Part shown: piece by piece, positions 1-64,000 of the stretch
Numbering within the stretch: the first letter of the stretch is position 1
Layout: each line of letters begins with the position of its first letter
NCBI GenBank assembly: GCA_965285935.1
Contig: OZ260661.1
Coordinates: 109,430,001-109,494,000, forward strand
Direction of reading: 5' to 3'
Origin: Ophelia neglecta
Lineage: Eukaryota
Length of the DNA: 64,000 nucleotides
Position numbers and translations under genes: made by a program
The notes under the pieces: generated by a model
What the model was told of the DNA's origin: nothing
The model's input: the letters and a program-made list of their open reading frames with translations, nothing else
The model's database searches: none

Positions 1-3000
1 CCCCTTTGTACCATTTTTAATACCGCTGTGACCATGTCAAGGTGAAGATATTATAGTTTTGATCGAGGATACAAGGTCCTTTATGAATAAGCGCCATACC
101 CAAATAATCAATTTAATATAACCTGCATAATTGATTATGCACACTATTATGCACCCTACGAAAAGGTATATAACCTTACTGATGGCTAATAGTTAGAAAG
201 AAATATAACAATGAATGTTAACTTTATAAAGAAATTATAAGTCATTTTAGAGTTTTAAATATGTATATAAAACCCGATGAAAAGCCAGTGATAAAACTAT
301 ATTGATACGATGATATTTATATATAATGAAATGTAGTATCAGTGACTATTTAGACAATGAAAAAATTGCTTCAGCTGACGCTCGAGGTGTATTTTCTTCT
401 GTAACAACTTTTACGAGTGCGAAGTTAATGGACTGGCAATGTCGGTTAAATTAAAGTGAAGGCGAAAATTATACGTCTTTCAGTATAAATGACAGTATAA
501 AATCGTCAACCTTCAGTGCAGCAGGTTGTTGAAACCGTATTGTACTATGGTGATTTACGCTCGTTGATAATTTTAAAATAAGCCTCTATGCCACAGATTT
601 TGAGAAGCAAGATTTCAGGTGACACATTTCCTTTAAACTTGTAAATGTAAAAAGAAAGAGGAAAAAGGTTTTTTCTGCTTAAATGATTCCAGTAAATATT
701 CAACAGTTAAGCTTGTTCACATTTTACTCTATTGGAATCAATTTTTCCGTTAGATTGAATATATCATAGATAAAATAATATATAAATTAAACTGACTATA
801 GGTTTCAAGCAAACAGTTTGCATTGTAAACATAAAACTTATTACGTGCACTTTAAATGGCATCTTAGTTAAACCCAAAATAACACATTGTTCTGATCATA
901 AACTCATCATGAGAGGTTCGCATGCATATGGATATCAAAAGGCCTTTGGAAAATTTGTTTAAATACCGAAATTGGACTAGCTGATTAATACTATAGGCGT
1001 TCCACTGTCAACGGTGAATTGTTAAGTTGCAAACTTAGCAAAAATGAGAGTGTAAATAACACTGTTATAGTGAAAGGTTGGCTAAAAGGCCAATTTTAGA
1101 CGTGTCAATATGCATTTGCAATAGAGCATCAGACATATACATTGTGAAATTATTTTTTAAACTTTGAATTGTGCTTAAGAATTAAGATTGGTTGGCTCTA
1201 CCTGTTTGCCGGACATGCTATAATTAACCAGGCACGAGCTGACTATAGAAGAGTGAATTTGAAGCCATAACTATTATACTAAATCGATCTAACCATCTCA
1301 CTTCGTTACTTATTAGTCATTTTGATCCCGGGTTGTGTTACACGTTGATGGTAAGGCGCGAGATGTTTCACCATGTTTACCGCGTCGGTGTCATCCCAAA
1401 GGCTTTTAGGTCGGCAATTAAGATACCCCATCTGTGGGTAATTTCTTGCTCCTGGCTTCATATCTTAGGGAGAATGCCACCATAGCATGGCATATCATTG
1501 ATCTCCATGGCCACAAAAAAAACATCCTTTCTAAATATGTATTAACTGTAATTATGTTTGAAACCGTCGCTGTAAATTGAAAGCAAACTATTACCTTCTT
1601 TATGATTTGTTACCAAAATTAACAGTTTTAAAAGGTTGCTCCTTTATATTATCTTCACTTTTATTGCCAAGGTCGTGGATGAACATATAGGTTGCTTTCA
1701 TGCAGCCTCTCTACTTTTTTTGGTGTTTGGCAGAGTATTTATGAGGGTTTTGTGTCGAGATCTCCAAAACATGGCCAGTATAGCTAACTACGTATTAGAA
1801 TTAATTCTGTAAATGCCCCCCGTAAAATTTAATTTCTATTTTATTGTGAAAATTTACAGTTAGGGTAGCAAAACCTCCTCTGATGTTACGTTTTTCGTTC
1901 ATTTCCAAAAGGAAGCATGTGCATAAAGTTTTTTCCCAGATAGATTATGTCACATTTAGTTTTATATATTGCCTCATCTTTTGAAAGTTTCGCATTAATG
2001 TGTGTCAAATTTCGTATTTTTAGGCTGTCCTCGATAATGGCATTTCATCATAATTGCGTCTGAGGGCAATAAACCAATAAAACATTTATACACTTTATTC
2101 ACGCAGTGATTGAAAACTAGATGGTCCTCTTTGGTGGATAATTATGCTTATTCTCAGAATCGAGAAAGTCGGTGAATGGCACAAAATAAATCATTTCCAA
2201 GGGAATTTGCAAGACACTGTCAAAAACATCAAAGAATATTTACGACCACTTACGCGCATTTGCTAAGGAAATACTCGAGAAAGTTTATCGCAATTAGCCT
2301 GGCAAGTCGGGCTTGGAAGAAGGACCACTGCCAAAAAGATGACGAGTGAAAGTCAACAGTTAATCACTGATTTAGGTGCAGTGGAATTTGGTGAAGATAG
2401 GCGCATTCTTATTTGTTTCATAGATATTGATAGAAATTAAAATACACTTTCCTGTACACAAGAATCTCTTACCAAATAAATTGCGATTAAGTTTGTGAAG
2501 GGGGTTTGTATTGGGCCTACTGTTCAAACGTCCTGCACATGATAGCTAATCTCTTACAGGATATGGTAAACGTGAGATATGTGTATGTAAACAGGCAAAA
2601 TTGAATTCCCCGGAAGTGGATACTTTTTTTTTTGAACTTTGGAATGAAGGGCCATAAACCTACGGTACTACTGGTGGGGGAGGGGGGGGGGGGGTCTGGC
2701 ATGTTGTCATACTTGTCCAAATCTTTGTGCTCATATATGCTATCACTAAGTTCATAAAGATAGTTTGATAATCAATACTCAAGTTATTCTTTAGACGAGC
2801 CTCATTGCAGCATTTCACAACCCACGAGCCATAACTCCGGTGATACGTTGATAATCTGTCTGGTTATCCAAAACAATCATACACACAAGTAGCGTCACCA
2901 AGTTTCATAGGGATTGGATAAAATTGACTCAAGTTATTGGCTATATGCATGCCTACCAATAGTGGACACCAACGCCGCCGCATACGATCGAGGTATGCTT

Positions 3001-3068
3001 ACGCCAAAAGTAATACCTATACACATAGACATACTCTATGCTGCCCTAAAGTCGCAAAAAAAACCAAC

Positions 3069-3780
3069 CATGAATCGCGCACAAATTTCGAGTCTTACGC
3101 TATTCATCCGCGATTTGCACATTTCATCATTTTTTCTGACGTGGAACCTCCGTAGGTGTCCGTCGATGTTTGCCGGATCGGTGCTTTACGCGATTCCAGG
3201 TTTTGAACAGCATATTCCTTACGTGGCCAATGCGCGAAATATGCGCGGAATCGATGGCGAAAATGTGGCCACAATCGCGTTCACCGACGACTTTCCACTG
3301 ACGATAAGCAGACATGTGACGCTTATTTCGCGCTTGTAACTTACAAGCGCGAAAGTTTTGTTCAGTGACTTTCAGTGATACGTAGGTGGCACCTACGTAT
3401 CACTGAAAGTCACTGAACAAAAATGATTGGTGTATGTATTCTTGACAGAACACGTAAATAAGCGAATCACGCGCGATTCATGCGCAGTTCAGTAGTGATA
3501 GTGAGCAGATTATGCATAGTTTTCCGTGGACCATTTGTCGCGCATTTAACCCTAATTCGCCTTGTTTGGGGCCTTTGCGTGCCTATGGGCTGAAGCGCGT
3601 CATTTGTTAGGGATTTGTGCGTGATCTTTTGAACGTTAGTTGTTGCCCTATATTCATCGGTGATATTTCATCGCGATTTCATTAGATCAGCGAATATGGT
3701 CGAATTACCGACGGACAAACACGGACAACCAGATTTTAATGCGTTTACGTGCTATTTGGGCTGTGTGACGCCTTTAGACC
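3069..3780. mobile_element. CpG-rich decayed non-autonomous DNA transposon-like segment hosting the palindromes
   Basis: Locally high CG/CGCG density and an internal inverted match (catgaatcgcgc at 3069, gcgcgattcatg at 3471). Termini not resolved. Confidence 0.35.
3326..3422. repeat. Two adjacent perfect palindromes (14-bp and 33-bp arms, 1-nt spacers)
   Basis: tttcgcgcttgtaa-c-ttacaagcgcgaaa (3326-3354), then ttttgttcagtgactttcagtgatacgtaggtg-g-cacctacgtatcactgaaagtcactgaacaaaa (3356-3422). Confidence 0.97.
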
Positions 3781-4499
3781 TACGAGCGACACAATCCGGT
3801 TTCCTTTGAATATAAGCTTCATTGAATTATAATGTATACCAGGAAATGCTGGCGATAGGTAACGTTCGGGTGGATACATGGCGGACAGAGCAAGATTAGT
3901 CACTCAAATCGGTCCGAAATCATCAGGTGACTTCAGATAGCTGCAGACACACAGACGACAAATGCTGGCTTAGCCATATTTTGTCTCCGGAAATGTCAAA
4001 TGCTTGGCATTTATGATTTACTGTCCTCAAATGAAAAAAAAATCACAATGTGAAATTTGTTTTTGCATGAAATAGCTTCGTATATGCGGGCAGTTGCGAA
4101 AGTCGTGTTTGCGAACATTTCAATGGTAACAGACTAGATATGTACAAGACCTACTGCACATATATAATTTTATTAAATCTTTCGTGGCTCACTTGGCACA
4201 TACAATCTAACACCAGAAACTATTGTTTTGTTGGTTTGTATGGCCAATTTAATAATTCAATACTGCACTCAACTTTCACAACCTCATGACTTTCATTAAG
4301 CCTTGAGCTTTCTTATTTTATGTTAGATTGTACATATAAATAGACATATAAAGCATAAGAGAATTGAGTTCGTGTCGTTTCGCAATCTGATTCGAAGGAA
4401 AATGTTAGCAGTTTAGCAGTCGAGGTTTCCGGGTTTTGGTAACTTAACAGTAAGGGAGAAATTTATTCACCTAAATCAAAATTTTCAAAAATATTTAGC

Positions 4500-4737
4500 T
4501 CAATTTTTGTATAAGGCATATAGTGTGCGAAGGGAGTTTTTGTATGCATGAGTCGGTGTGTGTGCTCCGTGCGGGGAGTGTAGCAAGTATTAATATGATG
4601 AATGTGTCTAAAGTGACAAATAAGCCCGGGATGGGCTGGGTCTTTCACTGTTCACCTATGTAATCTATGACTGTGTATATGTATATAAGACTTGTCACTA
4701 TAATAAACAATCAAACAAACAAACAACAACAAAACAG
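4500..4737 (+). mobile_element. Possible 3' end of a non-LTR retroelement (LINE/SINE tail)
   Basis: AATAAA at ~4702 is followed directly by a (CAAA)n-type tail, typical of CR1/L2-related 3' ends. The 5' boundary is approximate. Confidence 0.35.
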
Positions 4738-5057
4738 CAGTTCCTATTAGTGTACCCATAAATACCCGTCATAAATTAAACATTTTCGCACATCGGCTTT
4801 CAACTATAAATTAATTTAATGCTTAAAACAACAACGTGGTCCATTCTTTATATATACATATACACACACATATATATATCCTCTTTATGTGCCCATATAG
4901 CTCACGCCTAGTGTATGGAACACGTGTTATGGAGATCGTTTGAAGGGCCCAATGAGAAGCTTGTTAATAATGTGATAGGGTCACACAGATGATTTGATCT
5001 TTCAATGGTTCGATTTTCTGTGTAGCTGTTGAACGCTGTTTTACCTGTTAGTTTCAC

Positions 5058-5456
5058 TTATACCAGCCACCTAAAGTCTGGAGACTTTAAGAAAAAAATG
5101 TTTAAAATCATACGATGCTAGAAAACAGTGTGCACAAGCTAGTGCTGACGCACGTATTGTCTATGTGTAATTGGTGTGTTTAGAAAAAGGCTGCCTCTAA
5201 TTGGTTTGCTAAGTATGACGTTTGACCTATTTAAACCCGAAGGCAAGTGACGCGTTTTTGCCAGAGCACTGTGTCCCTGGGTGCCGCTGCCTTCTGGTGG
5301 TGACGTCATCGCCGAAAGCAGGCCAAGAGTCATTTGCTTTCTGGCCAATCAGCGTTCACCATGTGAGCGCGTCACACATGCATAGATTACATATTTGATG
5401 CTTCGAGTAGTTATTTTTCGCACAACTAGTCTCCAGACTTTAAGCTGCTGGTATAA
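5058..5456. mobile_element. MITE with 29-bp TIRs, TA-flanked (Tc1/mariner-like)
   Basis: ttataccagccacctaaagtctggagact (5058) versus the reverse complement of agtctccagactttaagctgctggtataa (5428-5456): 26/29 identical. Confidence 0.8.
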
Positions 5457-5507
5457 CATGTCTTGACTTCTTCCCGAACCACACCCCCTCCCCCCCCCCC
5501 TCATTCA

Positions 5508-5714
5508 CACCTTAAATCTATCAACCAACAACATCAGGGCTGGGCTAGTTATTACCTAATCGATATTACGAACATCATCACAAACTGTTATTCCAATGCC
5601 TTCATCACTACCGATTCTTTTATTCAGGACATTCAGATCAAGACTTTTACAGAATTCAATCAATTTTCTCCCATTTACAAGCCTGTCTTCATCATAACGT
5701 AGCAATACAAATGC
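5508..5714 (-). pseudogene. Decayed LINE (CR1/L2-like) APE endonuclease fragment
   Basis: The minus-strand frame reads RYDEDRLVNGRKLIEFCKSLDLNVLNKRIGSDEGIGITVCDDVRNID*VITSPALMLLVDRFKV. This fits the LINE endonuclease pattern N..G..L...C....L..LN.R.G.D.GIG..T.....IDY.I.SP, with the IDY Tyr codon mutated to TAG (5556-5558). Confidence 0.8.
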
Positions 5715-6150
5715 CACCTAGCAGGCACGTATCAACAAATCAACTTTGAAACAAAATTAAAAGTGGTTGATAAGTTGATCAACGCCAATCAACGTTAATA
5801 AGCTACATTTAAGCAGGCTTACATTAATTTTTGGTTAAAATTTGACGTTGAAATCTACCAAAACTTAAATTTACCAAACCACGCCTGAAAACATGTTCTC
5901 TCTATCATCTCCTAGATGGCATACTTATTTATATACTAACAAACAAAAATATCAAAATAATGCTTATTTTCAATACTATGTTAAAATCATTTACCTGTAT
6001 GGCGCTTTTATACTAATGTTAAACTAATGTTAATAATGTCATGTATAAAGATACCAGGTGCTGGGCGTTATAACTATCTCATGCTGGTTGCTTTCGTCAT
6101 CAATTGTTAAATATGTTAATCTCCAGCACATGTTCTTGGAGCATCCATCG

Positions 6151-6587
6151 CCCGGGGGTGGGGGGGGGGGGGGTCATTCAGTCTGGAAATTGGTACATAT
6201 GTGCCACCGAGTCTTCAAATCACAGGCGCAAACTCTACAAAATTGCTGAAAACCGGGGTCGATATTCTACATTTCAGTCAGATATAGGGGTCAAAATTCT
6301 ATATTTCAACCAAATAAAGGGGTCGAAATTCTATATCTTAACCAAATATATAGGGGGAAATTGACATATTAGCAAATTCTAAAGGTGGATATTCTACATT
6401 TAACCTAACTTTATGGATCGACGAATATCTTCATCAACTTTTAGCTAAAAACAGGGGTCGAAATTCTACATGTAGGTAAAAAACAGGGGGTCGAAATTCT
6501 AAATAGGTCGAAAAAGGGGGGTCGAAACGGCGGCACATATATAATAACCTCAGTATACAGAGTGCCCCCCCCCCCCCCCCATCGGGG
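6151..6587. mobile_element. MITE with poly-G/poly-C termini and internal ~33-bp subrepeats
   Basis: The left end cccgg(G)n-tcattc..catatgtgccaccg mirrors the right end cggcacatat..gagtg(C)n-atcgggg. About 8 internal ggggtcgaaattcta units. Candidate 8-bp TSD atccatcg/attcatcg. Confidence 0.7.
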
Positions 6588-7974
6588 ATTCATCGTTGTC
6601 CTGACGCAGTAAGGGTACCATTGAAGCTTCTCTGACACTCGCCTCCCCCCAGTAAATTTGACGGGATAACATAATTTCAAGATATTTTTGTATAAACTTT
6701 AAATTACATTGATAAATCGATTTTACACTGATAAGTGTAATTGAATTGTTAGGATACCATAGAATCAATGAAACAACATGAGATATACTTTCAAATTAAT
6801 ACAAAAATTAACATCTACCCGATGTTTTTGTTATGAACTTTGATGCGCCTGTTGGGCAATTATATAGTTCAGATTTAGAAAGAAAATTGTCATAAACCAT
6901 ATTATCTCTATTTTATCAATAGCCAGACAATGATCACTGTCATAAAAACGTCTATATATAGTACCTGTCCTAACATTGCAGTCGCCTACAGGCATAAGGG
7001 CAGGTTAAAATTTAACCTGTCCTGCATATTCTCGGTGTATATTCAAGACAATCCGGCAAATATATAAACACCTCGTTGGAATAATACTTGAACCTTTATG
7101 AAGAATCTGAGTTTGAATTTGTACTTACTTTTGGCAAGTCCTGTCAGCTGTGGTATATTGTCAAGTATTTCTTTAATATACCGGACATGATACGAGACGG
7201 ACGAATGGGACGACGAAGGGCGGACAGACATGGCCTTAGTGCATCTTGACGCCATCTTGTATTTCGAGTAGCATTTAAGGATTTAGCTTGAGTGCAATAC
7301 CATCCGGGCTAGTTCTAATACTTGTTTGGTACTTTAATTTCAATATAATTTAACTCAGTGATGGGAGCTCGTCACGTATTTTAATTGCAATTGCTGCTTT
7401 AAATGTCTGTGTACACATTTATAAACATTGTACAGAAGAGGCAGTCCCTACATGCTCTGTGAGGGGATGGGGCCCCTGTGTATCACTTTTTAGTTCAATC
7501 TGTGAACCTTTAAGAACATGAAATGTAGAGAGCTGTTGTTATAGGAAACGGTCAAAAACCTGCTTGAAAAGCAATGACGTAACTAATGAAATACAAGTTA
7601 TAACAAGATGTTTTACAACGTGGATAGAGTCTGGACTTACTGGACAGAAACTGGGTCGCTCACGCCGTCTCGCAGGGCAGCCACGGGTTAACTAAATAGA
7701 TTGGTTGGACTTATGTAGGCCATCCGACAAAAAGGGAAACACTTCAACTGAAACACTCTAACTGGAACAAAATGGTATGGACACAATGAGTAGGGCTGAC
7801 AGATACCAACCCCCCCAACCCCCCAACCCCTCACCTCCCAACCCCTCACACCCCAAACTCCACCGGGGGCGGGGGGGGGGGGGTTGAGCCAGAGTCCGCG
7901 GATGATTCGCATGACCCAGAGCCCGGGCCATGACCTTGTTACATATTTAAAGCGGTTAAACTCTGTACTCCATC

Positions 7975-8075
7975 CCCGGGGTGGTTTGGGGGGGGGGGGG
8001 CGGGCGTTGGGGACTCTGCCATTTCCATACATACATACTATATTATAGGTATGTGCACCCGGGCCCGTTTTTGGG
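7975..8075. mobile_element. Partial terminus related to the 6151-6587 MITE family
   Basis: cccggg-(G-rich)-ggactc...ataggtatgtgc resembles the left end of that element. No partner end found. Confidence 0.35.
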
Positions 8076-9107
8076 GTGATTTTCCCCTTGCTAAGCGTTC
8101 CCCAAAAATTCCCCACCGTTTCCTTTTGCTGGAATGTCTTGCTATTTTGAAATTTTAACTTTTTCCAGGCACCAGGAAGTTTATACCAAAGTTAGTTTTT
8201 GTAATATCTATTTGTGTTTGTAAAGTCACATAGCGATAAGAGTCCAAAGCAGTCCCTGCCCCAGGTAAAATGGCTAGATCTATATTGCGACTTCCGGAAA
8301 ATACGTGCCCTTGAAATAGGCTATGTGTCTGACTACCACCCGACGGGGAAATACATTGACTGGTGCATCGACGCATGTATCAAGGGGGATTGGCGAAGAG
8401 TCCCAGACAGTCTACGTCATTTTGGTCCATGAGTGATATCCATATCACCCCATCCCATGTGACCGATTGGAGGATGTTTTGACTCGACAACTCACGTGCG
8501 TGGGACAAAAAGAAGTCAGCTTCACACGAATTTCTGTGTCTATACAAGGGCAAGATATTGAGGTATGTACATGTTAGTTCTTGTCCTTATACATGAAAGT
8601 TACCATGGAATATAGGTTCACCGTTTTAGATAGAGGTGCAGTGCTAAAATCAATGGAAAGTTGAACATTTGACACGGTGGAGGGTGTGCCAGCGGTTGAC
8701 AAAGTGGACAGTAGTAAATGATTGCCACCCCACCTGTCCCGGTTTGCCCGGAGACTCCAGGATTTAGGTATTCTCATGGGAAGAATATCCCCCCGAATAA
8801 TCTCACTGCAAATATAATCAAAAACAAATATATAACTCTCACGGTCGGCACAAAATCTCCCGGCAGTCCGCATTAAACCTCGCGACTTTTACCACTATGA
8901 CACAGTGGGGCTTGTGTTTCCTATAGAGCTTCCTGCAAAAGGCCCGAGAACACACTATGTCTTAGGACAAAAGGTTGACTACCCTGATAGTATATTTGGC
9001 CAGACATGATAAAAGCCTATTCTTTGGTTAAAACCCGTGGCACCAGCAGACATCCACGTGCACTGATTCATGGGGCCTGATTGAAATTAGTGATGTGTGT
9101 TTGTGTC

Positions 9108-9280
9108 GGGGGAAGTGAAGGGAGAGTGGGGGAAGGGGGGGGGGGTAAAGTGAAGGGAGAGGGGGAGGTGAAGGGAGAGGGGAGGAGGTGAAGGGACAGG
9201 GGGAGGAGGTGACAGGATTAGGACTTGGCTAGGTGCCTCCTGAAGTCCCTCCTGAAGTCCCTCCTGAAGTGCCTCCTGAG
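9108..9280. repeat. Purine-rich gtgaaggga repeats followed by a 12-bp tandem x4
   Basis: Repeated gtgaagggagagggg(g)ag units, then gt(g/c)cctcctga(a/g) x4 at 9233-9280. Confidence 0.8.
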
Positions 9281-10244
9281 TAGAGTGCGCTACGAGATGG
9301 AATTTTCTCCTGGGAAATTTCCGCGCTGAACTTTGAGCACTGCAATGTTATGATAAAACCCTATCTTGTTTTTGTTACACATGCAAGTAAAACAAAGGGA
9401 ACATAGGTGCTGGATAAATATCCTTTAAGTTAGTTTTGAAGCCAGCCTTTCATTTTGACCATCAAGTCTCCACAATCAATACCTTGGCCAGCCCTGGGCA
9501 CTTGGGAGGCAAAAAACATTTAATCCCGAGGCACCGAGATCATTCAGCCTAGATTTATTATATGATTGGTCGTTGAACAAATGGGTAAACATGTATATTT
9601 TTGAAGCAGAGAGCCCTTAATTGGCACTCACGATAAGGAAATAACCCGTACGGTTTCATAAAATATAAAGATTGTAAAACGCGAGACTCAATACTCTTGA
9701 AAAAAGGCGAACAGAAATCACGACAGTGATATCGGGCCGTGTCAAACATTAGCTATAACAGTGATCAGGTGATAGTGTAAGTACATCCGTATAAATACTA
9801 GTTTTGTAAAGCTTCCCCGTTCAGTCTTCAGTCCTGGTTGCATATATGCCTAGATAGAAAGTATTAAATTGAAAGATAGCCAGAGTGTCATGTATATGCA
9901 TGTACCTATATAGGGCAAGTCCATGGGCATATTTCAAATTGGTGTTTCATATCGGGCGCCAAAAAACGACCTTAGCCTATGCGGCCGGATTCGCGTTAAC
10001 TACAACTAGCAGCCGCGATAATAGATTTTGCCCAATTAAGCGAGCCTAGTTACGACATTTCACGAAAATGAACAGAACTTTGTATTCATAGAAGTACCAC
10101 GAAAACTAGGACAAGCTCAACAAAACTTGGTACAGTTCTTTCACTGTCACAATGTTTTTGCCAGAAAGGGCATTAGATATGATTTATGTCTTAAAAAACA
10201 TACGGTACCATATGGCAAGATATGATAATAATTAACAATATGTT

Positions 10245-10321
10245 CTTCATATAAGTGGTCTGAATTGACTGGCTGTCCGAATAATGAGGTCGTCTTAAAC
10301 TCTTTAAGACAGATTTCACTG
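10245..10321 (-). mobile_element. Truncated copy of the CAGTGAAACC/'cagaccac' MITE family
   Basis: ataagtggtctgaattg...cagatttcactg|ta matches the copies at 14827, 23796, 23925 and 63827. Confidence 0.6.
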
Positions 10322-11024
10322 TACATGCCTCTATTTATTTTATTACGACAGCAGACAAATCGTCATTTGATCTCAAAAATATACCCAGTGTATACGTATA
10401 TATGACACTGCGTGCATGATTGTACAGGAAAGTTATTGGCATCCATCGTGTCAGTACCCCTTGCCGCGGAATATAGTTCTGCAATTAATTTCGGTTTGAT
10501 GCAAGAATGGTATTATGATTGCATGACTGACTTGTCATATTTGGGAAATGTACCATGATAAGCATTGAAACTAAAACAGTAGTGAACAAGACTCCGAGGG
10601 CATTATAGGCCAGATTCTATTTATCTTTAGACCTGAATTTTCCTTGGAAAAAATCGATGCATAACGGAAATAAAATGAACTAAATACCAAAATTTTCCTG
10701 CTTCTCAAAAAGCCTAACGGTCCTATATATGAAATGCGTACAAATAGTATATTTATCGAGGTCAGACCGAGTGCGGTGGTTACTAGTAAGCAAGTGCCCG
10801 TCTAATACTAAGTTCAATATTTTTTTCGTATTCTTTTTTTTTTAAATGCCTGCATCTATAGATTGTTGATACCCTTCAACCTTGTCAATTTAACCGGTTT
10901 TTTTTTGGAGGGAAGCGATACCCGAAATAGAAAAATTAGCGATATTCTTTCAAAGGGAGTGTGATTGATCATGTATGTAGGCCTATAACATCGCTAAACT
11001 TCCGGCAGCATTTTCAGCAACCTT

Positions 11025-11337
11025 AAGTTGGAGGCAAGTCCCCAGTTCCTAGTTCCTATTCGAATAAGTCCTTGAACTGAAGACAAAGGCTAGTTTCAGT
11101 TCCTAGTTCCTCGTTCACTGTTTCATTTTGGAAGGAACACATATGGAATAGATAGTTATTGATTAACTATAGGACAAACTGTTTCAGTGCCATTTAAGGC
11201 GGTTTGAGGCAATGCATTGGTTCACTTATTCTGCACTTTGAGGGTCGACAACTACAATAAGGATCAGGCTTATATTTGTTCACTCCAAAGAAAAAGTGAA
11301 TATAAGAAACTAGGAAATGGGAGCTAGCTACCAACTT
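11025..11337. mobile_element. MITE with 33-bp degenerate TIRs
   Basis: aagttggaggcaagtccccagttcctagttcct versus the reverse complement of agaaactaggaaatgggagctagctaccaactt: 26/33. There is an internal copy of cagttcctagttcct at 11098. Confidence 0.7.
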
Positions 11338-13815
11338 CTAGTTTCTAGCATTAACTCACTAAACGAGATTATTGTTGGCTGTTTTACATGTTATAATTAT
11401 TAAGGACTGCATTTTTGTCATTAAACTCCTCATTGTAATATTTTCATTGGGTTTTGCCCCATCAGACAAATATTCTTTTATAGCCCTTTTCAATAATAAG
11501 CCTTGAATTTGTTACACGACAAATTATATTTCTAGCCCTAGCTTGTTAAAACAAGTAAACAATGAGAAAGTTTTTTTTTTGTTCTATCTTTTTGATATCC
11601 TCCGATCAACCCCAAGCCTATGTATACCCCTTCTCAGAGCTCATATATATATATGTATTTATATGTATCATAGCTACATTTTTTGATAACTCGACTAGTA
11701 CAACGGTATTCCACGAAAAAAAGACTATGTACACCGAGGACAATTGCTGATAAAAAAGGGGCCTATAGCGTTTAAAACGTCTGTTTACGAAGTAAATTTG
11801 TCAATTGAATATCTCGGAAAACGTGTGAGGTCATTCCAATACATTCAGACGGATCCTGTTCTCACTCCTCTGTCCTTTATCAGGACATTGACATTAACAT
11901 GTATATTCAAGGTGTGAAATATCGGGAAAATAGTGTATCAAAATATAGGGGTATGTTGCATTGCAAGACGCATCTCTATCGGGATTCAATTTCCACGACA
12001 AAAGGATGCCACTCTCAACTTCAACCGGAAGTTCATAACCAATAAAAAACATGTATTTCTAAATGTATGCTCGGCTGGTAATATAATTGACTAACACCTA
12101 TTGATAAATATGGTGTTGTATACAACAAATTGACATGTCAACCTTTAATATTCATGACGCAAGACCGACACATTAATCCCGAGGGTTCGGTTATTTGAAA
12201 CCCTATACAATGATTCTACAGAAATGGCCAATTTTGAGACATGATGGTACAACTCACGCTGAAGTAGTTGAACCCATCTATTTTAAGATCTCGGAACATA
12301 TTGGACAGATTTTATTCTAATATGTGTTATTTTCATATCACAAAGTTATATTAGATGGCATTTCTTGCGTTGTCAAAACAACTGGACTTACGATTTAAGA
12401 TAGGCCTACTGTTACGGGGAAAATGTTCACGTGGGCATAAATGCGCAACTTTCGCGAAGAAGCACCCCGTAGCGAAATTAAAACGCGAGAGTTATTGCTT
12501 GTATATATAGGACCTACATATCATTTGCCACGAAATAAAACCTGCGAAGTGTCTATATGGACTACAATTTGTCGGATTGGCCTTCAGTATTTTAAAACTT
12601 CCTTTCCAAAGAGATTTTGTAAAATTCCATATTATCCTCAAACTCAGTCGAGTTTGAAAGAACATAAGGTATCAACTTGTGTAATTCGAAAGTGAGCACC
12701 ATTATAGTCAAAACTCAAATACGTATTTGATGATGTCAATTTGAAGAAGTGTATGGAATTTTTTCCCCGGCATGTACGGAATTATAGAACTTAACTCATT
12801 TAGTCTGAGCTGGGAATGAATGGGTGCATGCATGGACATAATATTGTGTCATTTGAGCAATCTATCGTTAAGATTTTGTCTTTACACAAATATATTACGG
12901 TAAAGTGAAGTCACTGCTTGCAGGGAATTAGTAGCTATATTTTATGGAAATTGTGTGGAATTGTATTAAAAATACAACAATTAAGATATTTAATTTATCA
13001 ATAATTTTTGATCACACGCCTCATTTCAGTTCGAGATTCAATCAATCTTCGATGTATTGGTAAATAACAGAGCGGCATAATCCTTAATTAACTCAGTTAA
13101 ATCATGGCGCGGACTTTTGGGGGTACTTTGTTACTCTTTTCCTGCCAGTTTTGTACAGAAGTTCGCCGTTTGGGGATAAAAGACTATTTCCTTTAAAGAA
13201 AGAAAATACCTCTGGTATACATTTAAACCATTCAGGGATGAACCTCATACAAGCAACGCCCGCCCAAACTTAGTGTTTAGTTTATTCCGGACTGGCAATA
13301 TAAGGAGGGGTATGGGGGGCATATCTTCGACAGGGGAATTTTAACAGCAAAACTCTCTAATCTGGCTTCGCCAAAAGTACAAACTGTGATGAAATTAAGT
13401 CAGATGGCTTGTAGAGTAAAAAAGATAAAAGTGATTTAGGAGATTGCTTAATCGTTTTACCCAATTTTGGCCGTTTTTACATTGAATTGCTGTCAATTCT
13501 TTTTATTCTAAATTCATAGCCTAAAGCTCGCTGTCATTTAGGCGATATCGCCCAACATTGGGCGGGCAAATAGGGTGACCTATAGGAGATGAAATCACAA
13601 GGATAAAAACAAAAGTAGGAGTTCTATGCCAAAGTAACAAGAAATGAAAAAAATTAAACCAAGTGCTTTGTAGGTAGCATTAAATTAATTTATTAGGCGA
13701 ACCGCATCTAGCCGAACTCTTGGCTTAACCGAAGTAAATATATATGTCTCCGAATAACGACTTAAAATGCTGCCAAAGTCTCAACAGTGAACGTGGTGAA
13801 ATAAAACTTCTTTGA

Positions 13816-14020
13816 ATTAAAAGCGGAAGCGCGGAACCTTGTGGAGGTAAATCCTGAAATTAGAACAGAGCACCTATTTAACTTGCTCCTAACCCTTTTC
13901 CTAATCCTGAAATTAGCCCTCAGCCCCAAATGAAGACTTGTTGACGCCTTTTTGCATCCTGTCTCTCTGAAATGCCCATGACGTCCGCGTCCGCAAAGCT
14001 TCCACACTTCCGCGTTTAAT
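13816..14020. mobile_element. Short MITE with ~32-bp TIRs and cctaaccc-like interior
   Basis: attaaaagcggaagcgcggaaccttgtggagg versus the reverse complement of the right end, attaaacgcggaagtgtggaagctttgcggacg. Internal repeat aatcctgaaattag x2. Confidence 0.7.
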
Positions 14021-14826
14021 CAATAGCCAATAAAACTAACATATTTCGGGTCCTAAAGAATTAACTATAGTGCACTTCTCTTAACTTAATGTATTTTTGT
14101 TTCTAGCCAGCGCTTTTTACGCTTTCAACGTAGTTTTAATATCGTCCAGCGGTGTCAAATGGCATCTTTTGTAAGTTCAAAAGACAGCCATCAGCGTCTC
14201 CAAGCACCTGAAAAAGCGTTAAATTGAATACTGTGAATTGAAATTTGGGCAGAATTGACTCAGGATATTTTAGCGCAAGGGGTGCTTTGCAATCCAGTCG
14301 AGTATGAGCGTGTAGGGCCTAGGCAGTGAAAGAAAGAGTACTACAATTTCTACGGGCACACAGGGCAAGTAATTTTCAAGACCAGCAGGCCCTGTTGATA
14401 TTCAGCAGATCCGGAAATTGTGGCTTAAAAATGGGGTGCAAAAATGTACTGGCCCGCTGGGCCTGGAGAAATCTATTAAGCTCGCCTTTAAAACGATAGG
14501 TCCCAGGCCTACGGGCCTATCCTTATTTCATTCCCTGCAAGGCATTTGCTTTCCTGCTTTCCTGCTTTACAGTATATTTCATGTATAAGAAAAATGTGTG
14601 AACGTTGAAATCAATTTTATAATCATGTCTGCGAGGTGACCCGAGAATCTTGATGTAATTAAATTATGCCGACGAGGTTGAAATGAGAATCTTGATGTGT
14701 TCTTTGCGGCTATGTATAACTTAATACATATTGACAATATATTATTTTTATTTTGATAAGACGAACAATAACTATGCTATTTTAAGCCAATGTTTTATTA
14801 AAAAGCTCAACAATGTATCTCGTGCA

Positions 14827-15000
14827 CATTAAAACCTGTGATTTGACACCATCCAAGGGCCCTGAAAATACTGGTCTGATTAAGAAAGTGTTAGGTTTAT
14901 GCAGATTACTTTATACAGTACCCAGTATGACCTTCATATAAGTGGCCTGAATTGCCTGGTGGTCTGATTATAGTGGTGGTAATTAACACAAGGTTTACTG
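14827..15000 (-). mobile_element. CAGTGAAACC/'cagaccac' MITE family copy (Tc1/mariner-pogo-like)
   Basis: aaaacctg..ccaagggccctgaaaatactggtctgatt..ggtggtctgattatag..ggtttactg|ta, colinear with the copy at 23796-23914. Confidence 0.7.
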
Positions 15001-16253
15001 TATTGGTCACATATACCGGAGCTTGCATCAAGACTGCAAGAAAATTCGAAATAATACTCTCCAATCAAAATAGTACCATCTTCTGGTATCTAGCAAATTT
15101 TCTGAATTAAATTTGTTTCCCTTTTTCAAAAACCGAATTGAAATTCAAGAAACATATTTTCTATAACATATATATAACATTTAACATTTAACTGTAAGAA
15201 AGAAAATTATTTTGGGTGTATCATTTATACCTCTATTTGACGAGTTTCAACGCGAGTGCTTTATATTAAGAATGTAAACGACGAATCTGATATGTAATAT
15301 GTTTGTCTATATATTTGGAAGAATACGAGCCTGTCATATCATTGCGACATATTGCAACTCTATTTGCGACAATATACAGTGTGAAGTCACGAATCAGGCA
15401 AACGCTATTCTGTTTGTCATGGACCCATTCAATTTGTAACATGTCGTTGGACAGACCGCAATCAAAAAGCGAACGGGCGAGTATACAAAAATATCCATGT
15501 ATAAAGTTTCAATAATATTATTATTATACCTGCATTATTGACTCACTTTTCTTCATTTCTACGTATCGTAGGTTTTGATTTAATCAATTTATCTTTTTAA
15601 TATAAAGTGATGACAGCGGAGGCAGTTGAAGCAACCGTGTCGTGAATTAAAACATTTGCGGTTTCCCAATATGTCTTAAACAGCAATGTAATTGAGACAC
15701 GCCTCATGCTTCATTCCGAAACACCGTGAGAATAAGGCGTGTTCCCATTTTGATGGCGTGTTTATATCGTGTGGTCTGTCTGTGTCAAAGGATCACCTGG
15801 GCTGTTGAGATTTGTTTGAGGTGGTTGAACCAATCCTAGAAATACAAGCATTCACCCTAAATAGGTGGCGATAACAAGAGAATAGACCAAGCCTTTATTG
15901 GCGATAGTATTAGATGCACGACAAAAGGCCTGAAGGGCTTTTAAGAGGTTAGGATTTTTCAAGGGATGGACGGCATATGTAAGCTCCTTTCCTTCTCTAC
16001 CGAGGTCCCCTACAAGTGTACCACAAACTCAATTAACGTGACTAACGCCAGTAGTTAGTAAACAAGTAAAGCTTCTTGCTAAAAGCAATGTATATTTATC
16101 TTTCGATTCCTTTGGGGATCCACCTTGCGACTTTGATGATGAGCGTGTGATGGTGGGGAGCCACGAGGACTGGCTCCACCCCTAGCGTCAGACGAGACCA
16201 ATCGGCTGATCCAGCTGCCTCAGTGACTCATTACCGTCTCACCAGAGTATAAA

Positions 16254-17596
16254 GGGTCTAGTCACTATTAACCGGGGGGGGGGGGGGGATCTCAGATATG
16301 AAATTGTAATAGATAGCCCCTTCCCAACCCCTTTATGGATGACTCCCACCCCATGAATCCGAAAAATGAATGACAACCCCCCCCCTCCCCAATCGACAAG
16401 CAAAACTTCTATTTTAAATACTAAATGTTGACACCCACCTTTTGAGGAGACAAAATTGGGGAATTCAGTTATATCAACTTAAATGCAGACCAAAGTCATA
16501 TTTAAGATTACCGCTGCATCCTCTTCATATGATATTCTATTAGTGCTCAAATATTTGATTCACTTTTCTTGCACCATTAAGATATTACAAGATGGTGAAG
16601 TACTCAGCAATCTTAATTTGACCTTAAATGTCAAGACAAAGGTTAAATTCAATACAACCAGTGGATACGACTTTCTATACGACCTGAAATGACTTCGTGT
16701 AAATGATCAGCAGGGTTTGTAAAGCTTTTATTCATGCACCGTTAAACCATTAAAATATATTAAAGGTTTGGCAGTCAAAATTTGACCTATATAATGAGGT
16801 CTGGGTTAAAATGAAATACCATCAGAATCATTGTATAAGATTTCGAATTGATGAGCAATAAATTAGATGCTCCTATCTTGATCATGATCTAGACTCGCAA
16901 TAAAAATCAATAGTCTTGATTGACTTTGAAAATGAGAGCCAAGGTCAAATTCAAGTTCACCGCTAGATTCCTTGCCTATGGCTTCTTATCAGTTTATAAT
17001 AGATTCCTCCTGCCAATCCTCACCAATAAGGTATCAGAGGGCTTAACAGATTTACTGTACATTTTGGAAATTTGTTTTGTTATTTCATCAAATTTTATCA
17101 AATTTCGAATCTGTAACAAAGTCGTCCTATGGTCCGCTTGTGTCAATATGAGGCTAAACAGCCTGATGGATTATGAGATGAGGATATTTTGACGTTTTGA
17201 TATACTTCTCAGTGGTTCCGGAAAATATAGGTTAAAATGACCTATTTTATGTACATCTGAGATTTTAAAAGTTTTTTTACAGTTAGCTATAAGGGTAAAG
17301 TTGGAAGGCTAGCGATTTATGAGAAAGAGTTAAAAGAAAAAACAATTGTAGACGGACACGGTCGGGTGTCTAACAACATGATTTAATGAGCCCAGCTTTG
17401 CTTTGCAAACTGGTTTAAATTTGCAACAGGTTTGTACTTTGTAATTAATGACTCCAACCCCCCCCCCCCCAAAAAAACTACTAACCCCCTTCCCACTAAT
17501 GCTTAGATGAAAATTTATGAACCTTCTTGTAATTGTTAAAAAAGGCTGACTCCTATGATTCCCCCCCCCCCCACCTGGTATTTAGTGACCAAGCGC
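16254..17596. mobile_element. ~1.3-kb non-autonomous DNA transposon with poly-G subtermini, containing ttgacctt/aaggtcaa-type repeat fragments
   Basis: The left end gggtctagtcactattaacc(G)n mirrors the right end (C)n-acctggtatttagtgaccaagcgc. The interior (16480-17040) has repeated ttgacct/ttgactt...aaggt(c/t)aaattc units. Confidence 0.55.
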
Positions 17597-19739
17597 TAAA
17601 TTTATCTTAATGAGAAGTAACTATAGAGTACCTACGATCACTTTGGAAGAACTCACCTGTGTCCTGAACATTACTTGGTAGCGTCTTGGATCAGTTCTTT
17701 TTTTCCAAACTCAAACAGAATTATTACTAGCCATAATTGAAAGGGAAAGACAAACTATGTTTTCAGTGTAGGAATCCATAGATGGAAGGTATGCAGGTAA
17801 GCCCTAGATTATAGTTTAAAGCCTTAGGATATATGTTTTATAGATTAAAAACGTAACCGTATTTAATTGTCCACGTTGACGACCGCGATAACAGATATTT
17901 TTATGCCGGGGTTATCTGGTGGTTTATTTATAAAAACAAGCTTGTCGACAAACGGAATAGGTTAATTACTTCCAATAAAAATATGCATTAAGTAATTGTT
18001 TGTATTAAATCTACGTCTTGTTGATTTCAAAATAAAAGAATATGTAGGCTGCGTTTCCGTTCTGTTCTTCAGTCGTGATGTGTTGTGACTCAGGCGGCCG
18101 GTAAATGTCGGTTACCAGCGTAACCGTGGTATATTACGATGATGTGTTGAGGTAAACTTCCTATGTTTTCCCGCCCGACATCATACATCTAAATAAAGTG
18201 AATGGCGGTCGTAACATATCATACATAGGGCGTATATGGTATGTCAAGATTTTCATGTAGACATGTCATAGGTATGCATGAAGATAAACTAAAACACGGT
18301 GTAGAGCATGACGACCGAATAATAAAGTCGTTTGGAATTTGACCTTTTACGTATGTTTTTTAAGAATTTCCACGTGAAGTAAGAGGAGCTATTAAAACTT
18401 GGTAAACAAAATTATACTTATGTGAATAGAGTCGGACCCTTATCTCGGAATTTCTTCCCAGAGAGCCACTCCCATTCAAAAAAGTGTGTGTTGTGGCGAC
18501 GTACCAATTCCCCTGATATAGCCGGTCAGTTCACTCAATCAAACAGCGGTTTCTATCAATATGAGTCTTCCAAAGCCGAAACAAGTCGACAGAGCATTGC
18601 TTCCACGTGGTTTAAAAGTTGTTATATGTTGCCGCTGAAGTTGGCTATGGTTAAAATCCCACAAGGCTCAATGCTTTTTAAATACCAAAGTAACCTATGT
18701 TTATTGAAGAAAAAAAAACAGCCACATGTCAATTGGGGAGAAATCTAACTAATAAAACTTAAACTTAATAACAAAACAGGCGCTTAAGACGGAGGAATGT
18801 GTTTTGTGATACAATCTGTATCCTTCAGATCAAAAATTCAAGAGCCCCAAACGTGCATAACTATTTTGTCTTATTTTGAAGAGAAATTGTATAAATAGTA
18901 CGCTATAAATAAACCTGATAAATATGAATGCTAAAAACGGGTTTTGATGAAAATTATGTTTGTGGTTTTAACAGTATGAGAATTAATGAAGCGAACACTG
19001 ATAGTGCTGCTGTACAACGCCGTATGTATAGAAAATATACAACGGTTTATTCCCGATTTTTCCGAGTTAATAAATCGACCATTGAAGCCACTTAACAATG
19101 ATTGTGACCGTTTAAACTGATCTTAATTCCCATTAGACTGTGCCCTGTCCGCAATGGACAACTAGACTTTTCATCGCGAGATTCAATGCTTGATTTAGTC
19201 TGAGGGGTGAGTCATCGTTCAATAAAGTATCGACATAATCCTGGGACAATAGAAGTAACGATATAGCCATAATCACATAATGGGCCGTGATACGTATCTC
19301 GTGATACAGGAATCTCGTTAGATCGTACGGTGTTCCGATATGATTAGGCTTAGGCTCTTAACTGTTGAATGTGGTCAAGAAATGTATCTACCTTAGCGAT
19401 GACCTACATTTCAAGGTTACTTTAGTAAAACCTCTCCACAATAATCATTATGAATGGCCTTAGAACTTATATTAGTCAAAATTGGCACACATATACGGTG
19501 CTCCAGTCGCTCATCTTCACAGATAAGGCTAAGTTGCATTTGTTTAGGCGACAATTATATTGAAAATAACTATTCTGTCACATATTCAAACTAAGGGCAA
19601 ATTAGCATTTGGTTCATTCTTCACGGTGGCGTTGTCTCAATTGGCCTTATTAAATTATCCTGACCGTTTTAACATGGGACACGGATACTCCCTTCCGCGG
19701 TGTCAATAAATCCAAATTTTAATTTATTCAAAAAACAAT

Positions 19740-19890
19740 GAACTTGTTATGTTCAACCTACCTATCAACTATGAGGACGCTAGGCCCAAGAGTTCTCTGG
19801 TTATTGATCTGATTGGTTATTTGTGTTTCTGGTCTCTGGGACCTTGACCTTTGACATGTTGAGCTTAAAATGTAAAGGGGTCATCTTCAG
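19740..19890. mobile_element. Single unit of the 144-bp Helentron/HINE-like repeat
   Basis: tcaacctaccta(t/c)caactatgaggac..aggc(c/g)caagagtt(c/t)tctggttattgatc is shared with 46800-46860. Carries gaccttgacctttgac. Confidence 0.7.
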
Positions 19891-22800
19891 CGAACTGTAG
19901 GTAACTGACCACATTAGGCACTGTGTAAGGATTTGGCAACAGATTATTATCACGGGAATGGGCCTATTCCGAATTTATGCATCGTATGTTGAAAAACTGA
20001 TCTAAAATAGTAGGTGTCGCTGTTTCTACTAACTGCGAATTTCGGAATGGAGGCTGGTCTTAGGTGAATATGGCCAATCTATTTGAAACTACGACCATTT
20101 CTTAGTTTGCTTTTGTGAGCAACTTACATGGTTGTCAACTTGTGATGTTATTTTTCATATCTAAATATCTTACAGTAATGATGGAGAGAAAAAGTAGACT
20201 ATGACATTACTGCAGACTGTCCAAAATTAACCAGTCAACATTACTATGAAACAACCCCCATTTATAGGTGACAATGGTTACATTGGTATAGTTTCTAGCG
20301 AGTGACCCTCAGATGCATGCCTTCAGATTATGGGTTTTTAATCTCTGTGTGAAAAGTTCATTATAAGGTGGATCACGATTGTTTGGGGTACTGCAGATGT
20401 CAGAACAAGAGAAAACCCTAATACGTCGTTAGAGAACATTTGTTTGTTATGAAGGCTCATTGAAACCATTATCCCCCCCACCACCACCTTTTTCGGAGAA
20501 AATTTTTGGGGGAATTGTTTATCCAGACCTTTATAGTTAATTAGTTAATGTGGGGTCGCTTTGTGGTTTTATTGAAACACATTTTTCCGTCTTGTAGGCA
20601 GTTTTAAAGAAAACGTTTTTTCCTTTTTGATATGTTCGGACTTTTATTTAGACCTATTAACTATCCCTTTCCATGATGGGGGGGGGGGGGTGTTTCTTAT
20701 CGCCTTGTATTATTGGTATGGATCAAATTCCTCTGTCCAGATCAAACTTCGTACAGGAAGCGTTGAAAATCATAGTGATATTACAAGTCTCTAGGACTCA
20801 AATGCATTGTCTTACAGGCCGATACAGGATAAGGCCTGGGCCATACCGTCAGGCAGTGAATAGGCCATGACCTATCTCTTCAGACAGTGTTAACAATCTT
20901 GGGGTTTCCTTAAATACAAATTTCCCTTCATTTCTGAGTGATGTCAACACTGTAAATGACAATATAACCCTTCCTTGTTATTGCTTACCATTCCGGAAAA
21001 TAAAACAAGGATTCACAGTTGTTTTTGAATAGTCAATTTCTTTCTCTTTCAATGATACATAGCGCTTAACCAATGTATTTGTTTCGCTTTTTTTTACATC
21101 CCATTACCACGATTACCATACATAGCAATTAGCAAAGTTTGAGAAAAATAACGTGGCCATCAGTTGTACCAATATCACAACCTTAACGTCAGTTTTGAAA
21201 TTATGAAGATTGTATGTTAATCTCATGTTGGACTTGACCCAGAACACACTTCTTGCTTCGTGGGTCTCTGTCATGTAATGTCTAAACAATGTTAAGCATG
21301 CAAAGAATTTGAATGGATTGTCAATTAGCAGCATAGTGACACTGTTAAGCATGTCCAAAACCTAGCTATCGTTATTTGGAGTAAATGGGGAATTACTGTA
21401 AATAAACCACTAATCTTAGGTCTTTGTTCTTTGGAATGTTCATTCAGTTCAGTTGTGTTTGTATATCCGCAGACGACCGCAACTGTTGACAGGTGGAAAT
21501 CAGAACAGCGCGACACGTGCCAATAGTCACTGAAATGTCTGTTGATTTGGTGACTCAGGCAAAAGCAATAGCATTCCGCTGGTATTCTTCCGCCATGTTA
21601 TTATCTAATTATGTACATTAAGCCACCAAATATATATACGTCAACCGCAACAAAGAGTTCCGATTACAGGATGTGAGGATTGGTTAATTCATTTTTAAAT
21701 GCTTGTGGGTTTCCATCTAACAGGAATTATATATATATGTTACTTGGTACTATCGAGTTTATGTAAACCCTTGTATTATCTGGTCCCGAAATGTGTCTAG
21801 GGCTATGACATTTGGCTAATTAATTCGTTCTTCTTGTATATTGGCTTACTTGACTAGCTGAAGAAGACTTAACTCAGCCGTGTACTGAATGATTGATAGT
21901 TTGATTGCGCTGTTGTTTTTCCGACTTACCGGATCAGAGAAGTCGATAGCGCTACATTTTTTCTCGGATCTGACGGTAGATTTTAGAATAGAAGCCTGAT
22001 GTCAGAAGTAAGGCCTTCTAGATAGCAGACGATATAGGAATTTCGTGAGCAAACACAGGTCTACCTTATTTTAGCTATAATGAATTTCCGATGATGCAAT
22101 ACATGACTTACAACTCATCGCATATTAAAACATTTACGAGCTTGTTGCACCTGCACGTAGGCCATACACCGTAAACAAAACCGAGGAACATTTTCGCTGA
22201 ATCCGACTAATTCAATATTTTTACAGCTACTCGTCCGATAATAAGACTATGAGAGCCATATTCATACACAAAATAGTTACGTACTTGTGCACAAAATAGT
22301 TACGATCGTAGATTGTTAACCGAAACAAGAGTTCAAAGGCTGGACAGTGTTGTTATTGGTACTTTTCTCTGCATTCACATAAAAGGCCCATGCATTGTAA
22401 CATGCTTCCATAGCCAAAGTAGGGGGTCACCTTCTTACATGTTATCTAGAGATATGTTATATCAGTGGGCGTTTTCAGGAATTCTTAATAGAATTGGAAT
22501 AGCACATTAATTAGACCTATCTATTCAATTATAACACGTTACCCTCCGACCTGGCCGTTGACTGCCATTAAGGCACGGGAGCTTGTCGTTTGGTCTGATG
22601 ATTGCGATCGGACAGTAAACAACCCATCCGGCTTCTGGCCACCTGATCATGTGTTATATAGCATCACTTGCAGCGCCGAAATCTCTGTATTATTACTAAA
22701 AATGTATCCAGAGACATATAAGCCGGCTGTTTTTTATACTGTCCGATCAGTCACCAGATCAAACGACAAGCTATATATAAGTATATTAAGATATTAAAGC

Positions 22801-23795
22801 TGTATTAGTTAACCAGTATGTGTCGTTAGCTGTGCGCGGGAGTGAGTCCTGTTGACCTCGGGCCTGTCCGTTGCAGGGTTTAGGTGACGGTACAGTATGT
22901 CCGACAGATGTTGCGGTCAGTTGGAGTCTGGAGGACCGTTATCGGTGTAGGATAAACGTTTTTCATATCCTTGAGTGGATATCGGGTGAAGACGCCGCCA
23001 GCGTGTCTATGTCATAGGAATGCGTGGTTAAACGCTGTGTTTCCGGTATTGTTTGGCGGACAGATCTATTAACTTAAACGATATCCCCGGCACTCCCTCT
23101 CTGGGCCTGGGGCATGGCCCACACACCGCCGTCTTTCTCTCTGTCGCCTCCTCCATCCTGCCACCACCGACCGGAACACCTGCCTTGAATTCAGGAGAAG
23201 AAAACCTTTGAAAGCAATTGTATATAAAGTCGCCAGCCCACCACCCACTCACGGCAGTCTCTTCCACTATCTGGGCCTTCGACGGAATGCAATGACATAG
23301 ATCTAGTTATTTAATGGCCTCCCTGGTCTGATAGGTATACGCATCAAAACGTCAGCCCCCACCTTCGGCTCATTATCGGACTAATGGCATAATTGCTTAT
23401 CGGTGGTTTCCTGGCATTTTTGACAAAAAAATATTTGCCAGGTCATTGCATTCACGGAAGTGTCTCGCATGCTCAGAATATTACTGATATAAGTGAGTTG
23501 ACCAAAGTGACCTACAGCGCATTTTAGATCAAAGGTCACTTAAAACACGCACACCATGACGTCTGTCTGTCATTTATTATCCACGTGTTGAAAGTACACA
23601 AGATTAAAAAGCATAATAATTAGCAACGAATTCCAGGACTTTACCCATCACTTTTATGCCTATACACAGGCCTTACTGTAACGTACAGTACATTGTATTT
23701 TCATATAAAGTTACACCCTGTACTGTGGACGTAAACAAACTGATATGTGGAGCCCGTGGCTTTTGTTATCGAATTTTTATTTCTAGATTCATGTA

Positions 23796-23914
23796 CAATG
23801 AAACCTGGGAATTCAGACCACCCAAGGGACTGGGGAAATACTGGTCTGATTTCAGGGGTGGTATTATTTCAGGTGGTCTGATTATAGAGGTGGTCTTTAA
23901 GTCAGGTTTCACTG
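23796..23914 (-). mobile_element. CAGTGAAACC MITE family copy A
   Basis: ta|caatgaaacctg...caggtttcactg has short TIRs and internal ggtggtctgatt repeats. Confidence 0.8.
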
Positions 23915-23924
23915 TGTATACATA

Positions 23925-24080
23925 CAGTGAAAACTGCCTTACAGACCACTTGTAAAATCAGACCACCTGTCAATTCAGACCACTTCTATAAAGGCCATTG
24001 TGTAGTCTTTCAATGTAAACTCTATAATCAGACCAGTATTTCCCAGTCCCTTGGGTGGTCTTAATTTACAGGTTTTACTC
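23925..24080 (+). mobile_element. CAGTGAAACC MITE family copy B (inverted relative to A)
   Basis: ta|cagtgaaaactg...caggttttactc|ta. Its tcagaccagtatttcccagtcccttgggtggtct is nearly the reverse complement of the start of copy A. Confidence 0.8.
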
Positions 24081-26789
24081 TATTTACTATACAAAAATAT
24101 ATAGTTCCACTTCGTCCTGACGCACTACAAAATACACAATGCCGCTGTCACTCTAATTCTCTAGTGTTCGTTACCGGCTTGTAACTTGGTTATACGGAGG
24201 TCACTTTAAATGGCCATGAGTGTATGAGATGTGTAGAGGTCGGGCTATTCTAGGCCCCTTTTAAATCCGTGCCTGCAGAAAGTTTTGGTATATATCTTTA
24301 TTCCAGTCAGAAAGTATATGTATGATTGTCCTGCTCAAAGTGTAAAAGCGAGCACGTAGTACGTACAAATCTGTGTCCGTAAATCGAGATATACAACTGC
24401 CCGTAAATCGAAAAACGGACTTGTGCCCGCAAACTGGTGTACATAGCTGTAGGCCCTATCCGTAAACTTCGAGCTACATACACGTATAGCTGAACTCTAA
24501 GTGAGATTGGATGGGCAAAGATGCTCTTCTAAAGCCACAATTTATTCAAATGCTATTGCGTATACTTTTTTTGTGCCCTCGTGCTTTCATATTGACATGA
24601 ATATCATGAAATAAGCGTATACTGTAAAGTAGGCCTGTGTACATTAACCGAAGGCCAATGCCTTCTTATCGTGGGTCTGTTTTCATGATATAGACGTCAC
24701 GTGTACAGGTTAAAGTTTGACTGCTCACAGACGATCTACATTTTATAGGACACCTGGACATCATGATAGGGCTTCGTGTTTTCGGCGAAAGCGAAAATCA
24801 TAGCAATACCGAAAATTGGTATGCCCTTAAACAATATAAACTGGAATATATCAGCCATTTAAACCGTACAATTATTATTTTATGGCCTTATCCATACGTA
24901 TCAATTTTGTAATGGTACAAATATTCGGATAGGATGGGCCAATTAAGGGTGAAATCTGTCTGAGGACATTGAAGTCTAATTCGCCAAGGCTCACCATCTA
25001 TTTGCGGACTGCACGCTTGTCTTTAGCCCTATACATATAAACTGAAGCTACCTCGGTTCACGAGCATGCCAGGAGTACCAAGTATGCGCTAACTTTTAAA
25101 TATTTTCACCTAACCCTCATTATACACTGACTGATTTGGAGAGGTTGATCTGATACCAAACATCACATTTGACAGGATGACCTTGAGCGCAATGTGACAG
25201 GGTCCGACTCAGCGCCTCAGTTTAGTAAAAAAAAATGGATGCAAGGTGGATATGAGTTGTTATTAATCGCTGTTAATAGACCTGTAGCACAAGAGGCTAT
25301 CATAACACAGCGGATTGACTCACCTAGTCCGCTGAATCACAGTTTCTGAGTCAGAAATGCCCAATGTTGAGCACCTACATAATCTTAATTTGATGACCTG
25401 TACATAATTAACCGACATTTATCACACCAATGAATCAACTAACGACATAAGCTGAACTCTACACTAATAAGGCATTTAAAAGGGAAACAGCTGGAAAAAG
25501 TCTTGCAATGGGTAATTACAGCCACAATGACACCATAAAGACATGACAGAGGCGCTAGCAACTTAATTTACTCGGACGTCCTATAGCTATAACGTTTCTT
25601 GATAAATTCTCTTGCCTATATTGATATATGCAAAACAGTGAGGCCTGTTTTGTGTAGCTGTATATAGTAGGCATACACGTCGTTCGCCACTATAGAAGCT
25701 GATTTGAAAAAAAATCATTACACTAGATAAATAGCAGCGATCAATCAATTATTTAAAGCACCAGGTTAGAGGGAAGTCGAGCTATCATTTTATTCGATTG
25801 CAGCATTGAGAGTGTTGATGACCGATGTGCGTACTTGAATCACGCCGGAACTGTAGTACTATCCCAGTAATGACGGTTTAAATCTAGGCCCACAAGGATG
25901 AGACTTATGACCCGATTGTTGACATATCGGTGTTAGGATCGCGATCTGGGACCCAGTCACTGAATATGATACACGCTGTGACTCAGAGCCTTGCTCTGGT
26001 ACCACCAGCCTGCCTGACTCCTGCAGACCTGATGACGAGCCAGCCGTTAGAGTGATGGGGGTGGGCCAGGTAGCACCCAATGTAATGTGCTACCGTGTCG
26101 CTTTGATCTAGCCGGCGGGACAGCTCGTCGTCTCACGATAGTGTGACGTTTGGTAGACCAATTAATCGACGATGAACGGGTCGGTGTCGTTCCCCAGACG
26201 GACCTGACTGCCTCTCTAATGAGGATCGTATGCAAGTCTGATGAGTTGGCTTTCAACGCGAATGCTACATGTATTACCTTTCATGTATTGCTAAAAACAT
26301 TCAGATTCGGTTTGCTTCTGTGACTCTGGGCTGTTTTAAACCGATATCTGTGGCAATGGTCGCAATGTCTAGGGTGGTGTTTGGGTGTCCGGGCTCGGTG
26401 CCTGGGAGACCACGAACATGGCTTGAAGGAAAACTTTGCTACCCCCCCCCCTCCCCGCCCCTCCATATACCGGAATAAAAACGATTCAGACCAACTAACT
26501 AGGCTTCTCCCTGGGTCAAAATTGTCCCCCCCCCCACCTCTCCTTTCCCACCTCCCTGCTCTGCAGACGAGATTTATCTCGGTACCACAAAAAAAAAGAT
26601 ATATTACACTCTCTACCAGGAAGAGCTTTTATTGTTTCTGCCAATTTTCCGATATTGGCATGCTTGCAACTCCGCGGACGTGAGATACCAGTTGGCATGG
26701 CGTATATAACACGGACTACGGCTTATGGTATACACGTGGAAATTATGACGGGAGGGGTTGGGGGGGGGGGAGGCAGACATTCACTATAT

Positions 26790-26794
26790 TCATA

Positions 26795-26826
<32 letters not shown>

Positions 26827-26837
26827 CAGTATATATA
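26790..26837. repeat. (TA)n microsatellite
   Basis: Direct reading. Confidence 0.9.
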
Positions 26838-27377
26838 ACCATCACTACTAATAACCCATCCCAAGCCAAACCCCCTACCCCACGCCGCCCCACACGCTCC
26901 ACATCTTGTCAAGGTTTATGACCCAGATACGTCGTAAGTATACTAGTAGGCCAGAACTTAAGCATTAACAAATCATACTCCTTTTTTGCCTTTTTGTAGA
27001 CACTGTACTAAGCATATAAGCATACACGCTATAGTAGCGGCAAATGGGAGACTAAATTAACGTTTGGCGATATAAATCACGTCCTACAACTACATACCAC
27101 GTACATGTGTGTTTACATAGTAAACGCCTTTGACTTTTAATTTCATTGAAACAGTAGCAAACTTGGGCCCATTATATCAATTGTCTACCACAACGTCTTG
27201 GCATACATACATAAACATGTATTGGCTATATATATGGCTATTTTTAAGGCTAAGGCTAAAGGGTTGGTAAAACCTTTTAATGATCAGAAAAGTAAATAGG
27301 TATGGCTGACAGTATTATAAGCTGTAATACTAGGTAGTTACATTACACTTGTCACTATTCAAGATATTCTCACGTGC

Positions 27378-27468
27378 ATATATACACACACACACATATA
27401 TATATATATAAACAGGGGGAGAGGGGGAGAGGGGGGGGAGGGAAAGGGAAAGGAGGGAGAGAGAGAGA
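27378..27468. repeat. (CA)n(TA)n microsatellite plus GA-rich purine tract
   Basis: Direct reading. Confidence 0.85.
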
Positions 27469-30431
27469 TGATACAAGCCATCGCTGAAACTCCAACTTAA
27501 CCCACCCGCGCACCCAATTGTGTTTGTTTGCCTCCATGAGCTGCATCTACGCGGACTGTCGAGTTTTGCTGCACTTTTGATTTTGTTAAGTCAGCACTCC
27601 GTGCGAAAATTCAACCTGTTGTACCAGATTTTTTAGCTTAAAACTCCTTGCATATTACCGAACCAAATTTATATAGGCTTGTTTGACAGCTGCGGACGTC
27701 CCTGGTGGCTTGCCATCTCACTGTCTGTGCTGGCAAATCAAATTCACAAGACATACAATTAAGCAATCGCTCTACTATCACCGATTCTCTCAGCGATTGG
27801 AAAGGCTAAATTAGAGGTGTATATAATTCTAAGAGGGACGTGAACCACGGTAATGATACCCGTTTAAGATGTTTTGCCGAGCTGGTTGACTGGTCTCGGG
27901 CCGGTTGACAGGTGATAGCTATTACTGTCATCATCTCCACCGCCCGCTCTAATTACTAGTGTAGGAGTCAGTGTTTGTGTGAGGCTGGCCTGGGGCGGGG
28001 ATGAGAGGACCTACGTGGTTGCGTCAAGGCGGGGACTGCCCCACCTGTCACTCTGGCAGGCGAACACCAATAAACCAACTCGCAAACTGCTCAGGTCACC
28101 TGTGATAGACACGTGCACGAGGCAACCGCGGTCCGATGCGAAAAGTCGGACTTTGACTTAATCTTTAGATATGTTCACCATATGGTAAACGAGAAGCGTT
28201 TCTTAGGACAAGAAAGTCTGGCTTGTTAATACCCGGACGAGTAGCCCAAGTACTTTCTCAGTACTAAATAGACCAATTAGTTTCATAGCATGGTTCCTTC
28301 ATATCAGCGTATGTTCAGTATAGGCCTAATTTAGAAGTTATTTTAACATGTATTTGCGTGTTTTTTCTGAATGCGTTATATAAGTTATGGCTTCCATGCA
28401 GGCCGTCACTTCCTGTATAATCTTGTCATTGTACGTCAAACCCTCCCCCAATGTAAGACACTGCACAGGTGGTCAACAAAATATGTCCCAGTCGTTTCCG
28501 GTATGCACCTCGCCAATCTGTCGTCTGATTATTGTTGAGTGGTCAACATGACATTCGCTTGACGTTTGTGCTGAATACATGTGCCAGTGTTACCAGATAT
28601 TTGGTCAAGCATTATTTACTATAGATTTTGTCATGGGAAAATTATAATTACGAATGATAACGACTAGCGGAATATAGTACATATAAATAAACCAAATTTG
28701 AGCATACATATATATCAGGCTACTTCAAGAATTGAACAGAATTTCAACAAGATTTAATATAAATATATATGCCACATATTAACAAGATTACATGTAATGC
28801 TTTTGCTTATACATCCTCACAAAGTAAGAACGAATTAGGGATCAGATTCATCAATTAGTAGTTAATTGACTTCATCAGAATCAACAGGCCCACATAGATA
28901 TCAACTAAAAAAACATTTCATTCATAGAAAGCTATTTTGTGTCGAGTATTTTTTTAAACAAGCTTATTTATTGACCTTGATTTTAAATAAATATGCGAGT
29001 TTTATTTACCAGACGTCCCCAAATACTTCAAGTGCTGGGACGACGAGATGAATGAGGAACGAATAACATCACCGTTCAAAATCAGTATTATGCATTCAGC
29101 AAGTCAGTTTTGTCTCTCGGGAAGCCATATACCATGGTACGTCAAATAGCTAATTTGCGGAGCCCTCTTCATGACGAAAGGCCATCAGAGAATGTCACTG
29201 TAATGAGGGATGGTGATATACATTCTTTGTCACCTATTAGTACATGTACATGCATGCATCTAGTGTCCATTTGGTTTTTCGTAAAATTGTAGTTGAAAGC
29301 GTGGTATGGGTTTTGTCAATGCTATATATGTATATATATCTTTCTTTGCTGTTTAATTAAGCGCAAAAGTGCATGTTCATGATTATTATTACTAGTAATT
29401 AAGATGTAAGTACAAACGTACATGAGAAATATCGGACCTATTTTGTTCAATTATGTATATTGGGCTAAAATGATTAGCAGCTTGTAGTCAAACAAATAGA
29501 GCAGTCAGGAATGGGCGATTAGCGGTTATTACAAATACCCAAGAATGTTTGTCCTGCGCTCGTTTCAAAATATTAGCTCAATTCGTGCGTCATTAATGGC
29601 AATAGGGTACATTAATTACCACGATTAATTTCTCCTTCCGACACATCAGGCAATTAATAGGAAGCAATTGGAAAAGAGTGGTAGCGCGACTGTTTTGACG
29701 CTACCTGAAAGCCTATTATGTGATTTATTGATCTATTTGGTCAAGATTATTTTAACGGATTTACAAAAAGCTCCTGAATTATATATAAGGTTTTTTGTGT
29801 TCTTTTTTTTTGCGGGGGGGGGGGGGGGGGTACCCCCTTATGACATATCTTGGTCGTCCGCTCACCATAGCTAATATTAAGTATTCAAACGGCTGGTGAG
29901 CAATTCAGTGGTCTACAGTAATCATGTTCCCTATTGTTAATAAACAGCTGATTTCAGCTTCAAAGGAATTATTTTCTTATTTCGGTAACATTTACTGTAA
30001 CCGATATAGCCCTATTATATCTGTACAGTTCTCTGGAACTAGTCAGAATCCAACAGCCCCCAAAACAGTTTCGCAAACTCGTTCACTGACCAGATGAATG
30101 GCAGGTTAATATAATGAGGGGAGTTTTACTACCTTCAAAAATATCTATTTTAATTCTGTAATTTTCACGGTAGAAAATGGGACATTCGGAATTCTTAAAT
30201 CATTTTTCGCCCCTCTCGCCTCTCAAATGTCTTCATTTTTCAATTCTTAGTGCTAAAAAAGTGTCACTTTCTCAGTTTCCGAAATGAACGATAACCAAAA
30301 TAGCGAGATTTAACCAGAAACTTTACTCTGGTTTCTGATGTATGCACACTTTCTTGTACATGAAGTTAAACTGTCACAAGAAATCACTGGCTATTGCCCT
30401 CTTACCCATCGGCTGACCCGCAGTAAGGCTT

Positions 30432-30477
30432 CGGACAGGTAGGGTCTCCTGTCCGGATAAGTCGCTCGTTCACTAGT
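30432..30477 (+). mobile_element. Possible Helitron 3' terminus
   Basis: An 8-bp GC-rich hairpin (cggacagg/cctgtccg) is followed 17 nt later by CTAG|T. The 5' end was not identified. Confidence 0.3.
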
Positions 30478-33403
30478 TGCTCTATAATTCTTTCAGCTCA
30501 CTTTTCTGCGGATATCGGACCAATTAAATGAACTGGTATGAATTTATTAGGTTTTGTCGTCTGCCGAGTATCCTCTCCCGTTTTTAATTTAAATGCATAG
30601 CACACCGGCCTCTGGAAACTTTCCTTTTTATTTACCAGGGGAAGGGGGGGTGCTGATAATGGGTCCCCGTGTCTTATTAGGATAGGCCCTTGGTGTTTTT
30701 ATCCCACCGCCACCCTACCACCCCCCGACTGTGTCGCATTATCAAAATGAAGCGATCGAATCTTTTCTTTTAGATTCATCGGGGTTATATGTGTTTCGCT
30801 TTTTTAATCTCCAACGATTAGCGAGTAATTTGTCCCAAGAAAGTTGGCATACCTGGAGGTTACTTTTAAATATCTAAGTTGTAATCGCACATCTGTTGTA
30901 ATCAAATGTAACACGACTGCCTTAATGAAAAGTAAAAACAGGTCTGTTTGATAATTTGGGTTTTAGGTTATAAAGCGAAGGATGTGGAAATATTTAGATA
31001 TATATATATAAAAATATATATATATCATTTACATATTAGTCCATACCGTCCACTTCTGTTCAGAAGTAGACATACGTCATTTCCTATATATATATATAGT
31101 TCGCTAGAATTGTTTGCATTACAACCACTACGACAGCGCGTTTTGTATCCACGGGGTGTCAATCTGCTAATGACAACAACCTTTCGACTTGAGTATAAAG
31201 GTTCCTCAGCTAACGACTTCCGCCACGTACAGGTGATCTGAGCTCGAGGTAAACCCCACAATATGGCTCTTTTTAAGCTGTGCAAATTCCTTGCCCCAGA
31301 TATATACCTCAACTGTCGGCAACAGGAAGTGACTTCTTTTATACGAGGTGGCGAACTGTAATTGCGTCCACCCCCTACTCCTTTTGTGCGTAGACTTATT
31401 TATGTCAAGCGACGCCTATTTCCTCCTGTCGACGTTGTCTGCACTGGGACTTGTCTGACCCACTTGCTCATTTGACAACCTGACAAAAGCATAATTTTCT
31501 CTAGACAATCATGGTCGCCTCAAAACATGACAACAACTGAAGCATTTTGTTTTTCCTACGCAAGCTCCCGCCTCGCATCTCTCCAGGCGAAGAGCCAACC
31601 GAGACGACAGCCGCATTAACGATCGTCCGCCAATTACTTGCCCTGACGTAGAAGGCCTTCTGTGGAGCAAAAAAAAACTACTAGAATACAAAAAAACTAA
31701 GACATGCTCATAGTAAAGCTGACATGTACATGACCTACTTGGCTATCCTTTTCATTCAACATTTCACCTAAAAAACGCTTTCCAAACATACAATTTCATG
31801 GGGGCGTGTTATATATGGTTTATTTGGCTTTTTTTTTACCCGGGTGTTAATTGGTATGTGAAATGGTAGACGAGTAACTTTATTAATGGGAAAACCTAAA
31901 CAATTGCAAACACCTTGTTTGGGGATGTGATTTCATATACAAACTATGGGGAACCAGTTATGAAGTATGTTGCTATTACACCGATAATAGCAAGAGATTC
32001 GAGAGAATAAAAACTGCAAACTTATTTAAAGCCAAAACGAAACATGTTGTTAAAGTGCCAAAAAGCATTCCAACATAGAGGCAGCAGCGCATATTTTTCA
32101 CTGACCGAGCTTAGTAACTGCAATAGTCCAACTATTCCATACAATTTGTTATGTGTAAATAGTATCGAGTTTATTGGTGGCACTCCCCCGCGCACAAATA
32201 TTACAGGCTGTTTATAATAGGCGGTGACGTATTCCTTCTTGTGTGCTTAGAAAAATAATGGCCTTATGAAACCAAATGACAAAATAAGGCTTATCTGGTC
32301 GATTATGGCGCTCTTCAATTCACATAGAGGTAATGGTTAAGGACAAATTAAACTAGCGGAAGTTGGGCATATTATATATGAAATGGTTACTGATATTCCC
32401 TATAATACAAATTAAAAACTTACAGCAACTTGGACAAGATATATGGATTACATAATTACTGATATTCACTACAAGGCTTTGGAGTTGTGTAAAAGCGTAC
32501 AAAAGCATATTTAGTAAATAGAACTTTTTAATAACATAGAGATAGCGAGGTAGCGAGGAACGTGTAAAGGTTCAAGAACGCTCGGTGTAGCAGGAACCAT
32601 CACATCAAGGTTTAAAATTAAGCTGAAATATTACTCATTGCCTGCAATGAACTGAGAGAGTTTGTATAATTACATTACGTAATCAAGTTGCGATATCAAC
32701 AAAACTATTTGATAAAGTGTCCTTTGATCGGTGGCAAATTGGCTTAGGTCTTTTTTGATTTGATCGGTGAATTCTCTATTCTATAACATGTCCCTTGGTA
32801 GGTATCAAATGGCCTTCGCTTAGGGCTTAACTGGTGCAGCAGGAACACTGGGGAACCAACGGGACAAAAAGAAAAAGAAAAGTGACATATATAGACAACG
32901 ACTTCTATTATATATTACAGATATACATAAATAAATAAAAAAAGTGGCTTTTCAAAAGAGTGGCTTGGTCACTAACAATTATACTTCTTACTTGACTAGA
33001 ACTTTATCAAGAGTTGTACATTTTTGCAATGAAAGAACTGGCGTAGTAGAAACATTCTTTACTGGGGCACGCTGGTCATCGCGTATACGGCATGCTTGGA
33101 CCACTGCACGTATACCGACACGCGTATACGTATGATCTATCTGTACAGGCCTTTCATCGGAAGCCTTAAGATGACAGCATCAAATACTAACAATAATAAT
33201 AGAAGTGATCTGTTTACTGCATATCATATGATGATGATGCACAAGCCAGACAAGCGCTCCATTTCTACTATCCATATACTATCATTGATCGATTACGCCG
33301 GCTGTTTCGCCATTGTTGATATGAATGGACGCCTCACTGTAATACCGCCTGCGTCAATGGGCCTCTCGCTGATTCGTCGATTTCCTTCCCCATTCATACT
33401 TTC

Positions 33404-33731
33404 AGTCCCGCCCCTTCCTACACCATACTATATAATGCGCTTGTTTCTCTTATTCCACAGAAATAAAGTGCGATTGCAAACAGCAACATCTCTGCTGAAC
33501 ACTGACTACCTGCTATACAGTACTTATCAGAGGCGGATAACACAACTTTAAGAAACTGCTACAAACTTCGCATTATCGGGAGACAACTTGAAGAAACTGA
33601 CATCAAGAACATTCTACCCGTACACTTCACTGCTTGGAGAACTCACTTTTGAAATCTGAGCTTGACACTCACCGAGACTCACTATACAAGAGATTTCGCG
33701 GACACAGTTGTCCTCATCATAAGAAAATAAG
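33404..33731 (+). promoter_or_regulatory. Putative core promoter and 5' UTR of the P450
   Basis: GC box (CCCGCCCC, ~33406-33414) and TATATAA at 33429. The stretch 33461-33731 (~270 nt) contains no ATG, as expected for a 5' UTR. Confidence 0.5.
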
Positions 33732-33820
33732 ATGCTGGCCGTGGGAACTTGGATTTTACTTAGTCTTTCGTCCATACTGTTTGTCATCTATGTGGTCGTC
33801 CTGAAATACAGTCGAAAGCC
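33732..33820 (+). CDS. CYP7-clan cytochrome P450, coding exon 1 (N-terminal ER membrane anchor)
   Basis: The ATG at 33732 reads MLAVGTWILLSLSSILFVIYVVVLKYSRK(P), a hydrophobic anchor followed by basic residues. It ends in the donor CC|GTAAGT at 33821 (phase 2), which joins exon 2 in frame (CC+G=Pro). Too short for the ORF track. Confidence 0.9.
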
Positions 33821-35461
33821 GTAAGTTTATTTGAAATAGTTAATCTCATTTACACCTAAATAGTATCTTTCTACCTCGATAGAAAGGATAGAATACAGTT
33901 TACTATAAAAACTCTTGGCTATAAGAGAAAACGAGTACTCTTGCAACTGCTTCATTTCCTAGGAGTTAAAGAACCATGACATTTACATGGAATGTATTAA
34001 TTGCCGCCTAGACCTTCCGCTATCGATTACCAAGCCACGTTCCTGTAATACTATGTTGCCATTCATAAAGTTTAAGCCCGTTGTGATGACTGTCTGGGCT
34101 GGGCCCAAGGCAACCGCTAACCACGTGGGAACGCGATAGAACGAGCCGACAATGCTTAAGGCTAGATAAAGTCGCTTAGGTGTTGTTGTCAGCGTTTTGT
34201 AGCGTACTGGGTTAAAATATGCCGAGTCGCTGAAAGTCAATATTTGCCTTAAGTTTAATATTTTATAATTTTGTTGTATGTCCCATATTTTACTCTTTGC
34301 TACCCGATTACGTCATAACCGCCCAGTGTCTAGACTTCGATGATCTAATAGTCGATGAAGTGCTCTAGTATAGCCAAGGCTGCCATTAACTGTTTTTTTA
34401 ATAGTCAGTATAACCTAAAGGAAAGATGTCCCGACTTCTAATATGCAATAAACTGTAAGCATATATTAAAGGCAATTGATAGCACAATGGAAGGTTAAGC
34501 AATTTGATGTACCAGTATCGTCGCATGCTTCAGCATGTTCAGTGGTGAAATCATCCCACTTGATATTTGGTTTTGATCAATGAGAGAGTGTCTACCGGTT
34601 TGATCGTCTGCGCGGTGAAGTATGACATAGTCCCGGTAATAGGCTAATCCGGCGCCGGGCAACATGTATCGATATGCAATAAACTATTGTGTATTGGTCA
34701 ACTGACGGTTCCGTGTGGCCTTTACCTTCGATCTGAGCGCCATAGACCAGGAGACGGCAGGATAGCTTCTTTGTAGCGCTATCTTCTAGTATCTGGGACG
34801 CAAGGACATCAAAGTGATAGCACATGACAGCTAAGTAGCATGTCACTTGATGTATAAAAGTTCAATTGCCTGACTTGTGAACTTAGTACACAGTTCCTGA
34901 TGCAAAAACTATATTGGGCTCATGATCATGATGATGAAACAACCATCAAGATTGGCAACTGATCAAATAACTACACGACAAGGGGAATTCCCTCGCCAGT
35001 TTTATATACCGGACTACAAGCTGAACTAGCCTGATAACAACTGCGCTGTTTGCTCGTGCGCAGGTTTGAAGCTCGAAGGGTATTGATTTCTGGTGGCTAG
35101 AGTGTGGCAGCCAACTTATTTATGCGAGCGCGTACACCATCCCAGCCTGATTGCCACCGCCATGATCAATCATGATGACCTCATTCAGGTCATCAGACGC
35201 TGTTTGTAGCCGTCGTTTGGCGCTTTTTTTGCCAGATGGCGGCCTGCTATATCGTTAACATGTGATAATATAGCCCCCAGCTCGTCATTTACCGTCACTT
35301 AGCATAATTGGTCGCTTTGATCCTTTTCCCATAGCGACAAAGGATTGACTCACGTGTACATCCCTCCCAGCATAATAATATATAACGTTTAAGGCAATAA
35401 CCATTATGTTAATCTGGACATTTAAGCACAATTATTAAATGCAATTCTATATTTGTTACAG

Positions 35462-36369
35462 GAGAAGAGGTGAGCCACCAATAGTTAAAGGTAACCTTAT
35501 ATGGGGAAGTGGCCAAGACTTCTCTGAGCATGCTGTGGAATTCTTGCACCGCAGCCAGAAGACATACGGAGATGTTTTCACTATAAGACTCATCAACCAG
35601 TACCTGACAGTGATCATGGACCCTCACAGCTATGAGGCGGTAAGCAAGGAGAGGAATTTTGATTTCGATCCCATCCAGAAACAGGTCAATTGGAATGTGT
35701 TCAGCTTTATGCTCAAGGACTCAAAAAAGATGATCAAGGCTACTGCAAAGACGGTCCGCGGGCCTCACCTCGTTAATGCCATGCAGAGGTTCTGCGGAAA
35801 CTTGGACATCGCCTGCCAGCGCGTCCATCCCGACAACAACAACAGTAATGTCTGGGCCAGCGAAGGTTTGCGAATGCTCTGCGCAAAAACCATGTTTGAC
35901 GCCATCTTTAACACAGTGTTCGGGCGCGCCGACGGGCACGCTTTCTCCAGTGGAATGGTGTACAAGAACTTTGACATTTTCCACAAGTACTTCAACTATT
36001 TCTGGCTGGGACTTCCCAAAGCTCTATTCCCACCAGCAATGAAGGCTTTAGGAGAGCTTCTGGTGATGCCTGGTTCTGAGGACCTTATGGGACGTTCTGA
36101 CCTTTCTGGCTACATCCGCACTGCTATCGACAGCCTGAGGGAGCAAGGTCAAACCGAGGCTGACATCAAGGGCCACAACCTGGTCTACCTGCACGTCAAC
36201 TACAACACCTTTCGCTTGGCCTTCTGGGTGCTCTCAAACCTTCTGGAGGACGAGAAAGCCACGGCTGCTCTGAAAGACGAGATCGACACTGCCATCAATG
36301 CCAGGCTCGACGAGAGTACCAACAGCGCACAGTTCACACTCAAGGACATCGAAGAACTCAAAGTTCTTG
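35462..36369 (+). CDS. CYP7-clan cytochrome P450, coding exon 2
   Basis: Acceptor tttgttacAG|G. Encodes RRGEPPIVKG..YGDVFTIRL..MDPHSY..FDF, the N-terminal signature of CYP7A1/CYP8B1, and the I-helix ..NTFRLAFW. Donor G|GTGAGT at 36370 (phase 1). Lies within ORF 35439-36377. Confidence 0.96.
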
Positions 36370-37169
36370 GTGAGTAATTATTTTCACACTTTAAGGTAAT
36401 AAAAGAACAATTGGTTCTGCAACGTGTTCATGGGCTGAGGGACTCCTTATTCAGCTGTGAAGTTAATGTTCTTGGTGGGAGGTATAATATCATATGTAAA
36501 AATAAGAAGCTACAGATACATTGAAAGCAAAATTCGTGTAATTTCCGCCGACAAAATGCCAGCTAAGCAATTTTTGTCCCACTTTTAAAATTCAATAGCA
36601 TTTTTTCAAAGCAATTCTTGTAAGGCAGCTCTTTTCCAATCATGTCCCCAAACGAACATATAATGATACTCCCACGCTAAGTACATAATAATCCAATTAA
36701 ATCTTATCCATTATAAGGTCTTGGGCTCAGCTTAATGTATTTATCATCCGTTTTTTGTCGAACATTGATGGTATATAAAGACTGTCTTGTTAATCACCAT
36801 GACACCCAAACTGCAATACTGGCTTGTTCAAACAACAAATAAAGTCGCAATTATATAAACTTGTATTTGATATATCACACAAGAGGTCGCATTACTGTTG
36901 TAGACTTTCTGCTTGTAAACAATACATATGTTCCTTTCTTTGGATAAAAAAAACAAGCCAGTGATATGCCATTCAAGACATTAATGTGTTTTACTGTGTG
37001 CCTTTCAAAAGAACAATTCATTTGGTTTCTTGTTACTGGCAAACACTTTCCTTATGAAGAGAAAAACGTTGGTGACATCAGCGGCTGTCATGTAGATAGA
37101 AACTAGTTCAACATGCGTGGGCTTCCCCTAACAACGTGGTAGCTAACCCATTTATCGCTCGTCTTTCAG

Positions 37170-37348
37170 ACTCCATACTGCAAGAGACAATGCGTCTATC
37201 CAGTGGCGTCTTCATGGTGCGCTACATCCAGGAAGACAAAGAATTCATAACTAGCGAAGGCAAGGCTCACTTGATGAGAGCCGGAGACAGAGTCGCCATC
37301 TATCCACCAGCCATACACAAAGACCCAGAAATATTCGAGGATCCATTG
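37170..37348 (+). CDS. CYP7-clan cytochrome P450, coding exon 3 (K-helix ExxR)
   Basis: Acceptor gtctttcAG|AC (G+AC=Asp). Encodes DSILQETMRLSS (ExxR) and RAGDRVAIYPPAIHKDPEIFEDPL. Donor TTG|GTGAGT at 37349 (phase 0). Confidence 0.96.
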
Positions 37349-37460
37349 GTGAGTCACTCTACTACCAGTTTGTTTATGTGTCTGTTCAGTTATGATCCAT
37401 ATACATCTACTGTAACAATCGTAACATCGTTTTTAACTAATGTTTCTTTTTTTTCACCAG

Positions 37461-37757
37461 GAGTTCAAGTATGACCGGTTCGTGAACAAAACTTTCTACA
37501 AGAATGGGAAGGCTATCAGTCACCCAGTGATGGCTTTCGGTTCTCTCTGTCCGGGAAAACGATACGCTCAAGCCCAGCTGAGATGGTTCGTCATGGAGAT
37601 GTTCACGCGGTTCGAGATGAGACTGCAAGATGGTGAGCATGCGCAGTATGCCTACCAATACCATGGCCATGAGGTACTGCCGCCCGTGAGAGATGTGAAC
37701 ATTGACTTCCGAACGATAGACAACGCGCCCCATTTACAGCTGTTGACTGATCTGTGA
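37461..37757 (+). CDS. CYP7-clan cytochrome P450, coding exon 4 (heme-thiolate Cys, stop)
   Basis: Acceptor tttttttcaccAG|GAG. Encodes EFKYDRF (CYP7-type meander), FYKNGK, MAFGSLCPGKRYA (Cys codon 37548-37550) and a C-terminal G..VLPP..DV segment. TGA ends at 37757. Confidence 0.96.
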   Translation, partial: EFKYDRFVNKTFYKNGKAISHPVMAFGSLCPGKRYAQAQLRWFVMEMFTRFEMRLQDGEHAQYAYQYHGHEVLPPVRDVNIDFRTIDNAPHLQLLTDL

Positions 37758-38206
37758 GCAAACACACCCCAATTACGTCAAGTGGCGAGACACGCAGGAA
37801 ATGCAAGCCATACAGAGGCGGGGTCTCAATAGATTTGGCTACCTCAAAATGAAATGGTAGGGCACACCTTTGATCCTTGAATTGCTTGAAACTGGATGAA
37901 GCCTTTTATCTGCCACGGGAGACGCTCTTTGCGCACGAAATTTCGGGTCGCAACCGTCCACAAAGACCTTTGTTTAGTGTATTTAGACTATTTTGGTATC
38001 ACGATATACATACTGTATAATCGGTATTACGATATACGTATATATAATCACTAATGGAGTTTGGGCGCAATGACTGGTTTCATTTGCCCCGCAGCTCCCT
38101 ATCACCCTTCATAAAGTATATTTATGTTCTAAGAGAGAATTGAATGCTGAAATATACGGTGCTCAAATTGCTTAAAATGAAAATTTATAATGAATAATGA
38201 TATTGT

Positions 38207-38386
38207 NNNNNNNNNNNNNNNNNNNNNNNNNNNNNNNNNNNNNNNNNNNNNNNNNNNNNNNNNNNNNNNNNNNNNNNNNNNNNNNNNNNNNNNNNNNNNN
38301 NNNNNNNNNNNNNNNNNNNNNNNNNNNNNNNNNNNNNNNNNNNNNNNNNNNNNNNNNNNNNNNNNNNNNNNNNNNNNNNNNNNNNN
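38207..38386. other. Assembly gap (180 N) within the probable 3' UTR region
   Basis: Run of N. No canonical AATAAA occurs between the stop codon (37757) and the gap, so the poly(A) site cannot be placed. Confidence 0.99.
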
Positions 38387-41300
38387 GACATATAATTTTA
38401 AAATTAATTCGTCTCTTAAGCACTAGTAATGGTCCTGGGCGTATTCGTTCTAGTTTCCCCATTCGCCAATATTATTAGAGAGTTTTGGATCACGGTTATT
38501 TCTTTAGTCATATTGAGGACACACATTCATAATTTTGAATGAACGAATCGCTATGTTGTATTCATTTACTGCAATGAGGCAATGTTTGCATTAAGATGTT
38601 CTCTTTCCCTGACTCTGACTTGATGGAGTAGAGATAATATTGCCAGCTCAGGGGTGACAGAGCGAAAGAGAGCGAGATAGGATGCAAGGTATATGTGTGT
38701 GAGTCAAATTGTACTTCCAAAGATCTGCTTCTCCAAGTTGATCGATAATGATGTTATTGTTTAATAAGGCAAAAGTGCTCCTTATAAACATGTACATAAC
38801 TAGTTAGTTCAACCTTGCCACATAGTCTGTTTGGTTAGTGTTAATCGACTGTTGACAGTTTCTACTCGGTCGAGATTTGCCTGTTTGAGGTGGTTGTTCC
38901 TCGACTTGCTTTGTGCCCGACATCTTTCCAAGTCAACCTGGTGTTGAATGTAAATAGTTTTTCCTTCTAAAATCCAAGCAGTTTATGGCTTAATTAAATT
39001 GACTTGTAAACGTGATGACCTGAAAATGAATATTGTTGAAAAGAAATAAGATTTTTATTGGGGTTGCTGTTTTTGCTATAATGAAGGAATGTACATTTAA
39101 CTCATTATTAAAAGGCGGCAATCGTTACTATGCATGACTGTGCAGAGGTCGTAAGGTCATTGTTGTCGCCTGTTCGACCTACACCGAGAATAGCACGTTG
39201 GTCATCTGCCCCCTCGCATCATGTATGATTAGTAACCAAACACTGTTGCTCACGCCTATATATCAAACAAGTGCGGGGTACCAAAAGGGCGGCAGAGGAC
39301 CAGCCCCCGAGCGCAACGTGTTCGCCTTCTGCCTAACCCGAACCTAGCTCGTGTAACCTAGCTGCATGTCGGCCACCTTTTTTTGGCCGGACCTAAGCAC
39401 GGGAACACGACTCAGCGGCTGTTCTCTGTTGACGGATAATTGCTGCCGATTGAACAGCTTTGAGAACTATTTGTTATTGAGGCGTTTTTGTTGTGGTCAT
39501 GTACTTTGAAACTGAAGGCCTTATTGTACATATTAAGAAGGTGCAAACCTAACTTAATTCTGGGAATTAACTCAGATCTGCTTGGTTTATTACAGCATTA
39601 AGCTAAATCTGGTTGCTGATAGCAAAAAGTCTAACTAAGAACTGTCACTTTTAACTCGCTCTCTGAACTAATGGATGTCCAGAAAAGAATCTCAGCCCAT
39701 TTGTGTTCAAATTTTGGAGAAACTATTGAGTTAAAATCATGCACTTTCAAATTCTACATCTATTATGTCTATTAGCTACATTTACCCTGTACATTTCGAT
39801 TGGATGTTAAACATATTTATTTAAGTTATTTGAAACCACCATTATTGATATATTATTTATTTTAATTTTGTAAGAAGAAACAACTGATGTATACAACGAG
39901 TAAGTTATACTGCCAAATTGTACCGTGTTATTTTCATATGTTCAAGAATTCTTTGCCCTTAGAATAATGAATTATAATACAGTATAAATATCTAACAATA
40001 GAATTAGTTGATTAGGTCAAATAATTTATTTTTTATTTATGGTAAGTTATCGCATAACCATACTGAGAACAAGTGAATTATGTATAATAGAACAGACACT
40101 TAATAAACATCCATTAAAACTTTATGTACTTGCTTGCTGTTTCAATTCTGCCTGCTAACTAAGAAGTTAACCAAATATTAAAAATTGCAGAATATCAAAC
40201 CTTTATAACAGTTTGTCATAGTATTGCATTTGGGAAAAATCGTTCTGCTGAACAGTTCTATATACCTTCTACTTTGATACGTTGCATAAGAAAGAGATAC
40301 GTTAAGGTTCGTAGCATATGAAGATTTAGTATATATTAATTGCACACATTTCTTGTCGTTCTAATATGCGAATAACATAGCTTAAACAGAAAAATACAAA
40401 CAAAAAAGTCCGACACCCATGCTTGTTTCACGTTTTCAATATTATCTGCAAATGACGCACATAAAGAAAAGTAAACACTCTTAATACTTAATTTTTACGC
40501 TTAAATACTTCATTCAGAATATGAAAAAGTCTTATAGATAGTTGAGGGAGGGAGAGGAGGGAAAGCGTATGTTTATGTAACCTTTTTATGTAGTCTAACC
40601 CAACCGCTGCTTATTGCACTGTGACAAAATGCGTTTATCGGTATATATGTTCTGAAAATATAATGGGCTACTGACACGTTTCTTACTATGTGTTTGTACT
40701 TTAAATCAAGGAAGTTGACAAATACACTTCGTGTGCCAAAAGTTCCTGTGGCAAAATTAAAATATAATACTTAGGACAGATAAGGGTCTGTCGAAGGTGG
40801 CCTCGATTGCAAAAATTTCACGCATGGACCACATAGTGTGAAAAATTTGATTTTCTACACTAAATGGGAACGGAGATTGTGTTCAGACCTTTTGTGTCCA
40901 GACATTTTTTATTATTCGGCCAATGTGCGAAAATAATCTCTGTTAATTTCCGACCAAATTTCACGCCGAAAAAATATTCTGGTTAACAGAATCTTTCAAA
41001 GGGAATTTTAGTGTTTGATATTTATTTGAAAACCTGGAATCAAAATATGGCACATTATCATGGAATTTCTTAGATTTGATGCAGTTCCGTTTGGCAATAA
41101 TCAAAAACTTTTTTATTTATATGGCAATAAAAAATACTCGCTAAAGTGCCATTTTCACAACTGAAAAGTCTGCTGGATGTCTTAAGCGTCGTAGGAAATA
41201 CGTTGAAAACTGGGAGCCTACAGGTTTGGGAAAGAATTTTTCAGTACATGGAGCGTAGGGGCTTTAAACTAAATAAAAACATCCTAATATATATTGACAC

Positions 41301-42479
41301 CTTTGTGGCACCTTTTCATCAACTTGACCTGCTCAATGCACTGTCCTTATTTGCAAAGTATTGGTTAAATTCTGCATACACATACTTATAACATTGCATT
41401 TCAGAAACGATCAAAACTAAAAGTACGGCAAAATGCTTATGAAGATAAATAACTAATAAAGAATTCTCCTGATTATAGTTTTGTTTAAAATAACAGGTTA
41501 GCTATGATTTAAAGTTTCTTTTTACTGTGGTGTAATAAGTATTCCTTAGACAAATTACGGCCACCCTGAGGGGAGTATTATAAATTATTACTCTCAGATT
41601 GGCAGTGCCTATTTTTAAAGCTGATTTTCTGAAATTCTGATGTACTCTTACTCTCTTTTAGAAGGAAAAAAAGAATACTATCTTACACATTCTACAGTTT
41701 AAACAATTATAACCCTAACTCGATTATTAGTGACATCAATTTGAAAAACGGAGAATGTCCAATTTCCTGCATATCAAACTCGGAGCATCATATTCCCTAC
41801 ATCCGATAAACAACTGTCTAAATAAGTTTACGGTTTGTACGGTATGGATGGCATCCAATGAAATAATTATGAATTCAATACGATCTGAAATTTAAAACAA
41901 AATGTCATTAATAGTATGAAAAACAAAGATGTACTTTTTGTACAGGAATTTAGTACAAATTATGTCGGGCGACTGTTATTTGGGACAACATAATGTTTTA
42001 CGTGTATAAAATTGTACAATGAGGAAAATGACGAAGCCATATTAATTTGATTCCTTCAATATTGATTCATATCTGATTATAAAAAACGACCATTTGAGTT
42101 CACTTTACCGTACGTGAGTCCGCTTTACTCCCCGACTCATGAATTTTGACCAGAAAAACGTTCTAACAGCGACAATTCACATCCTTTACGCGTCAATTTG
42201 AACAGTAAAACTTTCGCGTCTATCTTCGCCAAAACTCAAATCGGTTTTGCAGAAAATAGATCGAATTCTTGTTAAAACTGCAAAGTACCAATTGATAGTT
42301 TTATGAGCTAGCTTAACTACTCCCACCCCTCATTTTAGCCTTACTAAATGGAACTTCTACAAAATTAATTACTTAAAAATAAAAATATGAGACTGGCCTT
42401 CTTTACCAGTGTCAGGTACGTTTTCAGAGAACCAATGCAGTGGCACAGATTTTGACCATTAGATCTCAGAGGTGGGCTT

Positions 42480-42580
42480 ATTAGTCCCCGCCATTCAAGG
42501 TGTGGGACGGGAGACTGTGCGTTTAGGGGGTGTTCGTGCGTCCGTCACTCTGTCCGTCCGTCCTGCTTGTCTGGCAGATT
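42480..42580 (+). mobile_element. Helentron-associated (HINE/DINE-1-like) element end
   Basis: The hairpin ttagtccc...gggac is followed by a GTCC microsatellite (gtccgtccgtcc), the characteristic HINE terminal layout. Confidence 0.55.
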
Positions 42581-43139
42581 TAGCAAAAAAAAAAATTGAT
42601 ATATTGTAACATTTTAAATTGTGAAGAATATAGGAATATTATTTAGAAAGTTAGAAAAGCTCATATCCAGCAAGAGTCAATAGATATGTCACCCTCTCTT
42701 GGGGGAGGTTTCGTGGCTTTTGGATCTTGGTTATATCTTTGGTTAAGCATTTAGAAACGGCTTGATTCAGATTGTTTAGCTATTCAACGGAACGGCAATT
42801 AAATTTAAAACTGAAAAGATTTATGAACATCTTAGATCCATTTCACAACAGGCAATGCAACGGCTGACTCTGATGCAGATTGCTACGCACAGTAAAATTC
42901 AAATGACTGCCGAAAGATTCAATTATTTTTAACAACGAGTTGCGTGTCAGTCTACTCTATAAGTGGGCCATCTGAGCGTCAGGAATGCACTCAGATTAAG
43001 GGCCCTGTAGATTAGAGAGACATTATCACCCTCAAAAGTTAATTACCTTTGTTAAAGATTCATCCTCCTTTTCACTCATGGCCTTTTCAAGAGTAAAATT
43101 TACTCGCTAATAAGAGTCATTTGACCCTGCTTAAGGTCG

Positions 43140-43454
43140 AAATGACCCGGACTAAGACTCAAATGACACGGACTTAGAGTCAAATGACCCGAACTGAGAG
43201 TCAAATGACACGGACTTTAAGTCAAATGACCGTGACTAAGACTCAAATGACCCGGACTAAGATTCAAATGACCCGGAATAAGATTCAAATGACACGAACT
43301 AAGAGTCAAATGACCCGGACTAAGACTCAAATGACACTGAGTTTAAGTCAAATGACCCGGACTAAGACTCAAATGACCCGGACTAAGATTCAAATGACCC
43401 GGACTAAGATTCAAATGACACGGACTAAGAGTCAAATGACACGGCCTTAGAGTC
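43140..43454. repeat. 21-bp minisatellite, 15 full units (aaatgacccggactaagactc consensus)
   Basis: aaatgac recurs every 21 bp from 43140 to 43434. Two more degenerate units lie upstream (~43098-43139). Confidence 0.97.
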
Positions 43455-44809
43455 AAATTGCTCGGTGAGCAGAGCAACCTACAACACAAAGACTTGACTC
43501 TGGCCCAGATACGCTTGCCTTGAACCCGGAGGAGGAGACACTTTGAAGTTGATTAATTTATTCATAGGTGCTGGACTCTGGGTTAAGGAGGGCCACTGGG
43601 GTAAGGCCCTTGAGGGTTGTATTTGTCTAAACGCACAGGAATTGTTCGTTAACCATTTATCCATAAAATCAAAATGGTAGCCGCCCCCCCCCCCCCTCGT
43701 CCTCAATATATTGTTGTTCCGTCCACTGGGGAGGGGGAGGGGGGGGGGGGGCTAATGGATACAAATAGGAAGTGCAAGAAACAAATCCATAAAAAAAAGA
43801 ACCGGGTACGGGCCAAAAATAGTAATTGAACAACCCAATGAGTTCGGAGAATGGGACGTCATAAAAAGAGCATATGTCCCTCACCCAGATTAGGGCGACG
43901 TGGCAGAACTCGCATTTTTGAACATGGCACATGCATAATGACTGACCGAACTTTGTATGACCCCAACGGTTACCTTGGGTCTTCAAACGCCGAACCCCTT
44001 TATACAGACCATTGCATTTCACTCGGATAAACATGATATATACATGAAGCATAAAATTTGGTCAAAAGACGAGTTGGAGCATGTCAGATATTTTGACTTT
44101 GATTGTCTAAAATTTATTGGTCAAAGTATCAAACGAAAAATAAAACAGGCCTACCATGAGCACAATACAGTATGCATGGTCCAAAACAGACCCCCCCCCT
44201 CCCCCAACAACAGGCGTTATTGATCAAAATATACACACTGTAGATTAAAATTGCCCCAGTCACAATTAGGTTGGGCAAGGGTGCTAGAAGATTATTCTTG
44301 AACAAATTTTTCTTCTAGTTTGTCACGACCAACTTTTTCTCGAATGGAACAAAAAACACCCTTTTCTAGGAAGTTTGGCCCAAGCAATCTTTTCTTTTGG
44401 TCACAAAACTTTTTTCTTTCCAAATATGAACTAGAAACATTGCCTTTCAAAAAATCATATTTTGTATCCCCCCCCCCCCCCGCCCCCCTTATATAACATA
44501 TTGGATATACTAGTGCTTCAAGCTAGTAACTTTTCAACCATTATCATACAGTTGCTATTAGAAGCGTACATATGGGTTAACTCAAAATTGGTCCAATTGG
44601 TTCGGGGTAAAAGTGTTATTGCCCTACACATGTTATTATTTAGTATTGCAATAGAAACAAATTAACCATTTCTACTGAATAGGTTTTGTTCTAAAACTAT
44701 CATTCAGTCTAGACTACTACAAACTCACGACATCACATAACCAGATAAACAACACTAATCTATCAGCTTTTTAGGTACGTGTACATGAGCTGTACTAAGG
44801 ATGTTTTTA

Positions 44810-44915
44810 ACATACAGTTCGGAATGGCTAGGCCCAAGTGTTTTTTTTAAGCCAATAGCATCATAGCATTACCCCCTCACTACATACAGTTGGGAATGGC
44901 TAGGCCCAAGTGTTT
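44810..44915. repeat. 34-bp direct repeat pair with a 38-bp spacer
   Basis: acatacagtt(c/g)ggaatggctaggcccaagtgttt at 44810 and 44882. Confidence 0.9.
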
Positions 44916-46639
44916 CATTCGTGACGAACGCATCATTCGCAGGAATTTATTAAAGAATACCGGTTTGCAGACGACACAAAGATTTTGAATTTGGACAAGT
45001 GGAAGGTAACATGTTATAGATTTCATTTGCAGTGTTCGCAAAAGTGGCTGTTCAATTTCAAGATGTAACTATGGCAACAACGGAAAGAGCAATCTCAGAC
45101 CACAGGCCTAGATATCACACATATTGAACCCGGCACAAAACACGAGGAAAGACTTCATGTGTAACTTTGCCTACTCATAAAGTGTAATCTAATTTCCAGG
45201 CAACACGTGCCGGGAAAGGGAACAAGGTTAACGGCCTTCATGGGTGTTCTTCAAGAGAATCATTGATGTTCGAGAGCTGTAAGATACTGATCCACCCTTC
45301 TCTCAACTCATATTTGGAATGGTACGTGCATATTTAACATAATAACATATAGTTAACAAGCTGGCCTTCTTAAAAAAAAGAAAGGAGAAGCCCGGATGCG
45401 GCTAATGTTTTGTGTAAGTGGACAAATCTATTGAGTGAGCGTGCTAGGCTCTAGTACAAACAAATAAGAGAGGCATAAGATTTATGTATATGTTTATTAT
45501 AAGTGAACACATGTAGGACAATACAGTTTCCTGCGCACACATCATAATATCTGCCGCCACCAGGTAAGCAAAATAATACAACTTGAGGCTAAAACATCAA
45601 AAAACATCAATTATATAAATGGTAAAAATAAGTCATAAAATTTAAATTACTGAAACAACTATAACGAGCAATCATAAGAAATTAAAAGAACAGTTATAGG
45701 GAATTTACAGTGATAAAACAAGTAGAAGTCAATTTTAAGTCACACACAAATACACAGCATGTGAAACAAACACTGCTAACTACATGAACATTAAGCGTAC
45801 ATTCTTTGTACAATGACAAGCATGTTAATTGAGGTAGCAGGGTAATTGCAGCACAGAAAGAAAACATCCCACCAGAACTGATGTCTTGAGCTATAAGCTT
45901 TAGTGTGCGAAAGACAGCATTAATTGGCTGTTGGCATTAACAGAAACTTATAGCACAAAACGTAATGAGCTGTTGTCTAAGTTTATGAACACTGAGTGAA
46001 ACATGTGAAAATAAAAATTTAATGTGAAAGTAATGATTCAAATGAATACCTAAATTTCATGGCGAATCCATCAAAGTGTAACATGGTATCAATAAAGGGC
46101 ACGTAATCTAAATAACCTAAATACTGACAAGCAATGTAAGAAACTAGGACAGCAATCATAAGAAACGTTTATGTCAAATATACACAAATCAATACAGCGA
46201 TAAAACAAGTACTAGTTAATATTCACAAACCAATACAGTGATCGAACAAGTACTAGTTAAGTCACACTTTTGTAGGTAAACAGTGCGAAAAAGTTCCTTG
46301 GCACCGCTTAAGGTGCAATAAACATGTAAATTGTCACAGTACCGAATAATCAGAGTCTGATCATTAGCTGTTCAACCATATATCCATATCAGTTTAACAC
46401 ATGTTTTCTCGCATATAAGAATCGCGTGTAAGTTGATATGTTTATACTGCAGAGGTGAAGGTCGCTCACGGCACTACCGGTCCATCCCTACGCTGGTTCG
46501 CTGCGCATGCATGCCTCTTGGCAATCAAATGTATCGATTGCCGCTATGAACCAGCGTAAGCATATTACCCATGATGCACTACCCCATGGAAGATTTCCCG
46601 TGATCCTCCCCCCAATAGGTCGAAAAATAGCGTGGAATT

Positions 46640-47361
46640 AATAAGCCCGGTGCTAATGCACCGGGCAATCAATGTTTGTGTCCACATCGGCTGCGGGTGC
46701 CCCTTGTCAGTTAATCCCAGTCTTTGATTTATTAAAAAAAAACTGTTGTTGGGAGCTTTGACCTGCTGAATTCATGATGGTAACTATCTACTAGTTATGA
46801 TCAACCTACCTACCAACTATGAGGACAGCAGGCGCAAGAGTTTTCTGGTTATTGATCGGACAATATACTGGGTTAATGGTCACTGTGACATTGATCTATC
46901 ACCTGTTACCCCATACATCTAAAGAGGAAATCTGTTGGTCATTACCAAACTACGTTCTAAGTGTGAGGAAACTGTGTCAAAGCTTTGTCTAGGTATTGAT
47001 AAGACAAGCATTCAGTGTTTAAGACCATTGTGACCTTGCCCTTTAACCGTCTGGCATCAATATGAATAGAAGTCATTTACTTGAACGTCCAATCAACCTC
47101 CAAAGTTTAGAGACACTAGGCCCAAGCGTTCTCTAGTTAATGATCGGACAAAATGTTGTTTGAATTAAAGATCACTGTGACCATGAACTTTCATTGGCTG
47201 ACCCCCTATTTTAAATCAGGAAAACTGGATGTAAAGCTCGCACAGTATCGTTTCGTTATTTAGGTCAAAGGTCACTCATCCTATGCTCCTACCACAGCCG
47301 ATGTCATTTTGACAATAGGCGATGTCGGCCGGCGAACATAAGTTAATTATATTGGCCTAGT
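46640..47361. mobile_element. Helentron/HINE-like element with three 144-bp tandem units
   Basis: Perfect hairpin gcccggtgc-taat-gcaccgggc (46645-46666). The a(t/a)tgat anchor recurs at 46851, 46995 and 47139 (period 144). gtgacc/ggtca motifs throughout; ends near CTAG|T. Confidence 0.65.
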
Positions 47362-48469
47362 TTAGAATAGTCTCCTTAAAATGGTGTAATATGTGGGTCG
47401 AAATCGTTGTGGACATAATTTGCCGTATGCTCTAAACGAATATACGAATGATAAACACCCGACATACAATCAGCATAAGACGAACGAAAATAAAGTTGAA
47501 TCGAAATGTAAATTGCATCCTACAGACAAAACATCACGATCTCACGAAAGCGCAGCTAAAACAAAGTCAACGATTTGAAAAGGGTCTATCTAAAAAATAT
47601 ATAGGAGACAGTTTACATGCGTTACGTGTTAATTTGTGACATTTAACGCGTACTTAACATGGCCACCATCCAATCTAAATAGTATTTTGGTGTTAAAATG
47701 TCACATAAGGACTGTTTATTTACATGGATATAACGTATTATGTCATTGTATGAAAGAACCTTCAACTGAGCGCCGCTATGAATAGAGGTGAAAATAATTA
47801 CTGTCATTTAGAAGGAATTGAGGTTGTTCGAATACGAATTATGCCGTTAATGGAACACACTGTGTATATAATCATGGTTCTTTTAAATTACACTAAAAGG
47901 CGCCTGTTCTCGACGAGTCACGATTTTGCAAATGACTGCGGCTCCAAAAGTTCTAGGTGTCCTGAGGCTGACTGCTCTGATGCCATGACTACGCTAGGTG
48001 TTCCTGGTTGATCGGATTTTTCTTAGTATTGTTGTTCTTTTTACAGCTACACGGGGTGAATAGATATCCTATAAGCCTACTATTAAAAGGAAAAGGGCAG
48101 TAGAGAAATACTGCGATGCCACGGTAACATATATTTTGGCATTCAATATTATGTAGCCTACATTTATTTCCTTCTAAAGGGCCGCCATCATTCAATGGAC
48201 ATATCTGAGACTTTTGGCTTCACCATATCACATGATCTATATGATATGGCCATGGTAGAATGCAGAGCAGATTTTCAGCCTAGTCGTAAACACGTGTGGT
48301 GTGTCAGCAAATATCGTTGGTTCGTTCCGGTCTAGAATCTGTTGCAATTTGTTTCTTTATGTACTTCATTAATTAGGAAGTTACCCAAATGGGCTATACA
48401 GTGAAAGATATACAACTAAATAATTTAGGCGTCAAAACGCCTTAATAATTTTCCCTCCTTTTTATTAAA

Positions 48470-48830
48470 TAAATGACATACCTGGCCATAATAAGGTTTC
48501 TTTCTTTTTTAAATCGGACAATAAGCAACTGTCAGAGATATGAGCATTCAAAAAAGTTGCAAATGGGGCTATGTAGTGCGGTTTCTTCCTTTTATAAGAG
48601 CATTTTGACATTTTTTAAATGGCGCCGTGACCTACACATTTAAATAGGTCAACCAAAAGGTAATCGATATGAGACCTGGTTCTGGGGTACATTCTAACCA
48701 AATCTGATTAGAATCGGACTAATTGTTTTTAAGTTATCTTGCCAAAAGACAAACACACAGACACACACAGACACAAGCGCACATACACGACTAAAACATC
48801 GTCTTTTTGGCTGAGCCAAGATTATTAGAC
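48470..48830 (-). mobile_element. HINE-like element end in reverse orientation
   Basis: accaaat..gattagaatcggac..ttaagttatc is followed by a GACA/CACA microsatellite and a terminal hairpin (tggctgagcca). Left boundary approximate. Confidence 0.45.
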
Positions 48831-51050
48831 ATCGTATCAAAAGGCACTAACTCGGGGCAAAAAAGGGTACCCTGTGATCAAAAATAAAATGAATTCGTTT
48901 AAATCACTGTCAATAGGAATAGCATATAATTCAACACACTGGTCATAAACCAATTGCATGGTACACATGTAAATGAACACTACGTTCTCAAGTACTCTCT
49001 GACAAGTTATTTTTAGTTCCAGGGCAAATTATCCTCATGGCCATCTCACGCTGTCTATCAAATAATACATATTCTTTTTATAAATATAGCCTAGAGTTGC
49101 ATTTTTATTTATTCAACTGAATGTTTGAACCAAGTGCCCTATGTAACCATGATCTATAAAACTGCAGGTTCTGCTCAATATGAGCTGGCATGGACCCCGT
49201 TAGTTACAAGCTGATTCCGTATTTGGCAGAAAAACCGCTTACTTCTTTGTGTAAAGGAATCTCTTGGTTAATCTTAAATATTGTGATAATGATAAACCCC
49301 GTGATTCCTGCACTTGATATGAGTCAACTTGAACGGAGCTTCCGATAATCTTGAACAAAGAGCCAAACGTGTGGCGGAAAATTTAAAAAAAAATCTCCCC
49401 GAGAAGCTTATCAAACATTGCGGTTAACCGTAAATTCGTCATCGTATATAGTGTTATGAATATACAGGAAGTGATTCTTAACTTCGTCTTTCAAGGACCA
49501 TCGAAAAAGGGGTCATATTTGCCAGAGGTCGTGGAACAGATAAGCAAGCACTTGCAATGAAATTTCAACTTAAAATACTGAGATGTCGACCTAGTCTCAA
49601 AGTGGCAAAAATGCTCTTCAGTGGAAATCGAGTTCACTGGTACCGGTCTACATGCTATTCATTGACACTGAATGACAGCAAGTTGCACTTGAATATTTCA
49701 AGTCTACGGTGTGAATATTTTGATGTCACGTTGTAATACAAATATGTGGGAGTTGGCAAAACAAACGCTTTTTAAGAGATCCGTGGGGTCTGGGCCTAAA
49801 TAAATATCAAATACTATATTTTCACCCATCGATCTAAGCTACTTTTCTTTGAAAGAAAAAGAACAAAAACGCACAACTTTCGATCACTTGATCAAACAAT
49901 AAGTCGACAAAACAAACTAAGGCTAAAAAATTCAGGGTTTTCCAAATATAGCACAATCAGTGCTATTTTTATATCTTATGTATCAATTAAAAGATTTCTG
50001 TTTACAAATCAGCAAAAAGATGGCTATTCAAACAGTGTGGTGTCCAAATAAAGAAGCCGAACACCGATATGTGACCCGACAAAGTCGTCTGCGGCGGAAG
50101 TCAATTGGGAAAGTTTGTGTCTGATAAATCGATTGGGAAGTATTGTGTATCAAAGGAAGGAAACGGCAAAAAGAGCAAATAGCTCAGATCCGAGCCTAAG
50201 CTTGGGAGTTTCTACTAGGCGGAGCAGACGAAAATCAATTTTGAGCCCTCCCCCGCGAAGAGTTTGAAAATTTTATGAAGGATGTAAGGACGTAGCCTTG
50301 ATGGCGTAGCTCGATGCTCACGTTCTAATTCACAAGTCCCATTTCGCCCGCCTCTTATTGGCTATGCAAATACAGGCTGTTATAAGTATGATGTTATCAG
50401 CTTAACTATTAAAAAGGTGAGTCATTCTCTCCAATCTCTCAATAAATAATGGATACGTGTTTGCCCTTACCTGAGACCTTGATACTTTAATAATCTGGTT
50501 AATTTTCACATTGATTCGCATCATTATTAACCTTTAAAATGCGAACACATTCGTTTACCGTCCCACCTGCAAGAATTCTTCTAAACTGACGTTACATACA
50601 ATACCATGTGCAATAAACAGGGAGCGGCACTATTGATAAGTAGCACTTCAAACACTTCTTAGGCACAATAGACCAGTGAACAGGCACATATTAACGTTAG
50701 TTATGTATAGGGAGGTCAAATTGTAAATTCCCAGGTCAAAGAAAAACGTAATTACAATGGACTTCTCTCAGATCCAAACTTGTTCGTATTAAAAAAATCT
50801 ATCGATCTCCTTGATACTATACCGCAACACAACGACTCAAAAGAGCCGAAAAGAGCCTGCAGCACTCGTGCGGCGGGAGGCTCAAAAAAACAAACCTGAC
50901 CAAACACCAACATGGTTACCATGAATGAGAATTATATTATCAAACAAATGATATTGAAGTATTAACACTAATAACACCATGGCATAATACAGTATTTACT
51001 TCAACTGCTTTAACTTTAAAAGATGGTATTATAATGATTTGGATGTAACA

Positions 51051-51137
51051 TCAGTTTGATTTGGGGGTAACTTCAGTTTGACTTGGGGGTAACAGTTCGA
51101 CTTTGAGGGGAACTTCTGTTTGACTTTGGGGTACCTT
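51051..51137. repeat. ~22-bp degenerate tandem repeat x4
   Basis: Units of the type tcagtttga(t/c)ttgggggtaact. Confidence 0.8.
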
Positions 51138-54100
51138 CATTTTTGCAGGTGTCGCTGGCCAAGGCCGAATTTAAAGTCATACCGAGATGAAATGAATGCC
51201 TTAAGGGGTAGTCATTTACAAGGGAGGGGGAGGGGAAGGGGGGGGGGGAAGAATTGTGACCCTTTTCTGTGGGAAGGGGGTATAAAAACCAAGTCACCCA
51301 TCAAAATTAATAGACTACTTATCTGCATTAATGTATGGCACCAATTTTTTTGTTGCACTTCATCTTGCAATCATCTTGATTATTTTTTCTTTCATATATC
51401 ATATTTTTGTCGACCTTTGAAGTATTTATTTAAAATGCCTTTACCATTGTAGGGTACTTAAGCAGTGCCGTTTTTTGCAATAACAACAAAAATAATTTGA
51501 AAAGATGTATCTACGTGTACGAAATTTACCGAATGTATAAATTAAACCCGGTTGAGAGGATAAGGGGGGGGGGGGGGCAAAGAAGATGCAGTATTTCTGA
51601 CCAGGGGGTGGGGGACGGAGAGAAGGACAGGTGCGGCAGAATTGGCGCAGCCTCGCACATAGTCCGAGATTCCTCTGCCTCTTACACCACGACCATGAGT
51701 TACTTTTTATATGGCATGGTCGCGTTTAGAGTCAGAGATACTCCTGTATCAAAACACGCAAATTTTGCGCATCCACTTTGGATGCGGCCCCCTACCCGCT
51801 TTCTGCAAGTTTCACGGACAGCAAAAAAAATAGAGATACATATCCGCCATCGATCGATTCCTCTGACATTTGCCTCCGCGCACGACTACTCCCGAAAGTG
51901 CATATTGCCATTTTTCACACTCTTTTGTACCTCAAAATATCATTGTTTTCATCCCGCTGCCAGCCATCAGCGACTAGACGACATATCAGTGACGTGTTAC
52001 ACAACTGGGTATCACGTGACACGCAATTCGTCATACATCGACGGGGGTGTTCTCAAGGTTGCAGTGAACTAAATAGCAGTTTTTCCATGCAGTGCTGCCC
52101 CCTGGTAGGTGTTCCAGAGCTCTCAGGGCAATAATAAAGTTGGCCAAGCTGGCCTGTGATTGGCCAAAAAAGGCAGAAAACATACCCGGGTTGCCTGGTT
52201 TATGTGTTAATAGTAAAATTTAGATAGTATGCTTATGAATAGTAAATAATTTTTGACCGGGGATTGTTTTGGAATTGTGGGATTCCGAAAGACCCATGTG
52301 GATATTTTTGGGTTCATTTGTGCGGTATGGCAGCCAAATGTGACAAAAACAAGTAAAATGGCCACTTTTTCTTCTCGAGCCTCTAGCAAAATTTTTTTGT
52401 ACATTTGCTATGCTGAATTTTTGATATTTTTCCCCTAATACATAGGCCTCTAGGCAGAACTAGTCGCTATATGCAGATTATTGTTGTGAAAATACGAAAA
52501 ATGACGACGAAAAGCCTCGATTTAACATGTAAGAGATAGGAGATTTATTTAGTTCCCTGCAACCTCAAGAGCCACTAAGCGCAAACGCGCATGTAACATT
52601 CAGTCATGGCCGCCGCCGGTGGCACAGATAAAGCTTTAAATTTGCAGAAGGATATGAATGCCACTTTATCGGACGAGATAAGCATTTTACACAGAACTTT
52701 GCCCCCTACCACTCCCGACCTGGCCCATTCCCTCTCACACTCTTGCCGCGTCCACCCCCCCCCCCCCCCCCAGTTTATCAACCATCACTGTATGCATAGT
52801 CTCAAAGCAATCCCTCCCCCCCCCCCCCGTCCTGCCGCCTCCCTTCCACTCTGTCCCCCTGCCACTGCTGCGCTGGCCTATCTCCCCTTCCAGTCCTGCC
52901 CCCCCCCCTTCATCCCATTCCTGCCGACCCGCCCCACCCCAAACTTTCCTCCTTCTCCTGCCACCTCCAATCTGTCCTGGCCCATTGCCCCTCCATTTCT
53001 ACTCCCCCTCCTGTATCAATCATCAATGTATAGTCTCAAATGCAGCTCTCCCCCTATAATGATAATACACCGTAACTTTAGAGGAGCGTCACGTGAACCC
53101 ATCCGAAGCCTGTAGGGTTATAGTATACAATCATGACTGGATTCTGATATCTATGATGTAGGCCTAAGCATGAAAGGCAAACCCCATTTACAATGGTGTG
53201 TAAACGCGTACACAAATTCAATTATATTATGTGCACTGATGTATATGAATATCACACTGTCTCAATTGCAACATTTTTCGTTAGGCGCATTGATCAGACG
53301 GATCCCAACCACAAACTTGATGCCTTCTTTTGAGTCAAACATTAAATCGAGAACAAGTCATATTTTTTTTGCGTAATATGAACTTGTTTTTAAAGGGTCC
53401 GGTATATACAATTAATGCAAAAAGTCCTGTCCAATACCTAGAACCGTTTGGGAAAAAGTACAAGGTGTTTTTCAAGACAAGACACTGAGGACGTTTCAAG
53501 ACCAGCTAGTAGACCGTTTTCTCCAAAAGCAAGGTGAGGTTTCTAAGAAAGTGCGTGTGTATAGGGTTATATTATATATGACTTTACAAATGTTACTGTA
53601 CACTATTCACAGACGATGACCTATGCTTTGCCTTAAACATGTCACAATTCTCGCTATATAAATACTTTAGAATGTATTTTTGTCGATATCCTGGAGAAAA
53701 ATGGTGGGTTTTCCCTCCTGACTGTGATGTCACTCCCCCTTTAAATTGAAGGGAATAAGACGGGGGGCGGAGGGAGGGAGGATCCATCATACAGCAGTAG
53801 CCACCTCCATGGGTTCAACTAGAGCACGGCCACTATGATCCCTCGGTATGGCGGTGGAGGGAGGGGGGGAGGGGGGGAGGGGGGGGGGGGTTTCCACCCT
53901 GCAGTAGCCCCGTCCGGTGATCTGTCCTCCAGTGTTCTTTAGGTGGGTCGGTGGAGAAGGGAGGAAAGATTCATCCTATCGTAGTTCTTTTTCATGTTAC
54001 TTTCCAATCTTTTTTTTGTGAAAATATCAGTTGAAATGGCTGAATTAGTAATTTTTACATAAATATGAAGATAACTTCGAAAATAATCGTCGGTAGCAGA

Positions 54101-54192
54101 AATCAATAATCAATTTGCATATTACGTCACGCGAGGACACTGTTCAACAGAAAAAAAACACATAAAGAAATGCAAAACAAGAACAAAAAACA

Positions 54193-54280
54193 GCGGCAAT
54201 TTGGCACAGTTGGTTAGGCGATCGACTTTCACTTTTAAACCCTTTGATCAGCAGGAGGCTAGTTCAAGACTCATCCAGGA
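54193..54280 (+). mobile_element. tRNA-derived (Pol III) SINE-like head
   Basis: A box TGGCACAGTTGG (54202-54213) and degenerate B box AGTTCAAGACTC (54261-54272). No complete cloverleaf. Confidence 0.5.
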
Positions 54281-54678
54281 TGAGTATCCTTTTTTAATTA
54301 TATTGTTCATACTCTTTTTACTTTCTTTTTTTTTGTTCCTTGAGATATATAATGATAAAGCACAATTTAACAATATGTCTTTTTTTCTTGAAGAAATCAA
54401 CTATTTTTTTGCTAAGAAATCCCGATGGAGATGTCTTATGAACACGATGAATGCCTAGTCGTTGAAAAGCTTGCAGTGTGCGTGAACTAACGATTACTGC
54501 AGTGCGAGATGTCAATGATGTTCCACAAGTCTATCCCTCATCTCTCAATATACCCCCAAGGTTTAGAGAGACTACTTTCCGGAAAAAATAGAGAGAAAGC
54601 TTAGCGTGAAAGTTTCATAAACTGTCGCCGTAGAGAGACGTAGGAAGGAAAATCAAAGTGAGGGGGCCAACTTTACAT

Positions 54679-54800
54679 CAGCGGCATAAAGAGTGGGGGG
54701 GGGGGAGGGGGGGGGGCAAAACATATGATGACCCCCCACTTTTTTAAGTGGGAGGCACCCCCCCCCCCCCCCCCCGACCACCCCTCTTCCTACGCAACTG
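54679..54800. mobile_element. Short hAT-like MITE (CAGTGGCGTA...TACGCCACTG type)
   Basis: cagcggcata...(G)n caaaacatatga...(C)n...tcctacgcaactg. A related right end (ccaacgccactg, ~55046) shares ggggcaaaacatatga. Confidence 0.5.
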
Positions 54801-57800
54801 TACGTTGATCTTTACTAGCCAAAAAACATTGAATAAATAACATTATTGGCTGTGTAATGGGTTTGTAAATAACCTGCCCACAGGTAACTATATGATTATG
54901 GTCAAGCCAACTGAGGACAGACGCTTCTGACCACTGCTGCAATACACCATTGTGAGAGGGCAAAAAGTGAGAGGGTCATCATGAAAAAGTGTGGGGGGGG
55001 CAAAACATATGAAGCCCCCCCCCCCCCTTCGCTTCCAACGCCACTGCCGTATGAACCACATGAAGCTGTGCGACCCGTGGCCGGATGTGACCCCAGCATA
55101 TGACCCCGTGATCTGTACATTGATTTATGATTTCTGCTTCTTAAAGTTATTCCGTCTAAACTTGTCTTCTTTATGTGAAATGTTCCTGGTATAAATGTCG
55201 ACACAATGACTACATGTAAATGTCATTTGCGTTTTAATGAATTCGTACCACCGTCGGCAAAACAATAGCAAATTAACACCTTCTATCCAGCTTTTATCTT
55301 TTGAATTGTTTAAAAATTGGGGCCGTTAGGAAAGGCGCATATTTACCTAGGCCCTTGTACACTTTGTGGGGGCCGGACGAAACTTGACAAAATTATCAAC
55401 TTCAATCTGACGTCATATCAATAGGGCCGAGTCAAAAGTCAGAATACAGATTTTATTTCTGGTCTTATTTTAAACGGATAATCCCGTTCAAATTTCACTA
55501 AATTATTAGTCCAAGAAGCAACATGACTTTAATGAGCAAATGATTGTTTCCTAAAGAAATTACCTCCCATTAGCAGTCGGCATCCAATTAATGTCCATTC
55601 ACCACTGTTTTGTACTTTGCACAAGGGAATAGCAAGTTGTAATTATTAAAACAATATCATGGATTCGGATATGGCACATATACTGCAAGTTATATCAAAT
55701 TTATTTATTTTTAATTATTTATTCCGTTTCAAAAATATTATCATATAGTGAATCTGACATCAATTTTTATGTGCCTTCATGTTCAAGACGTGTCGTGGTG
55801 ACTTCAGTCCATTTAGGCCTACTGGATTTCTTCTGATTAACCACTTTGCATTGTCTGCCGGGTATACAATTCCATATTTCTTAGTAGGGTTTTGATTCTA
55901 GAAAATGCATACATTATCGAAACATCTCAATCAATGCTCGAAAGGGCAGATTTTGCTCCAACCATGCGAACGTCTCTGGCCGATATAAAGGCCTATGCAA
56001 ACCCAATATTATCTAATACGATCGGGTCACAACGCATACGATATACGGGGTGTGTGAGCGAATAGGACATAATCATAATGGTGGTTCTCTGGGGGAGGTG
56101 TTGGTAAGAAATTACTCCTAGGGTCTTAGGAGATTTCTTAGCAATTTATGGTCATAGTATTCAATTTCACCTTTTTCGCTTGTCACCATGGCAACGGAAT
56201 CAAGCACCTTTCACGAGACTAACTTGTTTAAAAAAAATAGGGCATTAAATGATCATACATGTATATGATTACTAAAGGAACTGCGTTTCAGACATCGCAA
56301 AAAAAAATTCGCACCATGTTAAGTATTAATTTATCAATTTAGACCATAGTAATAGTTAAAACAGGACAATCTCCTTACTTTCTCAAAAGGTCTGAAATCT
56401 AAGGGGTTGTTAGGGTAAGGTTTTCCTCATCGGAATATCCAACGGAAAAAGGGAAGTTTAAGTCGAATTTAGCGAATAAATTGGATAGAGGGCAAAATGG
56501 TTTAATAATGCTTTATTAATAACACGTGAAACTCGAACGTTGTCTCTTTTTTCTACTTTTTGCTTTTAATACAATTGATATCATGTTTTCCTGTTATCTT
56601 ACGTTGTATGTTTTGTATAGCATTAGATCCTTACGTCTCACCACAAATGTCTCACCTTTCAACACCCGAATTTAACTAAGAAAGTATGAGTTTGTAAATG
56701 TCCATGCATCTCGCCGCCTGCCCATGGGCATATACATTGTAGGGCTAAATAAACATATCTTTTTTTATACAATTCTACAAAGTTTCTAAAAGGGTGGTCC
56801 CACCAAGCCATGAAATTATATAGATATATCTGTATTTGTATAAAACACAAAAAGAAGCCAAGCATGTAAACATATGATGACCCCCCACTTTTTTAAGTGG
56901 GAGGCACCCCCCCCCCCCCCCGACCACCCCTCTTCCTACGCAACTGTACGTTGATCTTTACTAGCCAAAAAACATTGAATAAATAACATTATTGGCTGTG
57001 TAATGGGTTTGTAAATAACCTGCCCACAGGTAACTATATGATTATGGTCAAGCCAACTGAGGACAGACGCTTCTGACCACTGCTGCAATACACCATTGTG
57101 AGAGGGCAAAAAGTGAGAGGGTCATCATGAAAAAGTGTGGGGGGGGCAAAACATATGAAGCCCCCCCCCCCCCCCCTTCGCTTCCAACGCCACTGCCGTA
57201 TGAACCACATGAAGCTGTGCGACCCGTGGCCGGATGTGACCCCAGCATATGACCCCGTGATCTGTACATTGATTTATGATTTCTGCTTCTTAAAGTTATT
57301 CCGTCTAAACTTGTCTTCTTTATGTGAAATGTTCCTGGTATAATGATTATGGTCAAGCCAACTGAGGACAGACGCTTCTGACCACTGCTGCAATACACCA
57401 TTGTGAGAGGGCAAAAAGTGAGAGGGTCATCATGAAAAAGTGTGGGGGGGGGCAAAACATATGAAGCCCCCCCCCCCCCCGCTTCCAACGCCACTGCCGT
57501 ATGAACCACATGAAGCTGTGCGACCCGTGGCCGGATGTGACCCCAGCATATGACCCCGTGATCTGTACATTGATTTATGATTTCTGCTTCTTAAAGTTAT
57601 TCCGTCTAAACTTGTCTTCTTTATGTGAAATGTTCCTGGTATAAATGTCGACACAATGACTACATGTAAATGTCATTTGCGTTTTAATGAATTCGTACCA
57701 CCGTCGGCAAAACAATAGCAAATTAACACCTTCTATCCAGCTTTTATCTTTTGAATTGTTTAAAAATTGGGGCCGTTAGGAAAGGCGCATATTTACCTAG

Positions 57801-59317
57801 GCCCTTGTACACTTTGTGGGGGCCGGACGAAACTTGACAAAATTATCAACTTCAATCTGACGTCATATCAATAGGGCCGAGTCAAAAGTCAGAATACAGA
57901 TTTTATTTCTGGTCTTATTTTAAACGGATAATCCCGTTCAAATTTCACTAAATTATTAGTCCAAGAAGCAACATGACTTTAATGAGCAAATGATTGTTTC
58001 CTAAAGAAATTACCTCCCATTAGCAGTCGGCATCCAATTAATGTCCATTCACCACTGTTTTGTACTTTGCACAAGGGAATAGCAAGTTTTTATTATTAAA
58101 ACAATATCATGGATTCGGATATGGCACATATACTGCAAGTTATATCAAATTTATTTATTTTTAATTATTTATTCCGTTTCAAAAATATTATCATATAGTG
58201 AATCTGACATCAATTTTTATGTGCCTTCATGTTCAAGACGTGTCGTGGTGACTTCAGTCCATTTAGGCCTACTGGATTTCTTCTGATTAACCACTTTGCA
58301 TTGTCTGCCGGGTATACAATTCCATATTTCTTAGTAGGGTTTTGATTCTAGAAAATGCATACATTATCGAAACATCTCAATCAATGCTCGAAAGGGCAGA
58401 TTTTGCTCCAACCATGCGAACGTCTCTGGCCGATATAAAGGCCTATGCAACCCCAATATTATCTAATACGATCGGGTCACAACGCATACGATATACGGGG
58501 TGTGTGAGCGAATAGGACATAATCATAATGGTGGTTCTCTGGGGGAGGTATTGGTAAGAAATTACTCTTAGGGTCTTAGGGGATTTCTTAGCAATTTATG
58601 GTCATAGTATTCAATTTCACCTTTTTCGCTTGTCACCATGGCAACGGAATCAAGCACCTTTCACACGACAAACTTGTTTAAAAAAAATAGGGCATTAAAT
58701 GATCATACATGTATATGATTACTAAAGGAACTTCGTTTCAGACATCACAAAAAAAAATTCGCACCATGTTAAGTATTAATTTATCAATTTAGACCATAGT
58801 AATAGTTAAAACAGGACAATCTCCTTACTTTCTCAAAAGGTCTGAAATCTAAGGGGTTGTTAGGGTAAGGTTTTCCTCATCGGAATATCCAACGGAAAAA
58901 GGGAAGTTTAAGTCGAATTTAGCGAATAAATTGGATAGAGGGCAAAATGGTTTAATAATGCTTTATTAATAACACGTGAAACTCGAACGTTGTCTCTTTT
59001 TTCTACTTTTTGCTTTTAATACAATTGATATCATGTTTTCCTGTTATCTTACGTTGTATGTTTTGTATAGCATTAGATCCTTACGTCTCACCACAAATGT
59101 CTCACCTTTCAACACCCGAATTTAACTAAGAAAGTATGAGTTTGTAAATGTCCATGCATCTCGCCGCCTGCCCATGGGCATATACATTGTAGGGCTAAAT
59201 AAACATATCTTTTTTTATACAATTCTACAAAGTTTCTAAAAGGGAGGTCCCACCAATCGCCATGAAATTATATAGATATATCTGTATTTGTATAAAACAC
59301 AAAAAGAAGCCAAGCAT
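54719..59317. repeat. Near-identical ~2.15-kb tandem duplication; copy 2 carries an extra ~305-bp internal tandem copy
   Basis: Copy 1 spans 54719-56865 and copy 2 spans 56868-59317. Inside copy 2, 57038-57342 is repeated at 57343-57644. About 15 differences seen by eye. Confidence 0.97.
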
Positions 59318-62300
59318 ATTACCTGCATGTGGGATTTGACATATTATCACCCATTTGCTTAATTAAAGAGACTTAACTTCTTTTCCCGAAGTGCTGTAAG
59401 TGCATCATGCATCGACATGTCAAAGAAAACTTTCTGGCACAAACACGCTTACTGACAGGTTTCGGGGGCTTTCCTTTTATTAGGTGGCAGCTGGTAGCAA
59501 AACAATAATATAAATATTTGATTAGCTAGCCTGTTTTTTACGCGTATTTGTGTGGGCGTCGCTTTGATACTTTGAGGTACGTAGGCAGGCGTATATATAT
59601 AGGCCTATATAGGTTACTAAATCGGATCATATCATCTGGTGAAATTAATTTCTGAAATGCCTTTCTTGCATAAGCCTTGTGGTATGTGTATAAAAAAACC
59701 CATAAAACAACTTTCCCTGATAAACAGGAAAGATAATCAAGCTCACGACCCTGTTTATGAGACAAATAGTTCGATTTCATTGATTTTTTTACATAAACAA
59801 TACTTTTTTCTCCTATTGCATTATTTAAAAGATGATTCATAAATTAAACTTTAATCCTGGTTTTGATAGTGTGGTAGCGAGACAACCAAATATTATTTGA
59901 TTATATATATATTTTTACTTTATATTTATGTTCCTATATTGCATTCTAGATTTAATGATGCAGTTGGAAACCTGCTTTCAGGTTTGTGATAAAGCTTGAA
60001 CTGAAAATACTCTGAATGGTTGTTTCTGCATATGAAACCCATTGTTCCCTTTAATATTGTTGTTGTTATGTCAGTGTGTGTGTTTCTGAGGTTGATTTTA
60101 TAACGATGGTGTTGCATTCCATGCCATTCATGGCTCAGCCAAAGGGCATGCAAATAGATCTGCACAAAAAAAACGCGATCATTTAAAATTTGAACTGCAT
60201 CGGAATTTTTCGTGTGAGCTACCCCATGATAAATATATTACCATCGTAATGAGAGTCATTTAATGAGAGTCATTTAATTAAAACCCAAATACATTAACGT
60301 TCTTCTTGTTGATGTGCTACACCGAACACTGTATACAATAGAAGACTATAACAACGAAGACACACTATAATGACATGCATTTCTTCGAGCATTTTCAACG
60401 TTTTAAAAAAATGTTCAGAATATATTTGTAATTAAAAAAGTTATCTTTTGTGTATTCTGTATTAGTTTCACAAAGCGTTGACACATAACAACCAGATTTT
60501 ATTACATTCACTGTGTGCTACAGTGGCCAATAACAGCCATGAATATCATAGCCACAGTTTTTTTTCCTTTATTTATTGGGATACGGCGATTATCGATAGT
60601 TAAGAAGTTTCCTAAAATCTTGCATCAGCGAGTTTTGAAGGTTAGTGTCCACATTGATGCTACAATTCTTTGAAGTTAAACCGAAATAGAACAGAGGCAT
60701 GTTGTTCAATGAACTATACGTCTATATAAATAATGTGATAAGGTTAACACGCTAAATTTACTTAAACTACATTAGAAGCAATGGAAAGTCTCGAAAGTCA
60801 TTATAAAAACCTAAAAGGAAAGGTTTGCACACATCGTCCTGAATGTAACAATGGGTGTCAGTATATCAAGAAAGATTGACAAACGATTATAACTGCAAAC
60901 TTTCGGAGTGTCCGGGATACGTTTGTTAAAATAGATGAGGTTGATCGAAGTAGATATATGATTCCCCTTGAAGTCAGTTTGACTTAGTTCTTATTCGTGC
61001 TATTGTAGTCTTATCTTTTGTGTTTTTCAAGGTGAAATAGGTTTGTATTTCAAGGACTTGGGGATAGGTGCTGATGAACTTTCTTCCTTAACAATGCAGC
61101 TCCAAGGCCTATATTATACCGAATGACTCAACCCAAAATGATCGAGTATTTGGCAAATCCACTTGCCTTTATGTTTAAATACGTCTTGGGGGAATGTGAT
61201 CGAACTAGGCCTACACAATTAAACCTCATCTGTGTCACCACAACTCAATATGTTTGTAAACAAATCTGTAACCACAACCGCTATGTCAGTAATATAATAT
61301 GTTCTTGCCTTTCGGCACTAAACTTTTAAGGCTATGTTCCCGGTTAACTTTCTAGTGGTGATTTAAGATAGCATGTTGGAAGAGGTTTGGGACCTACGTT
61401 TTTGTAATCATTTTCTTATGTATTAGACTGTTTGCTAATGTTTGATCGGAACCAAATTAACATAAAAACAAGTAAAGGTCTCATTCCTCAAAAACGTTGA
61501 TGTGAATGTGCAACATTAACCGGCGAAGATTCATGAATGATGTTGTATGTTTCCTTCGTATTCCGCCTACTTCATAGGTGATTCAATTTGTACCAATATC
61601 TGCAGAGCATTTGCTTTAAGACAACATTAATATGTGTATATTAATATAATAAACATTATAATCGGGGGAGTGTTCAACATAATGATTCCTGAACAGCTTA
61701 TAAAACCCCACCCACCAACCCAACCCCCACCACTCCCTCCTCCCGGCCCCAATTTTGATGTTGTGTTTACTGTTCCTGACGCCAGACCAAATTAGGCATT
61801 TCATAACATGGTGTTTGAGATGATAAACATCTATTTTCACTTGTTCCGGTTTATATAATGGAAATCAACGGTCACCATAGGTCTCAAAAAACAAAACAAA
61901 AGGCAAGGTGACACTCATAAACCTATACTGGAAGAGTTAATTAGATAATAGAAAGAACTGTCGGGCCTAGTGGTATATTACTGAAAGCCTTTTGAGGAGA
62001 ACTACCAAAGAATAGACACCAAAACAGTTTTAAGTGATATCTTAAACCGCTAAGACACTTTACCGATTTAGAAGGTGGGGTTGAACATTTAAAATGTCAG
62101 ATGGTTCCTCAAACCTCATTTCTGTTATTCATCACATCAAGGACTGGGATGAGTTCGAATATGGTTGACCATGGCCTAATATGCCTATCAGATCTAATAA
62201 CTTTGCCTTATAAAAAAATGTGTACAGCAATCTTTTCGAAGTAGCCTCATATGTATAGATATATGCATTTATCTTGATAATTAGGTCTGTGCTAACTTTG

Positions 62301-63826
62301 AGCTGAAAAGTTTTAATTCTTGCATGTGGTTGGAAAAGAGAATGTTCGATATACAAACTACACAAATTAGTTGTGGGCGACAAATGGAGTTTATCGTCAT
62401 ACTGAAAAACATGATTCGAAATACAAAGGAAATAAGTGTATGAGTTACAAAATATATTGGAGTTGAGTTGTGACAGAATTAAGGGTAGCGTTTTTTCTAA
62501 CAACCAAAATGAAACATGCTTAACCGTAGTTTCTTACCCAAAATTAAACCATTAAGCTAAGTTTAATACTTCTCGTTATGGGAACTTTGTATCAGGTTAA
62601 ACAATATGTAGAGTTTTTTGGCTAGCACTTAATTTTCATTCAACACGAACCAAATAGCGAAAAACTGATCACTGTTAATTATATTCTGTTATTATTTTCA
62701 TTTTACTTACTCTAAACAATTAATCTGTTATAAGAACAATTTTTTATCATGTATCAAAGTGGTCTCATCGGTTTAATCATGTTCTTTTGTATACATTTAC
62801 TAAGAAAGTTTATGTCTGCCTGACATACGCATCCCGGGAATAAAGAACAAAACATTTATTACTTGAACGTGATTAATTTCAAAGATATCAATAATGTGAT
62901 ATTTGTGAGCTATTTGAGATGTTAAATATATACATTATAGTTTACAACATTACTGGGTTTCTATAAGTACATGTATTTAACTTTTTATTGCATTTTCGAG
63001 TACATAGAAAACCATTTTCCTGTGATCTTGAGTTGACGGTTCAATTTACATTATAGCTTAACATTTATCAAAGTCCTAAGTCCATCGACCTATACTCACC
63101 TAGGGTATATTTCATCTTTGATCTACGTTAACCACTGGCTCGTTTTTATGTGGTCTGATTCATCAGAATAAGTGTTAGCTTTTTGTTCTTGCAAGTGTTA
63201 AAAAAAATATATGTTATTAATTACGAGAATAACTTATTTATCGTGAAGTTACTGGGGGCTGATGTTAGTGGGGATGCATTTAATGTGTTATAATACGTTG
63301 ACTTAGTTGTGAAGACAACAAAACACCGAATGTTGAGGAAATCTGCACATAGAAGGCATAAATAACTTTAGAAATTTCCATAATGGCGTCTCTCGTATAT
63401 ATTCTAAAATAGATCAGTCTTCGTGGGATACTCACAGCTATTGAGAATTTCACTGTCATTGTGATTTTGTTAAAAATACCATTTTCGGTTTTTACAGGGC
63501 CTAATATGGGGGGTCTAATATGGAAGGGACCGTCTAGGCTATTAGATTTTATCTCTTGTGTAGGATAAGATATGTATGCCATGATGATGTGTTTGAAGGG
63601 AAATGAATGTTGGGGGATTCAGATTTGTATAGTCATTGACTACGTCTCGGTTTTTGGTACATCACGAAAATTCAAGATGAGGCCTTTATTTTCGCTTGGG
63701 ATAAAATTGTAGTCCAGTGGATGCTCATTACATATCCAGGGCGCCTCAACTTTCTGTTTGGATGCAGGTACAGTGCCATTGATCAGCGCCAACTACATTT
63801 CGACCAACACACTCTTTAGATTAAAT

Positions 63827-64000
63827 CAGTGAAACCTGCCTTAAAGACCACCTCTATAATCAGACCACCTGCCAATTCAGACTACTAATATAAAGACCAT
63901 GATATATGCTTTCAATGTTAAAAAAAAACCTGTCTTAACAGTCCACCTCTGAAATCAGACAAGTATTTTCCAGTCCCTTTGGTGGTCTCAATTCATAGGT
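63827..64000 (+). mobile_element. CAGTGAAACC MITE family copy running off the window end
   Basis: cagtgaaacctgccttaaagaccacctctataatcagaccacctg...ccagtccctttggtggtctcaattcataggt is colinear with 23925-24080. Confidence 0.85.

What the first reader, a model, noticed from the sequence alone, without database searches (positions are those of the whole stretch)
36171..36227. P450 I-helix reads HVNYNT: His sits where the conserved Ala over the heme belongs
Seen: GHNLVYLHVNYNTFRLAFW (aa 267-285). Established: the canonical motif is AGxD/ET(T). Human CYP7A1 has HLVVLWASQANTIPATFW, with Asn replacing the catalytic Thr, as in PTGIS and CYP8B1. An ungapped alignment keeps N-T and F-W but puts His274 at the Ala position and Tyr277 at the acid position, and loses the CYP7/8 Trp. 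Inference: the distal pocket is remodelled. The enzyme may not be a sterol 7-alpha-hydroxylase. It could be a peroxide-rearranging enzyme (PTGIS/CYP74-like chemistry), a His-assisted peroxygenase, or a His/Cys-ligated heme protein. Together with the short Cys loop, this suggests an invertebrate P450 subfamily with different chemistry.
Basis: partly seen in the sequence, partly recalled or inferred. Interest (0 to 1): 0.78.

Follow-up and report, generated by a model that had tools for sequence, protein, structure and literature searches.

The report
Spiralian P450 with rebuilt heme pocket
This is an intact worm gene for a cytochrome P450 (the CYP3067 family) in which both sides of the heme pocket have been rebuilt and then kept unchanged across six animal phyla, so it probably does not work like an ordinary sterol hydroxylase, although its chemistry is untested.

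Summary
The gene is the ortholog of Capitella CYP3067A1, a clan-7 P450 named in 2014, when its 'peculiar' gaps in the I-helix and heme loop were noted.

New here:
- L-H-V-N-Y is invariant in every relative that covers it (about 113 close hits plus 18 divergent ones), across annelids, nemerteans, brachiopods, molluscs, flatworms and an orthonectid. It is the most conserved stretch of the protein.
- All other clan-7 P450s have L-W-A-x-x-(A/G/S)-N-T. This clade has one residue fewer. Counting back from the Asn, His takes the Ala slot; some alignments put it under the 'low-ceiling' Trp. Both slots lie directly over the heme iron.
- The His always co-occurs with the 3-residue-shorter Cys loop, in a clade with a single origin.
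- The Trp-Asp-Arg triad of CYP7/8 is replaced by His, His and Tyr, and His-Glu appears at the SRS-6 tip.

The gene is not a CYP7A1 ortholog. I could not measure a His-Fe distance. Peroxide-type chemistry, a Cys/His-ligated heme and an ordinary monooxygenase all remain open.

The parts
33732..33820 (+). Exon 1: start codon and N-terminal membrane anchor (29 codons plus 2 bases of a split Pro codon)
   Evidence: tblastn of the Capitella and Paralvinella N-termini (59% and 48% identity). ATG at 33732 and donor GT at 33821.
35462..36369 (+). Exon 2: Pro-rich hinge (RRGEPP) through the I-helix, residues 30-333
   Evidence: Pfam PF00067 E=1e-11. 61-65% identical to annelid orthologs. AG/GT borders.
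37170..37348 (+). Exon 3: K-helix ExxR (ETMR, nt 37184-37195) and SRS-5 (SGVFMVR)
   Evidence: Pfam PF00067 E=7.6e-6. 68-70% identical to orthologs. Coordinates.
37461..37757 (+). Exon 4: meander FKYDRF, Cys loop, L-helix, beta-4 hairpin, stop TGA at 37755-37757
36171..36227 (+). I-helix segment G267-W285, the finding itself. It contains the invariant L273-H274-V275-N276-Y277 and N278-T279.
   Evidence: Invariant in family alignments A1 and A2. Most conserved window of the protein.
36192..36194 (+). His274 codon (CAC), 4 residues before Asn278, which is the equivalent of the catalytic Thr
   Evidence: Conserved in every His-type sequence seen, including the flatworm, Aplysia and orthonectid divergent members.
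35979..35993 (+). F-helix FHKYF. His204 aligns with Asp210 of CYP8B1, the partner of the 'low-ceiling' Trp.
   Evidence: The HMMER profile alignment and MAFFT agree. His is present in 96 of 96 family members matched by the motif. Triad described in PMC9463588.
35658..35702 (+). B'-helix / SRS-1 block FDFDPIQKQVNWNVF, nearly invariant and polar. Gln and Asn sit where CYP8B1 has Ala103 and Val107.
   Evidence: Mapped by hand from the alignment and the ligand-shell list in PMC9463588.
37536..37556 (+). Heme-thiolate loop FGSLCPG (Cys422), 3 residues shorter than FGSGATICPG of CYP7A1
   Evidence: Listed as 'AFGS...LCPG' for CYP3067A1 in PMC4229089.
37659..37673 (+). Beta-4 hairpin tip (SRS-6) YHGHE. 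Tyr459 aligns with Arg479 of CYP8B1, His462 with Phe482 (ligand shell) and Glu463 with Gly483.
   Evidence: G-H-E is present in 32 of 33 family members that reach it.

Best explanation
The locus is the intact, single-copy ortholog of CYP3067A1, a membrane-anchored clan-7 heme-thiolate P450 of spiralian animals.

In the ancestor of this clade the heme pocket was rebuilt on both faces:
- The I-helix kink lost one residue, and L-W-A-S-Q-(A/G)-N-T became L-H-V-N-Y-N-T.
- The Trp-Asp-Arg 'low-ceiling' triad became His, His and Tyr.
- The SRS-6 tip gained His-Glu.
- SRS-1 became polar.
- The Cys loop lost three residues.
The result has since been kept almost unchanged.

Shown: identity, conservation, single origin and the coupling of the two features.

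Inferred: His274 lines the space directly above the heme iron, so the small-residue groove that normally holds iron-bound O2 is gone. The most likely mechanism is therefore that the enzyme does not run the usual reductase/O2 hydroxylation cycle. Instead it uses the thiolate heme on a substrate that already carries an O-O bond (a fatty-acid hydroperoxide, an endoperoxide, or H2O2 as co-substrate). His274, perhaps with Glu463 and Asn278, would act as the distal acid-base or hydrogen-bonding group, as in peroxidases, chloroperoxidase, PGIS and CYP74.

The confidence given is for this mechanism. The identity part is about 0.97.
For: Identity:
- Pfam p450 hits on three exons.
- PDB profile search: CYP7A1 1e-83, CYP8B1 4e-72, PGIS 4e-60.
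- AF2 model of the Capitella ortholog, pLDDT 90.8. It matches CYP7A1 at Z 41.2, PGIS at Z 40.8 and CYP8B1 at Z 39.9.
- P0014 matches the published CYP3067A1 motif positions: ESFR 344, FKYDR 400, NT 286, AFGS...LCPG 424.
- The window is 59-70% identical to it, exon by exon.

Constraint:
- L-H-V-N-Y is invariant and is the most conserved block.
- Relatives occur as intron-free transcript-sized contigs, and Capitella has EST support.

Coupling and single origin:
- Every L-H-[VI] protein has the short loop and every L-W-A protein has the normal loop.
- The His-type group is one side of a branch with SH-aLRT 100, also when the I-helix and Cys-loop columns are removed.

Position over the iron:
- CYP7A1 Ala285 tolerates only Gly; A285V, A285T and A285R are inactive (PMC10502461).
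- CYP8B1 Trp281 is 'directly over the heme iron', 8.2 A away (PMC9463588).
- Either alignment puts His or Val on the Ala slot.

Precedent for O-O chemistry with a polar distal residue in self-sufficient P450s: PMC13049297.

The animal's own genome has lipoxygenase genes, so hydroperoxide substrates exist (weak support).
Against: - No coordinates of the model were available, so the orientation of His274 and its distance from the iron are unmeasured.
- The Cys-loop region of the model has low confidence (pLDDT 64).
- PGIS, the one clan-7 enzyme known to work on an O-O bond, keeps the ordinary W-A-T-Q-G-N helix. The family's changes are therefore not a PGIS signature.
- Distal Asn residues are dispensable in several such enzymes.
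- The one-residue deletion may reshape the helix so that O2 still fits.
- There is no biochemical or expression data for this species: no RNA runs were found.
- Gene neighbours give no hint.
Confidence: 0.42

Rival explanations
1. It is an ordinary reductase- and O2-dependent monooxygenase. The His, Asn, Tyr, Gln and Glu residues only bind a polar substrate, for example an oxidised lipid, an oxysterol or a hormone precursor. The one-residue deletion re-forms a usable O2 site.
For: - All clan-7 monooxygenases already lack the acid-alcohol pair and use Asn.
- ExxR, the meander, the Cys ligand, the membrane anchor and the Pro-rich hinge are typical of microsomal P450s.
- The very high conservation of the SRS regions fits a strict substrate.
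Against: - In either alignment a residue larger than Ala occupies the Ala285 slot, and A285V, A285T and A285R abolish CYP7A1 activity.
- The proximal loop that tunes the thiolate and faces the reductase is three residues shorter in the whole clade.
Confidence: 0.3
2. His274 binds the heme iron as the sixth ligand, giving a Cys/His low-spin heme. The protein would then be a latent enzyme opened by substrate or reduction, or a heme-based redox or gas sensor rather than a catalyst.
For: - In P450 BM3 the same slot (Ala264, four residues before Thr268) changed to His or Lys ligates the iron and inactivates the enzyme (PMC11900375).
- Thiolate hydrogen bonding is thought to separate sensor from enzyme heme-thiolates (PMC12223480 abstract), and the Cys loop is altered here.
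- The His is absolutely invariant.
Against: - The extreme conservation of all substrate-recognition regions looks like an enzyme with a defined substrate.
- If His takes the Trp slot, it would sit about 8 A from the iron, too far to ligate.
- My literature search found no natural P450 with a distal His ligand.
Confidence: 0.16
3. The distal His204, His274, His462 and Glu463 cluster holds a second metal next to the heme, or His274 is covalently linked to the heme, as the Glu in the same slot is in the CYP4 family.
For: - By alignment, three invariant or near-invariant His and one invariant Glu replace residues that touch each other in CYP8B1.
- CYP4 enzymes carry Glu in the slot four residues before Thr (EGHDTT in the Capitella table). 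That this Glu forms the covalent link is my own knowledge.
Against: - The case is purely alignment-based, and no geometry is available.
- The F-helix His and the SRS-6 His are lost in some divergent members that keep His274.
- No P450 with such a site is known.
Confidence: 0.04
4. It is an artefact: a pseudogene, an assembly error or a mis-joined gene model.
For: In 2014 the Capitella authors asked whether the gapped gene is fully functional.
Against: - The reading frame is open across four exons with canonical splice sites.
- The gene is single-copy.
- The same motifs occur in more than 125 sequences from six phyla.
- Relatives have transcript-derived contigs and ESTs.
Confidence: 0.01

Closest known systems
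CYP3067A1 of Capitella teleta (Dejong & Wilson 2014, PMC4229089)
   Same: Same family and, by the usual identity rule, the same subfamily: 59-70% identical exon by exon. The I-helix core LHVNYNT, the heme loop FGSLCPG, ExxR and the FKYDR meander are identical. Both are clan 7.
   Different: A different annelid species. The 2014 paper recorded the motifs only as 'gaps' and doubted the gene's function. It did not note the His, the conservation across phyla, or the replaced triad.
CYP7A1, CYP7B1, CYP8B1 and CYP39A1 (vertebrate clan-7 sterol hydroxylases)
   Same: Same fold (Z about 40, rmsd 2.3-2.6 A). Shared GEPP hinge, Asn at the catalytic-Thr position, N-T...F-W, FKYDR meander, CPG and ILPP..D.
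   Different: They have L-W-A-x-x-(A/G)-N-T (one residue more), the Trp-Asp/Asn-Arg triad, a normal-length Cys loop and a hydrophobic SRS-1. The window's clade is separated from all of them by a branch with full support, so it is not an ortholog despite automatic 'CYP7A1-like' names.
Prostacyclin synthase (CYP8A1)
   Same: Clan 7 and an equally good structural match (Z 40.8). Asn is close to the iron. It works on an O-O bond without a reductase, which is the kind of chemistry proposed here.
   Different: PGIS keeps the ordinary W-A-T-Q-G-N helix and a full-length Cys loop. It groups with CYP8B1 in the tree, not with this clade.
P450 BM3 A264H, A264K and A264E mutants (engineered)
   Same: A large ligating residue in the slot four residues before the catalytic Thr, directly over the iron.
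   Different: These are laboratory mutants of a bacterial clan-unrelated enzyme. His and Lys ligate the iron and abolish activity. Here the His is natural and invariant, and it comes with a helix deletion whose geometry is unknown.
Chloroperoxidase, unspecific peroxygenases, and P450 peroxygenases (CYP152; Thr-to-Glu mutants)
   Same: A thiolate heme with a distal acid-base residue (Glu, with His or Arg) that splits peroxide. This is a 'works like' candidate, because the clade has invariant His and Glu in the distal pocket.
   Different: Chloroperoxidase and unspecific peroxygenases have unrelated folds. CYP152 uses the substrate carboxylate with Arg. No activity data exist for CYP3067.

Membership tests
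Cytochrome P450 superfamily (PF00067) | Significant match to the Pfam p450 profile and the P450 fold | tested here: met
   Exons 2, 3 and 4 score E = 1e-11, 7.6e-6 and 1e-3. The ortholog model matches CYP7A1 at Z 41.2.
Cytochrome P450 superfamily (PF00067) | K-helix ExxR and the meander motif | tested here: met
   ETMR at nt 37184-37195 and FKYDRF at nt 37464-37481. Both are invariant in the family.
Cytochrome P450 superfamily (PF00067) | Cys ligand in an FxxGxxxCxG loop of standard length | tested here: inconclusive
   Cys422 with a flanking F-G and P-G is present and invariant. The loop is three residues shorter than in every other clan-7 hit.
Cytochrome P450 superfamily (PF00067) | I-helix (A/G)Gx(D/E)T(T/S) oxygen-binding motif | tested here: not met
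   The gene reads H-V-N-Y-N-T. The acid-alcohol pair is already absent in all of clan 7.
CYP3067 family (clan 7) | At least 40% identity to CYP3067A1 (at least 55% for the same subfamily). The nomenclature rule is from my own knowledge. | tested here: met
   59%, 61%, 70% and 65% identity over exons 1-4 to P0014. P0014 was identified as CYP3067A1 by four published motif positions.
CYP3067 family (clan 7) | Shared I-helix deletion and 3-residue heme-loop deletion, and grouping with CYP3067A1 in a tree | tested here: met
   The tree places the annelid orthologs with Capitella at SH-aLRT 95-99, and the whole His-type group on one branch at 100. The window protein itself was not in the tree, because its exons were not joined.
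CYP7A1 orthologs (cholesterol 7-alpha-hydroxylase) | Grouping with vertebrate CYP7A1 | tested here: not met
   CYP7A1, 7B1, 8B1-like, PGIS and amphioxus sequences all fall on the other side of the fully supported branch.
CYP7A1 orthologs (cholesterol 7-alpha-hydroxylase) | Trp284 and a small residue (Ala285) at the I-helix kink, both needed for activity | tested here: not met
   The Trp is absent, and His or Val occupies the Ala slot. Functional requirement: PMC10502461 and PMC9463588.
CYP7A1 orthologs (cholesterol 7-alpha-hydroxylase) | Sterol 7-alpha-hydroxylase activity | not testable with these tools
   Needs recombinant enzyme assays.
Prostacyclin synthase / self-sufficient O-O-cleaving P450s | Turnover of PGH2 or hydroperoxides without reductase or O2 | not testable with these tools
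   Only indirect hints: a polar distal pocket, an altered proximal loop, and lipoxygenase genes in the same genome.
Prostacyclin synthase / self-sufficient O-O-cleaving P450s | Grouping with CYP8A1 | tested here: not met
   Frog PGIS groups with CYP8B1-like sequences, away from the His-type clade.

The most novel reading that the evidence does not exclude
CYP3067 enzymes would be the first natural P450s with a histidine directly over the heme iron that acts as a reversible sixth ligand (a Cys/His ligand switch). Alternatively, the histidine would work with the neighbouring invariant His, His and Glu as a peroxidase-like or second-metal site. This would amount to a heme-thiolate protein class with chemistry outside the P450 monooxygenase cycle, conserved across Spiralia.
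Probability: 0.18. Interest if true: 0.85.

Novelty: new variant of a known kind. Interest (0 to 1): 0.6.

Why it matters
P450 specialists treat the small Ala/Gly pair at the I-helix kink and the length of the Cys loop as near-universal. Here a whole lineage breaks both rules at once. It is single-copy in this genome and kept from flatworms and an orthonectid parasite to cephalopods, and the new arrangement is more strongly conserved than any other part of the protein.

That makes three things directly testable:
- whether nature has made the counterpart of the BM3 A264H ligand-switch mutant;
- what an orphan spiralian P450, auto-annotated as 'CYP7A1-like', '7-alpha-hydroxycholest-4-en-3-one 12-alpha-hydroxylase-like', '25-hydroxycholesterol 7-alpha-hydroxylase-like' or 'prostacyclin synthase-like', really does;
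- whether spiralians have their own P450 route for lipid peroxides or another conserved signal molecule.

It also shows that these database names should not be used to infer bile-acid-like sterol metabolism in molluscs and annelids.

Tried and rejected
- Expression in this species: the run search found only DNA-type holders from one study and no RNA.
- Gene neighbours: the eight longest ORFs elsewhere in the window have no Pfam match, so there is no cluster hint.
- Paralogs in the same genome: a six-frame search with exon 2 found only the gene itself. This is a low-sensitivity test.
- ESM Atlas look-up of the Capitella protein returned only generic P450, CYP7A1 and PGIS clusters.
- Literature: 'CYP3067' occurs in one paper only. 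A mollusc 'CYP7A1-like' search returned noise. Searches for natural distal-His P450s found none.
- His-Fe distance: the structure tools return no coordinates and no heme, so it could not be measured.
- Complex prediction was not used, because no protein-protein claim is made.
- Joining the four exons into one protein for searches, folding or the tree was left out. All searches used single exons by reference, and the fold is that of the Capitella ortholog P0014.
- Rejected reading: 'Asn instead of Thr points to PGIS-like chemistry'. This Asn is general to clan 7.
- Rejected reading: a simple point substitution of Ala to His. There is a one-residue deletion, and the placement of the gap is arbitrary.

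Full report
**Observation.** window:36171-36227 on the + strand translates exactly to GHNLVYLHVNYNTFRLAFW. The segment lies in a spliced eukaryotic gene.
- Exon 1 (33732-33820) encodes a 29-residue hydrophobic anchor. It is 59% identical to the Capitella N-terminus.
- Exon 2 (35462-36369) runs from the RRGEPP hinge to the end of the I-helix region.
- Exon 3 (37170-37348) carries ExxR.
- Exon 4 (37461-37757) carries the FKYDRF meander, the Cys loop and the stop codon.
- Every intron starts with GT and ends with AG. The coding length is 1473 nt, or 490 residues.
- Every search used one exon by reference, and the structural work was done on a full-length ortholog returned by the database.

**What the gene is.**
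- Three exons match Pfam p450.
- Against solved structures, exon 2 alone finds CYP8B1, prostacyclin synthase and CYP7A1.
- A profile of 33 full-length relatives finds CYP7A1 (1e-83), CYP8B1 (4e-72) and PGIS (about 1e-59), far ahead of CYP51. This places the gene in clan 7.
- The word-based protein search returned 161 relatives. The named ones are annelid (Paralvinella 65%, Capitella 61%), nemertean, brachiopod and molluscan proteins. They are auto-annotated as 'CYP7A1-like', '12-alpha-hydroxylase-like', '25-hydroxycholesterol 7-alpha-hydroxylase-like' or 'prostacyclin synthase-like'.
- The Capitella protein P0014 is the published CYP3067A1. Its ESFR at 344, FKYDR at 400, NT at 286 and AFGS...LCPG at 424 coincide with the paper's tables.
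- That 2014 paper placed it in clan 7 near the CYP7s. It called the gaps in the I-helix and heme loop 'peculiar', asked whether the gene is functional, and reported EST support.
- 'CYP3067' appears in no other paper of the library.
- The window gene is single-copy in its 762-Mb genome by a six-frame search.

**Conservation.**
- In a 20-sequence alignment spanning four phyla, L-H-V-N-Y-N-T-F is invariant.
- Among the 120 listed homologues, all of the roughly 113 that reach this region carry L-H-V-(N/S)-Y. The rest are truncated before it.
- GHNLVYLHVNYN is the most conserved 12-residue window of the family (0.952 against a mean column identity of 0.644). LHVNY is the longest run of invariant columns.
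- Several relatives are full-length ORFs on contigs barely longer than the ORF (for example 476 aa on 1527 nt). These are spliced transcripts, since the gene here has three introns.
- The motif is therefore real and under strong selection. It is not an assembly or annotation artefact.

**How it differs from the rest of clan 7.** An exhaustive profile search of 1.84 billion cluster representatives gave 248 hits below 1e-30. I extracted the I-helix and Cys-loop columns from the best 150 and from a MAFFT alignment of 51 sequences. Two classes appear, with no intermediates.
- All others read L-W-A-x-x-(A/G/S)-N-T and have a normal loop, FGxGxxxCPGR. These include fish, lungfish and lamprey CYP7A1, frog, ray and hamster CYP7B1, CYP8B1-like proteins, frog PGIS, amphioxus, an amoebozoan, and a second, canonical clan-7 gene of the annelid Owenia (names).
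- The CYP3067-type sequences read L-H-(V/I)-x-x-N, one residue fewer, and all have the loop shortened by three residues: (F/Y/H)-G-x-L-C.
- The His-type class also includes two Macrostomum (flatworm) proteins, a divergent Aplysia paralog, an Intoshia (orthonectid) protein and two intron-free metagenome genes of unknown origin.
- In a maximum-likelihood tree the His-type group is one side of a branch with SH-aLRT 100. This holds when the I-helix and Cys-loop columns are removed.
- The two features therefore arose once, together or in close succession. The clade is not nested in CYP7, CYP8 or PGIS.
- Because this is a single event, co-evolution cannot be tested statistically.

**Where the His sits.**
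MAFFT agrees by deleting the Trp.
- Against CYP8B1, CYP7B1 and lungfish CYP7A1, HMMER puts His under the Trp and Val under the Ala.
- The placement of the gap cannot be settled from sequence. Both slots matter.
- In CYP7A1, Ala285 is the first residue of the I-helix kink, next to the iron and the oxidised carbon. A285G keeps about 50% activity, and A285V, A285T and A285R are dead (PMC10502461).
- In CYP8B1 the Trp is 'directly over the heme iron' at 8.2 A. It acts as a low ceiling, conserved in CYP7A1, 7B1, 8A1 and 39A1 (PMC9463588).
- Counting within the protein itself, His274 is four residues, one helical turn, before Asn278, the equivalent of the catalytic Thr.
- In P450 BM3 that slot is Ala264. 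The A264H and A264K mutants ligate the iron and are inactive (PMC11900375).
- So in either register a residue bulkier than Ala (His or Val) fills the Ala slot, and an invariant His lies over the iron.
- The AF2 model of CYP3067A1 is confident (pLDDT 90.8) and has a continuous I-helix at 270-300. The Cys-loop block scores only 64.
- The model superposes on CYP7A1, PGIS and CYP8B1 equally well, at Z 41.2, 40.8 and 39.9.
- The tools give no coordinates and no heme.

**Further remodelling found here.**
- CYP8B1 has a hydrogen-bonded triad: Trp281 (I-helix), Asp210 (F-helix) and Arg479 (beta-4). It is conserved in related enzymes.
- Both the HMMER profile alignment and MAFFT place Asp210 opposite an invariant His (window His204, in FHKYF; 96 of 96 members).
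- Arg479 falls opposite Tyr.
- The ligand-shell residue Phe482 falls opposite His, and Gly483 opposite an invariant Glu (window Y459-H-G-H-E463; G-H-E in 32 of 33 members).
- In SRS-1, Ala103 and Val107 of CYP8B1 correspond to invariant Gln and Asn. I mapped these by hand using the residue list.
- The distal pocket is thus predicted to hold three His, a Glu, two Asn and a Tyr, where sterol hydroxylases are hydrophobic.
- This rests on alignment, not on measured geometry.

**Mechanism.**
- Shown: an intact, selected heme-thiolate P450 whose distal and proximal heme surroundings were rebuilt once and then kept.
- Inferred: the O2 groove of ordinary P450s is occupied and the reductase-facing loop is altered, so the usual cycle is unlikely.
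- My preferred reading (0.42) is chemistry on a pre-formed O-O bond, with His, possibly together with Glu and Asn, as the distal catalyst. This is analogous to the self-sufficient P450s reviewed in PMC13049297 and to heme-thiolate peroxygenases.
- The genome encodes lipoxygenases, which makes such substrates available but proves nothing.
- Rivals: an ordinary monooxygenase for a polar substrate (0.30), a Cys/His six-coordinate heme acting as a latent enzyme or sensor (0.16), a second-metal or covalent-heme site (0.04), and an artefact (0.01).

**Comparison and novelty.**
- The gene is a member of the CYP3067 family, which is already named and whose motif 'gaps' have been noted.
- As far as the searched library shows, these points are not in the literature: the invariant His, the one-residue helix deletion relative to all other clan-7 proteins, its strict coupling to the short Cys loop, the replaced triad, and the range across six phyla.
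- I rate it a new variant of a known kind, with interest 0.6.

**Limits.**
- There is no RNA evidence for this species.
- The window protein itself was neither folded nor placed in the tree, because its exons were not joined.
- 'Confined to Spiralia' rests on the named hits only.
- A run of N near 38.2-38.4 kb was left as it is.

Noticed in passing
window ~38200-38390: A run of N (translated as X in the ORF list) lies just downstream of the gene's 3' end. It is an assembly gap or masked stretch. It was left untouched.
   Followed up: no
window 54761-55293 and 56907-57743: There are direct repeats about 2.15 kb apart. A 267-nt unit is repeated at 100% identity. A 300-nt unit occurs in three copies, at 96% and 71% identity to the reference. 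This looks like a tandemly duplicated or transposon-derived segment.
   Followed up: partly
P0121 (Owenia fusiformis, 923 aa): This annotated protein contains two almost identical canonical clan-7 P450 domains (LWASQGNT type) in tandem. It is probably two recent tandem duplicates fused by the gene model. Owenia also has a separate His-type gene (P0049), so the two types coexist in one annelid.
   Followed up: partly
P0006 (Paralvinella palmiformis), alignment A1 columns ~130-200: The annotated ortholog has an Asn-rich low-complexity stretch where all relatives have conserved sequence. This is likely a gene-model or assembly error in that record.
   Followed up: no
L002:3001-4353 and L003:3001-4353 (P0127): A divergent His-type P450 (I-helix IHVHVNA, loop FGTLCIG) is encoded without introns on 23-39 kb metagenome scaffolds. 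The host organism is unknown, and the neighbouring genes have no Pfam hits.
   Followed up: partly
G000:C9:32474767-32475426, C2:82570021-82571385, C8:33635471-33635668: The same genome carries at least three lipoxygenase-like loci (PF00305, E down to 1.7e-32). A fourth match, at C7:80221495, is interrupted by stops.
   Followed up: no
P0181 (Intoshia linei, partial 411 aa): The orthonectid parasite, known for a very reduced genome (my own knowledge), keeps a His-type clan-7 P450 (I-helix ILHVSNN). This hints at an important function. The row sits on a very long branch in the tree.
   Followed up: partly
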